Below, one piece after another: positions 1-64,000 of a DNA stretch of 64,000 bases (its first letter is position 1; every line of letters starts with the position of its first letter). The notes beneath the pieces were generated by a model that saw only the letters and a program-made list of their open reading frames with translations, was not told where the DNA came from and ran no database searches. The stretch spans positions 1,647 through 65,646 of the forward strand of contig JAFZHX010000003.1 of the NCBI GenBank assembly GCA_017554665.1, read 5' to 3'. A program made the translations under genes and the position numbers. The stretch is from Alphaproteobacteria bacterium (GTDB lineage: Bacteria > Pseudomonadota > Alphaproteobacteria > Rs-D84).

Positions 1-1905
1 AATCGACAAAAACTTTACCTTCTTTATCAACAGGCACTGGTTCTGCTTTCATAAAATTAGAACCCAAGATAAACAAGCGAATTGCATCTGCGCCATATTG
101 TTCGATTTGTTGTTCTGGATTAACAAAGTTTTGCAAAGATTTTGAAAACTTCTTTTTGTTTTCATCAACAATCATACCATTTGCAGAAACTGTCATAAAT
201 GCAGGCTTGTCAAACAAAGCAGTTGCCAATACCATCAAAGCATAGAACCAACCGCGTGTTTGGTCTTGACCTTCGATAATATAGTCTGCTGGGAATGTCG
301 CAGCGAAAACATCTTGGTTTTCAAATGGATAGTGTAATGATGCCCAAGGCATAGAACCACTTTCTACCCAACAATCCAAAACATCTGATATGCGTGTCCA
401 ACCGTCTTTTGTAAGTTTGTCCAAAGTTGGGCGATGCAAATCTTCGACTTTTACACCAAAGAATTCTTCCAGTTCTGCGATAGAACCAAATACTTTGTAT
501 TCGCCATCTTTTTCCCAGATTGGCAAAGGCATACCCCAGAAACGATTTCTAGATATTGACCAAGGACGTGCATTTTCAATCCAAGAACGGAATCTTTCAC
601 CGGCACTTGTCCAATTTACTTTTGCATTATTTGCCAACAGTTTTTCTTTGATTTTTGGAACATCGATATACCAAGAATCTGTTGCACGATAAATTAATTT
701 TTCTTTTGAACGATCGCCAAAAGGATAGCTGTGTTTATACTGTTCTTTTTTTACCAGCTTTCCATTAGTTTTCAACCAATCCATAATTTTTGGAGTTGCA
801 GTAAATATATTTTCACCAGCAAAATCAACAACTGTTTCATCAAAGTTGCCGTATGTATCAACATTTAACAGTACAGGGAATTTTGGATCGATATTTTTTG
901 CAGCCCAAAAGTCATCAGCACCATATGCAGGTGCGATATGAACGATACCAGTACCATCGCCATCAGATACATAATCAGCAGGGATTACTTGGAACAACAA
1001 TTCTGATTGTCCTGCATAGTATGGGAATAATGGTGTGTAATGCATACCAACCAATTCTGCACCTTTTATACAACCGACTTCAGTTGCGTTTGCGAATTGT
1101 TTTTCATATGCTTTTAATCTGCTTTTTGCGATAACATAAACATTGCCGTCTGTGTCTTGCATACGCAGGTATTCCATATTTGGATTAACAGCCAATGCGC
1201 TATTTGCAGGCAATGTCCAAGGTGTTGTTGTCCATGCTATAACACGATCACCATTTTCCAGTTGGAACCAAACTGTTACTGCATCATCAACGATTTCACG
1301 ATAGTCTTGAGATGCTTCTGAATTAGAAACAACCGTTCCATTAACCCAGTCATATGGATTTACGCTATAATCTTTATATAACAAGCCTTTTTCATACAAA
1401 GACTTTAATGTCCACAGCATAGATTCCATATAGTTTTTTTCCATGGTTTTATAGCCATAGCCTTCACCAATATCAACCCAGCGACCCATACGTGTAATAA
1501 AGTGGTTCCACTCGTTAGTATATGTCATAACATCTGTGCGGCATAAATCACAGAATGTTTCAACACCATTATTTGCAACAATGTCTTTGGCTGTTTGTTT
1601 TTGTTTCTTTTCAACAGAATTTTCAGCAGGCAATCCATGACAATCCCACCCCAGTTCGCGACGAACATGGCGTCCGTTCATTGTCTGAAAACGACAAACC
1701 ATATCTTTTACAACAGAAACCCCAAGATGTCCCCAGTGTGGCAATCCGTTTGCAAAAGGAGGTCCGTCAAAAAAGCTAAAAGGATGTCCTTGCTTTGTTT
1801 TTTCTAGCGTTTTATGAAATGTATTATTTTCAGCCCAGTACTGTAACACCTGTTGTTCCAGCGATGAAAAATCAGCACGAGGGTCTGTTTTTGTGTATGC
1901 CATAA
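1..1905 (-). CDS. ileS: Isoleucyl-tRNA synthetase (eukaryote-like type), N-terminal ~635 codons; gene continues past the window start
   Basis: Reverse-strand translation from ATG at 1903-1905 gives MAYTKTDPRADFSSLEQQVLQYW...FSFFDGPPFANGLPHWGHL (class I HIGH region typical of type-2 IleS); GGAG RBS 7 nt upstream; no stop within window. Confidence 0.8.
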
Positions 1906-1916
1906 TTTTTTACTCC

Positions 1917-1950
1917 GTATAGTTTTATCATTAAAAAAAGGGCGTCCATA
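1917..1950 (-). terminator. Minus-strand intrinsic terminator (GGGCG-tccata-CGCCC hairpin + T7 on minus strand) immediately upstream of ileS RBS
   Basis: hairpin gggcgtccatacgccc followed (minus strand) by TTTTTTT. Confidence 0.4.
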
Positions 1951-2118
1951 CGCCCCAGCCACCGCCAAAGCGCAGTTGCTAGTTATTTAATAATAATTAT
2001 TGTTGCTTGTTTCATGTCTCACAGGGTACACCTATAAAATCCAAAAATCAAGTATTGTATTATAAAATTGACAAACAGCTTTGTTGTGATATTGTTGAAA
2101 TGAAAAAGGATGTTTATA

Positions 2119-2487
2119 ATGAATAAAGAATTAACTACTTCTACTAAAGATGAAGACAAGATTTTTAAAATGACAAGAAGCGCGTTACAAAACAAAATAG
2201 TAACAAAAGAAATACGCGTTTTGAGCAGGGGAAATGATGAACAGGTATGGAAAATAAGCGGGTCTGACGGCATATCTTTTATATTTAATGGCAAGGAAAT
2301 CAGAAAATTAACAATAGCTGTTGAAGTAAAGGCTATACCTACAAAAAAAACCATTTCACAGGAATTTACAGACAAAAAATTCGTAAAAAAAATGCATGAT
2401 TTATTTGTTAACAAAGAAAATGTAATGAAACTTCAAGAAAAACAAAAAATAAACTTTATAAGCGAATTCAAATCTAATTTGAAATAA
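2119..2487 (+). CDS. Hypothetical lysine-rich small protein
   Basis: ORF with AAGGA RBS 9 nt upstream of ATG 2119; no recognisable family; antisense 131-aa ORF (2019..2414) is hydrophobic and looks like an AT-rich mirror. Confidence 0.35.
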   Translation: MNKELTTSTKDEDKIFKMTRSALQNKIVTKEIRVLSRGNDEQVWKISGSDGISFIFNGKEIRKLTIAVEVKAIPTKKTISQEFTDKKFVKKMHDLFVNKENVMKLQEKQKINFISEFKSNLK

Positions 2488-2500
2488 AAAAGGACAAAAA

Positions 2501-2767
2501 ATGACAATACAAGATGTTTTGAATTGTGTAAATACAGCAACCAGTATTAAACAATGGCCAGACGAATATCGTATTTATTCACCAAATGGTTTTGTGTTGT
2601 CTTATTGCGACAAAGAAGGTCAGGTAACTTCTTTTGTTACAAATTTAGATGGTGCTGTATGTCATTTAACAACAGTAGGACAGGAAAAATTGCAGTCAGC
2701 AATTGAAAAGCGTATGCAAAAGTTAAAAATAAAATCAATTTATCAAAATACACAAAAGACAAAATAA
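2501..2767 (+). CDS. Hypothetical small protein
   Basis: ORF with AAGGA RBS 6 nt upstream; followed directly by terminator hairpin. Confidence 0.4.
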   Translation: MTIQDVLNCVNTATSIKQWPDEYRIYSPNGFVLSYCDKEGQVTSFVTNLDGAVCHLTTVGQEKLQSAIEKRMQKLKIKSIYQNTQKTK

Positions 2768-2795
2768 AAAATCCCCGAACGGGGATTTTTTTATT
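2764..2795. terminator. Bidirectional intrinsic terminator (CCCC-GAAC-GGGG family)
   Basis: aaaaaTCCCCgaacGGGGAttttttt; serves + ORF 2501..2767 and tRNA-Thr on minus strand. Confidence 0.6.
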
Positions 2796-2796
2796 A

Positions 2797-2872
2797 TGGT
2801 GCCGGTAATAGGACTTGAACCTACGACCCCCTCATTACGAATGAGATGCTCTACCAGCTGAGCTATACCGGC
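2797..2872 (-). tRNA. tRNA-Thr (anticodon CGU)
   Basis: Reverse complement GCCGGTATAGCTCAGCTGGTAGAGCATCTCATTCGTAATGAGGGGGTCGTAGGTTCAAGTCCTATTACCGGCACCA: 7-bp acceptor, D-loop AGCTCAGCTGGTAGAGC, anticodon loop TTCGTAA, T-loop GGTTCAAGTCC, encoded CCA. Confidence 0.9.
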
Positions 2873-2919
2873 GATGCATACGACTATAATATAACTTGAT
2901 ATAAAAGCCAATTAAATTT

Positions 2920-3387
2920 TTATGATTTTTGTTTGGTATAATGTTCTTTTAAAGTTTGTTCTAATAGATGTTTTATTTTGACCACTGTTCTTAAATGTTG
3001 AGTTTGTGACATATCGTATGGCAAAAAATCAGCAATACTTTCTTGTAATTTTTTTCCAAATTTATTGGTTAAATCTTTTATTGCGACATCGGCAGGAATA
3101 TTTTTATATGGGTCGATATATTCTTTGCCTTCTGATTTGTTTCTTGCGGCAAGATATATCGCATAAGTATCATTACATTGTGGAAATTCATCATCATCCC
3201 AACAAAATTCATTCAAGTGAACAAAAGCACCATTTGTTGGATTTAGTTTACCAATAACCATAAAATCATAATAATTATATATGCGATAACGACCAAAAGT
3301 ATAATTAGTAGATGTTTCAACCTTTTCTTTTACCACATTGTTTGTTCGCAGTTCATAATAAATATTCTTTTTTATACCTTCGTACAT
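2920..3387 (-). CDS. Hypothetical protein
   Basis: 155-aa ORF between tRNA-Thr and mnmG; no family recognised. Confidence 0.4.
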   Translation of the reverse strand: MYEGIKKNIYYELRTNNVVKEKVETSTNYTFGRYRIYNYYDFMVIGKLNPTNGAFVHLNEFCWDDDEFPQCNDTYAIYLAARNKSEGKEYIDPYKNIPADVAIKDLTNKFGKKLQESIADFLPYDMSQTQHLRTVVKIKHLLEQTLKEHYTKQKS

Positions 3388-3397
3388 AACAAATTCC

Positions 3398-5050
3398 TTA
3401 TTTGTTTCCGCCCTTTATTTTGCGCATCACAACCATAATTCCCGCAGGTGTCATTCCAGAAATGCGTGACAAGTCTGCAATATTTTCAGGACGTGTTGCG
3501 TTTAATTTTTCAATTAATTCATTGGTCAGTCCAGGTAGATTATCATACTTAAAATCAGAAGGAATTTTTAAGTCAGCATCGCGTTTATATGCGGCAATTT
3601 CGCGTTCGTTTCGTGCGATATATCCTGCATAGAATTTATCGTTTTCTGCGATAATATCTTTTTTCAAGTTATAGATTTTGTCGTACCATTGCCGGGTTGT
3701 TAAGCCAGAATCAATACCAATTTGACCTAATCGTGCAATAGCATTATCGCAACGCAAAGACAAACGATATTCAGATCTTGATGTGAACATACGATAAGGT
3801 TCATCAACACCAAGTGTTGTTATATCATCGATTAAAACACCAATCATAGCATTTGTTCTATCCAGAATCAGTGGCTTTATATTCAATGCAAAAGCAGCAG
3901 CATTTGCACCAGCAACTAACCCCTGTGCAGCAGCTTCTTCGTATCCCGAAGTTCCGTTTATTTGTCCTGCGAAAAACAGATAAGGTATATCTTTTGATTG
4001 CAACTTGTCATTCAAAGCGCGTGCATCGATTGCGTCATATTCAATAGCATAACCATATCTAACAATTTCTGCATTTTCTAAACCAGGTATTGTGCGAATC
4101 CATTTTTCTTGTGCCTCTTTACCAAAGCTAGTTGATATTCCGTTTGGATAAATCAAGTCGCTGTTATAACCTTCGGGTTCCAAGAAAACATGATGTGATT
4201 TATGTTCTGGAAAACGCATAACTTTATCTTCCAAACTTGGACAATAGCGTGGGCCTGTTCCAACAATATCTCCGTTGTACATAGGCGCGTCAGTTATATT
4301 TTCGCGTATGACATTATGTGTAGTTTCTGTTGTGTGTGTGATATAACAAACACTGTCATAGTTATTATTTATATCACCATCTGCAAACCAATCATGAGGT
4401 GTGTCCCCTGGTTGAATTTCGCATACAGAAAAATCAATAGATTCTTTTTTGATTCTGGCCGGAGTTCCTGTTTTTAATCTTAAAATTTTAAACCCGTTTT
4501 CAGACAGAATAGCAGAGATATTTTTATCTGCATCTTGATATGTTCCGTCATCTTGTAATCTGCCAGCTGAAATTTTTTCTGTTCCGCGTGTAACAGTTCC
4601 GCACAAGAAAGTTCCTGTTGTTAAAACAATTGCATTTGCGCAGAATTTATCGTTCACAGTTTTATTTATGATGTCAAAGTTACTAACAGCTTCGAATACA
4701 ATGTCTAGATTTTCATATTCTGCCAAAATATTGACAATTGCATTATGGTATAAATCACGATCTATTTGTGCGCGCAAAGCCTGTGTTGCAGCACCGTGTG
4801 TTGCGTTCAGTGTACGCCAATGAATGCCAGCCCTGTCAGCTGCGCGTCCCATAACACCGCCCAAAGCGGTTATTTCTGCGACCATTTGTGATTTGCCAGG
4901 ACCACCAATACTTGGGTTGCAAGACAATGCGCCTAAATCAGATTCTGCCTGAGTTATCAAAAGTGTTTTTGCACCGCGTCTTGCAGATGCAGATGCAGCT
5001 TCAATACCGGCATGTCCACCACCAATAACAATCACATCATAATTTTGCAT
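3398..5050 (-). CDS. mnmG: tRNA uridine 5-carboxymethylaminomethyl modification enzyme MnmG (GidA)
   Basis: MQNYDVIVIGGGHAGIEAASASARRGAKTLLITQ...SCNPSIGG FAD-binding N-terminus, characteristic of MnmG/GidA. Confidence 0.9.
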   Translation of the reverse strand: MQNYDVIVIGGGHAGIEAASASARRGAKTLLITQAESDLGALSCNPSIGGPGKSQMVAEITALGGVMGRAADRAGIHWRTLNATHGAATQALRAQIDRDLYHNAIVNILAEYENLDIVFEAVSNFDIINKTVNDKFCANAIVLTTGTFLCGTVTRGTEKISAGRLQDDGTYQDADKNISAILSENGFKILRLKTGTPARIKKESIDFSVCEIQPGDTPHDWFADGDINNNYDSVCYITHTTETTHNVIRENITDAPMYNGDIVGTGPRYCPSLEDKVMRFPEHKSHHVFLEPEGYNSDLIYPNGISTSFGKEAQEKWIRTIPGLENAEIVRYGYAIEYDAIDARALNDKLQSKDIPYLFFAGQINGTSGYEEAAAQGLVAGANAAAFALNIKPLILDRTNAMIGVLIDDITTLGVDEPYRMFTSRSEYRLSLRCDNAIARLGQIGIDSGLTTRQWYDKIYNLKKDIIAENDKFYAGYIARNEREIAAYKRDADLKIPSDFKYDNLPGLTNELIEKLNATRPENIADLSRISGMTPAGIMVVMRKIKGGNK

Positions 5051-5778
5051 TAGAAACGACCCATACCACCATTTACATGTAAAACTTGACCGTTGATATA
5101 AGAAGCTTCGTCAGATGCCAAGAATACACATGCGTTTGCAATATCTTCTGGTTCGCCAAAGCGACCGGCTGGGATTTGTGCTAAATAAGTTTTCTTTAAT
5201 TCTTCTGGCAAAACATCTGTCATAGGTGTTTTTATAAATCCAGGCGCAATTGCGTTTGCAGTAATTCCGCGTGATGCAACTTCGGCAGCGATAGATTTTG
5301 TCATTGCAATCATACCACCTTTACTTGCAGCATAGTTTGCCTGACCTGCCCCGCCTATAACGCCAATAATAGAAGCCATATTGATAATGCGACCATAGCG
5401 ATTTTTCATCATAGGCATAATTGCTGCACGGCACATTTTAAAGCAAGAACGCAAGTTTGTGTTTATAACATCTTCGAATTGTTCGTCTGTCATACGCATT
5501 AACAAAGTATCTTTTGTAATACCTGCGTTATTAATCAAAATATCGATTTTTCCAGCCTGTTCAATAGTGTTCATAATCAATTCAACAGCACCACCTTCGG
5601 TTGCTAAATCGCAAGGAATTTTGATGTATTCATCACCAAATTCTGCGTCCATTTTTGTGACATTACGACCTGATACAACAACTGTTGCACCTGCTTGCTT
5701 CATCTTTTTTGCGATTGCGCATCCAATACCACCCGTAGCGCCAGTAATAAGTGCAACTTTGCCTGATAAATTAAACAT
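5050..5778 (-). CDS. fabG: 3-oxoacyl-[ACP] reductase FabG
   Basis: MFNLSGKVALITGATGGIG... SDR fold with NAG and YxxxK motifs; located downstream of fabD. Confidence 0.9.
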   Translation of the reverse strand: MFNLSGKVALITGATGGIGCAIAKKMKQAGATVVVSGRNVTKMDAEFGDEYIKIPCDLATEGGAVELIMNTIEQAGKIDILINNAGITKDTLLMRMTDEQFEDVINTNLRSCFKMCRAAIMPMMKNRYGRIINMASIIGVIGGAGQANYAASKGGMIAMTKSIAAEVASRGITANAIAPGFIKTPMTDVLPEELKKTYLAQIPAGRFGEPEDIANACVFLASDEASYINGQVLHVNGGMGRF

Positions 5779-5780
5779 AA

Positions 5781-6656
5781 TTATATCTCCAATTTTTTTG
5801 CTGTTATTTTATCTGTAATTCGTGAACACAATCCTGTTAAAACAGAGCCAGGTCCAACTTCGACCATATCTGTTATGCCAAGTTCTGCCATATTCAAAAC
5901 ACTTTCGCGCCAACGAACACCGTGTGTCATTTGATATACCAATGCTTCTTTAATTTCATTAACATCTGTCAGTGCAGTGCAAGTTTTATTTGAAATCAAA
6001 GGCACAGAAGGTGTGTTCATTTTTACCTCGTGCAGTGCAGATGCCATTGCGTCTGCGGCAGGCTGTTGAATACGACAATGTACAGGTACAGACAGTGCCA
6101 ATGGCATTGCGCGTTTTGCGCCCTGCTCTTTCGCCATATTCATTGCTGTTTCAACTGCTTCTTTTGCGCCAGAAATCACAACCTGACCCATACTGTTATC
6201 ATTTGCAACATCGCAACCAGCTTGTTCACATATTTTACGTAAAGCATCAATTTCCATGCCCAGTACAACAGCAGTCAATCCATGTCCCACCGGAACAGCC
6301 GTTTGCATTGCGTTGCCACGAATACGCAATAATTTTGCAGTGTCGCCAACACTTAATGCACCAGCAGCACATAATGCAGTGTATTCGCCCAAAGAATGTC
6401 CTGCTACATATTCTGGCAAAGACTGTCCACTGGCATGCAACATAGCAATAGAAGTTGCCATAATTGCTGGCTGAACATTTGCAGTCAAAGTCAAATCTTC
6501 CATTGGACCATTAAAGATTATATCTGATAATTTTTCGCCCAATGCATCATCTACTTCATCAAATACAGCGCGTGCAGCTGCGTTGTTTTCGTACAAGTCT
6601 TTACCCATACCAACAACCTGTGCGCCCTGACCTGGGAATACAAAAATTGACGACAT
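5781..6656 (-). CDS. fabD: Malonyl CoA-ACP transacylase FabD
   Basis: MSSIFVFPGQGAQVVGMG...GHSLGEY active-site motif; start moved to internal ATG (cat 6654-6656) matching FabD N-terminus. Confidence 0.9.
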   Translation of the reverse strand: MSSIFVFPGQGAQVVGMGKDLYENNAAARAVFDEVDDALGEKLSDIIFNGPMEDLTLTANVQPAIMATSIAMLHASGQSLPEYVAGHSLGEYTALCAAGALSVGDTAKLLRIRGNAMQTAVPVGHGLTAVVLGMEIDALRKICEQAGCDVANDNSMGQVVISGAKEAVETAMNMAKEQGAKRAMPLALSVPVHCRIQQPAADAMASALHEVKMNTPSVPLISNKTCTALTDVNEIKEALVYQMTHGVRWRESVLNMAELGITDMVEVGPGSVLTGLCSRITDKITAKKLEI

Positions 6657-6784
6657 GTTAATCCTTTTGTTTTTTTGTATTATAGACCGTATTTTCGCCA
6701 ATCGCAAATGTTAAAGTGGCTGTTTCAGGTTGACAGTATATATGCATTTTGATAAGTTTTTATCACAGAAAAAGAGGTGTAAAT

Positions 6785-7219
6785 ATGGCATATGATAAAG
6801 ATTTAGATATAAATAATAAAAAAGATGTAATTGTTTTAATGGATGCTGATTTTTCATTTTTGTTGGGTAAAACTGTCTTGTCCAAAGGAATTACGCAACA
6901 ACAGGCTCTTGAATTATTACATATTTTAGATGCACACCAAACAACGCCTAAATCATGTGCAAAACATATTTCTGCAACATATAAGTTATCTGTACAACAT
7001 TGGAATAAACACAACACCAAGTCTAAATTGAATGAATTAAGTTTATCTTTAGAAATTGGCAAGTGTATGAAATGTAATAAAAAGACAGTCGGTATGACAC
7101 AGCGTGAAAAAGACACAAAGTGTGCAGAAAATATAAAATCTGGAAAATGCTGTGATAAAATGGTTTGTGATACTATTGGTGCGGTTTTATTTCCTGATTT
7201 ATACCAAAAACAGAAATAA
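6785..7219 (+). CDS. Hypothetical Cys-rich protein
   Basis: ORF MAYDKDLD...; C-terminal cluster CMKCNKK...KCAENIKSGKCCDKMVCD; no family recognised. Confidence 0.35.
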   Translation: MAYDKDLDINNKKDVIVLMDADFSFLLGKTVLSKGITQQQALELLHILDAHQTTPKSCAKHISATYKLSVQHWNKHNTKSKLNELSLSLEIGKCMKCNKKTVGMTQREKDTKCAENIKSGKCCDKMVCDTIGAVLFPDLYQKQK

Positions 7220-7248
7220 AAAATGCCGGTATTTGCCGGCTTTTTTTA
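7217..7248. terminator. Bidirectional intrinsic terminator (GCCGG hairpin family)
   Basis: aaaaaatGCCGGtatttGCCGGCttttttt between convergent ORFs. Confidence 0.55.
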
Positions 7249-7785
7249 TACTTTCCTGATACTAAATTCGCATCCACAATAATTCTGTCTGTAAAAGTCC
7301 GATTCACGATTGATTTGCAAACGCAAATCCTCATCCCATTTAACCGGTAAATACTTAATATTTTCACAAACATTTTGCGCAGCACAATCAACCTGATTTT
7401 GACTTTTATGGCGTGATACACCAAGTACACTAGCAATAGCATTATATCCGTTTTCTTGTGCGAATTTTACAGCTCTTTTGAATCTGTATTCAAAACACAA
7501 ACTGCAACGAGGTCCACGTTCAGGTGCGTTTTCATGGCCGCGTACAGCATCAAGCCACGCATCATGATTGTATTCCAATACAGCATATTTTACGCCACAT
7601 TGTTCACAGTATTTTATCTGTTCGTTCATGCGTTTTGTATATTCTGTTTCAGGAAATATGTTTGGGTTATAAAATAAAACAATAAAGTCAGATACACCAT
7701 CTATACCGTGCTCTGCTAGTTGTTTAATTGCACCTGACGAGCAAGGCGCACAACAAGACAGCAAGACAAGACGCATATCTGACAT
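7246..7785 (-). CDS. queH: Epoxyqueuosine reductase QueH (DUF208)
   Basis: N-terminal LLSCCAPCS motif plus downstream Cys pairs typical of QueH. Confidence 0.8.
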   Translation of the reverse strand: MSDMRLVLLSCCAPCSSGAIKQLAEHGIDGVSDFIVLFYNPNIFPETEYTKRMNEQIKYCEQCGVKYAVLEYNHDAWLDAVRGHENAPERGPRCSLCFEYRFKRAVKFAQENGYNAIASVLGVSRHKSQNQVDCAAQNVCENIKYLPVKWDEDLRLQINRESDFYRQNYCGCEFSIRKV

Positions 7786-7786
7786 A

Positions 7787-9775
7787 TTATTTATATTCTT
7801 CGCCGATATTATAATTGGAGTTTAATTCGATGATGTTTTTGTCATCGCCATCCAATCCAAGCTCTGGTGCGCTGCACATCATACCAAACGATTCAACGCC
7901 AGCAACTGTGCGTTGTGATAATGTTTTTTTCATCGTTGGTAGTAAGCAACCAACAGGTGCTAATACACCACGCAAACCAACATATACATTTGGTGCGCCA
8001 CATACGATTTGTGCGTTTTCAGAACCACCATAATTTACAGCCAAAATGTGTAAATCTTCACGTGTTGGGTGATTCTTTACATCAACGATTTCTGCAACAA
8101 TTGGTTTTGGTGTTGTGTCTGGTTTTTTTGGAACATATTTTTCAATCAGCATTGCAACAGTATCGTCATCAATACGATTAAACAAGTTTTCTGGAACAAC
8201 AAATTCTTCGCCATCATTTACACGATGTTCGTATTGTGTTGGCCAAGACAAATCGTGTGTTGTTGTGAAAACATTTTGCATTTTTGTTGCGGCATCTGGA
8301 ATAAAAGGCGCAGATATACGTGCGAATAAATCAATCATTTGGAAACATTCGTTCAAGCATGCAGCAGCCCCTTCTGTATCACCGTTTTTAACCAAGGCCC
8401 ATGGCTCCATCTTGGTCATATATTCATTTCCGATTGCGTACAGACCACGCAGTGCAGTAATTGAATTTCTAAATTCGCATGCTTCTAATGCAGCTGTTAA
8501 TTCGGATAGCTTTTCATTTATTTCTTTTGCAAGTTCTGTATTTTCTGCGCCAGCTTTTGGAACATTGTTACCAAAATTCTTGGCAGTCAGTTTGCAAACA
8601 CGGCTTACAAAATTACCCAACATACCGTTTAAGTCTTTGTTTACAATATCTGCAAAACGATTGATTGTAAAATCTGTGTCGTCTGTTTCTGGTGCAGATG
8701 CCAGTAACGAATAACGCCAATAATCTGCTGGAGCAATATCGATTGCGCTGTCCAAGAATATGCCACGTTGTTGTGATTTAGAAAATTTACCGCCTTCAAA
8801 ATTCAAGAAGTTCATTCCTTTTAGCATATCAACAGTTTTCCAGTTGTCGTTCATTGCCAATTGTTGTTCTGGAAAGAAAACAGAGTGGAACTTAACATTG
8901 TCTTTGCCCATAAATTGTGCATAGTGTGTATCTGGATTTTTCCACCAGTCTGCCCATTTATCGTTTGCAGCTTGTGATATAGAAACATAACCCCATGGTG
9001 CATCAAACCAAACATAGAAAACTTTATTTTCATAGCCTGGCTTATTAACAGGTATACCCCATGATAAATCACGTGTAATAGATGTATCATGCAACCCTTC
9101 GTTTGCCCATCCGCGTGCGATTGCGGCGGCTGATTTTGACCATTTTGGTGCGTGTTCTGCCAACCAGTCTTTCCATTTGTTTTCAATTTTGGAGGCCAAA
9201 AAGAACAGGTTTTTTGTTGGTCTGTATTCAATATTGCTGCTGTTTGAAATAGTGCTGCGAGGGTTTAATAATTCTGTTGCTTCGTATGTTGCGCTACATT
9301 TATCGCATTGGTCGCCACGTGCATTTTCAAAACCGCACTTTGGGCATGTTCCAACCAGTTGACGATCTGCCAAGAACATATTGTCATCAACAGAAAAAGG
9401 TTGAATTGTTTCGCGTTCTTCGATTAATCCTTGTTCGTCAAGACGAGTGAACAATTCATGAATTAATTTTTCTTGTTTGTCTGTATGTGTGCGTCCATAT
9501 AAATCAAAAGACAAATTAAAATCACGAACAGACTTCAAATGTTTTTCATAATATTTATTGTTGTATTCAATCACAGGCAAATTTTCAGCTGCTGCTCCAA
9601 CGATTGCAGGTGTGCCATGTTCATCTGCCCCGCAGACAAATAAAACATCACGACCCATTGCGCGGCAAAAACGTGCATAAACATCACTTGGTAAATAACA
9701 ACCAATTAAATGCCCTAAATGCAATTCGCCGTTCACGTATGGTAATGCAGATGTTACTAAATATTTTTTTGCCAT
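7787..9775 (-). CDS. metG: Methionyl-tRNA synthetase with C-terminal tRNA-binding (EMAP-like) domain
   Basis: MAKKYLVTSALPYVNGELHLGHL (HIGH), CPKCG zinc knuckle, KFSKS motif; start set at internal ATG (cat 9773-9775). Confidence 0.9.
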   Translation of the reverse strand: MAKKYLVTSALPYVNGELHLGHLIGCYLPSDVYARFCRAMGRDVLFVCGADEHGTPAIVGAAAENLPVIEYNNKYYEKHLKSVRDFNLSFDLYGRTHTDKQEKLIHELFTRLDEQGLIEERETIQPFSVDDNMFLADRQLVGTCPKCGFENARGDQCDKCSATYEATELLNPRSTISNSSNIEYRPTKNLFFLASKIENKWKDWLAEHAPKWSKSAAAIARGWANEGLHDTSITRDLSWGIPVNKPGYENKVFYVWFDAPWGYVSISQAANDKWADWWKNPDTHYAQFMGKDNVKFHSVFFPEQQLAMNDNWKTVDMLKGMNFLNFEGGKFSKSQQRGIFLDSAIDIAPADYWRYSLLASAPETDDTDFTINRFADIVNKDLNGMLGNFVSRVCKLTAKNFGNNVPKAGAENTELAKEINEKLSELTAALEACEFRNSITALRGLYAIGNEYMTKMEPWALVKNGDTEGAAACLNECFQMIDLFARISAPFIPDAATKMQNVFTTTHDLSWPTQYEHRVNDGEEFVVPENLFNRIDDDTVAMLIEKYVPKKPDTTPKPIVAEIVDVKNHPTREDLHILAVNYGGSENAQIVCGAPNVYVGLRGVLAPVGCLLPTMKKTLSQRTVAGVESFGMMCSAPELGLDGDDKNIIELNSNYNIGEEYK

Positions 9776-9898
9776 TTTTTTTTGCCCCTTGAAACTAACC
9801 AAGAAATTATAAATCAAATTTTGAATAAATCAACTTTTATAAAACCTTGAAAAAACAAATGAAAATGCTTAAATATAAGCATATAGACAGGATTAAAA

Positions 9899-10471
9899 AT
9901 GAATACATTAAAAACCTTAGATAGAAACACACTTGTGTACATTGTAAACGAAATAACCAAGCATCAAAACATCAAAAATATGCCAACATTGAAAATTGCT
10001 CGGCTTTTATATTTGTTGTGGTTGGAATATGCATCTTTGTACCCTGAATACAAGATACCAGCAAAATCCCCAATGAATAATATGGTTTTTGCAAACTATG
10101 AAAGGGGGCCATCAGAAGAAGTGTTTTGTTGTGAAGCTGATAAAGTTCGCAGTGATATTTTGTCTGGCAAAATACCTAAGTTTTCACAAACAGAATTTCA
10201 TCAGTCTGAAAAAATTCGTTTAGAACATGCTTTTGAAGTTGTTCGCAACAGTTATTCTTATTTTAGACAAGAAGAATTGTGCGGATTTATTACGGTTGAT
10301 TTGGTTTTATCACGAAAAAAACCAAAAATAAAATTGCTAGAAATAAACGAAAAAGAAAAGTTTGAAGAAGTTAGCGAGTATGTAAAAAATCGTGGTTATT
10401 TTGAGAAAAGACGCTATACACAGATGCCAAGGGGTTATTACAAAAAATTGTGTGAGATCTTGCAAAAATAA
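9899..10471 (+). CDS. Hypothetical protein; weak resemblance to Panacea/DUF4065 (SocA-like antitoxin) domain
   Basis: LKIARLLYLLWLEYASLYPEYKIP...MVFANYERGPSEEVF pattern; sits beside tRNA-Val. Confidence 0.4.
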   Translation: MNTLKTLDRNTLVYIVNEITKHQNIKNMPTLKIARLLYLLWLEYASLYPEYKIPAKSPMNNMVFANYERGPSEEVFCCEADKVRSDILSGKIPKFSQTEFHQSEKIRLEHAFEVVRNSYSYFRQEELCGFITVDLVLSRKKPKIKLLEINEKEKFEEVSEYVKNRGYFEKRRYTQMPRGYYKKLCEILQK

Positions 10472-10500
10472 AAAGAGGACAAACAAGTCCTCTTAAAATT
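10468..10500. terminator. Bidirectional intrinsic terminator
   Basis: aaaAGAGGACaaacaaGTCCTCTtaaaattt between ORF 9899..10471 and tRNA-Val. Confidence 0.5.
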
Positions 10501-10502
10501 TA

Positions 10503-10579
10503 TGGTGGGTGGTATTGGGCTCGAACCAACGACCTTTACGATGTCAACGTAACGCTCTAGCCAACTGAGCTAACCACCC
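10503..10579 (-). tRNA. tRNA-Val (anticodon GAC)
   Basis: Reverse complement GGGTGGTTAGCTCAGTTGGCTAGAGCGTTACGTTGACATCGTAAAGGTCGTTGGTTCGAGCCCAATACCACCCACCA; anticodon loop TTGACAT; encoded CCA. Confidence 0.9.
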
Positions 10580-10636
10580 ATTGCGTCAGCAATTATAACA
10601 GACAAAAACTAAATTGCAAATATTTAATATATAGTA

Positions 10637-10665
10637 TAAAAAACCGGTTTTTGCCGGCTTTTTTA
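10637..10665. terminator. Intrinsic terminator downstream of accC (GCCGG family)
   Basis: aaaaaCCGGtttttGCCGGCtttttt. Confidence 0.5.
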
Positions 10666-12009
10666 ATCGTTTTTCAAAAAGTTTTCCAACCAATGATTGT
10701 CAAAGTTTAACTGTTTAACATCTTTGTTTGCCAACAGTGTTTTTTGCAAAGGAATAGTTGTTTTTACACCTTCGATAACAAATTCGTCCAAAGCGCGTGT
10801 TGCACGCATAATACATGCAGGTCTGCTTTGTGCGTGTACAACCAACTTTGCAATCATAGAATCGTAAGTAGGTGGAATTGTATAACCTGTGTAAACAGCG
10901 CTGTCGACACGAACCCCCAGACCACCAGATGGTGCATACAATGTGATTTTGCCAGGATTAGGAACAAATGTTTCTGGATCTTCGGCATTGATACGAAATT
11001 CAATAGCATGTCCATTTGGAATAACATTTGATTGTGTGTAACCCAATTTTTCGCCAGCAGCAACCCTGATTTGTTCGCGCACTAAATCTACGCCATAGAC
11101 CATTTCTGTTACAGGATGTTCTACTTGTAATCTGGTATTCATTTCCAAGAAATAGAACTTGCCATCTTCGAACATGAATTCGAAAGTTCCAGCATTTGTA
11201 TATCCCATTTTCTTGGCGGCAGATTTACAAATCTCAATCATGTCATCGCATTGTTTTTGTGATAAAGCGGCTGCAGGACATTCTTCCATAACTTTTTGAT
11301 TTCTGCGTTGCAAAGAACAATCACGTTCGCCGAATATTACAACATTGCCGTGTTTGTCGCCCAAGACCTGGAATTCAATATGTCTTGGATGTAACAACAG
11401 TTTTTCCATATACAAAGTATCATCGCCAAATGCAGATTTTGCTTCGTTTTTAGTAAGTTGAAACGCCTCTGCCATGTCGTCAGCAGTCATTACAGGGCGC
11501 ATGCCACGTCCACCACCGCCAGCAGAAGCTTTTAACATAACTGGGTATCCAATTTGTTCTGCGACTTCCAAAGCGTGTTCTAATGAATTTAATTCGCCAT
11601 CAGAACCAGGCACAACAGGTAAACCGCATTCAATAGCAGTCTTTTTTGCATTAACCTTGTCGCCCATTTTTGTAATCATTTCTGGCGAAGGACCAATCCA
11701 AATCATGCCGTGTTGTTCAACCTTGTGTGCAAAGTCTGCGCGTTCGGATAAAAATCCATATCCAGGGTGAATTGCATCAGAATTTGTCAGCAAAGCAGCT
11801 GTTAAAATAGCGGATTCGTTTAAATAAGAATCGCGTGCCGGTGCAGGACCGATACACACAGATTCGTCCGCAAGCTGTACATGCATTGCATCTTTGTCTG
11901 CTGTTGAATATACAGCAACTGTACGAATTCCCATATCACGACATGCACGAATTATACGAAGTGCAATTTCACCGCGATTGGCAATCAAAACTTTTTTTAT
12001 TTGTGACAT
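10663..12009 (-). CDS. accC: Acetyl-CoA carboxylase biotin carboxylase subunit
   Basis: MSQIKKVLIANRGEIALRIIRACRDMGIRTVAVYS... ATP-grasp biotin carboxylase. Confidence 0.95.
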   Translation of the reverse strand: MSQIKKVLIANRGEIALRIIRACRDMGIRTVAVYSTADKDAMHVQLADESVCIGPAPARDSYLNESAILTAALLTNSDAIHPGYGFLSERADFAHKVEQHGMIWIGPSPEMITKMGDKVNAKKTAIECGLPVVPGSDGELNSLEHALEVAEQIGYPVMLKASAGGGGRGMRPVMTADDMAEAFQLTKNEAKSAFGDDTLYMEKLLLHPRHIEFQVLGDKHGNVVIFGERDCSLQRRNQKVMEECPAAALSQKQCDDMIEICKSAAKKMGYTNAGTFEFMFEDGKFYFLEMNTRLQVEHPVTEMVYGVDLVREQIRVAAGEKLGYTQSNVIPNGHAIEFRINAEDPETFVPNPGKITLYAPSGGLGVRVDSAVYTGYTIPPTYDSMIAKLVVHAQSRPACIMRATRALDEFVIEGVKTTIPLQKTLLANKDVKQLNFDNHWLENFLKND

Positions 12010-12016
12010 AATTTTA

Positions 12017-12454
12017 TTATTCGATAACGATTAAAGGTTGGTCAAATTCAACCGCTGCACCATCTTTGACCAAGATTTCTTTTACAATACCGTCTTTGTC
12101 AGATTTGATAGGGTTGAAAGTTTTCATTGCTTCAACCAGTGCGACAGTGTCGCCAGCTTTAACAGCAGTACCTTCTGAAACAAATGTGTCTGCGCCAGGC
12201 TCTGGTGCGAGGTACACAACACCCACCATCGGAGATTTTAACGCATAACCATTAATAGTTTGTGTTGATGGAGAGTTTGTTTCTGTTTTTGCATCTGTCG
12301 AAGCTACAGCAACTGTTGCAGCTACCTGCTGTTTTGATAAATGAATATGTTTGCGATATAACCCAAACAAGAACTGACGTTCCAAGTCCAGTTCTGTAAT
12401 GCCCATATCATCCATGATTTTTGACATAGATTCAACGGTTGCACGAAATGACAT
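12017..12454 (-). CDS. accB: Acetyl-CoA carboxylase biotin carboxyl carrier protein
   Basis: C-terminal biotinyl domain with EAMKT motif; immediately upstream of accC. Confidence 0.9.
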   Translation of the reverse strand: MSFRATVESMSKIMDDMGITELDLERQFLFGLYRKHIHLSKQQVAATVAVASTDAKTETNSPSTQTINGYALKSPMVGVVYLAPEPGADTFVSEGTAVKAGDTVALVEAMKTFNPIKSDKDGIVKEILVKDGAAVEFDQPLIVIE

Positions 12455-12521
12455 TTTATTCCCTTTTGTTTTATTATCTATCTCGCATATTATTAAGATT
12501 CTATCATATTAACTGCCATTG

Positions 12522-12732
12522 TCAAGGCACAGGGTCGTATCCGAATCCGCCACCTGGTCTGCATCGACAAATGCGTTTTATGCCCATGTATGTACCACGT
12601 ATTATACCATATTTTTCAATAGATTGTTTTGTGTATTCGCTGCAACTTGGTGTAAATCTGCATACATTCTTACCACCGATAAAAGGTGATATAGCATGCT
12701 GGTATAGGTGTACCATATATATAGCGATTTTT

Positions 12733-12740
<8 letters not shown>
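12522..12740 (-). CDS. yidD: Membrane protein insertion efficiency factor YidD
   Basis: HLYQHAISPFIGGKNVCRFTPSCSEYTKQSIEKYG characteristic YidD sequence. Confidence 0.85.
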
Positions 12741-14245
<1,505 letters not shown>

Positions 14246-14277
14246 TAAAAAAAAGCCGGCAAAAGCCGGTTTTTTTA
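14246..14277. terminator. Bidirectional intrinsic terminator (GCCGGC-AAAA-GCCGGT); 36-bp near-identical copy at 18616
   Basis: aaaaaaaaGCCGGCaaaaGCCGGTtttttttattg. Confidence 0.6.
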
Positions 14278-14739
14278 TTGTCTTTTTTTTCTAAATTCAT
14301 CAAGCGATACAACGCGTCCTGGATCTGGAACAGAATCAGGTTTTTCTTCCAAAGGCAATTCCATATCGTTGTCTGCAGATTGTAACTGAGATTTATTTTG
14401 AAAAGATAAAATAAAGTCAACAGAAGGGTCTTTGAATTCGACCAGTGCAGAAAAAGGAACGCGAATAAAAAATGGTCTGCCATCAAATGTTAATTGAACA
14501 CCAAATTCTTTGTCAGAAACATGCAGATTGTTATAAGAGTATTGCAAAACAATAGTCATAATATCTGGATATCTGATGCGCAAAAAGTCTGGTAAAACCA
14601 CACCTGCATCGCGTGTGCGAAATGTTATAAAAAAGTGTGTACCATCACCTAATCCATTAAACTGAGCATGAATCAATGCATCCTTTACAATGGATTTCAA
14701 AGCGTTGTCTAAAAGTGTTTGATAATCAATACGTGCCAT
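14275..14739 (-). CDS. SspB-like ClpXP adaptor (stringent starvation protein B family), putative
   Basis: N-terminal YQTLLDNALKSIV then IVLQYSYNNL ... RVPFSALVEF pattern resembling SspB substrate-binding domain. Confidence 0.45.
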   Translation of the reverse strand: MARIDYQTLLDNALKSIVKDALIHAQFNGLGDGTHFFITFRTRDAGVVLPDFLRIRYPDIMTIVLQYSYNNLHVSDKEFGVQLTFDGRPFFIRVPFSALVEFKDPSVDFILSFQNKSQLQSADNDMELPLEEKPDSVPDPGRVVSLDEFRKKRQ

Positions 14740-14745
14740 AATAAT

Positions 14746-15825
14746 TTACTCCGCCAATACTATATTATTTATTTCCCCATTATGGCAAGCAACAAATACT
14801 GCATTGGGAACATTTTTGAAAATTTCGGCATCAAGTCCAGTTGCCCAAACTTGTGCATTTGCATCACCTAGCTCTTTAAACAGGTTTTCACGAGCAGTTG
14901 AATCCAAGTGAGCTGCTGCTTCGTCCAGCAAAATTAAAATCTGTTTACCTGTTTTGACATGAACCAGTTTTGCGTGTGCCAGTATCAAGTCAATCAGTGC
15001 GGTTTTTTGTTGTCCTGTACTAGTTAAATTAGCCGGCAAATTTAATTCATTATTAAAAACACCAAAGTCAGATTTATGAGGTCCGTCCAATATCATTTTG
15101 TCTGCTACCAAACATCTGTTTTCGCGTAAGTATTCCAGATATTTTCTTTCGACATCACCTGCGGTCAATCCATCGATTAGCATTTGCTCTAACATGCCCG
15201 AAACAGAAACGGCGCATTTTTTTAAAAAGTAATTTAATTCCCCTGCGTATTGGATTCGTGCAGTAGCAACAGCGACAGAAGTTCCTGCAATTTGTGTGTC
15301 CAGTGCATCTAGCCAATGAGAGTCTGAACTAGTTTTTAGTGCGTATGCGCGTTCTGATAACAGCTTTGCAAGTTTTGCGGTGCGACCTGCATGCGAAGAA
15401 TCAAAGCTTGTTGCAAGTCTATCGAAAAAAGCGCGTCTGTCAGAAGTACTGTCTATGAACAATCTGTCTTCTTTTGGTGTAAGCCAAACAACAGATATGT
15501 GTTGTGCTAACTCAGAAATTGCGCAATTGTCGCCATCTATTTTTGCGCGTCTATTAGAATCGTTTGTTGTGAAATATACAGATAAATCAGTATCATTATT
15601 TGTTGTAGCAAATACACTAAAACCGCCACTTCCACCAAATCGCGCTATGTCTTGCATAGAGGCACCACGCATTCCCCTGTCGCCAGACAGCATGGATACC
15701 GCTTCCAGTATTGCGGTTTTGCCAGCGCCGTTTGGTCCAGTGATAATGATGTTGTGTCGGCTATTGGTATTTATGCGACACATAGTATGGTTTCTAAAAT
15801 CGGTTAAGCTAATAGATTTAATCAT
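14746..15825 (-). CDS. recF: DNA replication and repair protein RecF
   Basis: MIKSISLTDFRNH...ITGPNGAGKTAILEAV Walker A, C-terminal LLDEAAAHLD; start set to ATG matching RecF N-terminus (cat 15823-15825), ORF-track 5' extension judged spurious. Confidence 0.85.
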   Translation of the reverse strand: MIKSISLTDFRNHTMCRINTNSRHNIIITGPNGAGKTAILEAVSMLSGDRGMRGASMQDIARFGGSGGFSVFATTNNDTDLSVYFTTNDSNRRAKIDGDNCAISELAQHISVVWLTPKEDRLFIDSTSDRRAFFDRLATSFDSSHAGRTAKLAKLLSERAYALKTSSDSHWLDALDTQIAGTSVAVATARIQYAGELNYFLKKCAVSVSGMLEQMLIDGLTAGDVERKYLEYLRENRCLVADKMILDGPHKSDFGVFNNELNLPANLTSTGQQKTALIDLILAHAKLVHVKTGKQILILLDEAAAHLDSTARENLFKELGDANAQVWATGLDAEIFKNVPNAVFVACHNGEINNIVLAE

Positions 15826-15862
15826 GTATGACATCATACACATAGAACAGGTATATTTCAAA

Positions 15863-15896
15863 ACAAAAAACACCCACAAAGGGGTGTTTTTTATTT
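15863..15896. terminator. Bidirectional intrinsic terminator
   Basis: aaaaaaCACCCacaaaGGGGTGttttttatttt directly 3' of tRNA-Cys (minus). Confidence 0.55.
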
Positions 15897-15970
15897 TGGA
15901 GGCCTGGGTCGGAATCGAACCGGCATAGAAGGATTTGCAGTCCTCTGCATAACCACTCTGCCACCAGGCC
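15897..15970 (-). tRNA. tRNA-Cys (anticodon GCA)
   Basis: Reverse complement GGCCTGGTGGCAGAGTGGTTATGCAGAGGACTGCAAATCCTTCTATGCCGGTTCGATTCCGACCCAGGCCTCCA; anticodon loop CTGCAAA. Confidence 0.9.
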
Positions 15971-16063
15971 TGAACCAGTGCCCACATATTAAGCAAAAAA
16001 TAATTGTAATTCAACATAAAAATATTTAAAATATAAAATAAATTTATCGGAGAGGATGTTTTT

Positions 16064-17401
16064 ATGAAGAAAATTTTTGCTTTGTCATTATTTTTAGTGC
16101 CTTTTTCTGCATTTTGTGCGACAGAAGATTGCATGACTCGTACATCTGTTCCAGAAGGAAAATTGACTTTGCCACAGATAATAGAACTTGGTTTGTGCAG
16201 AAATCCACAAACAACAGCATCGTATTTATCATATGAATCGGCAAGATTATCAAAAAATGCCAAGTATGCTTCTTATTTACCAAGTGTAAGTTTGGGAGCA
16301 AACGCATCTTTGCCATATCGTAATGAACAGTGGGGTGATTGGTCTTATGGTGTATCTGTATCAGCATCTTATTTAATTTTTGATTTTGGTAAAAGATTAG
16401 CAGATTTGAATCAAGTTTCTGCTTCATGGCGTGCGGCTGGTTTTGAATATGACGAAACCGTTCAAAATTATATCTATGGTTTGATTGGTTCTTATTATTC
16501 ATTATTAAATGCAGATGCGGATGTAAAGTCTGCACAAATGTTGCGTGATGTTGCAAAAACGGCTCGCGATACTGCACAGAAAAAGTTTGTTGCTGGTACT
16601 GTTGCCAAGGCTGATGTGTTAAAAGCAGATACAACTTTGGCCAGTCGTGATCTTGATTTAGAACGCACAAAAAACAATCGTGAAATAACCAAGGGTTCTT
16701 TGTTGGCGAAATTGTCTTTTCCTGCAGATCAAAATATTGAAATTGCAGATATGCCATCCGAGATTGGCGGTATAGATGACACTAAATCATTAGATGATTT
16801 GTTCAAACAGGCACAAAAGACAAGACCTGATTTATTGCGTGCAACTGCAAATAAGAATGCGGCTTGGCACAGACGCAACAGTGTATTCCTAAGTAATTTA
16901 CCATCTATATCTGCATCAGGTTCTGTTTCTTGGAATGATACTCCATCAGAAACTTATGGTGCTGGTACAGATAATGTAAGTGGCAGTATTGGAATTCGCG
17001 CATCAATGCCTTTGTTTGCAGGTTTTGCAAATTTGTATAATGCGCGTGCAGCAGCTGTAAATTATGAAAAAGCTGTTGAACAAGAACGCAGTACTCAAGA
17101 CAATGCTACTCTTGATATATTTACTGCGTATCAAAATTATAAAACAGCTCAGACTGTTTTGAAACAAACAGAAACATTGTTAAAGTCTGCATCAGAAAGT
17201 GAACGCGTAACAGCTGGTATGTACAAAGTTGGACGCGCAACAATGCTGGATTGGCAGACAGCACAATCTGAACTGGTTAGTGCAGAAAAACAAAATAACG
17301 CTGCAAAATATGATTTATATACAAAGCGTGCCGCGGTTGCGCTGGCTGTTGGTGAAATCAGAGCAGAATTAGAAGGAGAGAGAGAAGATGGTCAAGAATA
17401 A
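16064..17401 (+). CDS. TolC-family outer membrane efflux protein
   Basis: Signal peptide MKKIFALSLFLVPFSAFC; two repeated alpha/beta OEP halves; GGAGAGG RBS. Confidence 0.8.
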   Translation: MKKIFALSLFLVPFSAFCATEDCMTRTSVPEGKLTLPQIIELGLCRNPQTTASYLSYESARLSKNAKYASYLPSVSLGANASLPYRNEQWGDWSYGVSVSASYLIFDFGKRLADLNQVSASWRAAGFEYDETVQNYIYGLIGSYYSLLNADADVKSAQMLRDVAKTARDTAQKKFVAGTVAKADVLKADTTLASRDLDLERTKNNREITKGSLLAKLSFPADQNIEIADMPSEIGGIDDTKSLDDLFKQAQKTRPDLLRATANKNAAWHRRNSVFLSNLPSISASGSVSWNDTPSETYGAGTDNVSGSIGIRASMPLFAGFANLYNARAAAVNYEKAVEQERSTQDNATLDIFTAYQNYKTAQTVLKQTETLLKSASESERVTAGMYKVGRATMLDWQTAQSELVSAEKQNNAAKYDLYTKRAAVALAVGEIRAELEGEREDGQE

Positions 17402-18617
17402 TAAAAATGTTACTTCGACAACACAAACAAAGCGACCTTCGTTAATCAGACGCATGTTGCATTTTGTATGGCGCAAAAAATGGTGGATAATATTATTAGC
17501 TGTTTTGGTTGGTGCAGGTGTATTCTTTTTTGGAAAGAAATCAGATTCCAAGGTTGAATATGCAACTATTAATATTACTCGCGGTGATTTGAGACATGTT
17601 GTTAGTGCAACTGGTGAAATACAACCAGTGAACACGGTTAATGTTGGTTCTCAGGTTTCTGGAACGATTGATAACTTGTATGTTGACTTTAATACCAAGG
17701 TAAAAAAAGGCGATGTACTTTTAACTATTGAACCATCTGTATTACAAGCTTCTGTTGACGAAGCTAAGGCATCCTTGGACAGTGCGGTATCTCAACGCAA
17801 CTATGCACAGAACGAATATAAACGCAGTGAAATGTTGTATCAAAGCGATATGATTCCACGTGCAGAACTGGAACAAAAACAAACTCAATATGAACAGGCA
17901 GAACAGTCTGTGAAACGCGCTCAATCTACATACGAGCGTGCAGTAACGAATCTAGGTTATGCGACAATCGTATCTCCGGTTGATGGGACTGTTATTTCGC
18001 GCAAGGTTGATGTAGGACAAACTGTTGCTGCGTCTTTTCAAACTCCAGACTTGTTTGAAATTGCCGAAGACTTAACCAAAATGCAGATAGAAACTGCTGT
18101 ATCCGAAGCGGATATCGGTGTTATCAAAGAAGGTCAAAGTGTTTCTTTCACAGTAGACGCTTATCCAACAGAAACATTTAACGGTATTGTTCGTCAGATT
18201 CGTTTATCTCCAACAACTACTTCTAATGTTGTTGTTTATACAGTTGTTATTGATGTTGATAATACAGACTTGCGCTTGATGCCAGGTATGACAGCATTTG
18301 TAACAATTATTATTTCAGAACGCGATAATGTATGGAAGGCTTCTAACTCGGCTTTCTTGGTTCGTAACTTTGATCATATTACAGATGTTGCAAACGGTGC
18401 GACTCCAAAGACACACTTAGCGATATTGCGTGATGATGAATTGATAATGATTCCATACGAAAAAGGTTTATCAACAGCAACAGAAACAGAGATTGTTTCC
18501 GAAGAAATACAAGTTGGTGATAAAATAATAACAGGTCGCGTTGGCGCTATGAAGTCGAATAAAAATAATCAAATGATGCGTGGCGGCCCAATGGGTGGTG
18601 GTGGACCAAGAAGATAA
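17388..18617 (+). CDS. HlyD/MacA-family periplasmic adaptor (membrane fusion protein)
   Basis: N-terminal TM anchor, coiled-coil and beta-barrel adaptor regions; overlaps tolC-like stop (operon). Confidence 0.8.
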   Translation: MVKNNKNVTSTTQTKRPSLIRRMLHFVWRKKWWIILLAVLVGAGVFFFGKKSDSKVEYATINITRGDLRHVVSATGEIQPVNTVNVGSQVSGTIDNLYVDFNTKVKKGDVLLTIEPSVLQASVDEAKASLDSAVSQRNYAQNEYKRSEMLYQSDMIPRAELEQKQTQYEQAEQSVKRAQSTYERAVTNLGYATIVSPVDGTVISRKVDVGQTVAASFQTPDLFEIAEDLTKMQIETAVSEADIGVIKEGQSVSFTVDAYPTETFNGIVRQIRLSPTTTSNVVVYTVVIDVDNTDLRLMPGMTAFVTIIISERDNVWKASNSAFLVRNFDHITDVANGATPKTHLAILRDDELIMIPYEKGLSTATETEIVSEEIQVGDKIITGRVGAMKSNKNNQMMRGGPMGGGGPRR

Positions 18618-18647
18618 AAAAAGCCGGCAAAAGCCGGTTTTTTTATT
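18616..18647. terminator. Bidirectional intrinsic terminator, near-identical to the 14246 copy
   Basis: aaaaaaaGCCGGCaaaaGCCGGTtttttttattg. Confidence 0.6.
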
Positions 18648-18942
18648 GTGGCATAGGCATTCCAGCAGTTGCTTCGCCCATAACTTTATCAATTAAAACA
18701 TCTGCTTTTTGTTTAGCGTCTTTTAGTGCTGCCAAGACAATATTAGATACTGCTTCTGCACCAGCTGGTAAAACAGATGGATGAATTGTAATTTTTAACA
18801 CATCGTATTTGCCTGTCATATCAACAACGCAAGCACCGTTTTGTGCGATACCTTTGACATTTGTTTGTGCTAATTTTTCCTGCGCATTAGCAACTTTATT
18901 TTGCAGTTCTGCGGCTTGTGCCATCAAAGATTCCATATCCAC
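18643..18942 (-). CDS. ybaB: Nucleoid-associated protein YbaB/EbfC
   Basis: 99-aa protein, MDMESLMAQAAELQNKV...GMPMP typical YbaB. Confidence 0.85.
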   Translation of the reverse strand: MDMESLMAQAAELQNKVANAQEKLAQTNVKGIAQNGACVVDMTGKYDVLKITIHPSVLPAGAEAVSNIVLAALKDAKQKADVLIDKVMGEATAGMPMPQ

Positions 18943-18943
18943 C

Positions 18944-19300
18944 TTATCTCTCCTTTATGTGTAATAATTGCAAAGCGCGTTGTGGTATATTTAACGCATC
19001 AGACCAAAATTTGGTTAGTTCCAGTTTTGGTATTACTTGGTTATTAGCATGTGTTTTTGCAGATTCTAAATCAGAAAATTCTTTGTTGTCAGAAATCATA
19101 GGCATAACTCTTTTTGTGCCTGCGATACTTGTATCCATTTTAGTCACAAGAAATTTATATAATCCAGAATCCTTATGCTGTTCGATGACAGGAAAAAAGT
19201 TATCATACACGTATGTTCTGACACTAGGAACTTCCTGGACAGCACATCCAAGATGTGCTGCCCATTGTTTATCAGTCCAGTTTAATTGTTCTGGCTTCAT
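18944..19300 (-). CDS. Hypothetical protein
   Basis: 118-aa ORF packed between pnp and ybaB on same strand. Confidence 0.4.
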   Translation of the reverse strand: MKPEQLNWTDKQWAAHLGCAVQEVPSVRTYVYDNFFPVIEQHKDSGLYKFLVTKMDTSIAGTKRVMPMISDNKEFSDLESAKTHANNQVIPKLELTKFWSDALNIPQRALQLLHIKER

Positions 19301-19309
19301 CCGAGTTCC

Positions 19310-21472
19310 TTATTTTTTGATTTCTTCACCAGTTTTTTGGTCGATGCCAACCATAGACATGCGTGTTTTACCGCGTTTGTCGGCACCCAAGAAACGAACA
19401 TAAACTGTATCGCCTTCTTTGATTTTTGTATCTTCGATTTTTGCGATACGTTCACCAGTGATTTCAGAAATATGAACCATTGCTTCAAAGCCGTTCATAA
19501 TTTTTACGAACAAGCCAAAGTCTTTCATACCAGATACAGTACCTTTGTAGATTTGGCCAACTTCTGGTTCTGCAACGATGTCTTTGATGCGAGCAATTGC
19601 GTTGTCTGCATCTTCTTTTGAAACAGCCATAATTTTAACTGTGCCATCGTCTTCCAAATCAATAATAGTATTTGTTTCACGAACCAAAGCTTGGATAACA
19701 CTGCCACCCTTGCCAATAACTTCGCGAACTTTATCTGGATTGATTTTCATTGTATAAGTTTGAGGTGCATATTCAGACAATTGAGCGCGTGGCTTTTTAA
19801 TAGCCTTTTCAATTTTGCCCAAGATGTGCATACGGCCATCTTTTGCCTGTGCCAATGCGCGTTCCATAATTTCAAATGTGATAGAAGTAATTTTAATATC
19901 CATTTGTAATGCTGTAACACCTTGGTCTGTACCTGTTACTTTAAAGTCCATATCACCCAAGTGGTCTTCGTCACCCAAAATGTCTGTCAGAATAGCATAG
20001 TCATCGCCTTCTTTAATCAGACCCATTGCGATACCTGCAACAGGGCGTTTCATAGGAACACCGCCGTCCATCATAGCCAATGTTGCGCCACATGTAGTAG
20101 CCATTGAAGAAGAACCGTTTGATTCCAAAATGTCAGATACGATACGGATTACATAATCGAATTCTTTTCTGCTTGGAACCATTGGATGAACAGCGCGCCA
20201 TGCCAAGTTACCATGACCGATTTCACGACGACCTGGTGATTTTAAACCTTTGCATTCACCAACTGAATAGCCAGGGAAGTTATAGTTCAAAATAAAGTCG
20301 CGTTCTTCAGAGCCATCCAAAGATTCGATTGGTAATGCGTCTTTGCCACCACCCAATGTCAGAGAAACCAAAGCTTGTGTTTCACCGCGTGTGAACAATG
20401 CAGAACCGTGTGCGCGTGGTAATACACCCAATTCGATTTCGATTGGACGAACTGTTTTATTATCACGACCGTCAATACGTGGTTTACCAGCCAAGATATT
20501 GCCGCGCATAATGCGTGCAGTCAGGTTTTCAATAACTTCATCAGCCCATGATTCCAATGTAGATTGTGCGCGTTCTGTTTCTGGGAACAATTCAGCAATG
20601 CGAGCTTTGGCAGCTGTGTGGATAGAAGCCAATGTTTCCAAACGAACTAATTTTTCTTTGATTTGCAATGCAGCTTCGATATCGCCAGCAAAGCTTTCAA
20701 AGTTTTCTTCCATTGTGATGTATTCAACAGATTTTTCTGGTGTTTCCCAACGTTCTTTACCTGCTTTTTCTGCTAATTCGTTAATAGCTGCGATAACAGT
20801 TTGTTGTGCATCGAAACCGAATTTAACAGCGCCCAATACAGTTACTTCGTCCAATTCGCCGATTTCAGATTCAACCATCAATACACCGTCTTTTGTTGCA
20901 GCAACAACCAAATCCATTTCAGATTCTTCTACTGCTTTCTTAGAAGGATTCAAGATATATTTACCGTCTGCATACCCCACACGAGCTGCACCAATAGGCC
21001 CCTGGAAAGGAACGCCACTTAATGCCAATGCTGCAGAAGAAGCAATCATAGACAAGATGTCTGGTTGATTCTTTTTATCGTATGAAAACACTTGTGCGAT
21101 AATTTGAACTTTGTTCTTAAATGTTTCTGGGAACAAAGGACGGATTGGTCTGTCGATTAAGCGAGCAGTCAATGTTTCTGCAGTAGAAGCTTTGCCTTCA
21201 CGACGATCGCGTGAACCTGGGATACGACCAGCAGATGCAAATTTTTCTTGATAGTCAACAGTCAATGGAAAGAAGTCTTGTCCTTCGACAGCTGCTTTTT
21301 CTGCACAAACAGTTGCTAAAACCATAGTGCCACCCATTGTTGCTAAAACAGAACCGTTTGCCTGTTTTGCCATACGACCTGTTTCCAAACGCAGTACTTC
21401 ATCGCCGTACTGAATTTCTACTGCAACAGGATTGTTTAATTTAGCGTCTTTTTTAAATAAGCCAAATACCAT
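19310..21472 (-). CDS. pnp: Polyribonucleotide nucleotidyltransferase (PNPase)
   Basis: Two RNase PH domains, KH and S1 C-terminus; 720 aa. Confidence 0.95.
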   Translation of the reverse strand: MVFGLFKKDAKLNNPVAVEIQYGDEVLRLETGRMAKQANGSVLATMGGTMVLATVCAEKAAVEGQDFFPLTVDYQEKFASAGRIPGSRDRREGKASTAETLTARLIDRPIRPLFPETFKNKVQIIAQVFSYDKKNQPDILSMIASSAALALSGVPFQGPIGAARVGYADGKYILNPSKKAVEESEMDLVVAATKDGVLMVESEIGELDEVTVLGAVKFGFDAQQTVIAAINELAEKAGKERWETPEKSVEYITMEENFESFAGDIEAALQIKEKLVRLETLASIHTAAKARIAELFPETERAQSTLESWADEVIENLTARIMRGNILAGKPRIDGRDNKTVRPIEIELGVLPRAHGSALFTRGETQALVSLTLGGGKDALPIESLDGSEERDFILNYNFPGYSVGECKGLKSPGRREIGHGNLAWRAVHPMVPSRKEFDYVIRIVSDILESNGSSSMATTCGATLAMMDGGVPMKRPVAGIAMGLIKEGDDYAILTDILGDEDHLGDMDFKVTGTDQGVTALQMDIKITSITFEIMERALAQAKDGRMHILGKIEKAIKKPRAQLSEYAPQTYTMKINPDKVREVIGKGGSVIQALVRETNTIIDLEDDGTVKIMAVSKEDADNAIARIKDIVAEPEVGQIYKGTVSGMKDFGLFVKIMNGFEAMVHISEITGERIAKIEDTKIKEGDTVYVRFLGADKRGKTRMSMVGIDQKTGEEIKK

Positions 21473-21617
21473 TTATTTTCTCCATGTTTTTTTTGTTTAT
21501 CTTCTGCGAAGAAAAATTATTCGTTTCTGTACCCTATAACAGATACACAAAAGAACAATTACTCCTTCGCAGTGCAAATTATAAAACATATTTACAGCTT
21601 TGCAAATAAAATCAGTA

Positions 21618-21650
21618 TAAAAAGAACGCCCAACCGGGCGTTCTTTTTTT
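21618..21650. terminator. Intrinsic terminator downstream of TPR gene / upstream of pnp leader
   Basis: aaaAGAACGCCCaaccGGGCGTTCTtttttt. Confidence 0.55.
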
Positions 21651-21666
21651 GTTTATTTTGTTACAC

Positions 21667-22674
21667 TTATTGAGCAACATGATTGTTTAGTTCAACGATA
21701 AGTTTTTCTAATCTTGTTGCTGTTTCTGTGTCGTTCAAAGCGATTGCAATTGTGTATGCTGATTCCAAATCGCTACGAGCTGCTTCCATGTTACCATTTT
21801 GCAAGTTCAAAGCAGCAGATTTTTCAAAATAGCTCATCGCTTTGCTGGACAATGCTTCGCGTGCGTCCATTGTTTGTGCACCTTGAATCTGTTCTGAAAT
21901 AATACGAACAGCAGAAGAGTAATCGTTAATAGCTTCTTCAAGGTTACCCATTGCTGTATATGCTTCTGCACGATCTGCATATACTGTTGGGTCTACTGTA
22001 CCATCTGGACGTGCCAAAGAGTTTGTGAAGTCTGCAACAGCACCTTGCCAGTTTTTCAACCACAAATTCAATTTGCCGCGTTTTGCATACAAGTCACGCA
22101 TTTGCAAAATGATAGTTGGGTTTGTTGTGTTTGCTGCCAATGCGTTATTAATGTCGTTCATTGCAGAGTTGTAGTCTTCCAAGCGAGTGTGCAACAAATA
22201 ACGATCATAGTATGCAATTGCGTTTGTAGGATCTTTTAACAAAGCAGTGTTAAAGTCAGACATTGCACTTGAGTAATCACCAGATTGCATGTGTGCTTCA
22301 CCGCGCAAGATGTATGTATCAACAGATGCGACACCTGTATCGATTGCAGCTGTCAAATCTGTAATAGCTTCACTGATGTTGCCTTCTGTTAATTTTGTTT
22401 TACCGCTTTCATAGTAATCACCAGACTGCAACAAGATTTCTTCTGTTATCTGAGCAGAAGGTACTGTTGGTTGAATGCTGTGTGTGCGACCTAAAATATA
22501 AAATGTCGCTGCGATAAAGAACAAAATAATAAACCAATAAACATAAATCGACAAAGACCATGCGTTTGAACAAGGTTTTGAAACGACTTTTTTTGCAACT
22601 GGTTTAGATGCTACAGGTCTTACTTTTACTGGGCTTTTTTTGTTTTTTGAGTTTTTTACAGGTGTTTTTTTCAT
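21667..22674 (-). CDS. TPR-repeat protein with Lys/Pro/Val-rich N-terminus and one TM segment
   Basis: N-term MKKTPVKNSKNKKSPVKVRPVASKPVAKK, TM WFIILFFIAATFYIL, then TPR-like repeats. Confidence 0.5.
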   Translation of the reverse strand: MKKTPVKNSKNKKSPVKVRPVASKPVAKKVVSKPCSNAWSLSIYVYWFIILFFIAATFYILGRTHSIQPTVPSAQITEEILLQSGDYYESGKTKLTEGNISEAITDLTAAIDTGVASVDTYILRGEAHMQSGDYSSAMSDFNTALLKDPTNAIAYYDRYLLHTRLEDYNSAMNDINNALAANTTNPTIILQMRDLYAKRGKLNLWLKNWQGAVADFTNSLARPDGTVDPTVYADRAEAYTAMGNLEEAINDYSSAVRIISEQIQGAQTMDAREALSSKAMSYFEKSAALNLQNGNMEAARSDLESAYTIAIALNDTETATRLEKLIVELNNHVAQ

Positions 22675-22703
22675 GTTAAATCTCCCTTCCTTTTAATAGA
22701 ATA

Positions 22704-23402
22704 TTAAAGAGATTTTAACAATTCGTCAATTGTTTTCTGAGGCACTGGTTCAATTTTTCCAACAGAAAGTTTTTTTAGTTTGATATTTCCAAAAGAAACT
22801 CGATGCAGTTTATGCACCGGACATCCGCACGCAGCAAGAACTATCCTTACTTCGTTCTTTTTTCCTTCACATATCGATACGCGTAAATTATTCCCACCAA
22901 TTAGGTCTATTTTCATAGGCGAATATCTGATTCCATCAACAGTTATACCTTTGCGTGCGGCATCTAGTCCTGAAAAATCTTTGCAAGATACTGTTGCGAT
23001 ATATGTGCGCGGAATTTTTGAAGAAGGTAAAGTTAACTTTCGTGCTAATTCACCATCGTTTGTTAGCAACAATAAACCAGTAGTTTTAAAATCAAGTCTG
23101 CCAATATATTTTAGATTTTTGTATTCCACAGGCAAGCAATCATATATAGTTTTTCGACCTTGTGGATCGGATGTGGTAGTCATTGTATTTATTGGCTTGT
23201 GAAACATATATAATTGCAAGCCGTTTTTTTGTTTTATTTTTTTGCCGTTAACTTCTATAACATCATCTTCTTCGACAAAGAAAACAGGAGTGTCTACTAC
23301 ATTACCATTAACACGGACAAGACCTAATGAAATCAGTTCTTCTGCGCCACGGCGAGAAGCAGTACCTGAATCAGCAATAGCTTTTGCGATTCTGATAGCC
23401 AT
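22704..23402 (-). CDS. rRNA pseudouridine synthase, RsuA/RluB family (S4 domain + catalytic domain)
   Basis: N-terminal S4 RNA-binding motif GTASRRGAEELISLGLVRVNG; size fits RsuA. Confidence 0.75.
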   Translation of the reverse strand: MAIRIAKAIADSGTASRRGAEELISLGLVRVNGNVVDTPVFFVEEDDVIEVNGKKIKQKNGLQLYMFHKPINTMTTTSDPQGRKTIYDCLPVEYKNLKYIGRLDFKTTGLLLLTNDGELARKLTLPSSKIPRTYIATVSCKDFSGLDAARKGITVDGIRYSPMKIDLIGGNNLRVSICEGKKNEVRIVLAACGCPVHKLHRVSFGNIKLKKLSVGKIEPVPQKTIDELLKSL

Positions 23403-24058
23403 TATTTCACCACCTTGGCAATTGCGACAGCCGCTGCCAGTTCTGCGCGTAATATTGTTTTGCCAAGTGAAATCCCGTATGCCCCTGCAGCATCCAGCGC
23501 AACAAATTCGGCATCGGAAAATCCACCTTCTGGTCCAATCAAGATAGATGTTATATCCCCTGCTCCAACATTTACCTTGTGGCCATATGCAGCTCTTTCA
23601 TCGGCAAACACAACACCCTTTAAATCTAGACTAGAAAATTTAATAGGTGTTTTGATTACGGGAACGCTATTTCTGTTTGATTGTTCTGCAGCTTCGATAA
23701 CTATTTTCTGCATTCTTTCCCAATTTATATGATTTGCGTTTGTGCGGTCTGTTATGACAGGTTGAAAAGCACATACCCCCATCTGTGTTGCCATATTTAA
23801 CAAATCGTCAGTTCTTTTAATGGGCGCGAACATCAAGGTAATATTATTTGAGGGGTCGTCATGTTCTGTTTTTTCGCCGATAATCAGAAATTTTTTATCA
23901 TCAGACAATGTTGCGTTATATTCATTACCATTGCCAAATACCAAGCAAGTATCTGTACGCATAACACGGCTTAGATAATGTACGATATCTTTTTCTGCCG
24001 GTGTTTGAATACCGGATTCGATATTTTCTTTGATAAAGATTCTCGGAATATTTTTCAT
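23402..24058 (-). CDS. rsmE: 16S rRNA (uracil1498-N3)-methyltransferase RsmE
   Basis: PUA-like N-term and SPOUT C-terminus GPEGGFS. Confidence 0.75.
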   Translation of the reverse strand: MKNIPRIFIKENIESGIQTPAEKDIVHYLSRVMRTDTCLVFGNGNEYNATLSDDKKFLIIGEKTEHDDPSNNITLMFAPIKRTDDLLNMATQMGVCAFQPVITDRTNANHINWERMQKIVIEAAEQSNRNSVPVIKTPIKFSSLDLKGVVFADERAAYGHKVNVGAGDITSILIGPEGGFSDAEFVALDAAGAYGISLGKTILRAELAAAVAIAKVVK

Positions 24059-24114
24059 ATTTTTTATAATTCCTGATTTATAAATTATGTTTTTTCTGAT
24101 ATAATATTATCACC

Positions 24115-26355
24115 ATGGCAAAGAAATTCAACTTATTATCGGCATCTGGTAAAGGAAAAGGTATAAATATTTTCCGCTCCAGCGCATACAAAGAGCACGA
24201 GCAAACACCTCTCGCGCGTGAGTTTTGGTCTATTCGCTGGACTATAATTGTCTGGTTGATTGCAGCATTAATGTTTGCGTGTTCTTTTCCAATAGAACAC
24301 ATTTGGCGCTATGGCTGGTCTCCTGCTACTAAGCATTGGATTGATGTGTTTTTTGTCCAAGCCGTATCTACATTTGGGCTTTCTATTCTGGCAGAAGTTC
24401 CATATTGGTTTGTTCGTTGTATTGCGCGTCCTGATTGGTCATGTATTGCGCCGTTGTTACCTTTGGTTGGTTATTATTTGTTGGCAGACGCAACTATGAC
24501 AGACGAATTTAACCCACATGCCAAGGATAAATTTGATGAAAAATCTTCGCGCAAGGCCAATGCAGACGATATCAAAAAAATGGGTACAGACTACAAGAAC
24601 AAAGACGGTCTGTTCAAAGGGTTTATGATGGTCTTGGGCTTCTTCAAGAGCAAACCTCTTAAAATGGACGAAACTTTATCTGCTTTGTTACTTGCTCCTG
24701 CTGGTACTGGTAAAACACAGGGTGTTGTAATTCCGACTATTTTAGGTTGTGATAATGTTTCAATGATTATTAATGACCCTAAGCCTGAATTGGATGGTGC
24801 TACATCTGCATATCGTGCAACTATTGGTCCTGTATTTATTATGAATTGGGCGGCGCGTGACGAACCGGAACGCGGTATATATTATCCTGCTTGGAATCCT
24901 TTGTCTCCGGAAAACTTGCCAGATAATGACGAAGAAAAAAGCACATATATTCAGGTTATTGTTAACTCTATTATTGAAGAAAACGCCAAAGACCCACACT
25001 GGTCTAATACTGCGCGTGCTGCGTTAACTGGCTTTATTAACTTTATTGTATCCAAAGTAGAACGCGCCAAGGCGAACGACTATTTTTATCACAGATTGAA
25101 AAACGGTACATTTGATTCTCAAGACGCGACTGTTTTGATGGATTACTATATGACGATGACATCAGATCCAAATGCGTATGCTGCGATGTCTTTATTGCAA
25201 CGCGGAGAATTAAATATTAACAACTATGTTCATGTTGGAACATGGGGTGGCTTGCCTTCTGAGTGGCATGGTGGCGAAGCTTCTATTCCAATGTTCTTGG
25301 CTTGGTATGTCGAAGGTCAAATAAAGGTTGCAAATGAACTTGAAGAACGCAAGCGTCAAGGCGACCAAATGGTTATGATGGCAGACCCAATGAAAGATTT
25401 CTTAACAGAAGCTGTAAACGAAGCTCGTCTGTATGCATATGACAGTGATGCTGTTTCTGCTTTAATTAACTTGTCTAATACACCTGATAAAGAACGTGGT
25501 TCTGTTATATCTACAATGAATGCTGGATTGAATATTTTCCGTCATCCTGCGGTTAACAAACATACTCGTCATTCTGACATACATTTCGGCGATATGCGTG
25601 GTATGGTTGATCCTACAGATGGTAAGATGAAGCCAATCACGATTTACTTGTCAATGAATGTTGCGGATGCGCCTGCGTTCAGTCCTATTACCACTATGTT
25701 TATTGAACTGTTATCGAACTTCTTGATTGCGAATAAGCCAGATCAAGTAAATCATGGTCAAAAGCTCGGGCCTTACGCTGCTCTGTTTGTGTTGGACGAA
25801 ATGCCAACGATGAACAAGCTAGAGGCTATTATTCGTGGTCCTGCGGTTGGTCGTGGTCAGAAAGTATCTTATTTGATTGTTGGTCAGGATATTAGTCAGA
25901 TTGCAGAAAAGTACGGCGACAAAGCTGCTGATACAATTATTGCTAATACTGCGGCCAAGGTTATCTTGCGTGTGAATGATCCTGCAACAGCTGAACGCTT
26001 TACTCGTATGATTGGCAAGAAAAAGACCAAGAAAAAGGAAAAAGGTCCAGATGGCAAGGATAAAGAAGTAGATAAAGAAGAAGATTTGTTTAGTCCAATG
26101 GATTTGATGACATTGCCAAAGGGTAAACAGCTTGTTCTGATGCAGGGTTATTATAATCGCCCAATTGAAGCTGATGGAGAATGGCATTTCTATCGTAAAA
26201 ATGCGGTGCAGATTGCCATGAATGACAAGGTGAGAATGGGACGTGCTTCGCCAATACCTGAATATTTAATACCAAAGCATCATCGTGCGTTGCGATATGC
26301 GGGTAAGCCTTGTGTGTATGATGCGAAAACCCAAAAAATAAAAGAATTATCCTAA
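24115..26355 (+). CDS. virD4: Type IV secretion coupling protein, VirD4/TraG/TrwB family (T4CP)
   Basis: Two N-terminal TM segments; Walker A LLLAPAGTGKTQGVVIPTIL; Walker B/T4CP motif ALFVLDEMPTMNKLE; ANTAAKVILRVND; Lys-rich C-terminal tail. Confidence 0.8.
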   Translation: MAKKFNLLSASGKGKGINIFRSSAYKEHEQTPLAREFWSIRWTIIVWLIAALMFACSFPIEHIWRYGWSPATKHWIDVFFVQAVSTFGLSILAEVPYWFVRCIARPDWSCIAPLLPLVGYYLLADATMTDEFNPHAKDKFDEKSSRKANADDIKKMGTDYKNKDGLFKGFMMVLGFFKSKPLKMDETLSALLLAPAGTGKTQGVVIPTILGCDNVSMIINDPKPELDGATSAYRATIGPVFIMNWAARDEPERGIYYPAWNPLSPENLPDNDEEKSTYIQVIVNSIIEENAKDPHWSNTARAALTGFINFIVSKVERAKANDYFYHRLKNGTFDSQDATVLMDYYMTMTSDPNAYAAMSLLQRGELNINNYVHVGTWGGLPSEWHGGEASIPMFLAWYVEGQIKVANELEERKRQGDQMVMMADPMKDFLTEAVNEARLYAYDSDAVSALINLSNTPDKERGSVISTMNAGLNIFRHPAVNKHTRHSDIHFGDMRGMVDPTDGKMKPITIYLSMNVADAPAFSPITTMFIELLSNFLIANKPDQVNHGQKLGPYAALFVLDEMPTMNKLEAIIRGPAVGRGQKVSYLIVGQDISQIAEKYGDKAADTIIANTAAKVILRVNDPATAERFTRMIGKKKTKKKEKGPDGKDKEVDKEEDLFSPMDLMTLPKGKQLVLMQGYYNRPIEADGEWHFYRKNAVQIAMNDKVRMGRASPIPEYLIPKHHRALRYAGKPCVYDAKTQKIKELS

Positions 26356-26388
26356 TAAAAAAAGCCGGTTTTTACCGGTCTTTTTATT
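26356..26388. terminator. Bidirectional intrinsic terminator (GCCGG family)
   Basis: aaaaaaAGCCGGTttttACCGGTCttttt. Confidence 0.55.
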
Positions 26389-27250
26389 ATATTTTTAACT
26401 TCTTTTTCATCTCTGTTAATACAGGTACTTCGATTCCTAATGTGTTTGCGCGTTCTATAAGACCGCACAGTGCATGGATACCTTCAACAGTTCCTTCGGC
26501 TTTCAAACCGTTGGCAATTGCGATCCCACCAGAGTAATTACGGCTGGTTGTGCTTGTTGCAGACAAGAACAAATCACCTAAGCCACAAAGTCCTAAAAAT
26601 GTTGCGACTTGTGCGCCTGATGCAATACCGATTTTTACAACATCGTCCCAAACGCGTGTGAACAACAAAGCGCGTTCGTTTTCTCCGCGTGCCATAACAG
26701 AATTGTAGCCACTGATAAGAGCTGCTGCGTTTTTACCAACACCGCAAATTTCTGTGCCGATAACATCGCTAATAGGTTCTAAATATAATTTGTTTAATGC
26801 TTGTTGTGCTGCGACAATTGCATTGTTTGTGCCAGCAAGTGTCGAGCCCGTAGGAACGCCTTGTGCAACTTCTGCTGCGAATTGTGGTCCAGAAAGAACA
26901 CCGAAATCAACACATTCTGGCAATACATCGTGCAGTATTTCAGACATAAATTCACCTGTCGAGCATTCTGCGCCTTTTGTGCAAATAATAACAGGTTGTC
27001 CGTTATAAAATTCGCGTGCTTTTTTTAGTGTTTCTCGGAAAAAAGCAGATGGAGTTACGATTAACCATGTGTCAGTTTCTCTCAAATTGGACATTTCTTT
27101 GGTTATGGTCAAGCCGTTTGGCATTGTTACACCATCGAATTCTTTATACTGACCGTCAAACGACCATAATACAGTTTCATTTCCGCTGTGTGTTGCAGTT
27201 ATAGCCAGTGCGGTCCCCCAAGCGCCCGCACCAATTACGCCTATTTTCAT
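26387..27250 (-). CDS. gpsA: NAD(P)H-dependent glycerol-3-phosphate dehydrogenase
   Basis: MKIGVIGAGAWGTALA Rossmann N-terminus. Confidence 0.85.
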   Translation of the reverse strand: MKIGVIGAGAWGTALAITATHSGNETVLWSFDGQYKEFDGVTMPNGLTITKEMSNLRETDTWLIVTPSAFFRETLKKAREFYNGQPVIICTKGAECSTGEFMSEILHDVLPECVDFGVLSGPQFAAEVAQGVPTGSTLAGTNNAIVAAQQALNKLYLEPISDVIGTEICGVGKNAAALISGYNSVMARGENERALLFTRVWDDVVKIGIASGAQVATFLGLCGLGDLFLSATSTTSRNYSGGIAIANGLKAEGTVEGIHALCGLIERANTLGIEVPVLTEMKKKLKI

Positions 27251-28869
27251 TTTAGTTTCCTTATTTTTCTTTCTATTTCAGGGACGACTATTAATCCATC
27301 ATCAGATAAATCGATTGCACGCATGTATGATTTACGGGCCTGTTCATATTCTCCGATTGCTTCATACATGTCCCCTAAGTGCTTATAAAGAGGTGAGTGT
27401 GTTTGTGATACTTCGGTTACGCGTTCCAATATTTCCAAAGCAGCATCAACACCTTCACGAACTGCGACAACAATACTTAAAGCGTCCCATGCACTAGTGT
27501 TGCTTGGATTCTTTGCAACAAGTGTCATTGCATACTTGTAAGCATTTTCTATTTCTCTATTTTGTACAGCCCAAATCTTTGCTTGCAACAAGATAATATC
27601 TGTGTCGATACGCAGTTTGTCAGATGCAAGTTTTATATCTTCTTGCGCCTTGTCATAGTCGCCAAAAGAATAATAAATTTGTGCACGTGTTTTTGCAAAA
27701 AGCGCCCTACCCGCATCATTTATATTTTTCTGTTTCATTGCTTTGTTAACGATGCGCAATGCTGCGCGTTTATTGCCTGTTTTGATGTAATGGCTAACAG
27801 CTTTTTTTACAGCAGGTGCAAACAAAGGATGTTTTTGTAAAATTGCTTCCAGTTGAGCTATATTGTTGCTTTTTTCTGCTTTGCGCAACATTGCAAAAGG
27901 ATAAAATGGGCTGTCTGGACTTATTTTATCAAAAAACTGTTCGTATTTTCCAGTGTTTGTATAAAAGTATTGGCCTAAATAATAATTGATAGCGTCTGTA
28001 TTTTTTGTAAATTCAGGAGCTGTTGTTTGTGCAAAACGCAACATTAATATCGCCATATCAGAATACATTAGGATCTGAGTATGAGATACGTTTTGTACCA
28101 AACTAAAAGCCAATGCGTTTTTAAATCCGCTATACGCAGACCAGTCTGGAACCTTGTCAAAGTTCGCTAAAAACAGTCCTGTTGGTCTGCTTGTATATTT
28201 TTCTTTAAGGTTTTCTGCTTTGTCTGCCATGTCGTGATGTGTGTAAAATGACATCAGATACAAATAATCATTTATATTCATAAAGTCTGTTGTAACGGCA
28301 TCAAAGTGCGTGGTTGCTTTTTCTATATCGCCAAGCTCTGCATAAATTTGTCCGCGAACAAATTCGCGCCAAGATTCGTTTACAGGCAAGCTATCTATGT
28401 ATTTAAAAGTATTTTTTCGCCAGTCATTAGCAATTGCCGGCCAGATTCTAAATGGCGCAATTAATGTTGCTGTTTCGTTTTTGTGGCGATTGTGCATTTC
28501 TTTCCAGTTGTCGTTTTTTACCAACCATGCATCATAAATAAATTTCGCTGTCAGAGTCTTTTCGGAACGCAATAATTGTACATCTGCTGGTATTTGTCCG
28601 CTAAGAAATTCGGATAATATCTTTGCGTTATGAATAATAGGATACTCGGTAGCTCTTAGGCGAGATGTATGCTTAATAGCATTGTCAAAATCATTGACAT
28701 GAATAGCATGCTGCGCCGCTAAAAAAGAACCAAATTGTGAACTAGGAAAACTGTAAGAGTTTTCTTCAGTTGTTGTTATTTTGTTTGTTTTTTGCCAAGT
28801 TGCAACACCCGTCACAATCAAGACAGCGAACAAACTGATAGTAATAAATATGCTTTCTATTTTTCTCAT
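27247..28869 (-). CDS. TPR-repeat protein with N-terminal membrane anchor
   Basis: TM ESIFITISLFAVLIVTGVATW then long TPR-like helical repeats; overlaps gpsA start by 4 nt. Confidence 0.5.
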   Translation of the reverse strand: MRKIESIFITISLFAVLIVTGVATWQKTNKITTTEENSYSFPSSQFGSFLAAQHAIHVNDFDNAIKHTSRLRATEYPIIHNAKILSEFLSGQIPADVQLLRSEKTLTAKFIYDAWLVKNDNWKEMHNRHKNETATLIAPFRIWPAIANDWRKNTFKYIDSLPVNESWREFVRGQIYAELGDIEKATTHFDAVTTDFMNINDYLYLMSFYTHHDMADKAENLKEKYTSRPTGLFLANFDKVPDWSAYSGFKNALAFSLVQNVSHTQILMYSDMAILMLRFAQTTAPEFTKNTDAINYYLGQYFYTNTGKYEQFFDKISPDSPFYPFAMLRKAEKSNNIAQLEAILQKHPLFAPAVKKAVSHYIKTGNKRAALRIVNKAMKQKNINDAGRALFAKTRAQIYYSFGDYDKAQEDIKLASDKLRIDTDIILLQAKIWAVQNREIENAYKYAMTLVAKNPSNTSAWDALSIVVAVREGVDAALEILERVTEVSQTHSPLYKHLGDMYEAIGEYEQARKSYMRAIDLSDDGLIVVPEIERKIRKLK

Positions 28870-28890
28870 GATTATGTTAGAATACTCTTT

Positions 28891-29451
28891 ATGATGAATA
28901 ATGTCAAATTTGAAGAATATGAAAATTTATTGCGTCAGTGGTCTGAACGCATGAATTTGGTTGCGCCAAGTACTTTGCTGGATGTAAAAAACCGGCATTT
29001 TGCCGATTCGGCACAGTTGGCGGATGTTTTACCAAGTGATGTTAAAGTTATTGATTTGGGTAGCGGTGCCGGTTTTCCTGGTGTTGTTTTGGCTGTTTTG
29101 GGCTGGAATGTTACTTGTATAGAGTCTATCGGAAAAAAAGTAGCGTTTTTATCGGCGGTCAAAGAAAAACTTGGGCTGGATAATTTGACTATTTATCATG
29201 GTCGTGTCGAAGATTATGTTCGGTCTTTACCGGCTAAAAGTGAAGAATTTGTTTTTACTGCGCGCGCTTTTGCATCGCTGGTAAAAATAATGGATTATGT
29301 TGCTAAAACAAAATACCGGCTTTTTTTGCTAAAAGGCCGGGAAATAGAGTCTGAAATTGCAGAGGCAAAACAAAAATACAAGTTTAATTATTCTTTGGTT
29401 CCATCAAAAACAGGTGATGGATATATAATAATAGTTGATTTTGCTCGGTAA
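28891..29451 (+). CDS. rsmG: 16S rRNA (guanine527-N7)-methyltransferase RsmG (GidB)
   Basis: SAM motif VIDLGSGAGFPGVVLAV; start at internal ATG 28891 (MMNNVKFEEY). Confidence 0.8.
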   Translation: MMNNVKFEEYENLLRQWSERMNLVAPSTLLDVKNRHFADSAQLADVLPSDVKVIDLGSGAGFPGVVLAVLGWNVTCIESIGKKVAFLSAVKEKLGLDNLTIYHGRVEDYVRSLPAKSEEFVFTARAFASLVKIMDYVAKTKYRLFLLKGREIESEIAEAKQKYKFNYSLVPSKTGDGYIIIVDFAR

Positions 29452-29509
29452 TTTTATATGAAATAATTTGTATCTTATTGAAAATAGTTAATTGTTTGTT
29501 AAAAGTATA

Positions 29510-29538
29510 ACAAAAAGCCGGCAAAAACCGGTTTTTTA
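29510..29538. terminator. Intrinsic terminator after rsmG (GCCGG family)
   Basis: caaaaaGCCGGCaaaaaCCGGTTtttt. Confidence 0.55.
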
Positions 29539-29557
29539 TATGTGTTGTTTATGGTAT

Positions 29558-29573
29558 GGTTTCATATGAAATG
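29558..29573. promoter_or_regulatory. Perfect 12-bp palindrome TTTCATATGAAA (parS-like half sites) upstream of parA
   Basis: ggTTTCATATGAAAtg ~100 nt upstream of parA; resembles parS TGTTTCACGTGAAACA with a TA centre. Confidence 0.25.
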
Positions 29574-29676
29574 TGTTATAAGTTTTTGAAATAAGCTGAT
29601 TTTTGGTTTTGGTATTATAAACTCTTGACCGAATCGATTGGTTTTTATATCTTTGTGTTAGAAACAAGGAAGGAAA

Positions 29677-30459
29677 ATGACAAAAATTATTGCGTTTGCT
29701 AATCAAAAAGGCGGTGTTGGAAAAACTACGACAGCAATTAACATAGGTGCTTCTCTGGCAGCAATAAAAAAACGTGTTCTTTTGATTGATTTGGATCAAC
29801 AAGGAAATGCTGGTACAGGACTTGGTTTTCAGCGTGCTTCGCATAGGGAAAGTGTTTACGGTGTTATAATGGGAACTGCAAACGCGTCCGATAATATTTT
29901 AACAACCGCTGTCAAAGGAATGCATTTGTTGCCCTCTTCTCAGGCTTTGGCTGGTGCGGATATTGATTTGTTAGATATGGAAAATCGCGAATATCGTTTG
30001 CGTGATGCTTTGCAGCCGATTTTGCCATATTATGATTTTATTTTATTAGATTGCCCGCCTGCTCTGGGTTTTTTAACTATAAATGCATTGACTGCTGCGG
30101 ATAGTGTAATTATTCCATTGCAGTGCGAATTTTTTGCGCTCGAAGGTGTGCAACAATTAACGGATACTATTTCGATTGTAAAGGAAAAATGGAATCCTCA
30201 GCTTGATATTTTGGGTGTGTTGTTAACTATGTACGAACGCAGATATAATGTAACACGTGCTGTTGATGATGATGTTCGTACTGCGTTTGGAGATAAAGTT
30301 TTTAAAACAGTAGTGCCACGTAATGTTCGTGTGTCAGAGGCTCCAAGTCATGGTATGCCAGCATTGTTTTATGATTTTAATTCAACGGGTGCACAGGCTT
30401 ATTTGCGTGTTGCAACAGAGGTAGTTCAAAGAGTAGAAGGGGAAAATTATGGCGAATAA
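29677..30459 (+). CDS. parA: Chromosome partitioning ATPase ParA (Soj)
   Basis: IAFANQKGGVGKTTTAINIGASLA deviant Walker A. Confidence 0.9.
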   Translation: MTKIIAFANQKGGVGKTTTAINIGASLAAIKKRVLLIDLDQQGNAGTGLGFQRASHRESVYGVIMGTANASDNILTTAVKGMHLLPSSQALAGADIDLLDMENREYRLRDALQPILPYYDFILLDCPPALGFLTINALTAADSVIIPLQCEFFALEGVQQLTDTISIVKEKWNPQLDILGVLLTMYERRYNVTRAVDDDVRTAFGDKVFKTVVPRNVRVSEAPSHGMPALFYDFNSTGAQAYLRVATEVVQRVEGENYGE

Positions 30460-31327
30460 ATTTGGTTTAGGTCGTGGTTTGGCAGATTTGCAGGCTTCTC
30501 GTGGTACAATACCCGATATATCGTTGTTGAGCCCCAGCGAGCGTGTTGTCGTAAAGACTATTCCACTGGCTCAAATTGGTGCAAATCCAGATCAGCCGCG
30601 TAAAACTTTTACAGAATCAGAATTGTCAGATTTGGCTGTGTCAATAAAAGAGAAGGGTGTGTTGCAACCAATTTTATTAAGAGCGGTTTCTGGTCGTCCT
30701 TATATGTATGAAATTGTTGCTGGCGAACGCAGATATCGCGCTTCCAAGATGGCGGGGTTGTCAGAAATACCAGCACTTGTAAAAACAATAAATGATACAA
30801 ATGCTATGGAAATAGCTTTGATTGAAAATGTTCAGCGCGAAAACTTGAATCCAATCGAAGAAGCAAATGCGTACAAGAATTTGATGGAATGTTGTAATTA
30901 TGAATTGCCAGATGTTTCGCGTTTAATTGGCAAATCTGAAAGTTATATTCGTAATATGTTGCGTTTAACATCATTACCAGACTCTGTACAAAGTTTGGTA
31001 GAGCAGGGAGATTTATCAGCTTCTCATGCGCGTACTATTGCTGTTGCGGAAAATCCAGAAGAACTGGCACATAAAATTATTGCAGATAAATTATCTGTTT
31101 CTAATACAGAGCGTTTGGTCAAGGCTGGTCCGCGTGCGACAACTTCTAGAAAACATACCGCAAAAACAATAGATGTTGCAACAGTGCGTGATATTGAAAA
31201 AAAGATATCAAAGGCTTTGGGTGTTGGTGCTAAATTGTCCGAACGCAGGGGTGGGGCAGGTAGTATAACTTTGTCTTTTTCTAATCGGAATCAATTGTTT
31301 GAATTAGTTGAAAAAATAACAAAATAA
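30449..31327 (+). CDS. parB: Chromosome partitioning protein ParB (Spo0J)
   Basis: ParB N-terminal box GERRYRAS and HTH; overlaps parA stop. Confidence 0.9.
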   Translation: MANKFGLGRGLADLQASRGTIPDISLLSPSERVVVKTIPLAQIGANPDQPRKTFTESELSDLAVSIKEKGVLQPILLRAVSGRPYMYEIVAGERRYRASKMAGLSEIPALVKTINDTNAMEIALIENVQRENLNPIEEANAYKNLMECCNYELPDVSRLIGKSESYIRNMLRLTSLPDSVQSLVEQGDLSASHARTIAVAENPEELAHKIIADKLSVSNTERLVKAGPRATTSRKHTAKTIDVATVRDIEKKISKALGVGAKLSERRGGAGSITLSFSNRNQLFELVEKITK

Positions 31328-31333
31328 AATTGT

Positions 31334-31366
31334 TTAAAAAAAGCCGGTAAAAGCCGGCTTTTTTGT
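31334..31366. terminator. Bidirectional intrinsic terminator (GCCGG family)
   Basis: aaaaaaaGCCGGTaaaaGCCGGCtttttt. Confidence 0.6.
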
Positions 31367-32385
31367 TATCTTAGAAACGAGTTCTTTGTGTCAATAAGTA
31401 TTTGTCTGATTTCTTCGTATTGGGCATTTTTTACCAAGTCGCGTCTAATATCTTTCAAAGGACGTGGATTGCCCTGTTTGTCGCGCCATCTTGCGTGAAT
31501 TTTACGCCCAGAGTTTTCACCAAGTGTTACATTTCCCATTGTGTCGAATGCCATTAGTAGGCAACCATCGCTGTTAGCAAAGCTGAATTGAGGGTATTCT
31601 ATTTTCTTTGCGTTTGTCAGGTTTGCAGCACGTCCACCATTAAACAGTTGTGCGTTCGTAGAAGTTTGTAAAATAACAGCGCCATCGTTTATAACAATCA
31701 CCGGAATAGGGGCAGAATTTGTAGATAGCATTTGTAAAAACTCTACTTTTAATTCTTTGTCTTGTTTTAATTTTTCTTCAAAATCATTCATTACATCTAT
31801 TTGGTCGTTAAAACCTGATATATGCAACATAATTCTGTCGTTTTTAGATTTTGCTAGTTCCCGGATGATTTGAATATTGTTTTCAAGCGCATTCGGATGA
31901 TATTTGTCCATAGACAAAGAAATTTGAAACAAAGATACCCATTTTTGATATTTTTGTGCCATATCTGTAAAATCATCGATAATTTGTTCTCTAAGGTTTG
32001 TGCGTACCCATGCTCCATTAGTTTTTATATCAAGACCAATATTTTTGTCCATAATATGTTTCATAATATTTGGTACGTAGTCTTTTGGTCCAAATTTATA
32101 TGCCGACATAATCTCACCACCTGTCAAGACGATAGATTTGCTGAATTGAGGGTCTTGATTTGCTTGGTCTGTATAGTATTTAATAACTTGTTCTGGCATG
32201 AATTCGCGTGGTCTGTGCGGACCTGCGTTTTCACAACAGTGTGGGCAATTATACCAACACCAATGCGTTGCTTTGAAAACGATTATGTATGGCAATCTGC
32301 GGACAAAACCGCCAACAGGCAGTATGTTGTCTGCAAAATTATTAAAAGAGTTTTGTATTATAGACACATTTGCATAATAATACAA
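31366..32385 (-). CDS. Radical SAM domain protein of unknown function
   Basis: CWYNCPHC (CxxxCxxC) cluster near N-terminus and VLTGGE (GGE) motif. Confidence 0.55.
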   Translation of the reverse strand: MYYYANVSIIQNSFNNFADNILPVGGFVRRLPYIIVFKATHWCWYNCPHCCENAGPHRPREFMPEQVIKYYTDQANQDPQFSKSIVLTGGEIMSAYKFGPKDYVPNIMKHIMDKNIGLDIKTNGAWVRTNLREQIIDDFTDMAQKYQKWVSLFQISLSMDKYHPNALENNIQIIRELAKSKNDRIMLHISGFNDQIDVMNDFEEKLKQDKELKVEFLQMLSTNSAPIPVIVINDGAVILQTSTNAQLFNGGRAANLTNAKKIEYPQFSFANSDGCLLMAFDTMGNVTLGENSGRKIHARWRDKQGNPRPLKDIRRDLVKNAQYEEIRQILIDTKNSFLR

Positions 32386-32415
32386 AAAATATAGTTTGTC
32401 AATATATAATACAAA

Positions 32416-32448
32416 TAAAAAAAACGCCCCAAATGGGGCGCAATTTTA
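32416..32448 (-). terminator. Intrinsic terminator downstream of pal
   Basis: minus strand: CGCCCCatttGGGGCG followed by TTTTTTTT. Confidence 0.55.
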
Positions 32449-32459
32449 AACAAAAACTA

Positions 32460-32873
32460 TTATTTAACAGTTGTTGTTGCATTACGGTTCATTTTCCAAA
32501 CTTTTTCGCCTGAACCTTTTGCCAATGGGCGTTCTTTACCATAAGAGATAGTAGAAATACGTTTTGCGCTAACACCATCGTTTACGATAACTGATTTAGC
32601 CGCGTTTGCACGACGTGCGCCCAAAGCCAAGTTATATTCTGTAGAACCACGTTCGTCGCAGTTACCCGCGATTTGGATTTTTACATCTTCGTGATTCTTC
32701 ATATACAAAGCCTGACCCAACAAGTTGTTTTTAGCTTCTTTAGAGATTTCAGCAGAGTTGAAATCAAAGAAAACGCGTTGATCGTTCAAGTCAGCTGGTT
32801 CAACAATAGAACCACCGCATGCGGCCAACAAGCCCGCAATACCTGCCAACATAGCAATATTTTTAATTTTCAT
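32460..32873 (-). CDS. pal: Peptidoglycan-associated lipoprotein (OmpA-family)
   Basis: Lipobox LLAACGG after signal peptide MKIKNIAMLAGIAGL; OmpA-like C-terminal domain NCDERGSTEYNLALGARRA; start at internal ATG (cat 32871-32873). Confidence 0.8.
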   Translation of the reverse strand: MKIKNIAMLAGIAGLLAACGGSIVEPADLNDQRVFFDFNSAEISKEAKNNLLGQALYMKNHEDVKIQIAGNCDERGSTEYNLALGARRANAAKSVIVNDGVSAKRISTISYGKERPLAKGSGEKVWKMNRNATTTVK

Positions 32874-32950
32874 GAAAATACTCCCTTGAGTTTTTGTTGC
32901 TCGTGCTATATTGTATAATGAAACGTTTGAAAAATCAAGGAAAAACAAAA

Positions 32951-33703
32951 ATGTTCAAAGACGCATTGCGTGATTTATCTTTGGCAGGGGTGCAGTGGGA
33001 ACTGACTGAAAATGTTACTGTTGCACCATATGCTTCACAAAATCAGAAAGAGGAAAAGGCAATGGTTAATATGCCTGGACGTTCTGTGTCTGCGGTTGTG
33101 CCACCAATTGCGCCTGTGCAGTCCATTTCGTTGGATACTGTTCGTTCTATGGCATCGCGTCCAACTGATATAAAAGCTTTGAGCAGAATGATACAAGAGT
33201 TTAATCATCCTTTGCGAAGTGTTGCTACGAACACGGTTTTGCCACACATAGGACAGGGTAAATTATTAATTTTGACAGATATACCAAGTTCAGATGATGA
33301 TGCATCTGGTACCGTACTATCTGGCGAAGTTGGTAATTTGATGGACAAGATGTTAAATGCAATTGGTTTATCGCGTGCGGATGTTTCTATTATTCCAATG
33401 CTGTTTTGGCGCACACCAGGTGGCCGTTCTCCTTCAAGAGAAGAACTAGATTTGTCGCGTCCGTTTATAAACAAAGCGATAGAGTTACTGGCACCAAGTG
33501 TTATTTTGACGCTTGGCACATTGCCTGCGTCAGAGTATGCAAATATAAATTTAGCTAAATCACATGGTGTACCAACTGTTCTTGAGAGTGGTATTACATT
33601 GGTACCTATTTTTCATCCTAATTATTTGATACTTAAACCTGCAGCTAAAAGAGATGTTTGGAATGCATTGCAAAATATGCAAAATATCTTGAAAAATGCG
33701 TAG
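32951..33703 (+). CDS. Uracil-DNA glycosylase superfamily protein (family 4/5-like, degenerate motifs)
   Basis: LLILTDIPSSDDDASG...SGEVGNLMDKML...HPNYL resembles UDG-like fold; start assumed at MFKDALRDL. Confidence 0.5.
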   Translation: MFKDALRDLSLAGVQWELTENVTVAPYASQNQKEEKAMVNMPGRSVSAVVPPIAPVQSISLDTVRSMASRPTDIKALSRMIQEFNHPLRSVATNTVLPHIGQGKLLILTDIPSSDDDASGTVLSGEVGNLMDKMLNAIGLSRADVSIIPMLFWRTPGGRSPSREELDLSRPFINKAIELLAPSVILTLGTLPASEYANINLAKSHGVPTVLESGITLVPIFHPNYLILKPAAKRDVWNALQNMQNILKNA

Positions 33704-33745
33704 ATTTTGTTAATAATTCTCTTATGTTTAACAAAGGAGCTTAAC

Positions 33746-34294
33746 ATTAAACCTACATTCAATCGTGATAATCGCCGTGATATGGGACCACGTATAAATA
33801 ATAAAATTACAGCCAAGACTGTACAGGTAATTAGTTCAGAAGGACAAAATTTGGGTGTTATGCCACTTAATCAGGCATTGCAGATTGCGTCAGACGAAGG
33901 TGTTGATTTAGTAGAAATGAATGCAAACGCACCTGTGCCTATTGTAAAGGTTATGGATTACGGCAAGTTCAAGTATGAACAAAAGAAACGCGCATCCGAA
34001 GCTCGTAAAAATCAAAAAACAACAGAATTAAAAGATGTTTGGGTAAAACCTTTTATTGAAGAAAACGACCTGAATATCAAAATGAAGAAAGTTTTTGAAT
34101 TTTTGGCCGAAGGCAACAAAGTAAAAGTTTCTGTTATGACCAGGGGTAACAAGCGTGTGTTGGCTCGTGGTAAGGATGCAGTTCCAGAATTGTTTGCTCA
34201 TATAATGGAAATTGTTGGTGACAAGGGTGTTATGGAATCAAAGTCAAAACCAGACGAAAGAACAAAATCAATTATAATTGCACCAGCAAAATAA
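33746..34294 (+). CDS. infC: Translation initiation factor IF-3 (AUU start codon)
   Basis: EGQNLGVMPLNQALQIASDEGVDLVEMNANAPVPIVKVMDYGKFKYE; in-frame ATT at 33746 preceded 6 nt by AAAGGAG, matching the conserved infC AUU start. Confidence 0.8.
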   Translation: MKPTFNRDNRRDMGPRINNKITAKTVQVISSEGQNLGVMPLNQALQIASDEGVDLVEMNANAPVPIVKVMDYGKFKYEQKKRASEARKNQKTTELKDVWVKPFIEENDLNIKMKKVFEFLAEGNKVKVSVMTRGNKRVLARGKDAVPELFAHIMEIVGDKGVMESKSKPDERTKSIIIAPAK

Positions 34295-34327
34295 AAAAAA
34301 TCCCCAATTTGGGGATTTCTTTTTTTA
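34292..34327. terminator. Bidirectional intrinsic terminator (CCCC family)
   Basis: aaaaaaaaTCCCCaattTGGGGAtttcttttttt. Confidence 0.6.
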
Positions 34328-34927
34328 TACCAAGCAAGCTAGGGTTGCGCCTGCGTTCTTAAGCATAAACCAGCCAATTCTATAATCTGTTGCATATACT
34401 GTAAACAAGAACAATGCCAGAATAGCGATAACGATTAACACACTACCGCGTCTTCCGCGCATACAATACAAAGATATATTATAGAACAATGATAATACAT
34501 AGATATCAACAACAAGGCTGATAACCCATATAGATGTACAATTAAATGCCAAGGCATTTAAAACTAAGATAACAGGGTATATAAAGAATACCGAAGCCAA
34601 CCCCTTGATTGCGATTTCCCAATCGCGTTCGCCACCAGTGATTTCAGATACCAACATTAAAAGTCCGCCCATAACAAACAGCAAAGCGACAGCCAATACT
34701 GGAACTATGATAATTGCAGTAAATATCGAGCCCAGTGTGATAGATGCGCCGCCAATTAGTCTGATAAGCAAGACCAGTACACCACCCAGTAATCCATACA
34801 AGAAAGCTTTTAACATAGATTCTTCCATGTTTCCATCAGCAACAATCTTTGTAAAATAGCGCTTTGGGTTAACGATAATGTCGTGTATATGTTTCAATGC
34901 GTTTTTTAATTTTCGTTTCATATTCAT
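34325..34927 (-). CDS. Hypothetical polytopic membrane protein (Yip1-like topology)
   Basis: 200 aa, ~5 hydrophobic segments, basic N-terminus. Confidence 0.4.
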   Translation of the reverse strand: MNMKRKLKNALKHIHDIIVNPKRYFTKIVADGNMEESMLKAFLYGLLGGVLVLLIRLIGGASITLGSIFTAIIIVPVLAVALLFVMGGLLMLVSEITGGERDWEIAIKGLASVFFIYPVILVLNALAFNCTSIWVISLVVDIYVLSLFYNISLYCMRGRRGSVLIVIAILALFLFTVYATDYRIGWFMLKNAGATLACLV

Positions 34928-34986
34928 GCCCCATTTGATTATTTATATTTTTGCTTTATAATTATAAAAAATCAATGGAAAAAACA

Positions 34987-36327
34987 ATGATAAAAGTAAC
35001 AATTGCAGGACGTCCAAATACAGGTAAGTCCACATTATTTAATGCTTTGACAGGCACTCGTGATGCGCTGGTTCATGACAGACCAGGTGTTACACGCGAT
35101 ACAATATCAGGCATGTTTCGCAACCGTCCATATACGCTGTATGACACAGCAGGCTTGGAAAACGCGCGTTCTGGCATTGCGCTAGATTCGACAAATATGG
35201 CATTTACTGCTATTGCGGAATCTGATGCAGTATTGTTTGTTGTTGACGGTCGCACAGGTCTAACTAATGAAGATCTTGATTGGGCTCGTTTGGTAAAGCG
35301 TAAAACTCGCGCACCGGTGTTGTTGTTGGTTAACAAAAGCGAATCGGAAAAGCGCTTATCAAATGTTCATGACTTTTATAAGTTGGGCTTTGGTGAACCT
35401 GTACTAATCTCTGCAGAACATAAACGCGGATTTGATACAGTTTTTGACTTTTTGGACAAGATATCTGGCTTAACAGAAACAGAAGAAATAGAACAACCAG
35501 AACAGCAGGCGGATAATCGTATCAAGATTGCGGTATTGGGGCAGCCTAATGTTGGTAAATCTACATTTGTAAATCGTGTGTTGGGCGAAAAAAGACAGAT
35601 TGTTATGGACGCTCCTGGTGTTACACGCGATACTGTAAAGATTCCAACTAAATTTTATGGTCGTGATATTGTTTTGATGGACACAGCTGGTTTGCGTCGC
35701 AAGGCTGGTGTTACAGATGATGTTGAAACATTGTCTGCTTTAAAGTCTTTGGATGCAATTGACAAGGCCGATGTTGTTATTTTGATGGTAGACTCGACCA
35801 AGAATATAGAAAATCAAGCACTTGGAATTGCTGCTCGTGTATATAATGCGGGCAAGATTTTGTGTGTTGCACTGAATAAGTGGGACTTGGTAGAACCGGA
35901 ATTGCGCGATGAAAAGCTATTAAAGCTAAAACATCAGTTTTCAAATTCTTTCCATCAGATTATAAAGCCTATGATATTGGCTGTATCTGCAGAAACAGGA
36001 ACAGGTGTTCAGAATATGTTCCGCAGAATTTACGAACAGTGGGATATTTCTATGGCTCAAGCTCCGACTAGTTTAATTAACAGAATTGTTGAAAAGCTGG
36101 TTGCAGACAGACAGCCACCTCTATCTCGTTTGAAAAGACCTATGAAGATAAAGTTTGCTCGTCAAACGGGTCGTCATCCAATGAAGATAACAATAAATGT
36201 TGGTGGTGCTTCTGATATTCCAGAATCATACACTCGTTATTTGCGTCGTGGTTTAGCGACCGCCCTAAAGTGGGAGCATTTACCAATAGTGATAGAGTAT
36301 GATAAAGCAGAAAACCCATATGATTAA
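34987..36327 (+). CDS. der: Ribosome biogenesis GTPase Der (EngA), two tandem GTPase domains + KH
   Basis: MIKVTIAGRPNTGKSTLFN and second G1 IAVLGQPNVGKSTFVN. Confidence 0.9.
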   Translation: MIKVTIAGRPNTGKSTLFNALTGTRDALVHDRPGVTRDTISGMFRNRPYTLYDTAGLENARSGIALDSTNMAFTAIAESDAVLFVVDGRTGLTNEDLDWARLVKRKTRAPVLLLVNKSESEKRLSNVHDFYKLGFGEPVLISAEHKRGFDTVFDFLDKISGLTETEEIEQPEQQADNRIKIAVLGQPNVGKSTFVNRVLGEKRQIVMDAPGVTRDTVKIPTKFYGRDIVLMDTAGLRRKAGVTDDVETLSALKSLDAIDKADVVILMVDSTKNIENQALGIAARVYNAGKILCVALNKWDLVEPELRDEKLLKLKHQFSNSFHQIIKPMILAVSAETGTGVQNMFRRIYEQWDISMAQAPTSLINRIVEKLVADRQPPLSRLKRPMKIKFARQTGRHPMKITINVGGASDIPESYTRYLRRGLATALKWEHLPIVIEYDKAENPYD

Positions 36328-36397
36328 ACACCGACAAATGTCGGTGATTTTTTTGTATAAAAATGTTATAATACAAAGTAAGTACAAGAGAGAGAGT

Positions 36398-37120
36398 ATG
36401 AAAAAAACTTCAGAAACAATAATTTCTTTAAATAATATTAACAAAAGTTTTCCTCTGGAATTGGGGGGCGAACAGCAAGTGTTGTTTGATATAAACTTTA
36501 CAATTAAGTCTGGTGAATTTGTTGCAATTATGGGCCCCAGTGGTTCAGGTAAGTCAACTTGTATGAATATCATAGGTGCGCTGGATACAGCATCTTCGGG
36601 TGTGTATGAATTATATGGACGTGATGTAACAGGTTTAACCACTGACGAGCTGGCGGTTGTAAGAAACGAATATATCGGGTTTGTTTTTCAGCAGTTTAAC
36701 TTGCTGCCAAAGCGTAGTGTATTGGATAATGTTATGTTGCCTTTGATGTATCGTGGCTTGCCAATGTCAGAAAGAATAGAACGCGCTCGTGAAATGTTAA
36801 AGCGTGTAGGTTTAGAGAATTTTGAAAGTTATTTACCAACACAATTATCTGGTGGTATGAAGCAACGTGTTGCTATTGCCCGTGCATTAGCAGGAAATCC
36901 AAAGCTAATTCTAGCGGACGAGCCAACAGGTGCGTTGGATAGTAAAATGGGTAATGAAATCTTAAAATTCTTTAAGAAGTTAAATGAAGACTTGGGGATA
37001 ACGATTGTAATGATTACGCACGAATTTGATATTGCGAAATACGCAAATAGATTAATACACGTTCGTGACGGAAGAATAAATTATGATGGCAAGATTCCAA
37101 AAGATGATAGAGGTTTATAA
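36398..37120 (+). CDS. ABC transporter ATP-binding protein (MacB/LolD-type)
   Basis: GPSGSGKST Walker A, LSGGMKQRVAIARAL signature, ILADEPTGALD Walker B. Confidence 0.85.
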   Translation: MKKTSETIISLNNINKSFPLELGGEQQVLFDINFTIKSGEFVAIMGPSGSGKSTCMNIIGALDTASSGVYELYGRDVTGLTTDELAVVRNEYIGFVFQQFNLLPKRSVLDNVMLPLMYRGLPMSERIERAREMLKRVGLENFESYLPTQLSGGMKQRVAIARALAGNPKLILADEPTGALDSKMGNEILKFFKKLNEDLGITIVMITHEFDIAKYANRLIHVRDGRINYDGKIPKDDRGL

Positions 37121-37141
37121 TTAGGGCAGGAGGATTTAAAC

Positions 37142-38359
37142 ATGACAATAAATGATATTTTGAAAGAATCTTGGCTGTCAATCAGTGGTAACAAGGTGCG
37201 TTCTTTTTTAACGGTTTTGGGTATTATTATTGGTGTTATGGCTGTTGTTATAATGGTTGCTGTGGGTGAAACTGTACAAAAGTCTATTACAGATCAGTTT
37301 TCATCACTTGGAACAAATACTATTATGATTCGTGCTGGGGCTGCTCAACAGGCAGGTGTCAGAACTGGTAATCGCAACACTTTGACAATCCAAGACGCAG
37401 AATTTATTGGCAAATTGCCGGATGTTATGGCTGTGTCACCTGTGCAAAATGGTGCAGCTCAGGCTATTTATGGTAACAAGAACTGGGGAACATCAATGGT
37501 TGGTGTTTATCCTGATTATGCAACCGTTCAAAATATTGAAATAGAATACGGAACATTCTTCGATATGTCGGCGGTCAGAAATGCATCTACATATGCGGTA
37601 ATTGGACCAGAAACAGCAGAAGAGCTTGGACTGCCAAAGAACCCTGTTGGTGAAGTTATTCGTGTTCAAAACACCCCGTTTGTTGTTATTGGTGTTACCA
37701 AGGCCAAGGGTGATTCTGCTATGGGCAGTCAAGACGATATGATTATTATTCCAATTACAACTTTGAAAAAGCGTTTGCAGGGCAGTCGTTTTCCAAATTC
37801 TGTAAATATGGTAGCTTTAAAATTGTTCGCAGAGTCTGATAATAACCTAGCTATCGAGCAGATAACATTGTTATTGCGTCAAAGACACAGATTAAAAGAA
37901 GACGCAGCAGATGATTTTCAGATTATGGATATGAAACAAGTAATGGAAACAATGACAACAGTTACCGGCTATCTAAAGTTGCTTTTGATTGCGATTGCGG
38001 CGGTGTCTTTGTTAGTTGGCGCAATAGGTATTATGAATATGATGCTTGTATCAGTAGCCGAACGCACACGTGAAATTGGTATTAGAAAGGCTATTGGTGC
38101 ACGCGAACGAATGATAATAATTCAATTCTTGTCAGAATCTGTACTGATTTCATTTATAGGCTCTATGATAGGTCTTATAGTTGGTGTTGGATTGTCGCAG
38201 GGGGTAGGGCGATTTATACTTGGGTATAGTGTTCCGTTCAGTATATGGCCAGTTGTTTTATCTGTATCTGTTGCGGTCATAGTAGGCTTGTCTTCTGGTG
38301 TTATGCCAGCGATGAAGGCGGCAAAACTAAACCCAATCGACAGTTTAAGATACGAATAA
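37142..38359 (+). CDS. ABC transporter permease, FtsX/MacB family with large periplasmic domain
   Basis: N-terminal TM, ~230-aa periplasmic domain, three C-terminal TMs; follows ATPase gene. Confidence 0.85.
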   Translation: MTINDILKESWLSISGNKVRSFLTVLGIIIGVMAVVIMVAVGETVQKSITDQFSSLGTNTIMIRAGAAQQAGVRTGNRNTLTIQDAEFIGKLPDVMAVSPVQNGAAQAIYGNKNWGTSMVGVYPDYATVQNIEIEYGTFFDMSAVRNASTYAVIGPETAEELGLPKNPVGEVIRVQNTPFVVIGVTKAKGDSAMGSQDDMIIIPITTLKKRLQGSRFPNSVNMVALKLFAESDNNLAIEQITLLLRQRHRLKEDAADDFQIMDMKQVMETMTTVTGYLKLLLIAIAAVSLLVGAIGIMNMMLVSVAERTREIGIRKAIGARERMIIIQFLSESVLISFIGSMIGLIVGVGLSQGVGRFILGYSVPFSIWPVVLSVSVAVIVGLSSGVMPAMKAAKLNPIDSLRYE

Positions 38360-38388
38360 AAAAATCCCCCAAACGGGGGATTTTTTAT
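38357..38388. terminator. Bidirectional intrinsic terminator (CCCCC-AAAC-GGGGG)
   Basis: aaaaaaaTCCCCCaaacGGGGGAtttttt. Confidence 0.6.
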
Positions 38389-39089
38389 AATTCTACTTTG
38401 CCGTTTGTGGCAACCAAATCTGCCATCATTTCTATTCGACCACCTGCTTCGCGTAAAATCAAATCACCTGCTGCGATTTCTGCATAATCCAGTGGGTCTG
38501 ATACATATGCATCAAATTTTCCTGCTGCAACCCAAGCCAAATCCAATGCAGGACAACCTGATACGCGACCATCGCCAATCATTGGGCGGTTGTCAGATGT
38601 ATTATAAGCAATTGTTAAATCAGATTCTTCGGATAGGTTTGAAACCTTGATGCGTGCAGAATGGAAAGCGGAAAAGACATAAGCACCACGTCCAGCTTCT
38701 GCATAGTACAATCTTTCGTCAATAGGTGAATACACCAAAGCAATCTTTGTTTCGTCATTTGAACGCAAAGCCAGCGAGATTGCAAAGTGTGGGTTAGCAC
38801 GAACAAAATTCGATGCACCTGACAAAGCCAAAACAAATTCATCACGACCATCACCAGCATGTGTTGTGTTTGGTGTTAGTAACCCTGCATTTGGACGAAC
38901 TAACAACAAGTCGGATAAAATGCTTTCTTCGATTCTCGCAGATGCTTTTTGTACGAAATCACGAGCACCACGCAAAGATTGTTGCAGGTTTTCTACTTCA
39001 CCAAAGTCGCGACGCAAACCAGAAGCTGTGCGTTGCAATGCCATAAACATCTTGTTTAATTCGGTAGAACCTTTTATCAACAATTCCAT
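38385..39089 (-). CDS. Inositol monophosphatase-family protein (divergent)
   Basis: IMPase-like pattern FAISLALRSNDE...VYSPIDERLYYAEAGRGAY...WVAAGKFDAY; motifs degenerate. Confidence 0.5.
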   Translation of the reverse strand: MELLIKGSTELNKMFMALQRTASGLRRDFGEVENLQQSLRGARDFVQKASARIEESILSDLLLVRPNAGLLTPNTTHAGDGRDEFVLALSGASNFVRANPHFAISLALRSNDETKIALVYSPIDERLYYAEAGRGAYVFSAFHSARIKVSNLSEESDLTIAYNTSDNRPMIGDGRVSGCPALDLAWVAAGKFDAYVSDPLDYAEIAAGDLILREAGGRIEMMADLVATNGKVEL

Positions 39090-39119
39090 GTCGCTGCCCC
39101 CATCAGACGAAAGTTAATT

Positions 39120-39374
39120 TTAGAAATTAAAGCCAGCAAATTTGCTTTTGAATTCTGCAGCGCGTTGACCTTTGTCGCCAGCGTTTGAACGTTGACCTGT
39201 CCATGCAGAATGGTTCAAGTTATCTGTTGATAAAACCAAGTCTTTTTTAACAGAAGAGTACATTTTTACTGTCTTGCCGTCTGTTCTTGTGACGTTGATT
39301 TCATGATATTCAGGATGAATTCCTTGTTTCATTTTATTACCCTTTTTTAGAATTTTAGCCCGTGAATTATACAA
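39120..39374 (-). CDS. rpmE: 50S ribosomal protein L31 (Cys-less type B)
   Basis: MKQGIHPEYHEINVTRTDGKTVKMYS... L31 N-terminus, no zinc ribbon cysteines. Confidence 0.8.
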   Translation of the reverse strand: MYNSRAKILKKGNKMKQGIHPEYHEINVTRTDGKTVKMYSSVKKDLVLSTDNLNHSAWTGQRSNAGDKGQRAAEFKSKFAGFNF

Positions 39375-39413
39375 GGAATTTTATAGAAATCAAGCAATAT
39401 TAACATATTAATA

Positions 39414-39926
39414 TTAATATCGACCAATACATCCCAGATAAGAATTTCCTGTAGATTCCAGGATGTTTATAAACTGATTTTGATTTTTGCCAGAAAATAG
39501 AGCCAATATTGTGCCTGTGTCAGTAGCTAGCATATCTGCAACTGTGGCAATGCCAGAGTTCATTTTCTTGAAAAATCCACTAGCTGGATAGATTTCTGCG
39601 GCAAGCAACTGATTTGCGCCACGTGGTTTCGCATTCTTCTGAGATTCTATAACCATTAACTGGCATTCCGGAGAGATAATCAGCTTATCGCTGACCACAG
39701 CATCGCTACCAAGCAATTCACCCCACCACCCGGTAGAGCCACAAAAAACAGGCATATAGATTGTTGTATTTGGATTTTGTTCCAAAATCTCGGAAATGTC
39801 TTTGTCGTCGTTACATACCTCTGGCATCACGCCGGTCGAGTTGTTTATAACTTTACGTGCCAACTGGTATTCGTTATCCCCAGTTGTTTTGCGTGGCCAA
39901 TAAAGAATCGGAAACTTTTTCATCAC
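39414..39926 (-). CDS. Hypothetical protein
   Basis: 170-aa ORF upstream of rpmE; no family recognised. Confidence 0.35.
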   Translation of the reverse strand: MMKKFPILYWPRKTTGDNEYQLARKVINNSTGVMPEVCNDDKDISEILEQNPNTTIYMPVFCGSTGWWGELLGSDAVVSDKLIISPECQLMVIESQKNAKPRGANQLLAAEIYPASGFFKKMNSGIATVADMLATDTGTILALFSGKNQNQFINILESTGNSYLGCIGRY

Positions 39927-39991
39927 TGAGAATTATATCAGATTCGGAAGATACAAAAAAGGGGGCTAGGTTAAATAAAGCACTTGATTTT

Positions 39992-41302
39992 TTAATTTTT
40001 CATCTTTTCGTACCATTTTTTAGCATCTTCCCACAAAATTTTTGTATGGTTTTTTATTTTTTCATAATACTCGGTTGATATCTGAACATTGAACAAAGAC
40101 TTGACCAGTGCGGGAATCATAGTCATAAACATAGTCAAAAACAGTCCTAATAATATAATTGTAATCAAGCTACTATTAACTGTGTTGTCGCCAGATTTTT
40201 TCAATAACAAAGCATCCATCAAGAATTTCGAATCGTTTTGTTGTATTGCGGTATTAAGTGCATCTGCACCCGCCCAGTCCCCAAAAATAGCATTCAAGAA
40301 CATAATAGCAAAGGATACAAAAACACCTGTTATTGCAATGCCAAGTGTGGCAGATATGGTATTATCAATGATTGAACGTAACGATTTTCCAACGCCAGCA
40401 AGCGAGATTTTCCAGTCTTTGAACAGCCATGCCAACAACATCAAAGGTAACATGACCAAGTCCATAGATAATTTTACAAATACTTCCAGGAAATATATTG
40501 GTATCGGCACCAGTGCCATAAAGAACAGCATCAATATTGTTGCGCCCGCAAAAAATAAAATAACATTTGGGCATATTGGTATGGTCCACATAATTTTATG
40601 CATATAGTCCGAATCGAATGCCATATTAAGCATTGTCCAGCCGATTGTCATACCAAGCCCTGTCATTTGATGGATTGCAGATATTTCACAAACTAATTGA
40701 TGTCTAAGTTTTGGCGAAAAAGCACCATTTTTTGCGGCGTTATAGTCGCTTGTCAAAGGATCTGCCGCTGCTGTTGATACAATACACACATCAAAGTCAT
40801 CGTCATGTGCCACCATGCGATTCATAGTAAGGCCAATATTAAAAATAGGTTCTATTGCGACATCTGTTATCAGTTTTGGTAATGGTATAAACAATAACAT
40901 ACACACAAAAGCCAGCTTCAAAGAATGGTTACCGAATTTTGCTGCAATATTCCAAGGTTCTTCAACCTTGCCGTTTAACATGCCGTACATCAAAGTCCAT
41001 ACAAGCCATATTATAGTTAGCCCAATTGCAATAGGTACAATAGATTGCCCAATAGCGTTATATACACGAGGTAAAAGTACAGACATAGACGATAAAACAT
41101 CTGAAAACATTTGGCATGACCAGCACCCTGAAAAGAATTGTAGCGATTCGGACATGTTAACTGGCGAAAAAGATCTGTATATTGAATATCCTACGATAGA
41201 TCCAATGCCCGTAAAAGCAGTAAGCGCAAGGGGTGAAGCAATACCTGCACTAAATGGCAGGAACGATAAAAACACTATCCAAAATTTTTTTAATCGATTC
41301 AT
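39992..41302 (-). CDS. Paralogous polytopic membrane protein 1 (VirB6/TrbL-like, putative), divergent from the array
   Basis: Signal/TM MNRLKKFWIVFLSFLPFSAG; FFSGCWSCQMFSDVL motif; core FVKLSMDLVMLPLMLLA; C-term KILWEDAKKWYEKMKN; start assumed at internal ATG (cat 41300-41302), could be 41353. Confidence 0.55.
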   Translation of the reverse strand: MNRLKKFWIVFLSFLPFSAGIASPLALTAFTGIGSIVGYSIYRSFSPVNMSESLQFFSGCWSCQMFSDVLSSMSVLLPRVYNAIGQSIVPIAIGLTIIWLVWTLMYGMLNGKVEEPWNIAAKFGNHSLKLAFVCMLLFIPLPKLITDVAIEPIFNIGLTMNRMVAHDDDFDVCIVSTAAADPLTSDYNAAKNGAFSPKLRHQLVCEISAIHQMTGLGMTIGWTMLNMAFDSDYMHKIMWTIPICPNVILFFAGATILMLFFMALVPIPIYFLEVFVKLSMDLVMLPLMLLAWLFKDWKISLAGVGKSLRSIIDNTISATLGIAITGVFVSFAIMFLNAIFGDWAGADALNTAIQQNDSKFLMDALLLKKSGDNTVNSSLITIILLGLFLTMFMTMIPALVKSLFNVQISTEYYEKIKNHTKILWEDAKKWYEKMKN

Positions 41303-41335
41303 TGTTTTTAAGTATATCATATTTTGTCCCAAATG

Positions 41336-50638: not shown

Positions 50639-51741
50639 AACCTATATTATTTAATTTTACAGACGCAGAGTTAGAACAGTTTATAACAGAATTGGGACAG
50701 CCAAAGTTTCGCGCAAAACAAATTCGCGATTGGTTAAATCGTGGTGCTCCGGACTTTGCATCAATGAAAAACATACCCGAGGGTTTGCGTCAAGAGCTTG
50801 ATAAAAACGCATATACTTTGCCAGCAAGAATTGTAAAAAAGTTAGAGTCTTCTGACGGCGAAACAACCAAGTTTTTATTAGAATTAAATGATGGCGAACA
50901 AATCGAATGTGTTTTAATGCGTACAACATACGGCAACAGTGTTTGTGTAAGTTCTCAGGCGGGTTGTGCGATGGGATGTAAATTCTGTGCCAGTACTTTG
51001 CTTGGATTAAAAAGAAATCTGACAGCAAACGAAATATATGCTCAGATTTTAGTCGCCCAATGGGAGTTGCGCAGTGATTTTGCATCAGAAAAACCAATTC
51101 GTCCAAATGGTGATGCGAATAACAATGATGTTTCTCATATTGTGATTATGGGTACGGGTGAGCCTTTACAAAACACAGAAAATGTAATTGATTTTATAGA
51201 GCGTGCAAACGCTCAAATGGGGATTGGGTGGCGCCGCATAACAGTTTCTACATGTGGTATTGTTTCTGGTATCGATAGATTGATTCAATGGGGACGTCCG
51301 ATTAATTTAGCTATATCTTTGCATGCTCCAACGGACGAATTGCGTTCGCAAATAATGCCAATAAATAACAAATATAAAATTAGTGAAGTTATGGAAGCAG
51401 CATGGCGTTTTACAGATTTGCACAATCGCCAGCTGATGATTGAGTATATCTTATTAGGCCATCGTGATAACAGTGGAGAAACTGTATTATTTAATGCTAC
51501 ACCAGAACATGCCGAAGATTTATCGAATTTATTGCGTGGCAAGAACTGTATGGTGAATTTGATTCCATGGAACGCGGTAGATGAACGTGATTTTGCATCG
51601 CCATCTGGTAATGCTGTACATAGATTCCAAGATGCGTTGATAAAGAACGGTATTCACACCCGTATCAGACGCGAGCGCGGAACTGATATTGGTTCTGCAT
51701 GTGGTCAGTTGCGTTTGAATAATGCAAAGAGCAGAAAATAA
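50635..51741 (+). CDS. rlmN: 23S rRNA/tRNA A2503/A37 C2-methyltransferase RlmN (radical SAM)
   Basis: FRAKQIRDWL N-terminus and CAMGCKFCAS radical SAM cluster. Confidence 0.9.
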   Translation: MKPILFNFTDAELEQFITELGQPKFRAKQIRDWLNRGAPDFASMKNIPEGLRQELDKNAYTLPARIVKKLESSDGETTKFLLELNDGEQIECVLMRTTYGNSVCVSSQAGCAMGCKFCASTLLGLKRNLTANEIYAQILVAQWELRSDFASEKPIRPNGDANNNDVSHIVIMGTGEPLQNTENVIDFIERANAQMGIGWRRITVSTCGIVSGIDRLIQWGRPINLAISLHAPTDELRSQIMPINNKYKISEVMEAAWRFTDLHNRQLMIEYILLGHRDNSGETVLFNATPEHAEDLSNLLRGKNCMVNLIPWNAVDERDFASPSGNAVHRFQDALIKNGIHTRIRRERGTDIGSACGQLRLNNAKSRK

Positions 51742-51770
51742 AAATTCCCCAAACGGGGAATTTTTTATTT
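51739..51770. terminator. Bidirectional intrinsic terminator (CCCC-AAAC-GGGG)
   Basis: aaaaaTTCCCCaaacGGGGAAttttttattt. Confidence 0.6.
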
Positions 51771-52037
51771 ACGCAGACCTAATTTCTTAATCAAGTTTTC
51801 GTAATCTTCTGGATTGCGTTTCTTGATATAGGCCAACAATTTCTTACGACGGTTAACCATCAACAACAAGCCGCGTTTAGAGTGGTTGTCTTTGTGGTTA
51901 GCTTTCATATGTTCTGTCAAATTGCGAATACGTTCTGTCAGAACTGCAACCTGTGATTCAACTGAACCACCATTGTCGTTTTCAGATACTTTGTATGTCT
52001 GAATCAATTCAGATTTTTTTGCTTTTGTAATGGACAT
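51765..52037 (-). CDS. rpsO: 30S ribosomal protein S15
   Basis: MSITKAKKSELIQTYKV...HLKANHKDNHSKRGLL typical S15. Confidence 0.9.
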   Translation of the reverse strand: MSITKAKKSELIQTYKVSENDNGGSVESQVAVLTERIRNLTEHMKANHKDNHSKRGLLLMVNRRKKLLAYIKKRNPEDYENLIKKLGLRK

Positions 52038-52058
52038 TATATTTTCCTTATGTCTTTA

Positions 52059-52931
52059 TTAAATTGTTCGTTTTGGTCGCAAGATTCCGTCTGTTATCAC
52101 ACCAATCCCAATAAACGAACTACCAGCATAGGCACGAACACAACCGTCATCTGCAACCGTTTTGACAAAGCCACCGTTTTTATAAAAATCGGCATCTTTA
52201 TCAGACAGATTAAGAACCGGAATGTCCCCCAGTCCAAAATCTACCGGCATCAATTTTTCATCAATGCTCCCGCTATTATTAAACAGATTTTCCAAAAAAT
52301 CAAGTTTTACAGCACTTTTTATGTCAAAGCCACCTGATAATGTTCGTCTTATCATATCAACAGTGCCCAATGTTCTACATAATTTTGCAATATCTCGACC
52401 AATAGAGCGAACATAAGTTCCAGTAGAACAGCGCGTACGAAAATTCCAAGAATCGCCCTTGGTGCCTAAAAATTCAAGTTCAAAAATTTGAACATCGCGA
52501 GGTGGCATCTCTATCACTTGCCCATGCCTAGCTGCATCATAAGCGCGTTTTCCGTCAATATGTATCGCGCTATATTGTGGTGGGATTTGAGCTGTTTTAC
52601 CAATTAGTTTAGGCAGTACTGCTAAAACATCTTCTTCTGTTGGTACAATATTACTGCGTGCAATTTCAGTTCCTGTAATATCCAAAGTATCTGTTTCAAA
52701 TCCGAACTGCAATGAAAACAAATATTCTTTGACAGCAGGTGAATTTTCTTCAACAAAAGGAATCATCTTGGTCGCATCCCCAATTGCGATAGGCAATACC
52801 CCAGACGCCATCGGGTCCAGGGTGCCAATATGCCCGAATTTTTTTGTACCAATCATTCGTGCAATTTTGCCACCGGCAGTTCTTGAAAACAGCCCAGAAT
52901 CTTTGTCTAAAATAATCCATCCTGATTTCAT
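52059..52931 (-). CDS. truB: tRNA pseudouridine(55) synthase TruB
   Basis: GWIILDKDSGLFS...GHIGTLDPMASGVLPIAIG catalytic Asp motif. Confidence 0.9.
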   Translation of the reverse strand: MKSGWIILDKDSGLFSRTAGGKIARMIGTKKFGHIGTLDPMASGVLPIAIGDATKMIPFVEENSPAVKEYLFSLQFGFETDTLDITGTEIARSNIVPTEEDVLAVLPKLIGKTAQIPPQYSAIHIDGKRAYDAARHGQVIEMPPRDVQIFELEFLGTKGDSWNFRTRCSTGTYVRSIGRDIAKLCRTLGTVDMIRRTLSGGFDIKSAVKLDFLENLFNNSGSIDEKLMPVDFGLGDIPVLNLSDKDADFYKNGGFVKTVADDGCVRAYAGSSFIGIGVITDGILRPKRTI

Positions 52932-52981
52932 TATTTAACTTTTCCCAGTTGGCTTGCCGCAGTTTTATATATTCCTTTTTA

Positions 52982-55495
52982 TTATCCAAACAAATTCAGC
53001 TGTGGTGTTACATTGTCGCTTGCAGAGTTTTTCTTGCGTGGTTGAGGTTTTGCCACTTGTGTAGGGACGGACATTTCATTTGATTCCAGTGCACCCAATA
53101 CACATTCTGCGCGTGCGACCACAGATTGTGGCATGCCTGCCATTTTTGCTACTTGGATACCATAAGAGCGATTAGCAACACCTGATACGATTTTATGCAT
53201 AAAGATAATTTCGTTATTATGTTCACGAACATCTATTGTTAAACAAGACACATTTGGCAAATGGCCGTTTAATACCAAAGCTGTTAATTCATGATAGTGT
53301 GTTGCAAACAAAGTACGAGGACACAATTCATTCAAATATTCTAATACAGCCTGGGCAATTGCCATACCATCGTAAGTTGCTGTTCCACGACCAATTTCAT
53401 CGAATATAATAAACGAGTGATTAGTAGCACGATTTAATATGTTTGCAGTTTCGCTCATTTCTACCATAAATGTAGATTGGCCAGCAGCCAAATTGTCTGA
53501 TGCTCCAACACGACTAAACAATTGGTCGCAAATACCAATTGTGGCGGATTGTGCTGGCACAAATGAACCTAAGTGAGCCAGTACGACAATAATTGCATTT
53601 TGGCGCAAGTATGTTGATTTACCAGCCATGTTTGGACCTGTTAGCAAGGCGATAGAGTTAGTGTTTAAATTACAGTCGTTCTTTACAAAGTTATCGCCAT
53701 TTTTGCGCAATACAGATTCGATAACAGGGTGGCGACCACCAATAATATCAAAAGCACAATCGTCAGTTATGCTTGGACGTACCCAAGAGTATTTATCTGC
53801 AACTGTTGTAAGCGCACACCATACATCAGCATCTGCTAGCAAGTCAGCTGTTGTTAACAAATCATCTGCGATTTCACGAATTGACTCAATAAAAGCATTG
53901 ATAATTTCTGTTTCGATTCCTGCGGCTTTTTCTGCAGCGCTACGAACATCGTTATCCAAGTCTATCAAACGTGAGGTTGTAAAGCGTAAATTACCAGCCA
54001 TTGTTTGACGATGTATAAATCCAGATTCTGGCTTCATCAAAGCTTCTGCACGTGCGGCAGGTACTTCGATAAAATATCCAAGTATATTGTTATATTTTAT
54101 TTTAAGAGTGTTTATACCAGTTTGATTTATATATTCTGATTGCAATGCAGCAATTGTTTCGCGCCCACCATGTGATAGTGTACGCATGCTGTCCAATGCT
54201 GCATCAAATCCATCGCGGATAACATTTCCATCTCGGAAAAATGTTGGTAACTCTTCTGCCAATGCGTTGTTAAGTTTTATGCCGATATCGCTGTGCAGAT
54301 TTATGTTTTTAAACAGAGGTGCAAACCCTGCGTCTAATTTAGATGCCATCATTTGTGCGCGTGGCAGTGCACATAAAAATTCGGATACATTGCGTAAATC
54401 GCGTGGATTACCACGACCTGATAACAATCTTGAAATAGCGCGTCCAACATCAGGTATTGTGCCCAAGATGTTTTCCATACTGTATTTAACATCAGGGTTT
54501 AATGAAAAGTGTGAAATGTGTTGCTGACGAAGCAAGATTTCATTTATATCGCCTGATAAATTACGCAAATAAGAACGCAATTTTCTAGCGCCTGCTGCGG
54601 TATTTGTTTCGTCTAATACATCGATTAAGCAAACACCTCCGTCATTGATAGGTGAATCGATTTCCAAGCTTTTCCAAGTGGATGAATCAATCAATAATTG
54701 TTTGCCTGATTTGAAAGTATATGGTGCACGAAAAGTAATTGCTGCGCCGCGTTGTGTGTTGAATAAATAACCAGCTAACAAACAAATTGCACTGTCAGAA
54801 TTTTTTGCAACTTCACCTACATTTACAGCACAACCAAAAACACGAGATACAACAACATCTATGTCGCTACGATGATATAGTTTTTCATACACTGGTGTAG
54901 ATTTAAACCCGCTACGAATCTTGGATATTGTTTTTTCTTCGGCACTACCAAATGGGAAAATAACTTCTGCTGGATTAATTCTTGTTAAGTCGTCAAATAC
55001 TTCTGAAGATTGACCAACAAAGAATTCACCCGTAGAAATGTCGCAACCAGCAATGTCGTATTTTTTACCACCGATTGGAACGACTGCGACCAAAAAGTTA
55101 GAAGATTTTGGTGTTAACAAATTATCATCAGTCAGTGTGCCTGGTGTTAATACGCGTACAACCTGACGATCGATATATTTATGACCACGTTCTTTTGCCT
55201 GTGCAGGTGTTTCCATTTGTTCTACCAGCGCGACTTTGTATCCGCTACGAACCAAGCGACCAAAGTAATTGTCCGCAGCGTGCCAAGGAATGCCGCACAT
55301 AGGAATACTGTTGCCATCACCATCAGTTCCACGTGCAGTTAAAACTAAACTTAATACTGCACTGATAGTTTTTGCATCTTCGAAAAATGATTCATAAAAG
55401 TCGCCCAGTCTGAACATTAACAATGCATCTGGGTTTTCTGCTTTCATATCGACATACTGTTGCATCACAGGTGTCAATTTGCTTTTTTCTGCCAC
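52982..55495 (-). CDS. mutS: DNA mismatch repair protein MutS
   Basis: TPVMQQYVDMKAENPDALLMFRLGDFYE N-terminus; Walker A GPNMAGKST. Confidence 0.95.
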   Translation of the reverse strand: MAEKSKLTPVMQQYVDMKAENPDALLMFRLGDFYESFFEDAKTISAVLSLVLTARGTDGDGNSIPMCGIPWHAADNYFGRLVRSGYKVALVEQMETPAQAKERGHKYIDRQVVRVLTPGTLTDDNLLTPKSSNFLVAVVPIGGKKYDIAGCDISTGEFFVGQSSEVFDDLTRINPAEVIFPFGSAEEKTISKIRSGFKSTPVYEKLYHRSDIDVVVSRVFGCAVNVGEVAKNSDSAICLLAGYLFNTQRGAAITFRAPYTFKSGKQLLIDSSTWKSLEIDSPINDGGVCLIDVLDETNTAAGARKLRSYLRNLSGDINEILLRQQHISHFSLNPDVKYSMENILGTIPDVGRAISRLLSGRGNPRDLRNVSEFLCALPRAQMMASKLDAGFAPLFKNINLHSDIGIKLNNALAEELPTFFRDGNVIRDGFDAALDSMRTLSHGGRETIAALQSEYINQTGINTLKIKYNNILGYFIEVPAARAEALMKPESGFIHRQTMAGNLRFTTSRLIDLDNDVRSAAEKAAGIETEIINAFIESIREIADDLLTTADLLADADVWCALTTVADKYSWVRPSITDDCAFDIIGGRHPVIESVLRKNGDNFVKNDCNLNTNSIALLTGPNMAGKSTYLRQNAIIVVLAHLGSFVPAQSATIGICDQLFSRVGASDNLAAGQSTFMVEMSETANILNRATNHSFIIFDEIGRGTATYDGMAIAQAVLEYLNELCPRTLFATHYHELTALVLNGHLPNVSCLTIDVREHNNEIIFMHKIVSGVANRSYGIQVAKMAGMPQSVVARAECVLGALESNEMSVPTQVAKPQPRKKNSASDNVTPQLNLFG

Positions 55496-55519
55496 GACAA
55501 ATCCGTTTATTAAAAATTA

Positions 55520-55714
55520 TTATGCGTTTACTTTCAAAGTTTCGATTTTCAATTCAGCTTCTTTCAGCAACTGTTCACAATATGCTTTTAATTTAATTCC
55601 TTGTTCATAAGCTGCGACAGAATCAGCAAGTGGCAATTCACCTGATTCCATTTTTTTAACTAAATCCATTAATTGTTTATACGCTTCTTCAAAACTTAAT
55701 TTTACTTCTGTCAT
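55520..55714 (-). CDS. xseB: Exodeoxyribonuclease VII small subunit
   Basis: 64-aa helical protein LSFEEAYKQLMDLVKKMESGELPL typical XseB. Confidence 0.85.
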   Translation of the reverse strand: MTEVKLSFEEAYKQLMDLVKKMESGELPLADSVAAYEQGIKLKAYCEQLLKEAELKIETLKVNA

Positions 55715-55772
55715 AAAAATCCCCTTAGATTACAATGTTTTTACGATACAAAAATAAAATCATATTTTCAAT

Positions 55773-55804
55773 TAAAAATCCCCCAAACGGGGGATTTATT
55801 TTTA
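55773..55804. terminator. Intrinsic terminator downstream of ppdK (CCCCC-AAAC-GGGGG)
   Basis: aaaaaTCCCCCaaacGGGGGAtttattttt. Confidence 0.6.
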
Positions 55805-58462
55805 GTTGTTCTTTGGGAACTTAACCGCTGCTTGTGCAGCTGCCAAACGTGCGATTGGCACGCGGAATGGAGAACAAGATACAGAGTTAAAACCAACTTG
55901 ATGGAAGAAGGAAATAGATTCTGGATCACCACCATGTTCGCCGCATACACCCAAGTGGATGTTGTTGCCTTTTGTTGCACGTGCTTTTTGCACAGCGTCT
56001 TTGATTAAGATACCGACACCCAACTGGTCAACAGATGCAAATGGATCTGCAACATATACACCACGAGCGCGATATTCGTCCAAGATTTTTGCAGTGTCAT
56101 CACGAGACATACCCAATGTTGTTTGAGTCAAGTCGTTAGTTCCAAATTCAAAGAATTCACAGCTTTCTGCAATTTCGTTTGCCAATACTGCAGCACGTGG
56201 CAATTCGATCATTGAACCAACTGTGTATTCAACGGTTTCGCCTTTTTCTGCGAACAAGGAATTTGCAGTTGCATCAATTACGGCCTTAACGATATCAACT
56301 TCTTTCTTGGAGCCAACCAATGGAACTTCGATTTCTGGGAATACTTGGATTCCATTTGCTTTGCATTCCAAAGCAGCAGACAAGATTGCGCGTGTTTGCA
56401 TTTCGCAAATTTCAGGATATGTAATAGCCAATCTGCAACCACGATGACCCAACATTGGGTTTTGTTCGTGCAATTGTTCTGCGCGTTGTTTGATGAATTC
56501 GACTGTTTTGCCGATATGTTTTGCCAATTCTTCGATTTCTGCTTCTGTATGAGGCAAGAATTCGTGTAGAGGTGGGTCAATCAAACGAATTGTAACTGGC
56601 AGACCGTCCATGATTTTGAACAATTCAACAAAGTCAGCTTTCTGATATGGCAACAATTTTGCCAATGCAGCACGACGGCCAGCTTCGTCTTCAGCCAAAA
56701 TCATTTCACGCATATCTTGGATACGTGATGGGTCAAAGAACATGTGTTCTGTACGAGCCAAGCCAATACCTTCTGCGCCAAAGTCGCGAGCTTGTTTTGC
56801 GTCTTTTGGTGTTTCAGCATTTGCTTTTACAGTCAATGTTTTGATTTCGTCAACCCACTTCATCAAAGTACCAAAGTTACCTGTCAATTCTACAGATACT
56901 GTTGGAATTTGACCTGCGATAATTTGACCTTTTGCACCGTCAATAGATACCCAGTCGCCTTCGTGGATAACTGTGCCATCTGTTGTTTTCAGTGTTTTTG
57001 ATTCATAATCGATTTTGATGTCCGGAGAACCAGATACACAAGGTGTACCCATACCACGAGCAACCACTGCAGCGTGTGATGTCATACCACCGCGTGCTGT
57101 GATAACACCCTGAGCAGCATTCATACCAGCGATATCTTCTGGTGATGTTTCGATACGGATAAGCATAACTTTTTTGCCTTCTGCAGCCCATTTTTCTGCG
57201 TCTTCTGCATTAAATACAGCTTGACCAACAGCGGCACCTGGGGATGCTGGCAACCCTGTTGCGATAATTTTCTTTTCTGCTTTTGGATCCAACATTGGAT
57301 GCAACAAGTGGTCTAATTGTTCTGCTCCAACACGCAAGATAGCTTCTTCTTTTGTCAGCAAGCCTTCTTCTACCATTTCAACGGCCATGCGAACAGCAGC
57401 TGCTGCTGTGCGTTTACCGTTACGGCATTGTAACATCCACAATTTACCATGTTCAATTGTGAATTCCATGTCTTGCATATCTTTATAGTGTTTTTCCAAC
57501 TTTTCGCGAACATCGCACAGTTCTGCATAAACAGCTGGCATAACTTCTTCCAATGACAAGCGACCAGAGTCATCTTTGCTCATTGGCTGTGGAGTACGGA
57601 TACCAGCAACCACGTCTTCGCCTTGTGCGTTAATCAGATATTCACCATAGTATTTGTTTTCACCTGTTGCAGGGTCGCGGCTAAAGCATACACCAGTAGC
57701 TGAATCTTCGCCCGAGTTACCAAATACCATAGCTTGAACATTAACTGCGGTACCCCAATCAGCAGGGATGTTATTCAGTTTGCGATATGTAATAGCTTTT
57801 TTACTCATCCAAGAACCGAATACAGCGCCGATACCCATTTCCAATTGTTTCCATGGATCTTGTGGGAAAACTTTACCAATTTTAACACCGATTTCTTTAA
57901 ACTTTTCAACCAAGTCTTTCAAGTCATCAGCTGTCAATTCTGTGTCCAGTTTATAGCCTTTGTCTTCTTTCATGTGTTCCAGTGTGTGTTCGAACAGGTC
58001 AATATCTGCACCCATAACAACTTCACTAAACATCATGATAAAGCGACGATATGAATCGTATGCAAATCTTTCGTTGCCAGAAATTTTTGCCAAAGCTTTT
58101 ACTGTGTCATCATTCAAACCCAAATTCAAAACTGTGTCCATCATACCTGGCATAGAAACGCGTGCGCCAGAACGAACAGATACCAACAGTGGGTTTTCCA
58201 AGTCTGCGAACTTTTTACCCATAATGGATTCAACATGTGCGATACCATTGCGTACTTGATCCATCAAATCTGCAGGATAAGTTTGGTTGTTTGCATAGTA
58301 ATATACACAAACATCAGTTGTAACTGTAAAACCTGCAGGAACAGGCAAGCCAACCAAGTTCATTTCGGCCAAATTTGCACCTTTGCCACCAAGCAGGTTT
58401 TTCATATCTGCTTGTCCTTCGGCTTGACCATTACCGAAAGTATATACCCATTTATTACTCAT
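55802..58462 (-). CDS. ppdK: Pyruvate, phosphate dikinase
   Basis: MSNKWVYTFGNGQAEGQADMKNLLGGKGANLAEM; central phosphohistidine GGMTSHAAVVARG; C-terminal PEP-utilising domain. Confidence 0.95.
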   Translation of the reverse strand: MSNKWVYTFGNGQAEGQADMKNLLGGKGANLAEMNLVGLPVPAGFTVTTDVCVYYYANNQTYPADLMDQVRNGIAHVESIMGKKFADLENPLLVSVRSGARVSMPGMMDTVLNLGLNDDTVKALAKISGNERFAYDSYRRFIMMFSEVVMGADIDLFEHTLEHMKEDKGYKLDTELTADDLKDLVEKFKEIGVKIGKVFPQDPWKQLEMGIGAVFGSWMSKKAITYRKLNNIPADWGTAVNVQAMVFGNSGEDSATGVCFSRDPATGENKYYGEYLINAQGEDVVAGIRTPQPMSKDDSGRLSLEEVMPAVYAELCDVREKLEKHYKDMQDMEFTIEHGKLWMLQCRNGKRTAAAAVRMAVEMVEEGLLTKEEAILRVGAEQLDHLLHPMLDPKAEKKIIATGLPASPGAAVGQAVFNAEDAEKWAAEGKKVMLIRIETSPEDIAGMNAAQGVITARGGMTSHAAVVARGMGTPCVSGSPDIKIDYESKTLKTTDGTVIHEGDWVSIDGAKGQIIAGQIPTVSVELTGNFGTLMKWVDEIKTLTVKANAETPKDAKQARDFGAEGIGLARTEHMFFDPSRIQDMREMILAEDEAGRRAALAKLLPYQKADFVELFKIMDGLPVTIRLIDPPLHEFLPHTEAEIEELAKHIGKTVEFIKQRAEQLHEQNPMLGHRGCRLAITYPEICEMQTRAILSAALECKANGIQVFPEIEVPLVGSKKEVDIVKAVIDATANSLFAEKGETVEYTVGSMIELPRAAVLANEIAESCEFFEFGTNDLTQTTLGMSRDDTAKILDEYRARGVYVADPFASVDQLGVGILIKDAVQKARATKGNNIHLGVCGEHGGDPESISFFHQVGFNSVSCSPFRVPIARLAAAQAAVKFPKNN

Positions 58463-58481
58463 GGTTTCTCCTTGCGTTTAA

Positions 58482-58512
58482 TTAAAAAATGCCCCAAGAT
58501 TGTGGGGCAGAT
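58482..58512 (-). terminator. Intrinsic terminator downstream of pta/ptb-like gene
   Basis: minus strand: GCCCCACAATCTTGGGGC followed by TTTTTTAATT. Confidence 0.55.
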
Positions 58513-58565
58513 ATTGCAGAAAAGCAAGAAAAAAATCCATATAAATAAAGTTTTTTTGTGTTCTT

Positions 58566-59459
58566 TTACATACTGCATGCGCAGCATATAGAAAACAGTT
58601 TTGATGTTTCGCTGTCAGAGCGAGAATTTATAATCACAGGTGCTTGTGCGCCGATGATTACACCTCCAAAAATCCAATCTCCAAATTGTACCATTGCTTT
58701 GATTGTATTATTGCCCGCTTCTATATCATCAAACAGCAAAATGTCTGCGTTGCCTTGGATTTCGCCATCATATTGTTTTGTTTTGGCAGCATCAGCAGAT
58801 ACTGCAATATCAAAAGATATTGGACCACTAATAACACAGCCGGAAATTTCGCCGGTTAAATTCATTTCGTGCAATGCTTGTGCGTCAATAGTCGCCTGCA
58901 TAGCTGGGTTTAATGTTTCAACTGCGCAAAGTGGGGCAACCAGAGGTTTTTGTACACCAATATGATGCGCAAAAGACACGGCATTTTTTACCAGCTGTAC
59001 TTTTTTCTCTAAATCAGGATATGTAACCATTGCAATATCCGTAAGGAATAATTTGCGTTGCAATCTAGGGGAATACAAAACAGATACATGCGACAAAATT
59101 CCATCGCCACGAATTCCTGTTTCTCGATTTAATACTGCGCGCAAAATATCAGCAGTATGAATCATGCCCTTCATTAAAATATCTGCCTGACCATTTTTTA
59201 TCAATGATACAGCGGTGTTTGCTGCTTCTAATTCATTTTCGCAATGAACAATTTCAAAGTTAGAAATATCAATATTATTTTCAGATGCGACTTGTTCTAT
59301 TTGATTTTTGTTGCCACACAATATAGCAGTTGCAAACCCCATTTTGTGGGCTTGTGAAAGTGATTTTAGTGCGCTGGCATCAACTGCATTTGCAACAGCT
59401 ATTGTGCGCATTTTTTCTGGCACCAATGTTTGTAATAATTTTTCAAACTCAGGATTCAT
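58566..59459 (-). CDS. Phosphate acetyl/butyryl-transferase family protein (PTA_PTB)
   Basis: AVANAVDASALKSLSQAHKMGFATAILCG...TGEISGCVISGPISFD typical PTA/PTB fold. Confidence 0.7.
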   Translation of the reverse strand: MNPEFEKLLQTLVPEKMRTIAVANAVDASALKSLSQAHKMGFATAILCGNKNQIEQVASENNIDISNFEIVHCENELEAANTAVSLIKNGQADILMKGMIHTADILRAVLNRETGIRGDGILSHVSVLYSPRLQRKLFLTDIAMVTYPDLEKKVQLVKNAVSFAHHIGVQKPLVAPLCAVETLNPAMQATIDAQALHEMNLTGEISGCVISGPISFDIAVSADAAKTKQYDGEIQGNADILLFDDIEAGNNTIKAMVQFGDWIFGGVIIGAQAPVIINSRSDSETSKLFSICCACSM

Positions 59460-59470
59460 TTTTTTCTTCC

Positions 59471-60499
59471 TTAGAAAGTTATACGCATGCCTGCGGATAT
59501 GAACGGAGTTTTTGAGGTTGTTCCGCCAGATATCCAGCCGTCAACATTTTCGCTATATTTATATCTGAATGATGCAACGACAGTGTTGTCTATAAAGTCA
59601 TCAATATCATTTTGCCAAACGCCTGTGTCGGATAGCATATAAGTCAAAGATAGACTATATTTTAAAACATCGTAACTGATACCTGTTCCAACAACAAATC
59701 CATCAGATATGTCGCCAATTGGGTTATGGTCATATATCAAGCGACCTGTTAAACCGACAATCCAGCTGTTGTATTGCATGTTCATACCCAAAGACATTTG
59801 TGTTCGCCAATCGGCAGTAACACCAGGAGTATAAACTTCGTTGTCAAAATTGTCGGGCTTGTTCATAAAAGATGCACCGACAGAATAAGCGGTTTTTAAT
59901 TTTCCAGAAGATTTGCGTAATTTTAAACCAGCATCAAACGCCCAATCATAATCGTCAGTTATGCCGGATACAGAAACACCATATTGCCATCCGTTATTAA
60001 TAGTTGATGCTAAATTTAGTCTTAAAGATTTGCTGCGTCCAGAAGTCAAAGTTGTATCTGCGATAATAGGACCGTTTGAATGGATTTTTTCATTATACAA
60101 AGGTCTATCGTTTATTCGCAAACCACCAACATCAGGCAGTCCAAGTCCCAGTTTGCGTGCGATTGAATCTGTGAAGCCAATTTCTATGCGTCCGACAGAT
60201 TTAAATTGAAAAAAACCAAAAGCTTCGCGCGAAAAGTAACCTTTGTTCAAAGCATTATGGTCTAGTGCATAAACCAGACCAAAGTTTGTGTTTTCAAAAG
60301 AAGAATTTGTTATTTGTGTTCGTACGCGCCAATCGCCAATAAATAATGGGGTTTCGAAGTTTGGGTTAATCATACCGCTGGTTGCGTACCCTGTTATTTT
60401 TAAAGAATTATTTCCTGTGCTGTATTCCAAAGCAATCGCGTTGTGCGATGCTAATGCAGTCAACATCGCTACAAGCACCGTTTTGTTAAAAATAGACAT
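59471..60499 (-). CDS. Outer-membrane beta-barrel protein (porin-like)
   Basis: Signal peptide MSIFNKTVLVAMLTALASHNAIA; alternating amphipathic strands; C-terminal ...GMRITF (terminal Phe). Confidence 0.6.
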   Translation of the reverse strand: MSIFNKTVLVAMLTALASHNAIALEYSTGNNSLKITGYATSGMINPNFETPLFIGDWRVRTQITNSSFENTNFGLVYALDHNALNKGYFSREAFGFFQFKSVGRIEIGFTDSIARKLGLGLPDVGGLRINDRPLYNEKIHSNGPIIADTTLTSGRSKSLRLNLASTINNGWQYGVSVSGITDDYDWAFDAGLKLRKSSGKLKTAYSVGASFMNKPDNFDNEVYTPGVTADWRTQMSLGMNMQYNSWIVGLTGRLIYDHNPIGDISDGFVVGTGISYDVLKYSLSLTYMLSDTGVWQNDIDDFIDNTVVASFRYKYSENVDGWISGGTTSKTPFISAGMRITF

Positions 60500-60500
60500 A

Positions 60501-61415
60501 TTATTTTTTACCTTCGCTTTCTTCTAGAATCGCATCACGCAATTTATTGTATGCGCGTTCTTCAATTTGTCGTACGCGTTCGCGAGATATACCATATTTT
60601 TGTGATAAAGATTCTAGTGTTGCAACAGGTTGACGTAATCTGCGTGCAACCAATATTTCACGGTCGCGCTCGGACATTTTTGCTAAATGTTTTTTTAACA
60701 AATCATATCCGCGTTTTCTAAATTCTATTTGTTCAAGTGTTTCTTCGATTGTGTTATGTCCATCTGTCATGTTAGATAAGATATCACTGCCACCATCTTC
60801 GGTATTGATAGGTGCGTTTAATGATAAATCGCGTGCGCCTATGCGTGTAGCCATGCGAGCAACATCTTTTTCAGGAACTTCTAAATATTCTGCAATTTGT
60901 TTTGTTTGTTCTTCGGACAAGTTGTTGTCCATTATTCCCAATGCGCGTTTTGCGCGTGATAAATTAAAGAAAACGCGTTTCTGGTTTGCAGAAGTGCCGA
61001 TTCGAACAATTGACCAGTTGTTCAGGATAGTTTCGTATATTTCTGCCTTGATCCAGAACATAGCATATGTAGAGAAACGAAAACCCTTTTCTGGGTCGAA
61101 CTTTTGTAAAGCTTGCATCAATCCCATGTTGCCACTGGCAATCAAGTCTCCAACAGGAATACCATAATTACGATAGTCATATGCCACAGATACAACCAAG
61201 CGCAAATGGCTGGCGACCAGCTTTTCTGCGGCTGTTTGGTTGTGTTCTTTGGACCATTGTGTTGCGTATTCATATTCTTGTTCTGCTGTCAGGACAGGAA
61301 TTTTTTGCACAGTTTGTATGTATTGAGCCAAACCAGCCTCATCACTGACCCCACGGGCAGAGATAATACTGTCATTTTTTTTAACTGGTAAAGCGTCCTT
61401 GATTTCCTTTGTCAT
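60501..61415 (-). CDS. rpoH: RNA polymerase sigma-32 factor (heat shock sigma, RpoH-like)
   Basis: Region 2 DLIASGNMGLMQALQKFDPEKGFRFSTYAMFWIKAEI and RpoH box QKRVFFNLSRAKRAL; start set at MTKEIKD (cat 61413-61415), ORF-track 130-codon extension rejected. Confidence 0.85.
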   Translation of the reverse strand: MTKEIKDALPVKKNDSIISARGVSDEAGLAQYIQTVQKIPVLTAEQEYEYATQWSKEHNQTAAEKLVASHLRLVVSVAYDYRNYGIPVGDLIASGNMGLMQALQKFDPEKGFRFSTYAMFWIKAEIYETILNNWSIVRIGTSANQKRVFFNLSRAKRALGIMDNNLSEEQTKQIAEYLEVPEKDVARMATRIGARDLSLNAPINTEDGGSDILSNMTDGHNTIEETLEQIEFRKRGYDLLKKHLAKMSERDREILVARRLRQPVATLESLSQKYGISRERVRQIEERAYNKLRDAILEESEGKK

Positions 61416-61469
61416 AACTTTTATAGTATACCATAAATTAATAATTATCAAGCACAGGAGAAAATAATT

Positions 61470-62120
61470 ATGGCTACTATGTTGGAAAGAAACAAAAAGG
61501 TAAAAGCACCACAAAAAACATATGCGGAACATGCCGAAGATGCATTGTATCGCGAAGTTTGGGAAGAAGTTAATAATGAAAAAACTTTGCAGTTTGTTAA
61601 AAAGTATTCTAAACACATTATGACGGCTGCTATTTTGGTGTTGATTGTTGCAACAGGCATTCAAATTGGTGTTCGTACACATCATGCAAATAAAATGGCA
61701 ACAGCAGTGGCATATGAAACAGCTGTAAATGCTGCCGATGCGGGTGCTTTGTCTTCGTTGGCACAGAATACTTCTGGCGCAACAGGTGATTTGGCTTTGT
61801 TCCAATCTTACTTATTAGACAAAGATATTAAAAAGCTAGAAGAATTGGCAAAAAACGCAGATAGTCGTGATTATCGCGATTTGGCAAAATTGCATATAGT
61901 TGGTGTTCGCGGTGATGAAATGTCAGCTGTTGAAGTTGAAAAATATTTGTCTGATTTAAATACAAAGAAATCTCCATTTTATTACACAGCTGCATTAACA
62001 GTTGCACAAAAATATTTGGCCGAAGGCAATGTAGATGTTGCAAATAAATGGTTGGATAAGATCATCAATGACGCAGATGCTCCATCTGTAATTTCTGGCA
62101 CAGCACAAAGTTTGCGTTAA
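61470..62120 (+). CDS. YfgM-like membrane-anchored TPR-like protein (putative)
   Basis: Single TM AAILVLIVATGIQIGV after ~45-aa basic N-term, helical periplasmic part; precedes a BamB-like gene as in yfgM-bamB. Confidence 0.4.
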   Translation: MATMLERNKKVKAPQKTYAEHAEDALYREVWEEVNNEKTLQFVKKYSKHIMTAAILVLIVATGIQIGVRTHHANKMATAVAYETAVNAADAGALSSLAQNTSGATGDLALFQSYLLDKDIKKLEELAKNADSRDYRDLAKLHIVGVRGDEMSAVEVEKYLSDLNTKKSPFYYTAALTVAQKYLAEGNVDVANKWLDKIINDADAPSVISGTAQSLR

Positions 62121-62129
62121 TTTCTTGGT

Positions 62130-62864
62130 GTGATTATGCGTAAGTCGTTTGTATTTATCTTGTGTCTGATAGCGCTTGGTGCGTGTGATAAACATGACCC
62201 TGTTTTGCCAGGTGTTCGCACTGCTATCTTTAATACATCAGATGTCAAAGTATTGAATCAAAATATTGCTGATATTCCCGAATCGGTGATTGTAACTGAT
62301 AACTCTAATTGTGCATACACACAAGATAACTCAAATGTTATTTGGGACGGTGAACGCAAAGTGTTTAGTGGTTTTGCAACAAACAATTCTGTAACCAGTA
62401 ACCAAAAACCAATATGCGATGATAAATATTTGTATGCAGGTTTAACAACTGGCGAAATAGTCAAGGTAAATCCTAAAACGCGTCAGCTGATGTGGATTGC
62501 TGATGTTTACAGTGCCAGCAATATGACTGGTGGTGCGTCTATGGTTGATATTGTTGCTCCACTTGTTTTATATAAAAATTATGTGTTTGCGGGTGGACTG
62601 GGTGATGCTTTTTGTAAGATAAACGCAAACTCTGGCGACAAGCAATGGTGTCTTGGTATCAGTGTTCCTGTACCTTTTGTCATAGCGGGCAACTATGCAT
62701 TTGTTGTATCAGCAGATAACTATTTATATGCTATATCAACGAAAAACGGTGATGTGTTTTGGCGCTCTGCGGTTAACAAACAGACTATGCCAAAGTACGA
62801 AAAAGGCACAGTTTTTGTTGGAAAACAGCAAATAAATGCAGAAAATGGAAAAATTATAAAATAA
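62130..62864 (+). CDS. PQQ-repeat lipoprotein, BamB-like but short (244 aa)
   Basis: Lipobox LIALGAC; repeated LYAG/VFAG/YAFV...G motifs resembling PQQ beta-propeller blades. Confidence 0.4.
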   Translation: MIMRKSFVFILCLIALGACDKHDPVLPGVRTAIFNTSDVKVLNQNIADIPESVIVTDNSNCAYTQDNSNVIWDGERKVFSGFATNNSVTSNQKPICDDKYLYAGLTTGEIVKVNPKTRQLMWIADVYSASNMTGGASMVDIVAPLVLYKNYVFAGGLGDAFCKINANSGDKQWCLGISVPVPFVIAGNYAFVVSADNYLYAISTKNGDVFWRSAVNKQTMPKYEKGTVFVGKQQINAENGKIIK

Positions 62865-62917
62865 AACTGGACAAATGAAAAAATATATTATATTATTTGT
62901 CCGCTGAAACAGCAATC

Positions 62918-62994
62918 GGGTGTTTAGCTCAGTTGATTAGAGCATCTCGTTTACACCGAGAGGGTCGGGGGTTTGAGTCCCTCAACACCCACCA
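62918..62994 (+). tRNA. tRNA-Val (anticodon UAC)
   Basis: GGGTGTTTAGCTCAGTTGATTAGAGCATCTCGTTTACACCGAGAGGGTCGGGGGTTTGAGTCCCTCAACACCCACCA; anticodon loop TTTACAC; encoded CCA. Confidence 0.9.
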
Positions 62995-62998
62995 CGAA

Positions 62999-63026
62999 TT
63001 CGTCCGCCGTATGGCGGATTTTTATT
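62999..63026 (+). terminator. Intrinsic terminator after tRNA-Val
   Basis: TCCGCCgtatGGCGGAtttttatt. Confidence 0.6.
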
Positions 63027-63044
63027 GGTAAAAAGCAGGAAAAT

Positions 63045-63278
63045 ATGACACAAGAAAAAAGAAATGATTTAAAAGATGCGTTAAACACTGCATTATTATG
63101 CGGGCTTGTATTTATTGTCGTTGGTCATTTGCACAGTTTTTTTGGTGGTGACAAATCGGCAAAATCGGACAAGGCGGTTGTAACAAAAAATATAATGAAA
63201 CCCGATTCTGTACAAACCGATTCGATTCCAGCACTCAATTTTGTTCAAGAACAAATGCGTCAGCAAAAAACAAGATAA
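63045..63278 (+). CDS. Hypothetical small membrane protein
   Basis: MTQEKRNDLKDALNTALLCGLVFIVVGHL one TM; ORF-track start lies inside the tRNA and is rejected. Confidence 0.3.
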   Translation: MTQEKRNDLKDALNTALLCGLVFIVVGHLHSFFGGDKSAKSDKAVVTKNIMKPDSVQTDSIPALNFVQEQMRQQKTR

Positions 63279-63279
63279 A

Positions 63280-63310
63280 TAAAGCCGCCCAATCGGGCGT
63301 TTTTATTTTT
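63280..63310. terminator. Bidirectional intrinsic terminator
   Basis: aaaGCCGCCCaatcGGGCGtttttattttt. Confidence 0.5.
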
Positions 63311-63986
63311 GTGTTTTTTTATTTTCTAATGTTAAAAACACCCCGGCTAACACAGGAAGGTCGAGATAGTATGAGCTTTGTTCAATAGGTTGCAGCCTGT
63401 ACATTTCGTTGCCGATTGATTTTTCTCCACGATAGTTTACAGAATTCCATTTCATAATTTGATTACCAACCATCCCAAATTCTGGATTTTGGCGATCGAT
63501 TCTGTGATTGTCTTCGTGTGCTAAATGTTTTAAAAATTTCGCAAGTGGTTGTGTTGCGTCTGTATAATCATCAAGAAGATGGATTGTTCTTGTCTTACTG
63601 TCATAAAATACAGTCCCATTTTTTGATGCGATAACATCGCCTGCGGTACCGTGTATTGTTGCACTGGCATCCAAAATCAATTTTGCCAAATCTATAATTT
63701 CTTCTTTTGATAATTGTTCAAAATTTTGCACCATGTCCAATATTTGCGGGTTCGACAGAATTATATCTTTATATATTTCCATACGTTCGCCAGTTACAAA
63801 GTCTGCGTTTCGCATATCTATTATGTCAGACATTTTTTTGATATATTCTGAAATCAGATATGTTTTAGCAACAGGATTGAATGTCGGGATTTTTGATGCG
63901 GTTTCTTCGAATTTACGCTCTATTTTTGCAATTTCTGTATCAAACGTAGAATAGTTTGCATAAGGTATGTACGGCATTTTTAGCAA
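63303..63986 (-). CDS. Hypothetical protein
   Basis: 227-aa soluble ORF, no family recognised. Confidence 0.4.
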   Translation of the reverse strand: MLKMPYIPYANYSTFDTEIAKIERKFEETASKIPTFNPVAKTYLISEYIKKMSDIIDMRNADFVTGERMEIYKDIILSNPQILDMVQNFEQLSKEEIIDLAKLILDASATIHGTAGDVIASKNGTVFYDSKTRTIHLLDDYTDATQPLAKFLKHLAHEDNHRIDRQNPEFGMVGNQIMKWNSVNYRGEKSIGNEMYRLQPIEQSSYYLDLPVLAGVFLTLENKKTQK

Positions 63987-64000
63987 TTTTTCATATGTTT

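Follow-up and report, generated by a model that had tools for sequence, protein, structure and literature searches.

Type IV coupling proteins (T4CPs) are ancestrally conjugative. Cagbeta of Helicobacter pylori is the T4CP of an effector-translocating, non-conjugative type IV secretion system (T4SS) and is regulated by a small partner, CagZ. In the Rickettsiales, rvh is a chromosomal T4SS of reduced-genome, host-dependent alphaproteobacteria, with genes in scattered islands, about five VirB6 paralogs in tandem and a duplicated VirB8; virD4 still closes the virB8-virB11 group, and the virB6 array follows virB3-virB4. The P-type (MPF_T) plasmid systems of Erythrobacter aureus (NZ_CP031358) and Sphingosinicella (NZ_CP035502) have virD4 as the closing gene of a MobA/L-virB2...virB11-virD4 operon. 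R388 encodes the coupling protein TrwB and a single VirB6, TrwI. Candidatus Enterousia (order Rs-D84), a prevalent gut alphaproteobacterium not yet in culture, has a genome of 0.75-1 Mb. It is probably partner-dependent and is inferred to draw its living from other cells; the published genome analysis named no mechanism for this interaction (PMC12306168).

We analysed a 64-kb stretch of Enterousia DNA (the window), in which an earlier note had read a 746-aa open reading frame as a T4CP of the VirD4/TraG family. Pfam searches bear out this reading. The product scored 168.6 bits against PF02534 (T4SS-DNA_transf; cutoff 20.1, E=2.9e-49) and also exceeded the cutoffs for PF12696 (TraG-D_C, 75 bits) and PF10412 (TrwB_AAD_bind, 64.5 bits). 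The profile check of T4CP subtype that the note had proposed thus placed the protein in the T4CP Pfam families, but it reached none of the NCBIfam equivalog or subfamily cutoffs for VirD4 (NF010472, NF010424), TraG (NF010453, NF010450), TraD (TIGR02759) and the CD1115-type (NF045973). The top NCBIfam score was 144.8 for NF045973 (cutoff 250), followed by 116 bits for the VirD4 equivalog NF010472 (cutoff 728), with the remaining models lower. The best plasmid matches were the VirD4 proteins of the Erythrobacter and Sphingosinicella plasmids, at 29-30% identity over 80-89% of the T4CP; they share its Pfam families, N-terminal membrane anchor and Walker motifs. On sequence profiles, we place the Enterousia T4CP in a divergent subfamily of its own.

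The family assignment was compared with the predicted fold. The AF2 model of the T4CP is of moderate confidence (pLDDT 64.3), with a core less confident than the helical insertion, and predicts a TrwB-like fold, in which a nucleotide-binding domain carries an all-alpha insertion. All 35 Foldseek matches at E<1e-3 were T4CPs, either Cagbeta or TrwB. The best was Cagbeta (8DOL, E=2.7e-9), characterized by a target-normalised TM of 0.53 over 639 aligned columns and a sequence identity of 12-15%. TrwB of R388 (1E9R) came second at about 1e-7, although their sequences show no usable resemblance (phmmer E=0.026). Unlike the Enterousia T4CP, Cagbeta has its gene within the cag island.

The protein has the anchor-then-NTPase layout with both Walker motifs (Table 1). 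The two N-terminal transmembrane helices of the earlier note correspond to two hydrophobic segments, in a region (residues 32-123) that the AF2 model renders as four helices (32-66, 70-85, 89-104 and 108-123). Walker A and the T4CP-type Walker B were located as described there, and inspection of 81 orthologs revealed G197, G199 and K200 of Walker A and D561, E562, M563 and P564 of Walker B to be invariant, with T201 the same as in the window in 98%. The Lys-rich stretch KKKTKKKEKGPDGKDKEVDKEED, which had been taken for a C-terminal tail, is an internal charged loop, since 89 residues follow it; its charge is retained genus-wide while its sequence is variable.

Table 1 Features of the T4CP gene and of the VirB6-like array in the window.
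Feature	Coordinates	Strand	Basis	Details
Extended -10 promoter-like element	24077..24105	+	Motif; function inferred	TTTATA-17-TG-TATAAT, 10/12 match with TG
T4CP gene (VirD4/TraG family)	24115..26355	+	ORF call, Pfam, Foldseek	746 aa, ATG start
N-terminal membrane anchor	24238..24393	+	Kyte-Doolittle scan	Hydrophobic segments, residues 42-60 and 75-93
Walker A	24694..24744	+	Sequence motif	APAGTGKTQGVVIPTIL, residues 194-210, GxGKT core
Walker B	25786..25821	+	Sequence motif	FVLDEMPTMNKL, residues 558-569, DEMP core
Lys/Glu-rich internal loop	26017..26085	+	Position in ORF	KKKTKKKEKGPDGKDKEVDKEED, residues 635-657 of 746
Bidirectional intrinsic terminator hairpin	26364..26379	.		GCCGGTTTTTACCGGT, GC-rich, T-runs on both strands; common to T4CP and convergent gpsA
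hyp170	39414..39926	-		Soluble protein always adjoining memX; membership in system uncertain
memX, VirB6-like paralog	39992..41302	-		ORF reaches 41353; likely true start MNRLKK at 41302
memA, VirB6-like paralog	41370..42638	+		memA-memD together 41370..46659
memB, VirB6-like paralog	42638..43903	+		
memC, VirB6-like paralog	43903..45348	+		
memD, VirB6-like paralog	45352..46659	+		

A relative of the T4CP is carried by 163 species-level genomes, the best 80 of which are full-length at 59-92% identity. The gene adjoins rsmE in essentially all of the 80 species loci examined, and the TPR335-rluB-rsmE block is contiguous in essentially every locus of sufficient length. The dN/dS ratio of the T4CP (0.047) is close to that of pnp (0.045) and below those of rluB (0.081), rsmE (0.106) and the TPR gene (0.107). 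The T4CP is under purifying selection at the level of housekeeping genes. Its gene belongs to the chromosomal core of Candidatus Enterousia, where it is present in single copy and inherited vertically. Taken with the family assignment, the gene encodes a genuine, strongly conserved T4SS coupling ATPase.

The gene is encoded alone, between rsmE (PF04452) on its left and the convergent gpsA (PF01210/PF07479) on its right, as the earlier note had described, in wider surroundings that are also housekeeping (pnp, an rluB-like gene, rsmG, parA and parB). The terminator ascribed to it was found, and is common to gpsA. The GC content of the gene is similar to that of its flanks, and no defence-island genes were seen among its neighbours. 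The promoter-like element ends 9 nt 5' of the ATG, so that the transcript, if this element is the promoter, would have hardly any 5' leader or none. A TATAAT-like hexamer lies within 45 nt upstream of the start codon in 66 of 66 ortholog loci, 54 of which have the TG extension. The note had also seen no virB8-virB11-virD4 operon or conjugative region nearby, and we likewise found no virB4, virB8-11 or relaxase genes across the whole window. Large minus-strand ORFs at 52-64 kb, considered as a hidden virB4/B10/B11 operon, proved to be truB, mutS, ppdK, pta, an unknown protein and a sigma-70 factor. Neither a T4SS, after whose virB11 the gene would typically lie, nor a relaxase was found beside the T4CP in the window or within 10 kb on either side in 80 other Enterousia genomes. 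Such a neighbourhood is a contextual trait of T4CPs rather than one that defines their sequence.

A membrane-protein array begins 13.6 kb downstream of the T4CP, at 39992, in agreement with the 14 kb given before. It consists of memX and of memA-memD, polytopic membrane proteins that are pairwise about 20% identical, and the five-gene unit is kept across Enterousia. None of the five paralogs has a direct match to PF04610 or any other Pfam family at E<=0.01, and searches against NCBIfam, PADLOC, PDB-sequence profiles and plasmids (tblastn) produced no match. The link to VirB6 runs through the sister clade, two of whose proteins pass the Pfam TrbL/VirB6 cutoff of PF04610 (33.0 and 39.0 bits, cutoff 25.9). 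A profile of this sister-clade VirB6, searched against 13,194 ORFs, matched array proteins only (memX E=4.8e-7, memC E=8.5e-4), and the reverse search from the array reached E=1e-10, with an hhalign probability of 97.8%. The AF2 model of memX (pLDDT 68.9, moderate confidence) has TrwI/VirB6 chains of R388 (7O3V, 8RT9, 8RTD) as its top Foldseek matches, with probabilities of 0.99-1.00 and target-normalised TM of 0.47-0.56 at weak E values of 0.02-0.16. TrwI is the sole credible fold match for memX, without usable sequence similarity (hhalign of the array against TrwI gave no signal, with a probability below 1%). A plasmid hypothetical protein in the VirB6 position, tried as a VirB6 reference, is an Ala-rich soluble protein and not a VirB6. 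By transitive profile homology and predicted fold, we assign the array as five VirB6-like paralogs, as the earlier note had proposed, compared to one VirB6 in R388. The order memX-hyp170-rpmE-suhB is conserved, and hyp170 has no Pfam or NCBIfam match.

To look for the remaining VirB parts, we scanned the window and 84 Enterousia loci. This sample amounts to about 1.5 Mb and holds only 147-293 gene families, or about 17-33% of the repertoire of a genome, and no homologs of VirB4, VirB8, VirB9, VirB10, VirB11 or a relaxase were found in it. VirB profiles matched only a pilus-type T2SSE ATPase, apart from noise-level VirB3 and VirB5 matches. The ORF underlying the VirB5-like match is a 393-aa lipoprotein, and the large unknown Enterousia ORFs considered as a divergent VirB4 are all housekeeping. 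Enterousia does contain a PilO/T2SSE/T2SSF operon and PilS-like pilins, with pilin Pfam matches below threshold.

The relatives, on the other hand, carry operons of virB8, virB9, a giant virB10 and virB11. In L178-L186 these operons have no adjacent virD4, and L120 has VirB8 in two copies, as well as VirB9, near the T4CP. VirB4 was not seen in the relatives' loci, and relaxase profiles (MobA/L, TrwC) found nothing in Enterousia or sister loci. The VirB8-11 contigs have a GC content of 0.41-0.45 and tetranucleotide correlations of 0.85-0.90, against 0.93-0.99 for true Enterousia loci; their probable source is the nearest outgroup rather than Enterousia. In sister loci, the T4CP is accompanied by an accessory module of UP (membrane proteins), DN and DN144, with UP directly upstream in 67 of 75 loci and DN plus DN144 downstream in 32 of 61. 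The genes 3' of virB11 in L181 are homologous to those preceding the T4CP in L085, and in this one relative the accessory module appears to follow virB11. Two Enterousia loci (L073 and L079) contain the UP-DN-DN144 trio without the T4CP. DN144 has only a faint match to SUKH_6 (E=0.04), and reading DN212/DN144 as a toxin-immunity pair is speculative.

We favour the reading, to which we give a probability of roughly 0.6, that the T4CP acts as substrate receptor in a chromosomal VirB-type T4SS whose parts are dispersed, loosely as in the Rickettsiales. The earlier note had left the choice between a dispersed T4SS and a domesticated coupling protein; the former is preferred because the virB8-virB9-virB10-virB11 operons of relatives have no virD4 in its canonical place. 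The T4CP would be a membrane-anchored, presumably hexameric ATPase whose task is to recognise substrates and pass them into the T4SS channel. Having become separated from the other T4SS genes, it would be expressed singly, from the extended -10 element to the terminator, with the other machine parts scattered. These would be the VirB6-like inner-membrane paralogs of the array and, elsewhere in the genome, an operon of the order virB8-virB7-like-virB8-virB9-giant virB10-virB11 together with the UP/DN/DN144 module, both extrapolated from close relatives. Enterousia would thus encode VirB4 and VirB8-11, onto which the T4CP would dock. Most likely, we infer, the cargo would be effector proteins destined for a partner cell, not plasmid DNA, since neither a relaxase nor any mobile-element gene was seen and the bacterium is a reduced-genome, probably partner-dependent one.

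The likeness to rvh lies in the chromosomal location in a reduced genome with scattered genes, in the five VirB6 paralogs conserved genus-wide and in the duplicated VirB8, here in relatives. In contrast to rvh, the T4CP stands alone, the flanks of the array are without virB3/B4, and the relatives' virB11 is not directly followed by virD4. With this difference in virD4 placement and the low NF010472 score, the Rickettsiales likeness that the earlier note had suggested holds only loosely; it is drawn from gene content and gene order.

The strongest rival, though an improbable one, is a stand-alone or re-purposed T4CP. Under this explanation the outer VirB channel (VirB4, VirB8-11) has been lost, and the T4CP and the VirB6 paralogs form a reduced translocon or serve another envelope machine, such as the type IVb pilus encoded by these genomes. 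The absence of VirB4 and VirB8-11 from the sampled Enterousia sequence is consistent with such a loss, but the sample covers only the 17-33% of the gene repertoire given above, and VirB8-11 are present in close relatives. The T4CP also appears transcriptionally autonomous from its -10 element and terminator. A pilus partner is suggested by the PilO/T2SSE/T2SSF operon and PilS-like pilins, and by pilin-like genes or a prepilin peptidase that adjoin the T4CP in three outgroup loci (L085, L089 and L090). However, the pilin matches are sub-threshold, and chance adjacency is possible in very small, heavily rearranged genomes. We know of no T4CP that functions without VirB4. A related and quite doubtful proposal is that Enterousia and its relatives possess a non-canonical contact apparatus, made of the lineage-specific T4CP, UP/DN/SUKH-like DN144 and the expanded VirB6 without a canonical VirB4-powered channel, which might act with the type IVb pilus in exchanging macromolecules with the partner cells that these metabolically crippled bacteria need.

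It is unlikely that the T4CP is left over from, or still part of, an integrated conjugative element, in which it would link relaxase-bound DNA to a conjugative T4SS for DNA transfer. Its nearest plasmid homologs close MobA/MobL-virB2...virB11-virD4 operons, and conjugation is the ancestral role of T4CPs. However, the Enterousia gene is monocistronic, without a nearby relaxase, and the relaxase profiles found none in sister loci. There is no integrase among the annotated window genes, the local GC equals that of the flanks, the position beside rsmE is fixed across 80 species, and purifying selection is at housekeeping level. An FtsK/HerA-like DNA pump or defence ATPase that merely resembles T4CPs is very improbable and was rejected: a weak PADLOC match of residues 557-678 alone to the MADS component mad8 (29.6 bits) and DndH-C as the first non-T4CP fold match (E=0.035) point that way, but the T4CP Pfam families score far higher, FtsK, SpoIIIE and HerA (the family outcome that would have spoken against the earlier note) have no Pfam match at E<=1 and, like VirB4, do not figure in the exclusively T4CP list of significant folds, and the gene has no defence-island neighbours and is found together with the VirB6 array, as well as with VirB8-11 in relatives.

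Returning to the dispersed T4SS, the constrained T4CP, the five-fold VirB6 expansion and the giant-VirB10 operons of relatives make a T4SS a candidate host-interaction machine of Enterousia. If this is true, Enterousia would provide a second example, after the Rickettsiales, of VirB6 proliferating in a reduced alphaproteobacterial genome whose chromosomal T4SS is scattered. Effector prediction and the search for the partner have concrete targets in the T4CP, in UP/DN/DN144 and in the VirB6 paralogs. For the family, the locus suggests, from its gene order and signals, that complete separation of a T4CP from its machine, in transcription as well as in position, is compatible with its conservation.

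The earlier note described a 746-residue VirD4/TraG-family coupling protein (T4CP) between rsmE and gpsA, and the open reading frame is present as claimed. Walker A (residues 194-210), Walker B (residues 558-569) and two strong N-terminal hydrophobic segments (residues 42-60 and 75-93) were all located. The Lys-rich stretch also exists (residues 635-657), but 89 residues follow it, making it an internal loop and not the C-terminal tail first described. In Pfam, the protein scores 168.6 bits for T4SS-DNA_transf (PF02534; cutoff 20.1) and also matches TraG-D_C and TrwB_AAD_bind. An AlphaFold2 (AF2) model of only moderate confidence (pLDDT 64.3) gave 35 significant matches in the PDB, every one a coupling protein, headed by Helicobacter pylori Cagβ (E=2.7e-9, 639 aligned columns) and followed by TrwB. 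The first match of another kind was DndH-C (E=0.035), and FtsK, HerA and VirB4 were absent from the fold matches. Together, the Pfam scores and fold matches assign the protein to the T4CPs and not to FtsK/SpoIIIE or another AAA+ family. It falls far under the curated cutoff of every VirD4/TraG/TraD model in NCBIfam (best score 144.8 against 250; VirD4 equivalog NF010472, 116 against 728), and the nearest plasmid T4CPs share just 29-30% identity with it. Those plasmid genes end canonical MobA/L-virB2...virB11-virD4 operons, whereas the gene studied here stands alone. It represents a divergent, new subfamily within a well-known family.

Housekeeping genes flank T4CP on both sides, as had been stated: pnp, a TPR protein gene, an rluB-like pseudouridine synthase gene and rsmE on the left, and gpsA, a second TPR protein gene, rsmG, parA and parB on the right. 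The terminator credited to the gene is shared with gpsA. GC content at the locus (0.40) equals that of the flanks, and no virB4, virB8-11 or relaxase gene occurs in the 64-kb window, the remainder of which is ordinary chromosome (mnmG, fabG/fabD, metG, accC, mreB, recF, tolC, lptFG, lptD, rlmN, truB, mutS, ppdK and a sigma-70 factor gene). The window also encodes a Pfam-negative 342-aa protein that, with its signal peptide and its C-terminal ...RITF, resembles a beta-barrel of the outer membrane.

Coordinates of T4CP, the VirB6-like array and related features in the window and in loci of related genomes (L-numbers)
Feature	Position	Strand	Remarks
Extended -10 element (TGnTATAAT)	window 24077-24117 region		ends 9 nt before T4CP ATG
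T4CP	window 24115-26355	+	ATG start, 746 aa
Hairpin	window 26364-26379		T-runs on both strands; bidirectional terminator common to T4CP and convergent gpsA
hyp170	window 39414-39926	-	soluble, 170 aa, no family match; always between memX and rpmE/suhB in Enterousia
VirB6-like array (memX, memA-memD)	window 39992-46659	one -, four +	five polytopic membrane proteins, ~420-480 aa, ~20% mutual identity
Beta-barrel-like protein	window 59471-60499	-	342 aa
Accessory module with T4CP	L120:8754-13791; L085:8841-13334
Accessory module, Enterousia	L073:18791-20730; L079:19960-21810		no T4CP
Giant VirB10	L178:11685-18176; L181:11759-18598; L180:11865-18427
Remote "orphan" T4CP loci with pentapeptide-repeat protein	L092:8772-10001; L093:4227-5429
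Type IVb pilus-like system, Enterousia	L039:16484-21172; L037:2583-7236; L048; L050; L052		outside the window
Further pilus-related loci, Enterousia	L054:9517-10008, 12060-15957; L040:2538-2996
Pilin-like paralogs	L085:13456-14776		three, GRSMVEM... leader
Pilin-like gene	L089:9503-9958		GRSMVEM-type leader; 43 bp upstream of T4CP
Peptidase_A24	L090:2690-3394		15 bp downstream of T4CP
Protein without any Pfam match, Enterousia	L046:1128-4322	-	1,064 aa

An identical protein, with the same neighbours, is encoded on ruminant-gut metagenome contigs, and when each species was represented by a single genome, 163 genomes contained a relative. The top 80 of these relatives are full-length with 59-92% identity; the genomes carry the label Candidatus Enterousia or unclassified Alphaproteobacteria MAG. 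Wherever one of the 80 loci extends far enough, a divergent TPR-rluB-rsmE block adjoins T4CP, essentially without exception. Downstream, more than 15 distinct neighbours occur across the 80 species (gpsA, infC, suhB, mreB, metG, der, recF, tolC, lptFG and others; window 26355-26390, L005-L084), which marks the 3' end of T4CP as a recurrent rearrangement point. Enterousia genomes appear extensively shuffled into small syntenic blocks. The Walker A and B cores are invariant across 81 orthologs, and the median dN/dS of T4CP (0.047), which near-saturated dS makes trustworthy for ranking only, equals that of pnp (0.045) and ranks below those of rluB, rsmE and the TPR gene (0.08-0.11). All 66 loci compared have the -10 element within 45 nt ahead of the start codon, 54 of them with the TG extension, implying autonomous transcription; its position and the lack of a Shine-Dalgarno sequence ahead of the ATG (window 24077-24117) suggest that the mRNA is probably leaderless or near-leaderless. 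Fixed upstream synteny, strong selection and the conserved -10 element together indicate a vertically inherited, functional core gene and not a recent mobile-element insertion.

The proteins of the array of five paralogs have no match in Pfam, NCBIfam, PADLOC, PDB sequences or plasmids. In an AF2 model of the first, memX (pLDDT 68.9), the sole credible PDB matches were TrwI chains of the R388 T4SS (probability 0.99-1.00, target-normalised TM 0.47-0.56, ~340 aligned columns), with weak E-values of 0.02-0.16; all others had probabilities of 0.33 or less. Chain 7o3v_F was checked to be TrwI/VirB6 and not TrwJ/VirB5. Tandem paralogs near T4CP in the sister clade pass the Pfam TrbL/VirB6 threshold (33.0 and 39.0 bits against 25.9). 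Among 13,194 ORFs, a fixed profile of these paralogs picked up the Enterousia array and nothing else (E=4.8e-7 and 8.5e-4). In the opposite direction, a profile of the array matched only the sister-clade paralogs (down to E=1e-10), and hhalign aligned the two groups with 97.8% probability over 234 columns. Predicted fold and transitive homology are thus two independent lines that tie the array to VirB6, bearing out its description as VirB6-like. A mechanically listed 607-aa ORF for memA (40815-42638) overlaps memX (39992-41353) on the opposite strand; memA most probably begins with the Met codon at 41370 (MNFIKK...), which leaves no more than 68 bp between the two divergent genes. The five genes and the adjacent hyp170, which could be a sixth component, are conserved as a unit across Enterousia, with no virB3 or virB4 beside any of these loci.

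Outside Enterousia, T4CP identity drops to 42-46%. A metagenome scan led by an outgroup T4CP yielded 80 sister-clade loci, many from human gut. Directly upstream of T4CP, 67 of 75 loci encode one to three paralogous, membrane-anchored proteins of ~350-390 aa with a W-rich N-terminus (UP), and 32 of 61 encode downstream a 212-350-aa protein (DN) and one of ~144 aa (DN144) with a faint SUKH_6 match (E=0.04). This module may supply adaptors or, alternatively, an effector with its immunity protein. The sister locus L120 carries VirB8, VirB8 and VirB9 genes 6-9 kb from T4CP, and a VirB9-family search from it reached fuller operons ordered as six secreted proteins of no known family, VirB8, a 58-aa lipoprotein, VirB8, VirB9, a giant VirB10 and VirB11. 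VirB10 proteins are typically ~400 aa long; here they reach 2,163-2,279 aa, or are split into 589 and 1,598 aa, and beta-flower-type repeats precede the TrbI domain. None of these operons has VirB4, or virD4 directly after virB11. Three genes past virB11 in L181 (DnaJ-like, RHH and UP) are homologous to the three preceding T4CP in L085, so the T4CP module probably follows virB11 in the L181 lineage, the locus itself ending within UP before any T4CP. Other contigs with an identical VirB9 protein carry different genes at this junction. The nearest outgroup is the most likely source of the VirB8-11 contigs; shared genes and composition were uninformative or ambiguous as to an origin in Enterousia. 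Together with the contiguous UP-DN-DN144 trio without T4CP in two Enterousia loci, this context suggests that the solitary T4CP is a derived arrangement, in which the gene has parted from virB11 as well as from the accessory module. Still more remote are two "orphan" T4CPs (33-37% identity; 1,013 aa long in one case) in chromosomal contexts without VirB genes; homologous pentapeptide-repeat proteins (37% mutual identity, E=5e-57) lie upstream, abutting or overlapping the T4CP start.

Enterousia also has a type IVb pilus-like operon encoding PilO (PF06864, 37.8 bits with a cutoff of 26.7), a protein of ~235 aa, a T2SSE ATPase (213 bits) and a T2SSF platform protein (94.6 bits). Beside dnaX lies a gene for a small PilS-like pilin, and three large proteins (400-460 aa) have prepilin-type N-termini. 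In three outgroup lineages T4CP adjoins type IV pilin-like genes, with sub-threshold pilin Pfam matches, or a prepilin peptidase gene, which could reflect a functional link or chance.

Our favoured model, at a probability of about 0.6, is that the coupling protein is functional and works for a VirB-type T4SS dispersed over the chromosome. T4CP, detached from virB11 and its module and transcribed alone, would serve a scattered channel. The Enterousia sequence sampled (147-293 gene families, ~17-33% of a genome) holds no VirB4, VirB8-11 or relaxase gene; a less probable reading is that the channel was lost and that T4CP now works with the VirB6 paralogs in an apparatus that has been reduced or re-purposed, in which the type IVb pilus may take part. 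That T4CP is left over from a conjugative element or ICE is unlikely for a gene so fixed in its chromosomal place, and a non-secretion ATPase is very improbable given the fold matches. With neither a relaxase nor a mobile-element signature in the sequence sampled, a dispersed T4SS would most likely carry protein effectors to a partner cell.

The genome of Enterousia (GTDB order Rs-D84) measures 0.75-1.0 Mb. Biosynthesis of amino acids, nucleotides and lipids is missing from it, as are complete glycolysis and respiration, and the bacterium is inferred to rely on partner cells (PMC12306168). Our literature search found no account of a T4SS in Rs-D84. Dispersed T4SSs have a precedent in Rickettsiales, whose rvh system offers a loose likeness (reduced genome, scattered islands, VirB6 proliferation), but the arrangement proposed for Enterousia goes further in that even virD4 stands apart and is expressed on its own. 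What is new is a T4CP as a fully uncoupled, monocistronic core gene, together with a lineage-specific accessory module and, by implication, a T4SS in an abundant, uncultured, partner-dependent gut lineage for which the published genome analysis does not mention secretion systems (PMC12306168).
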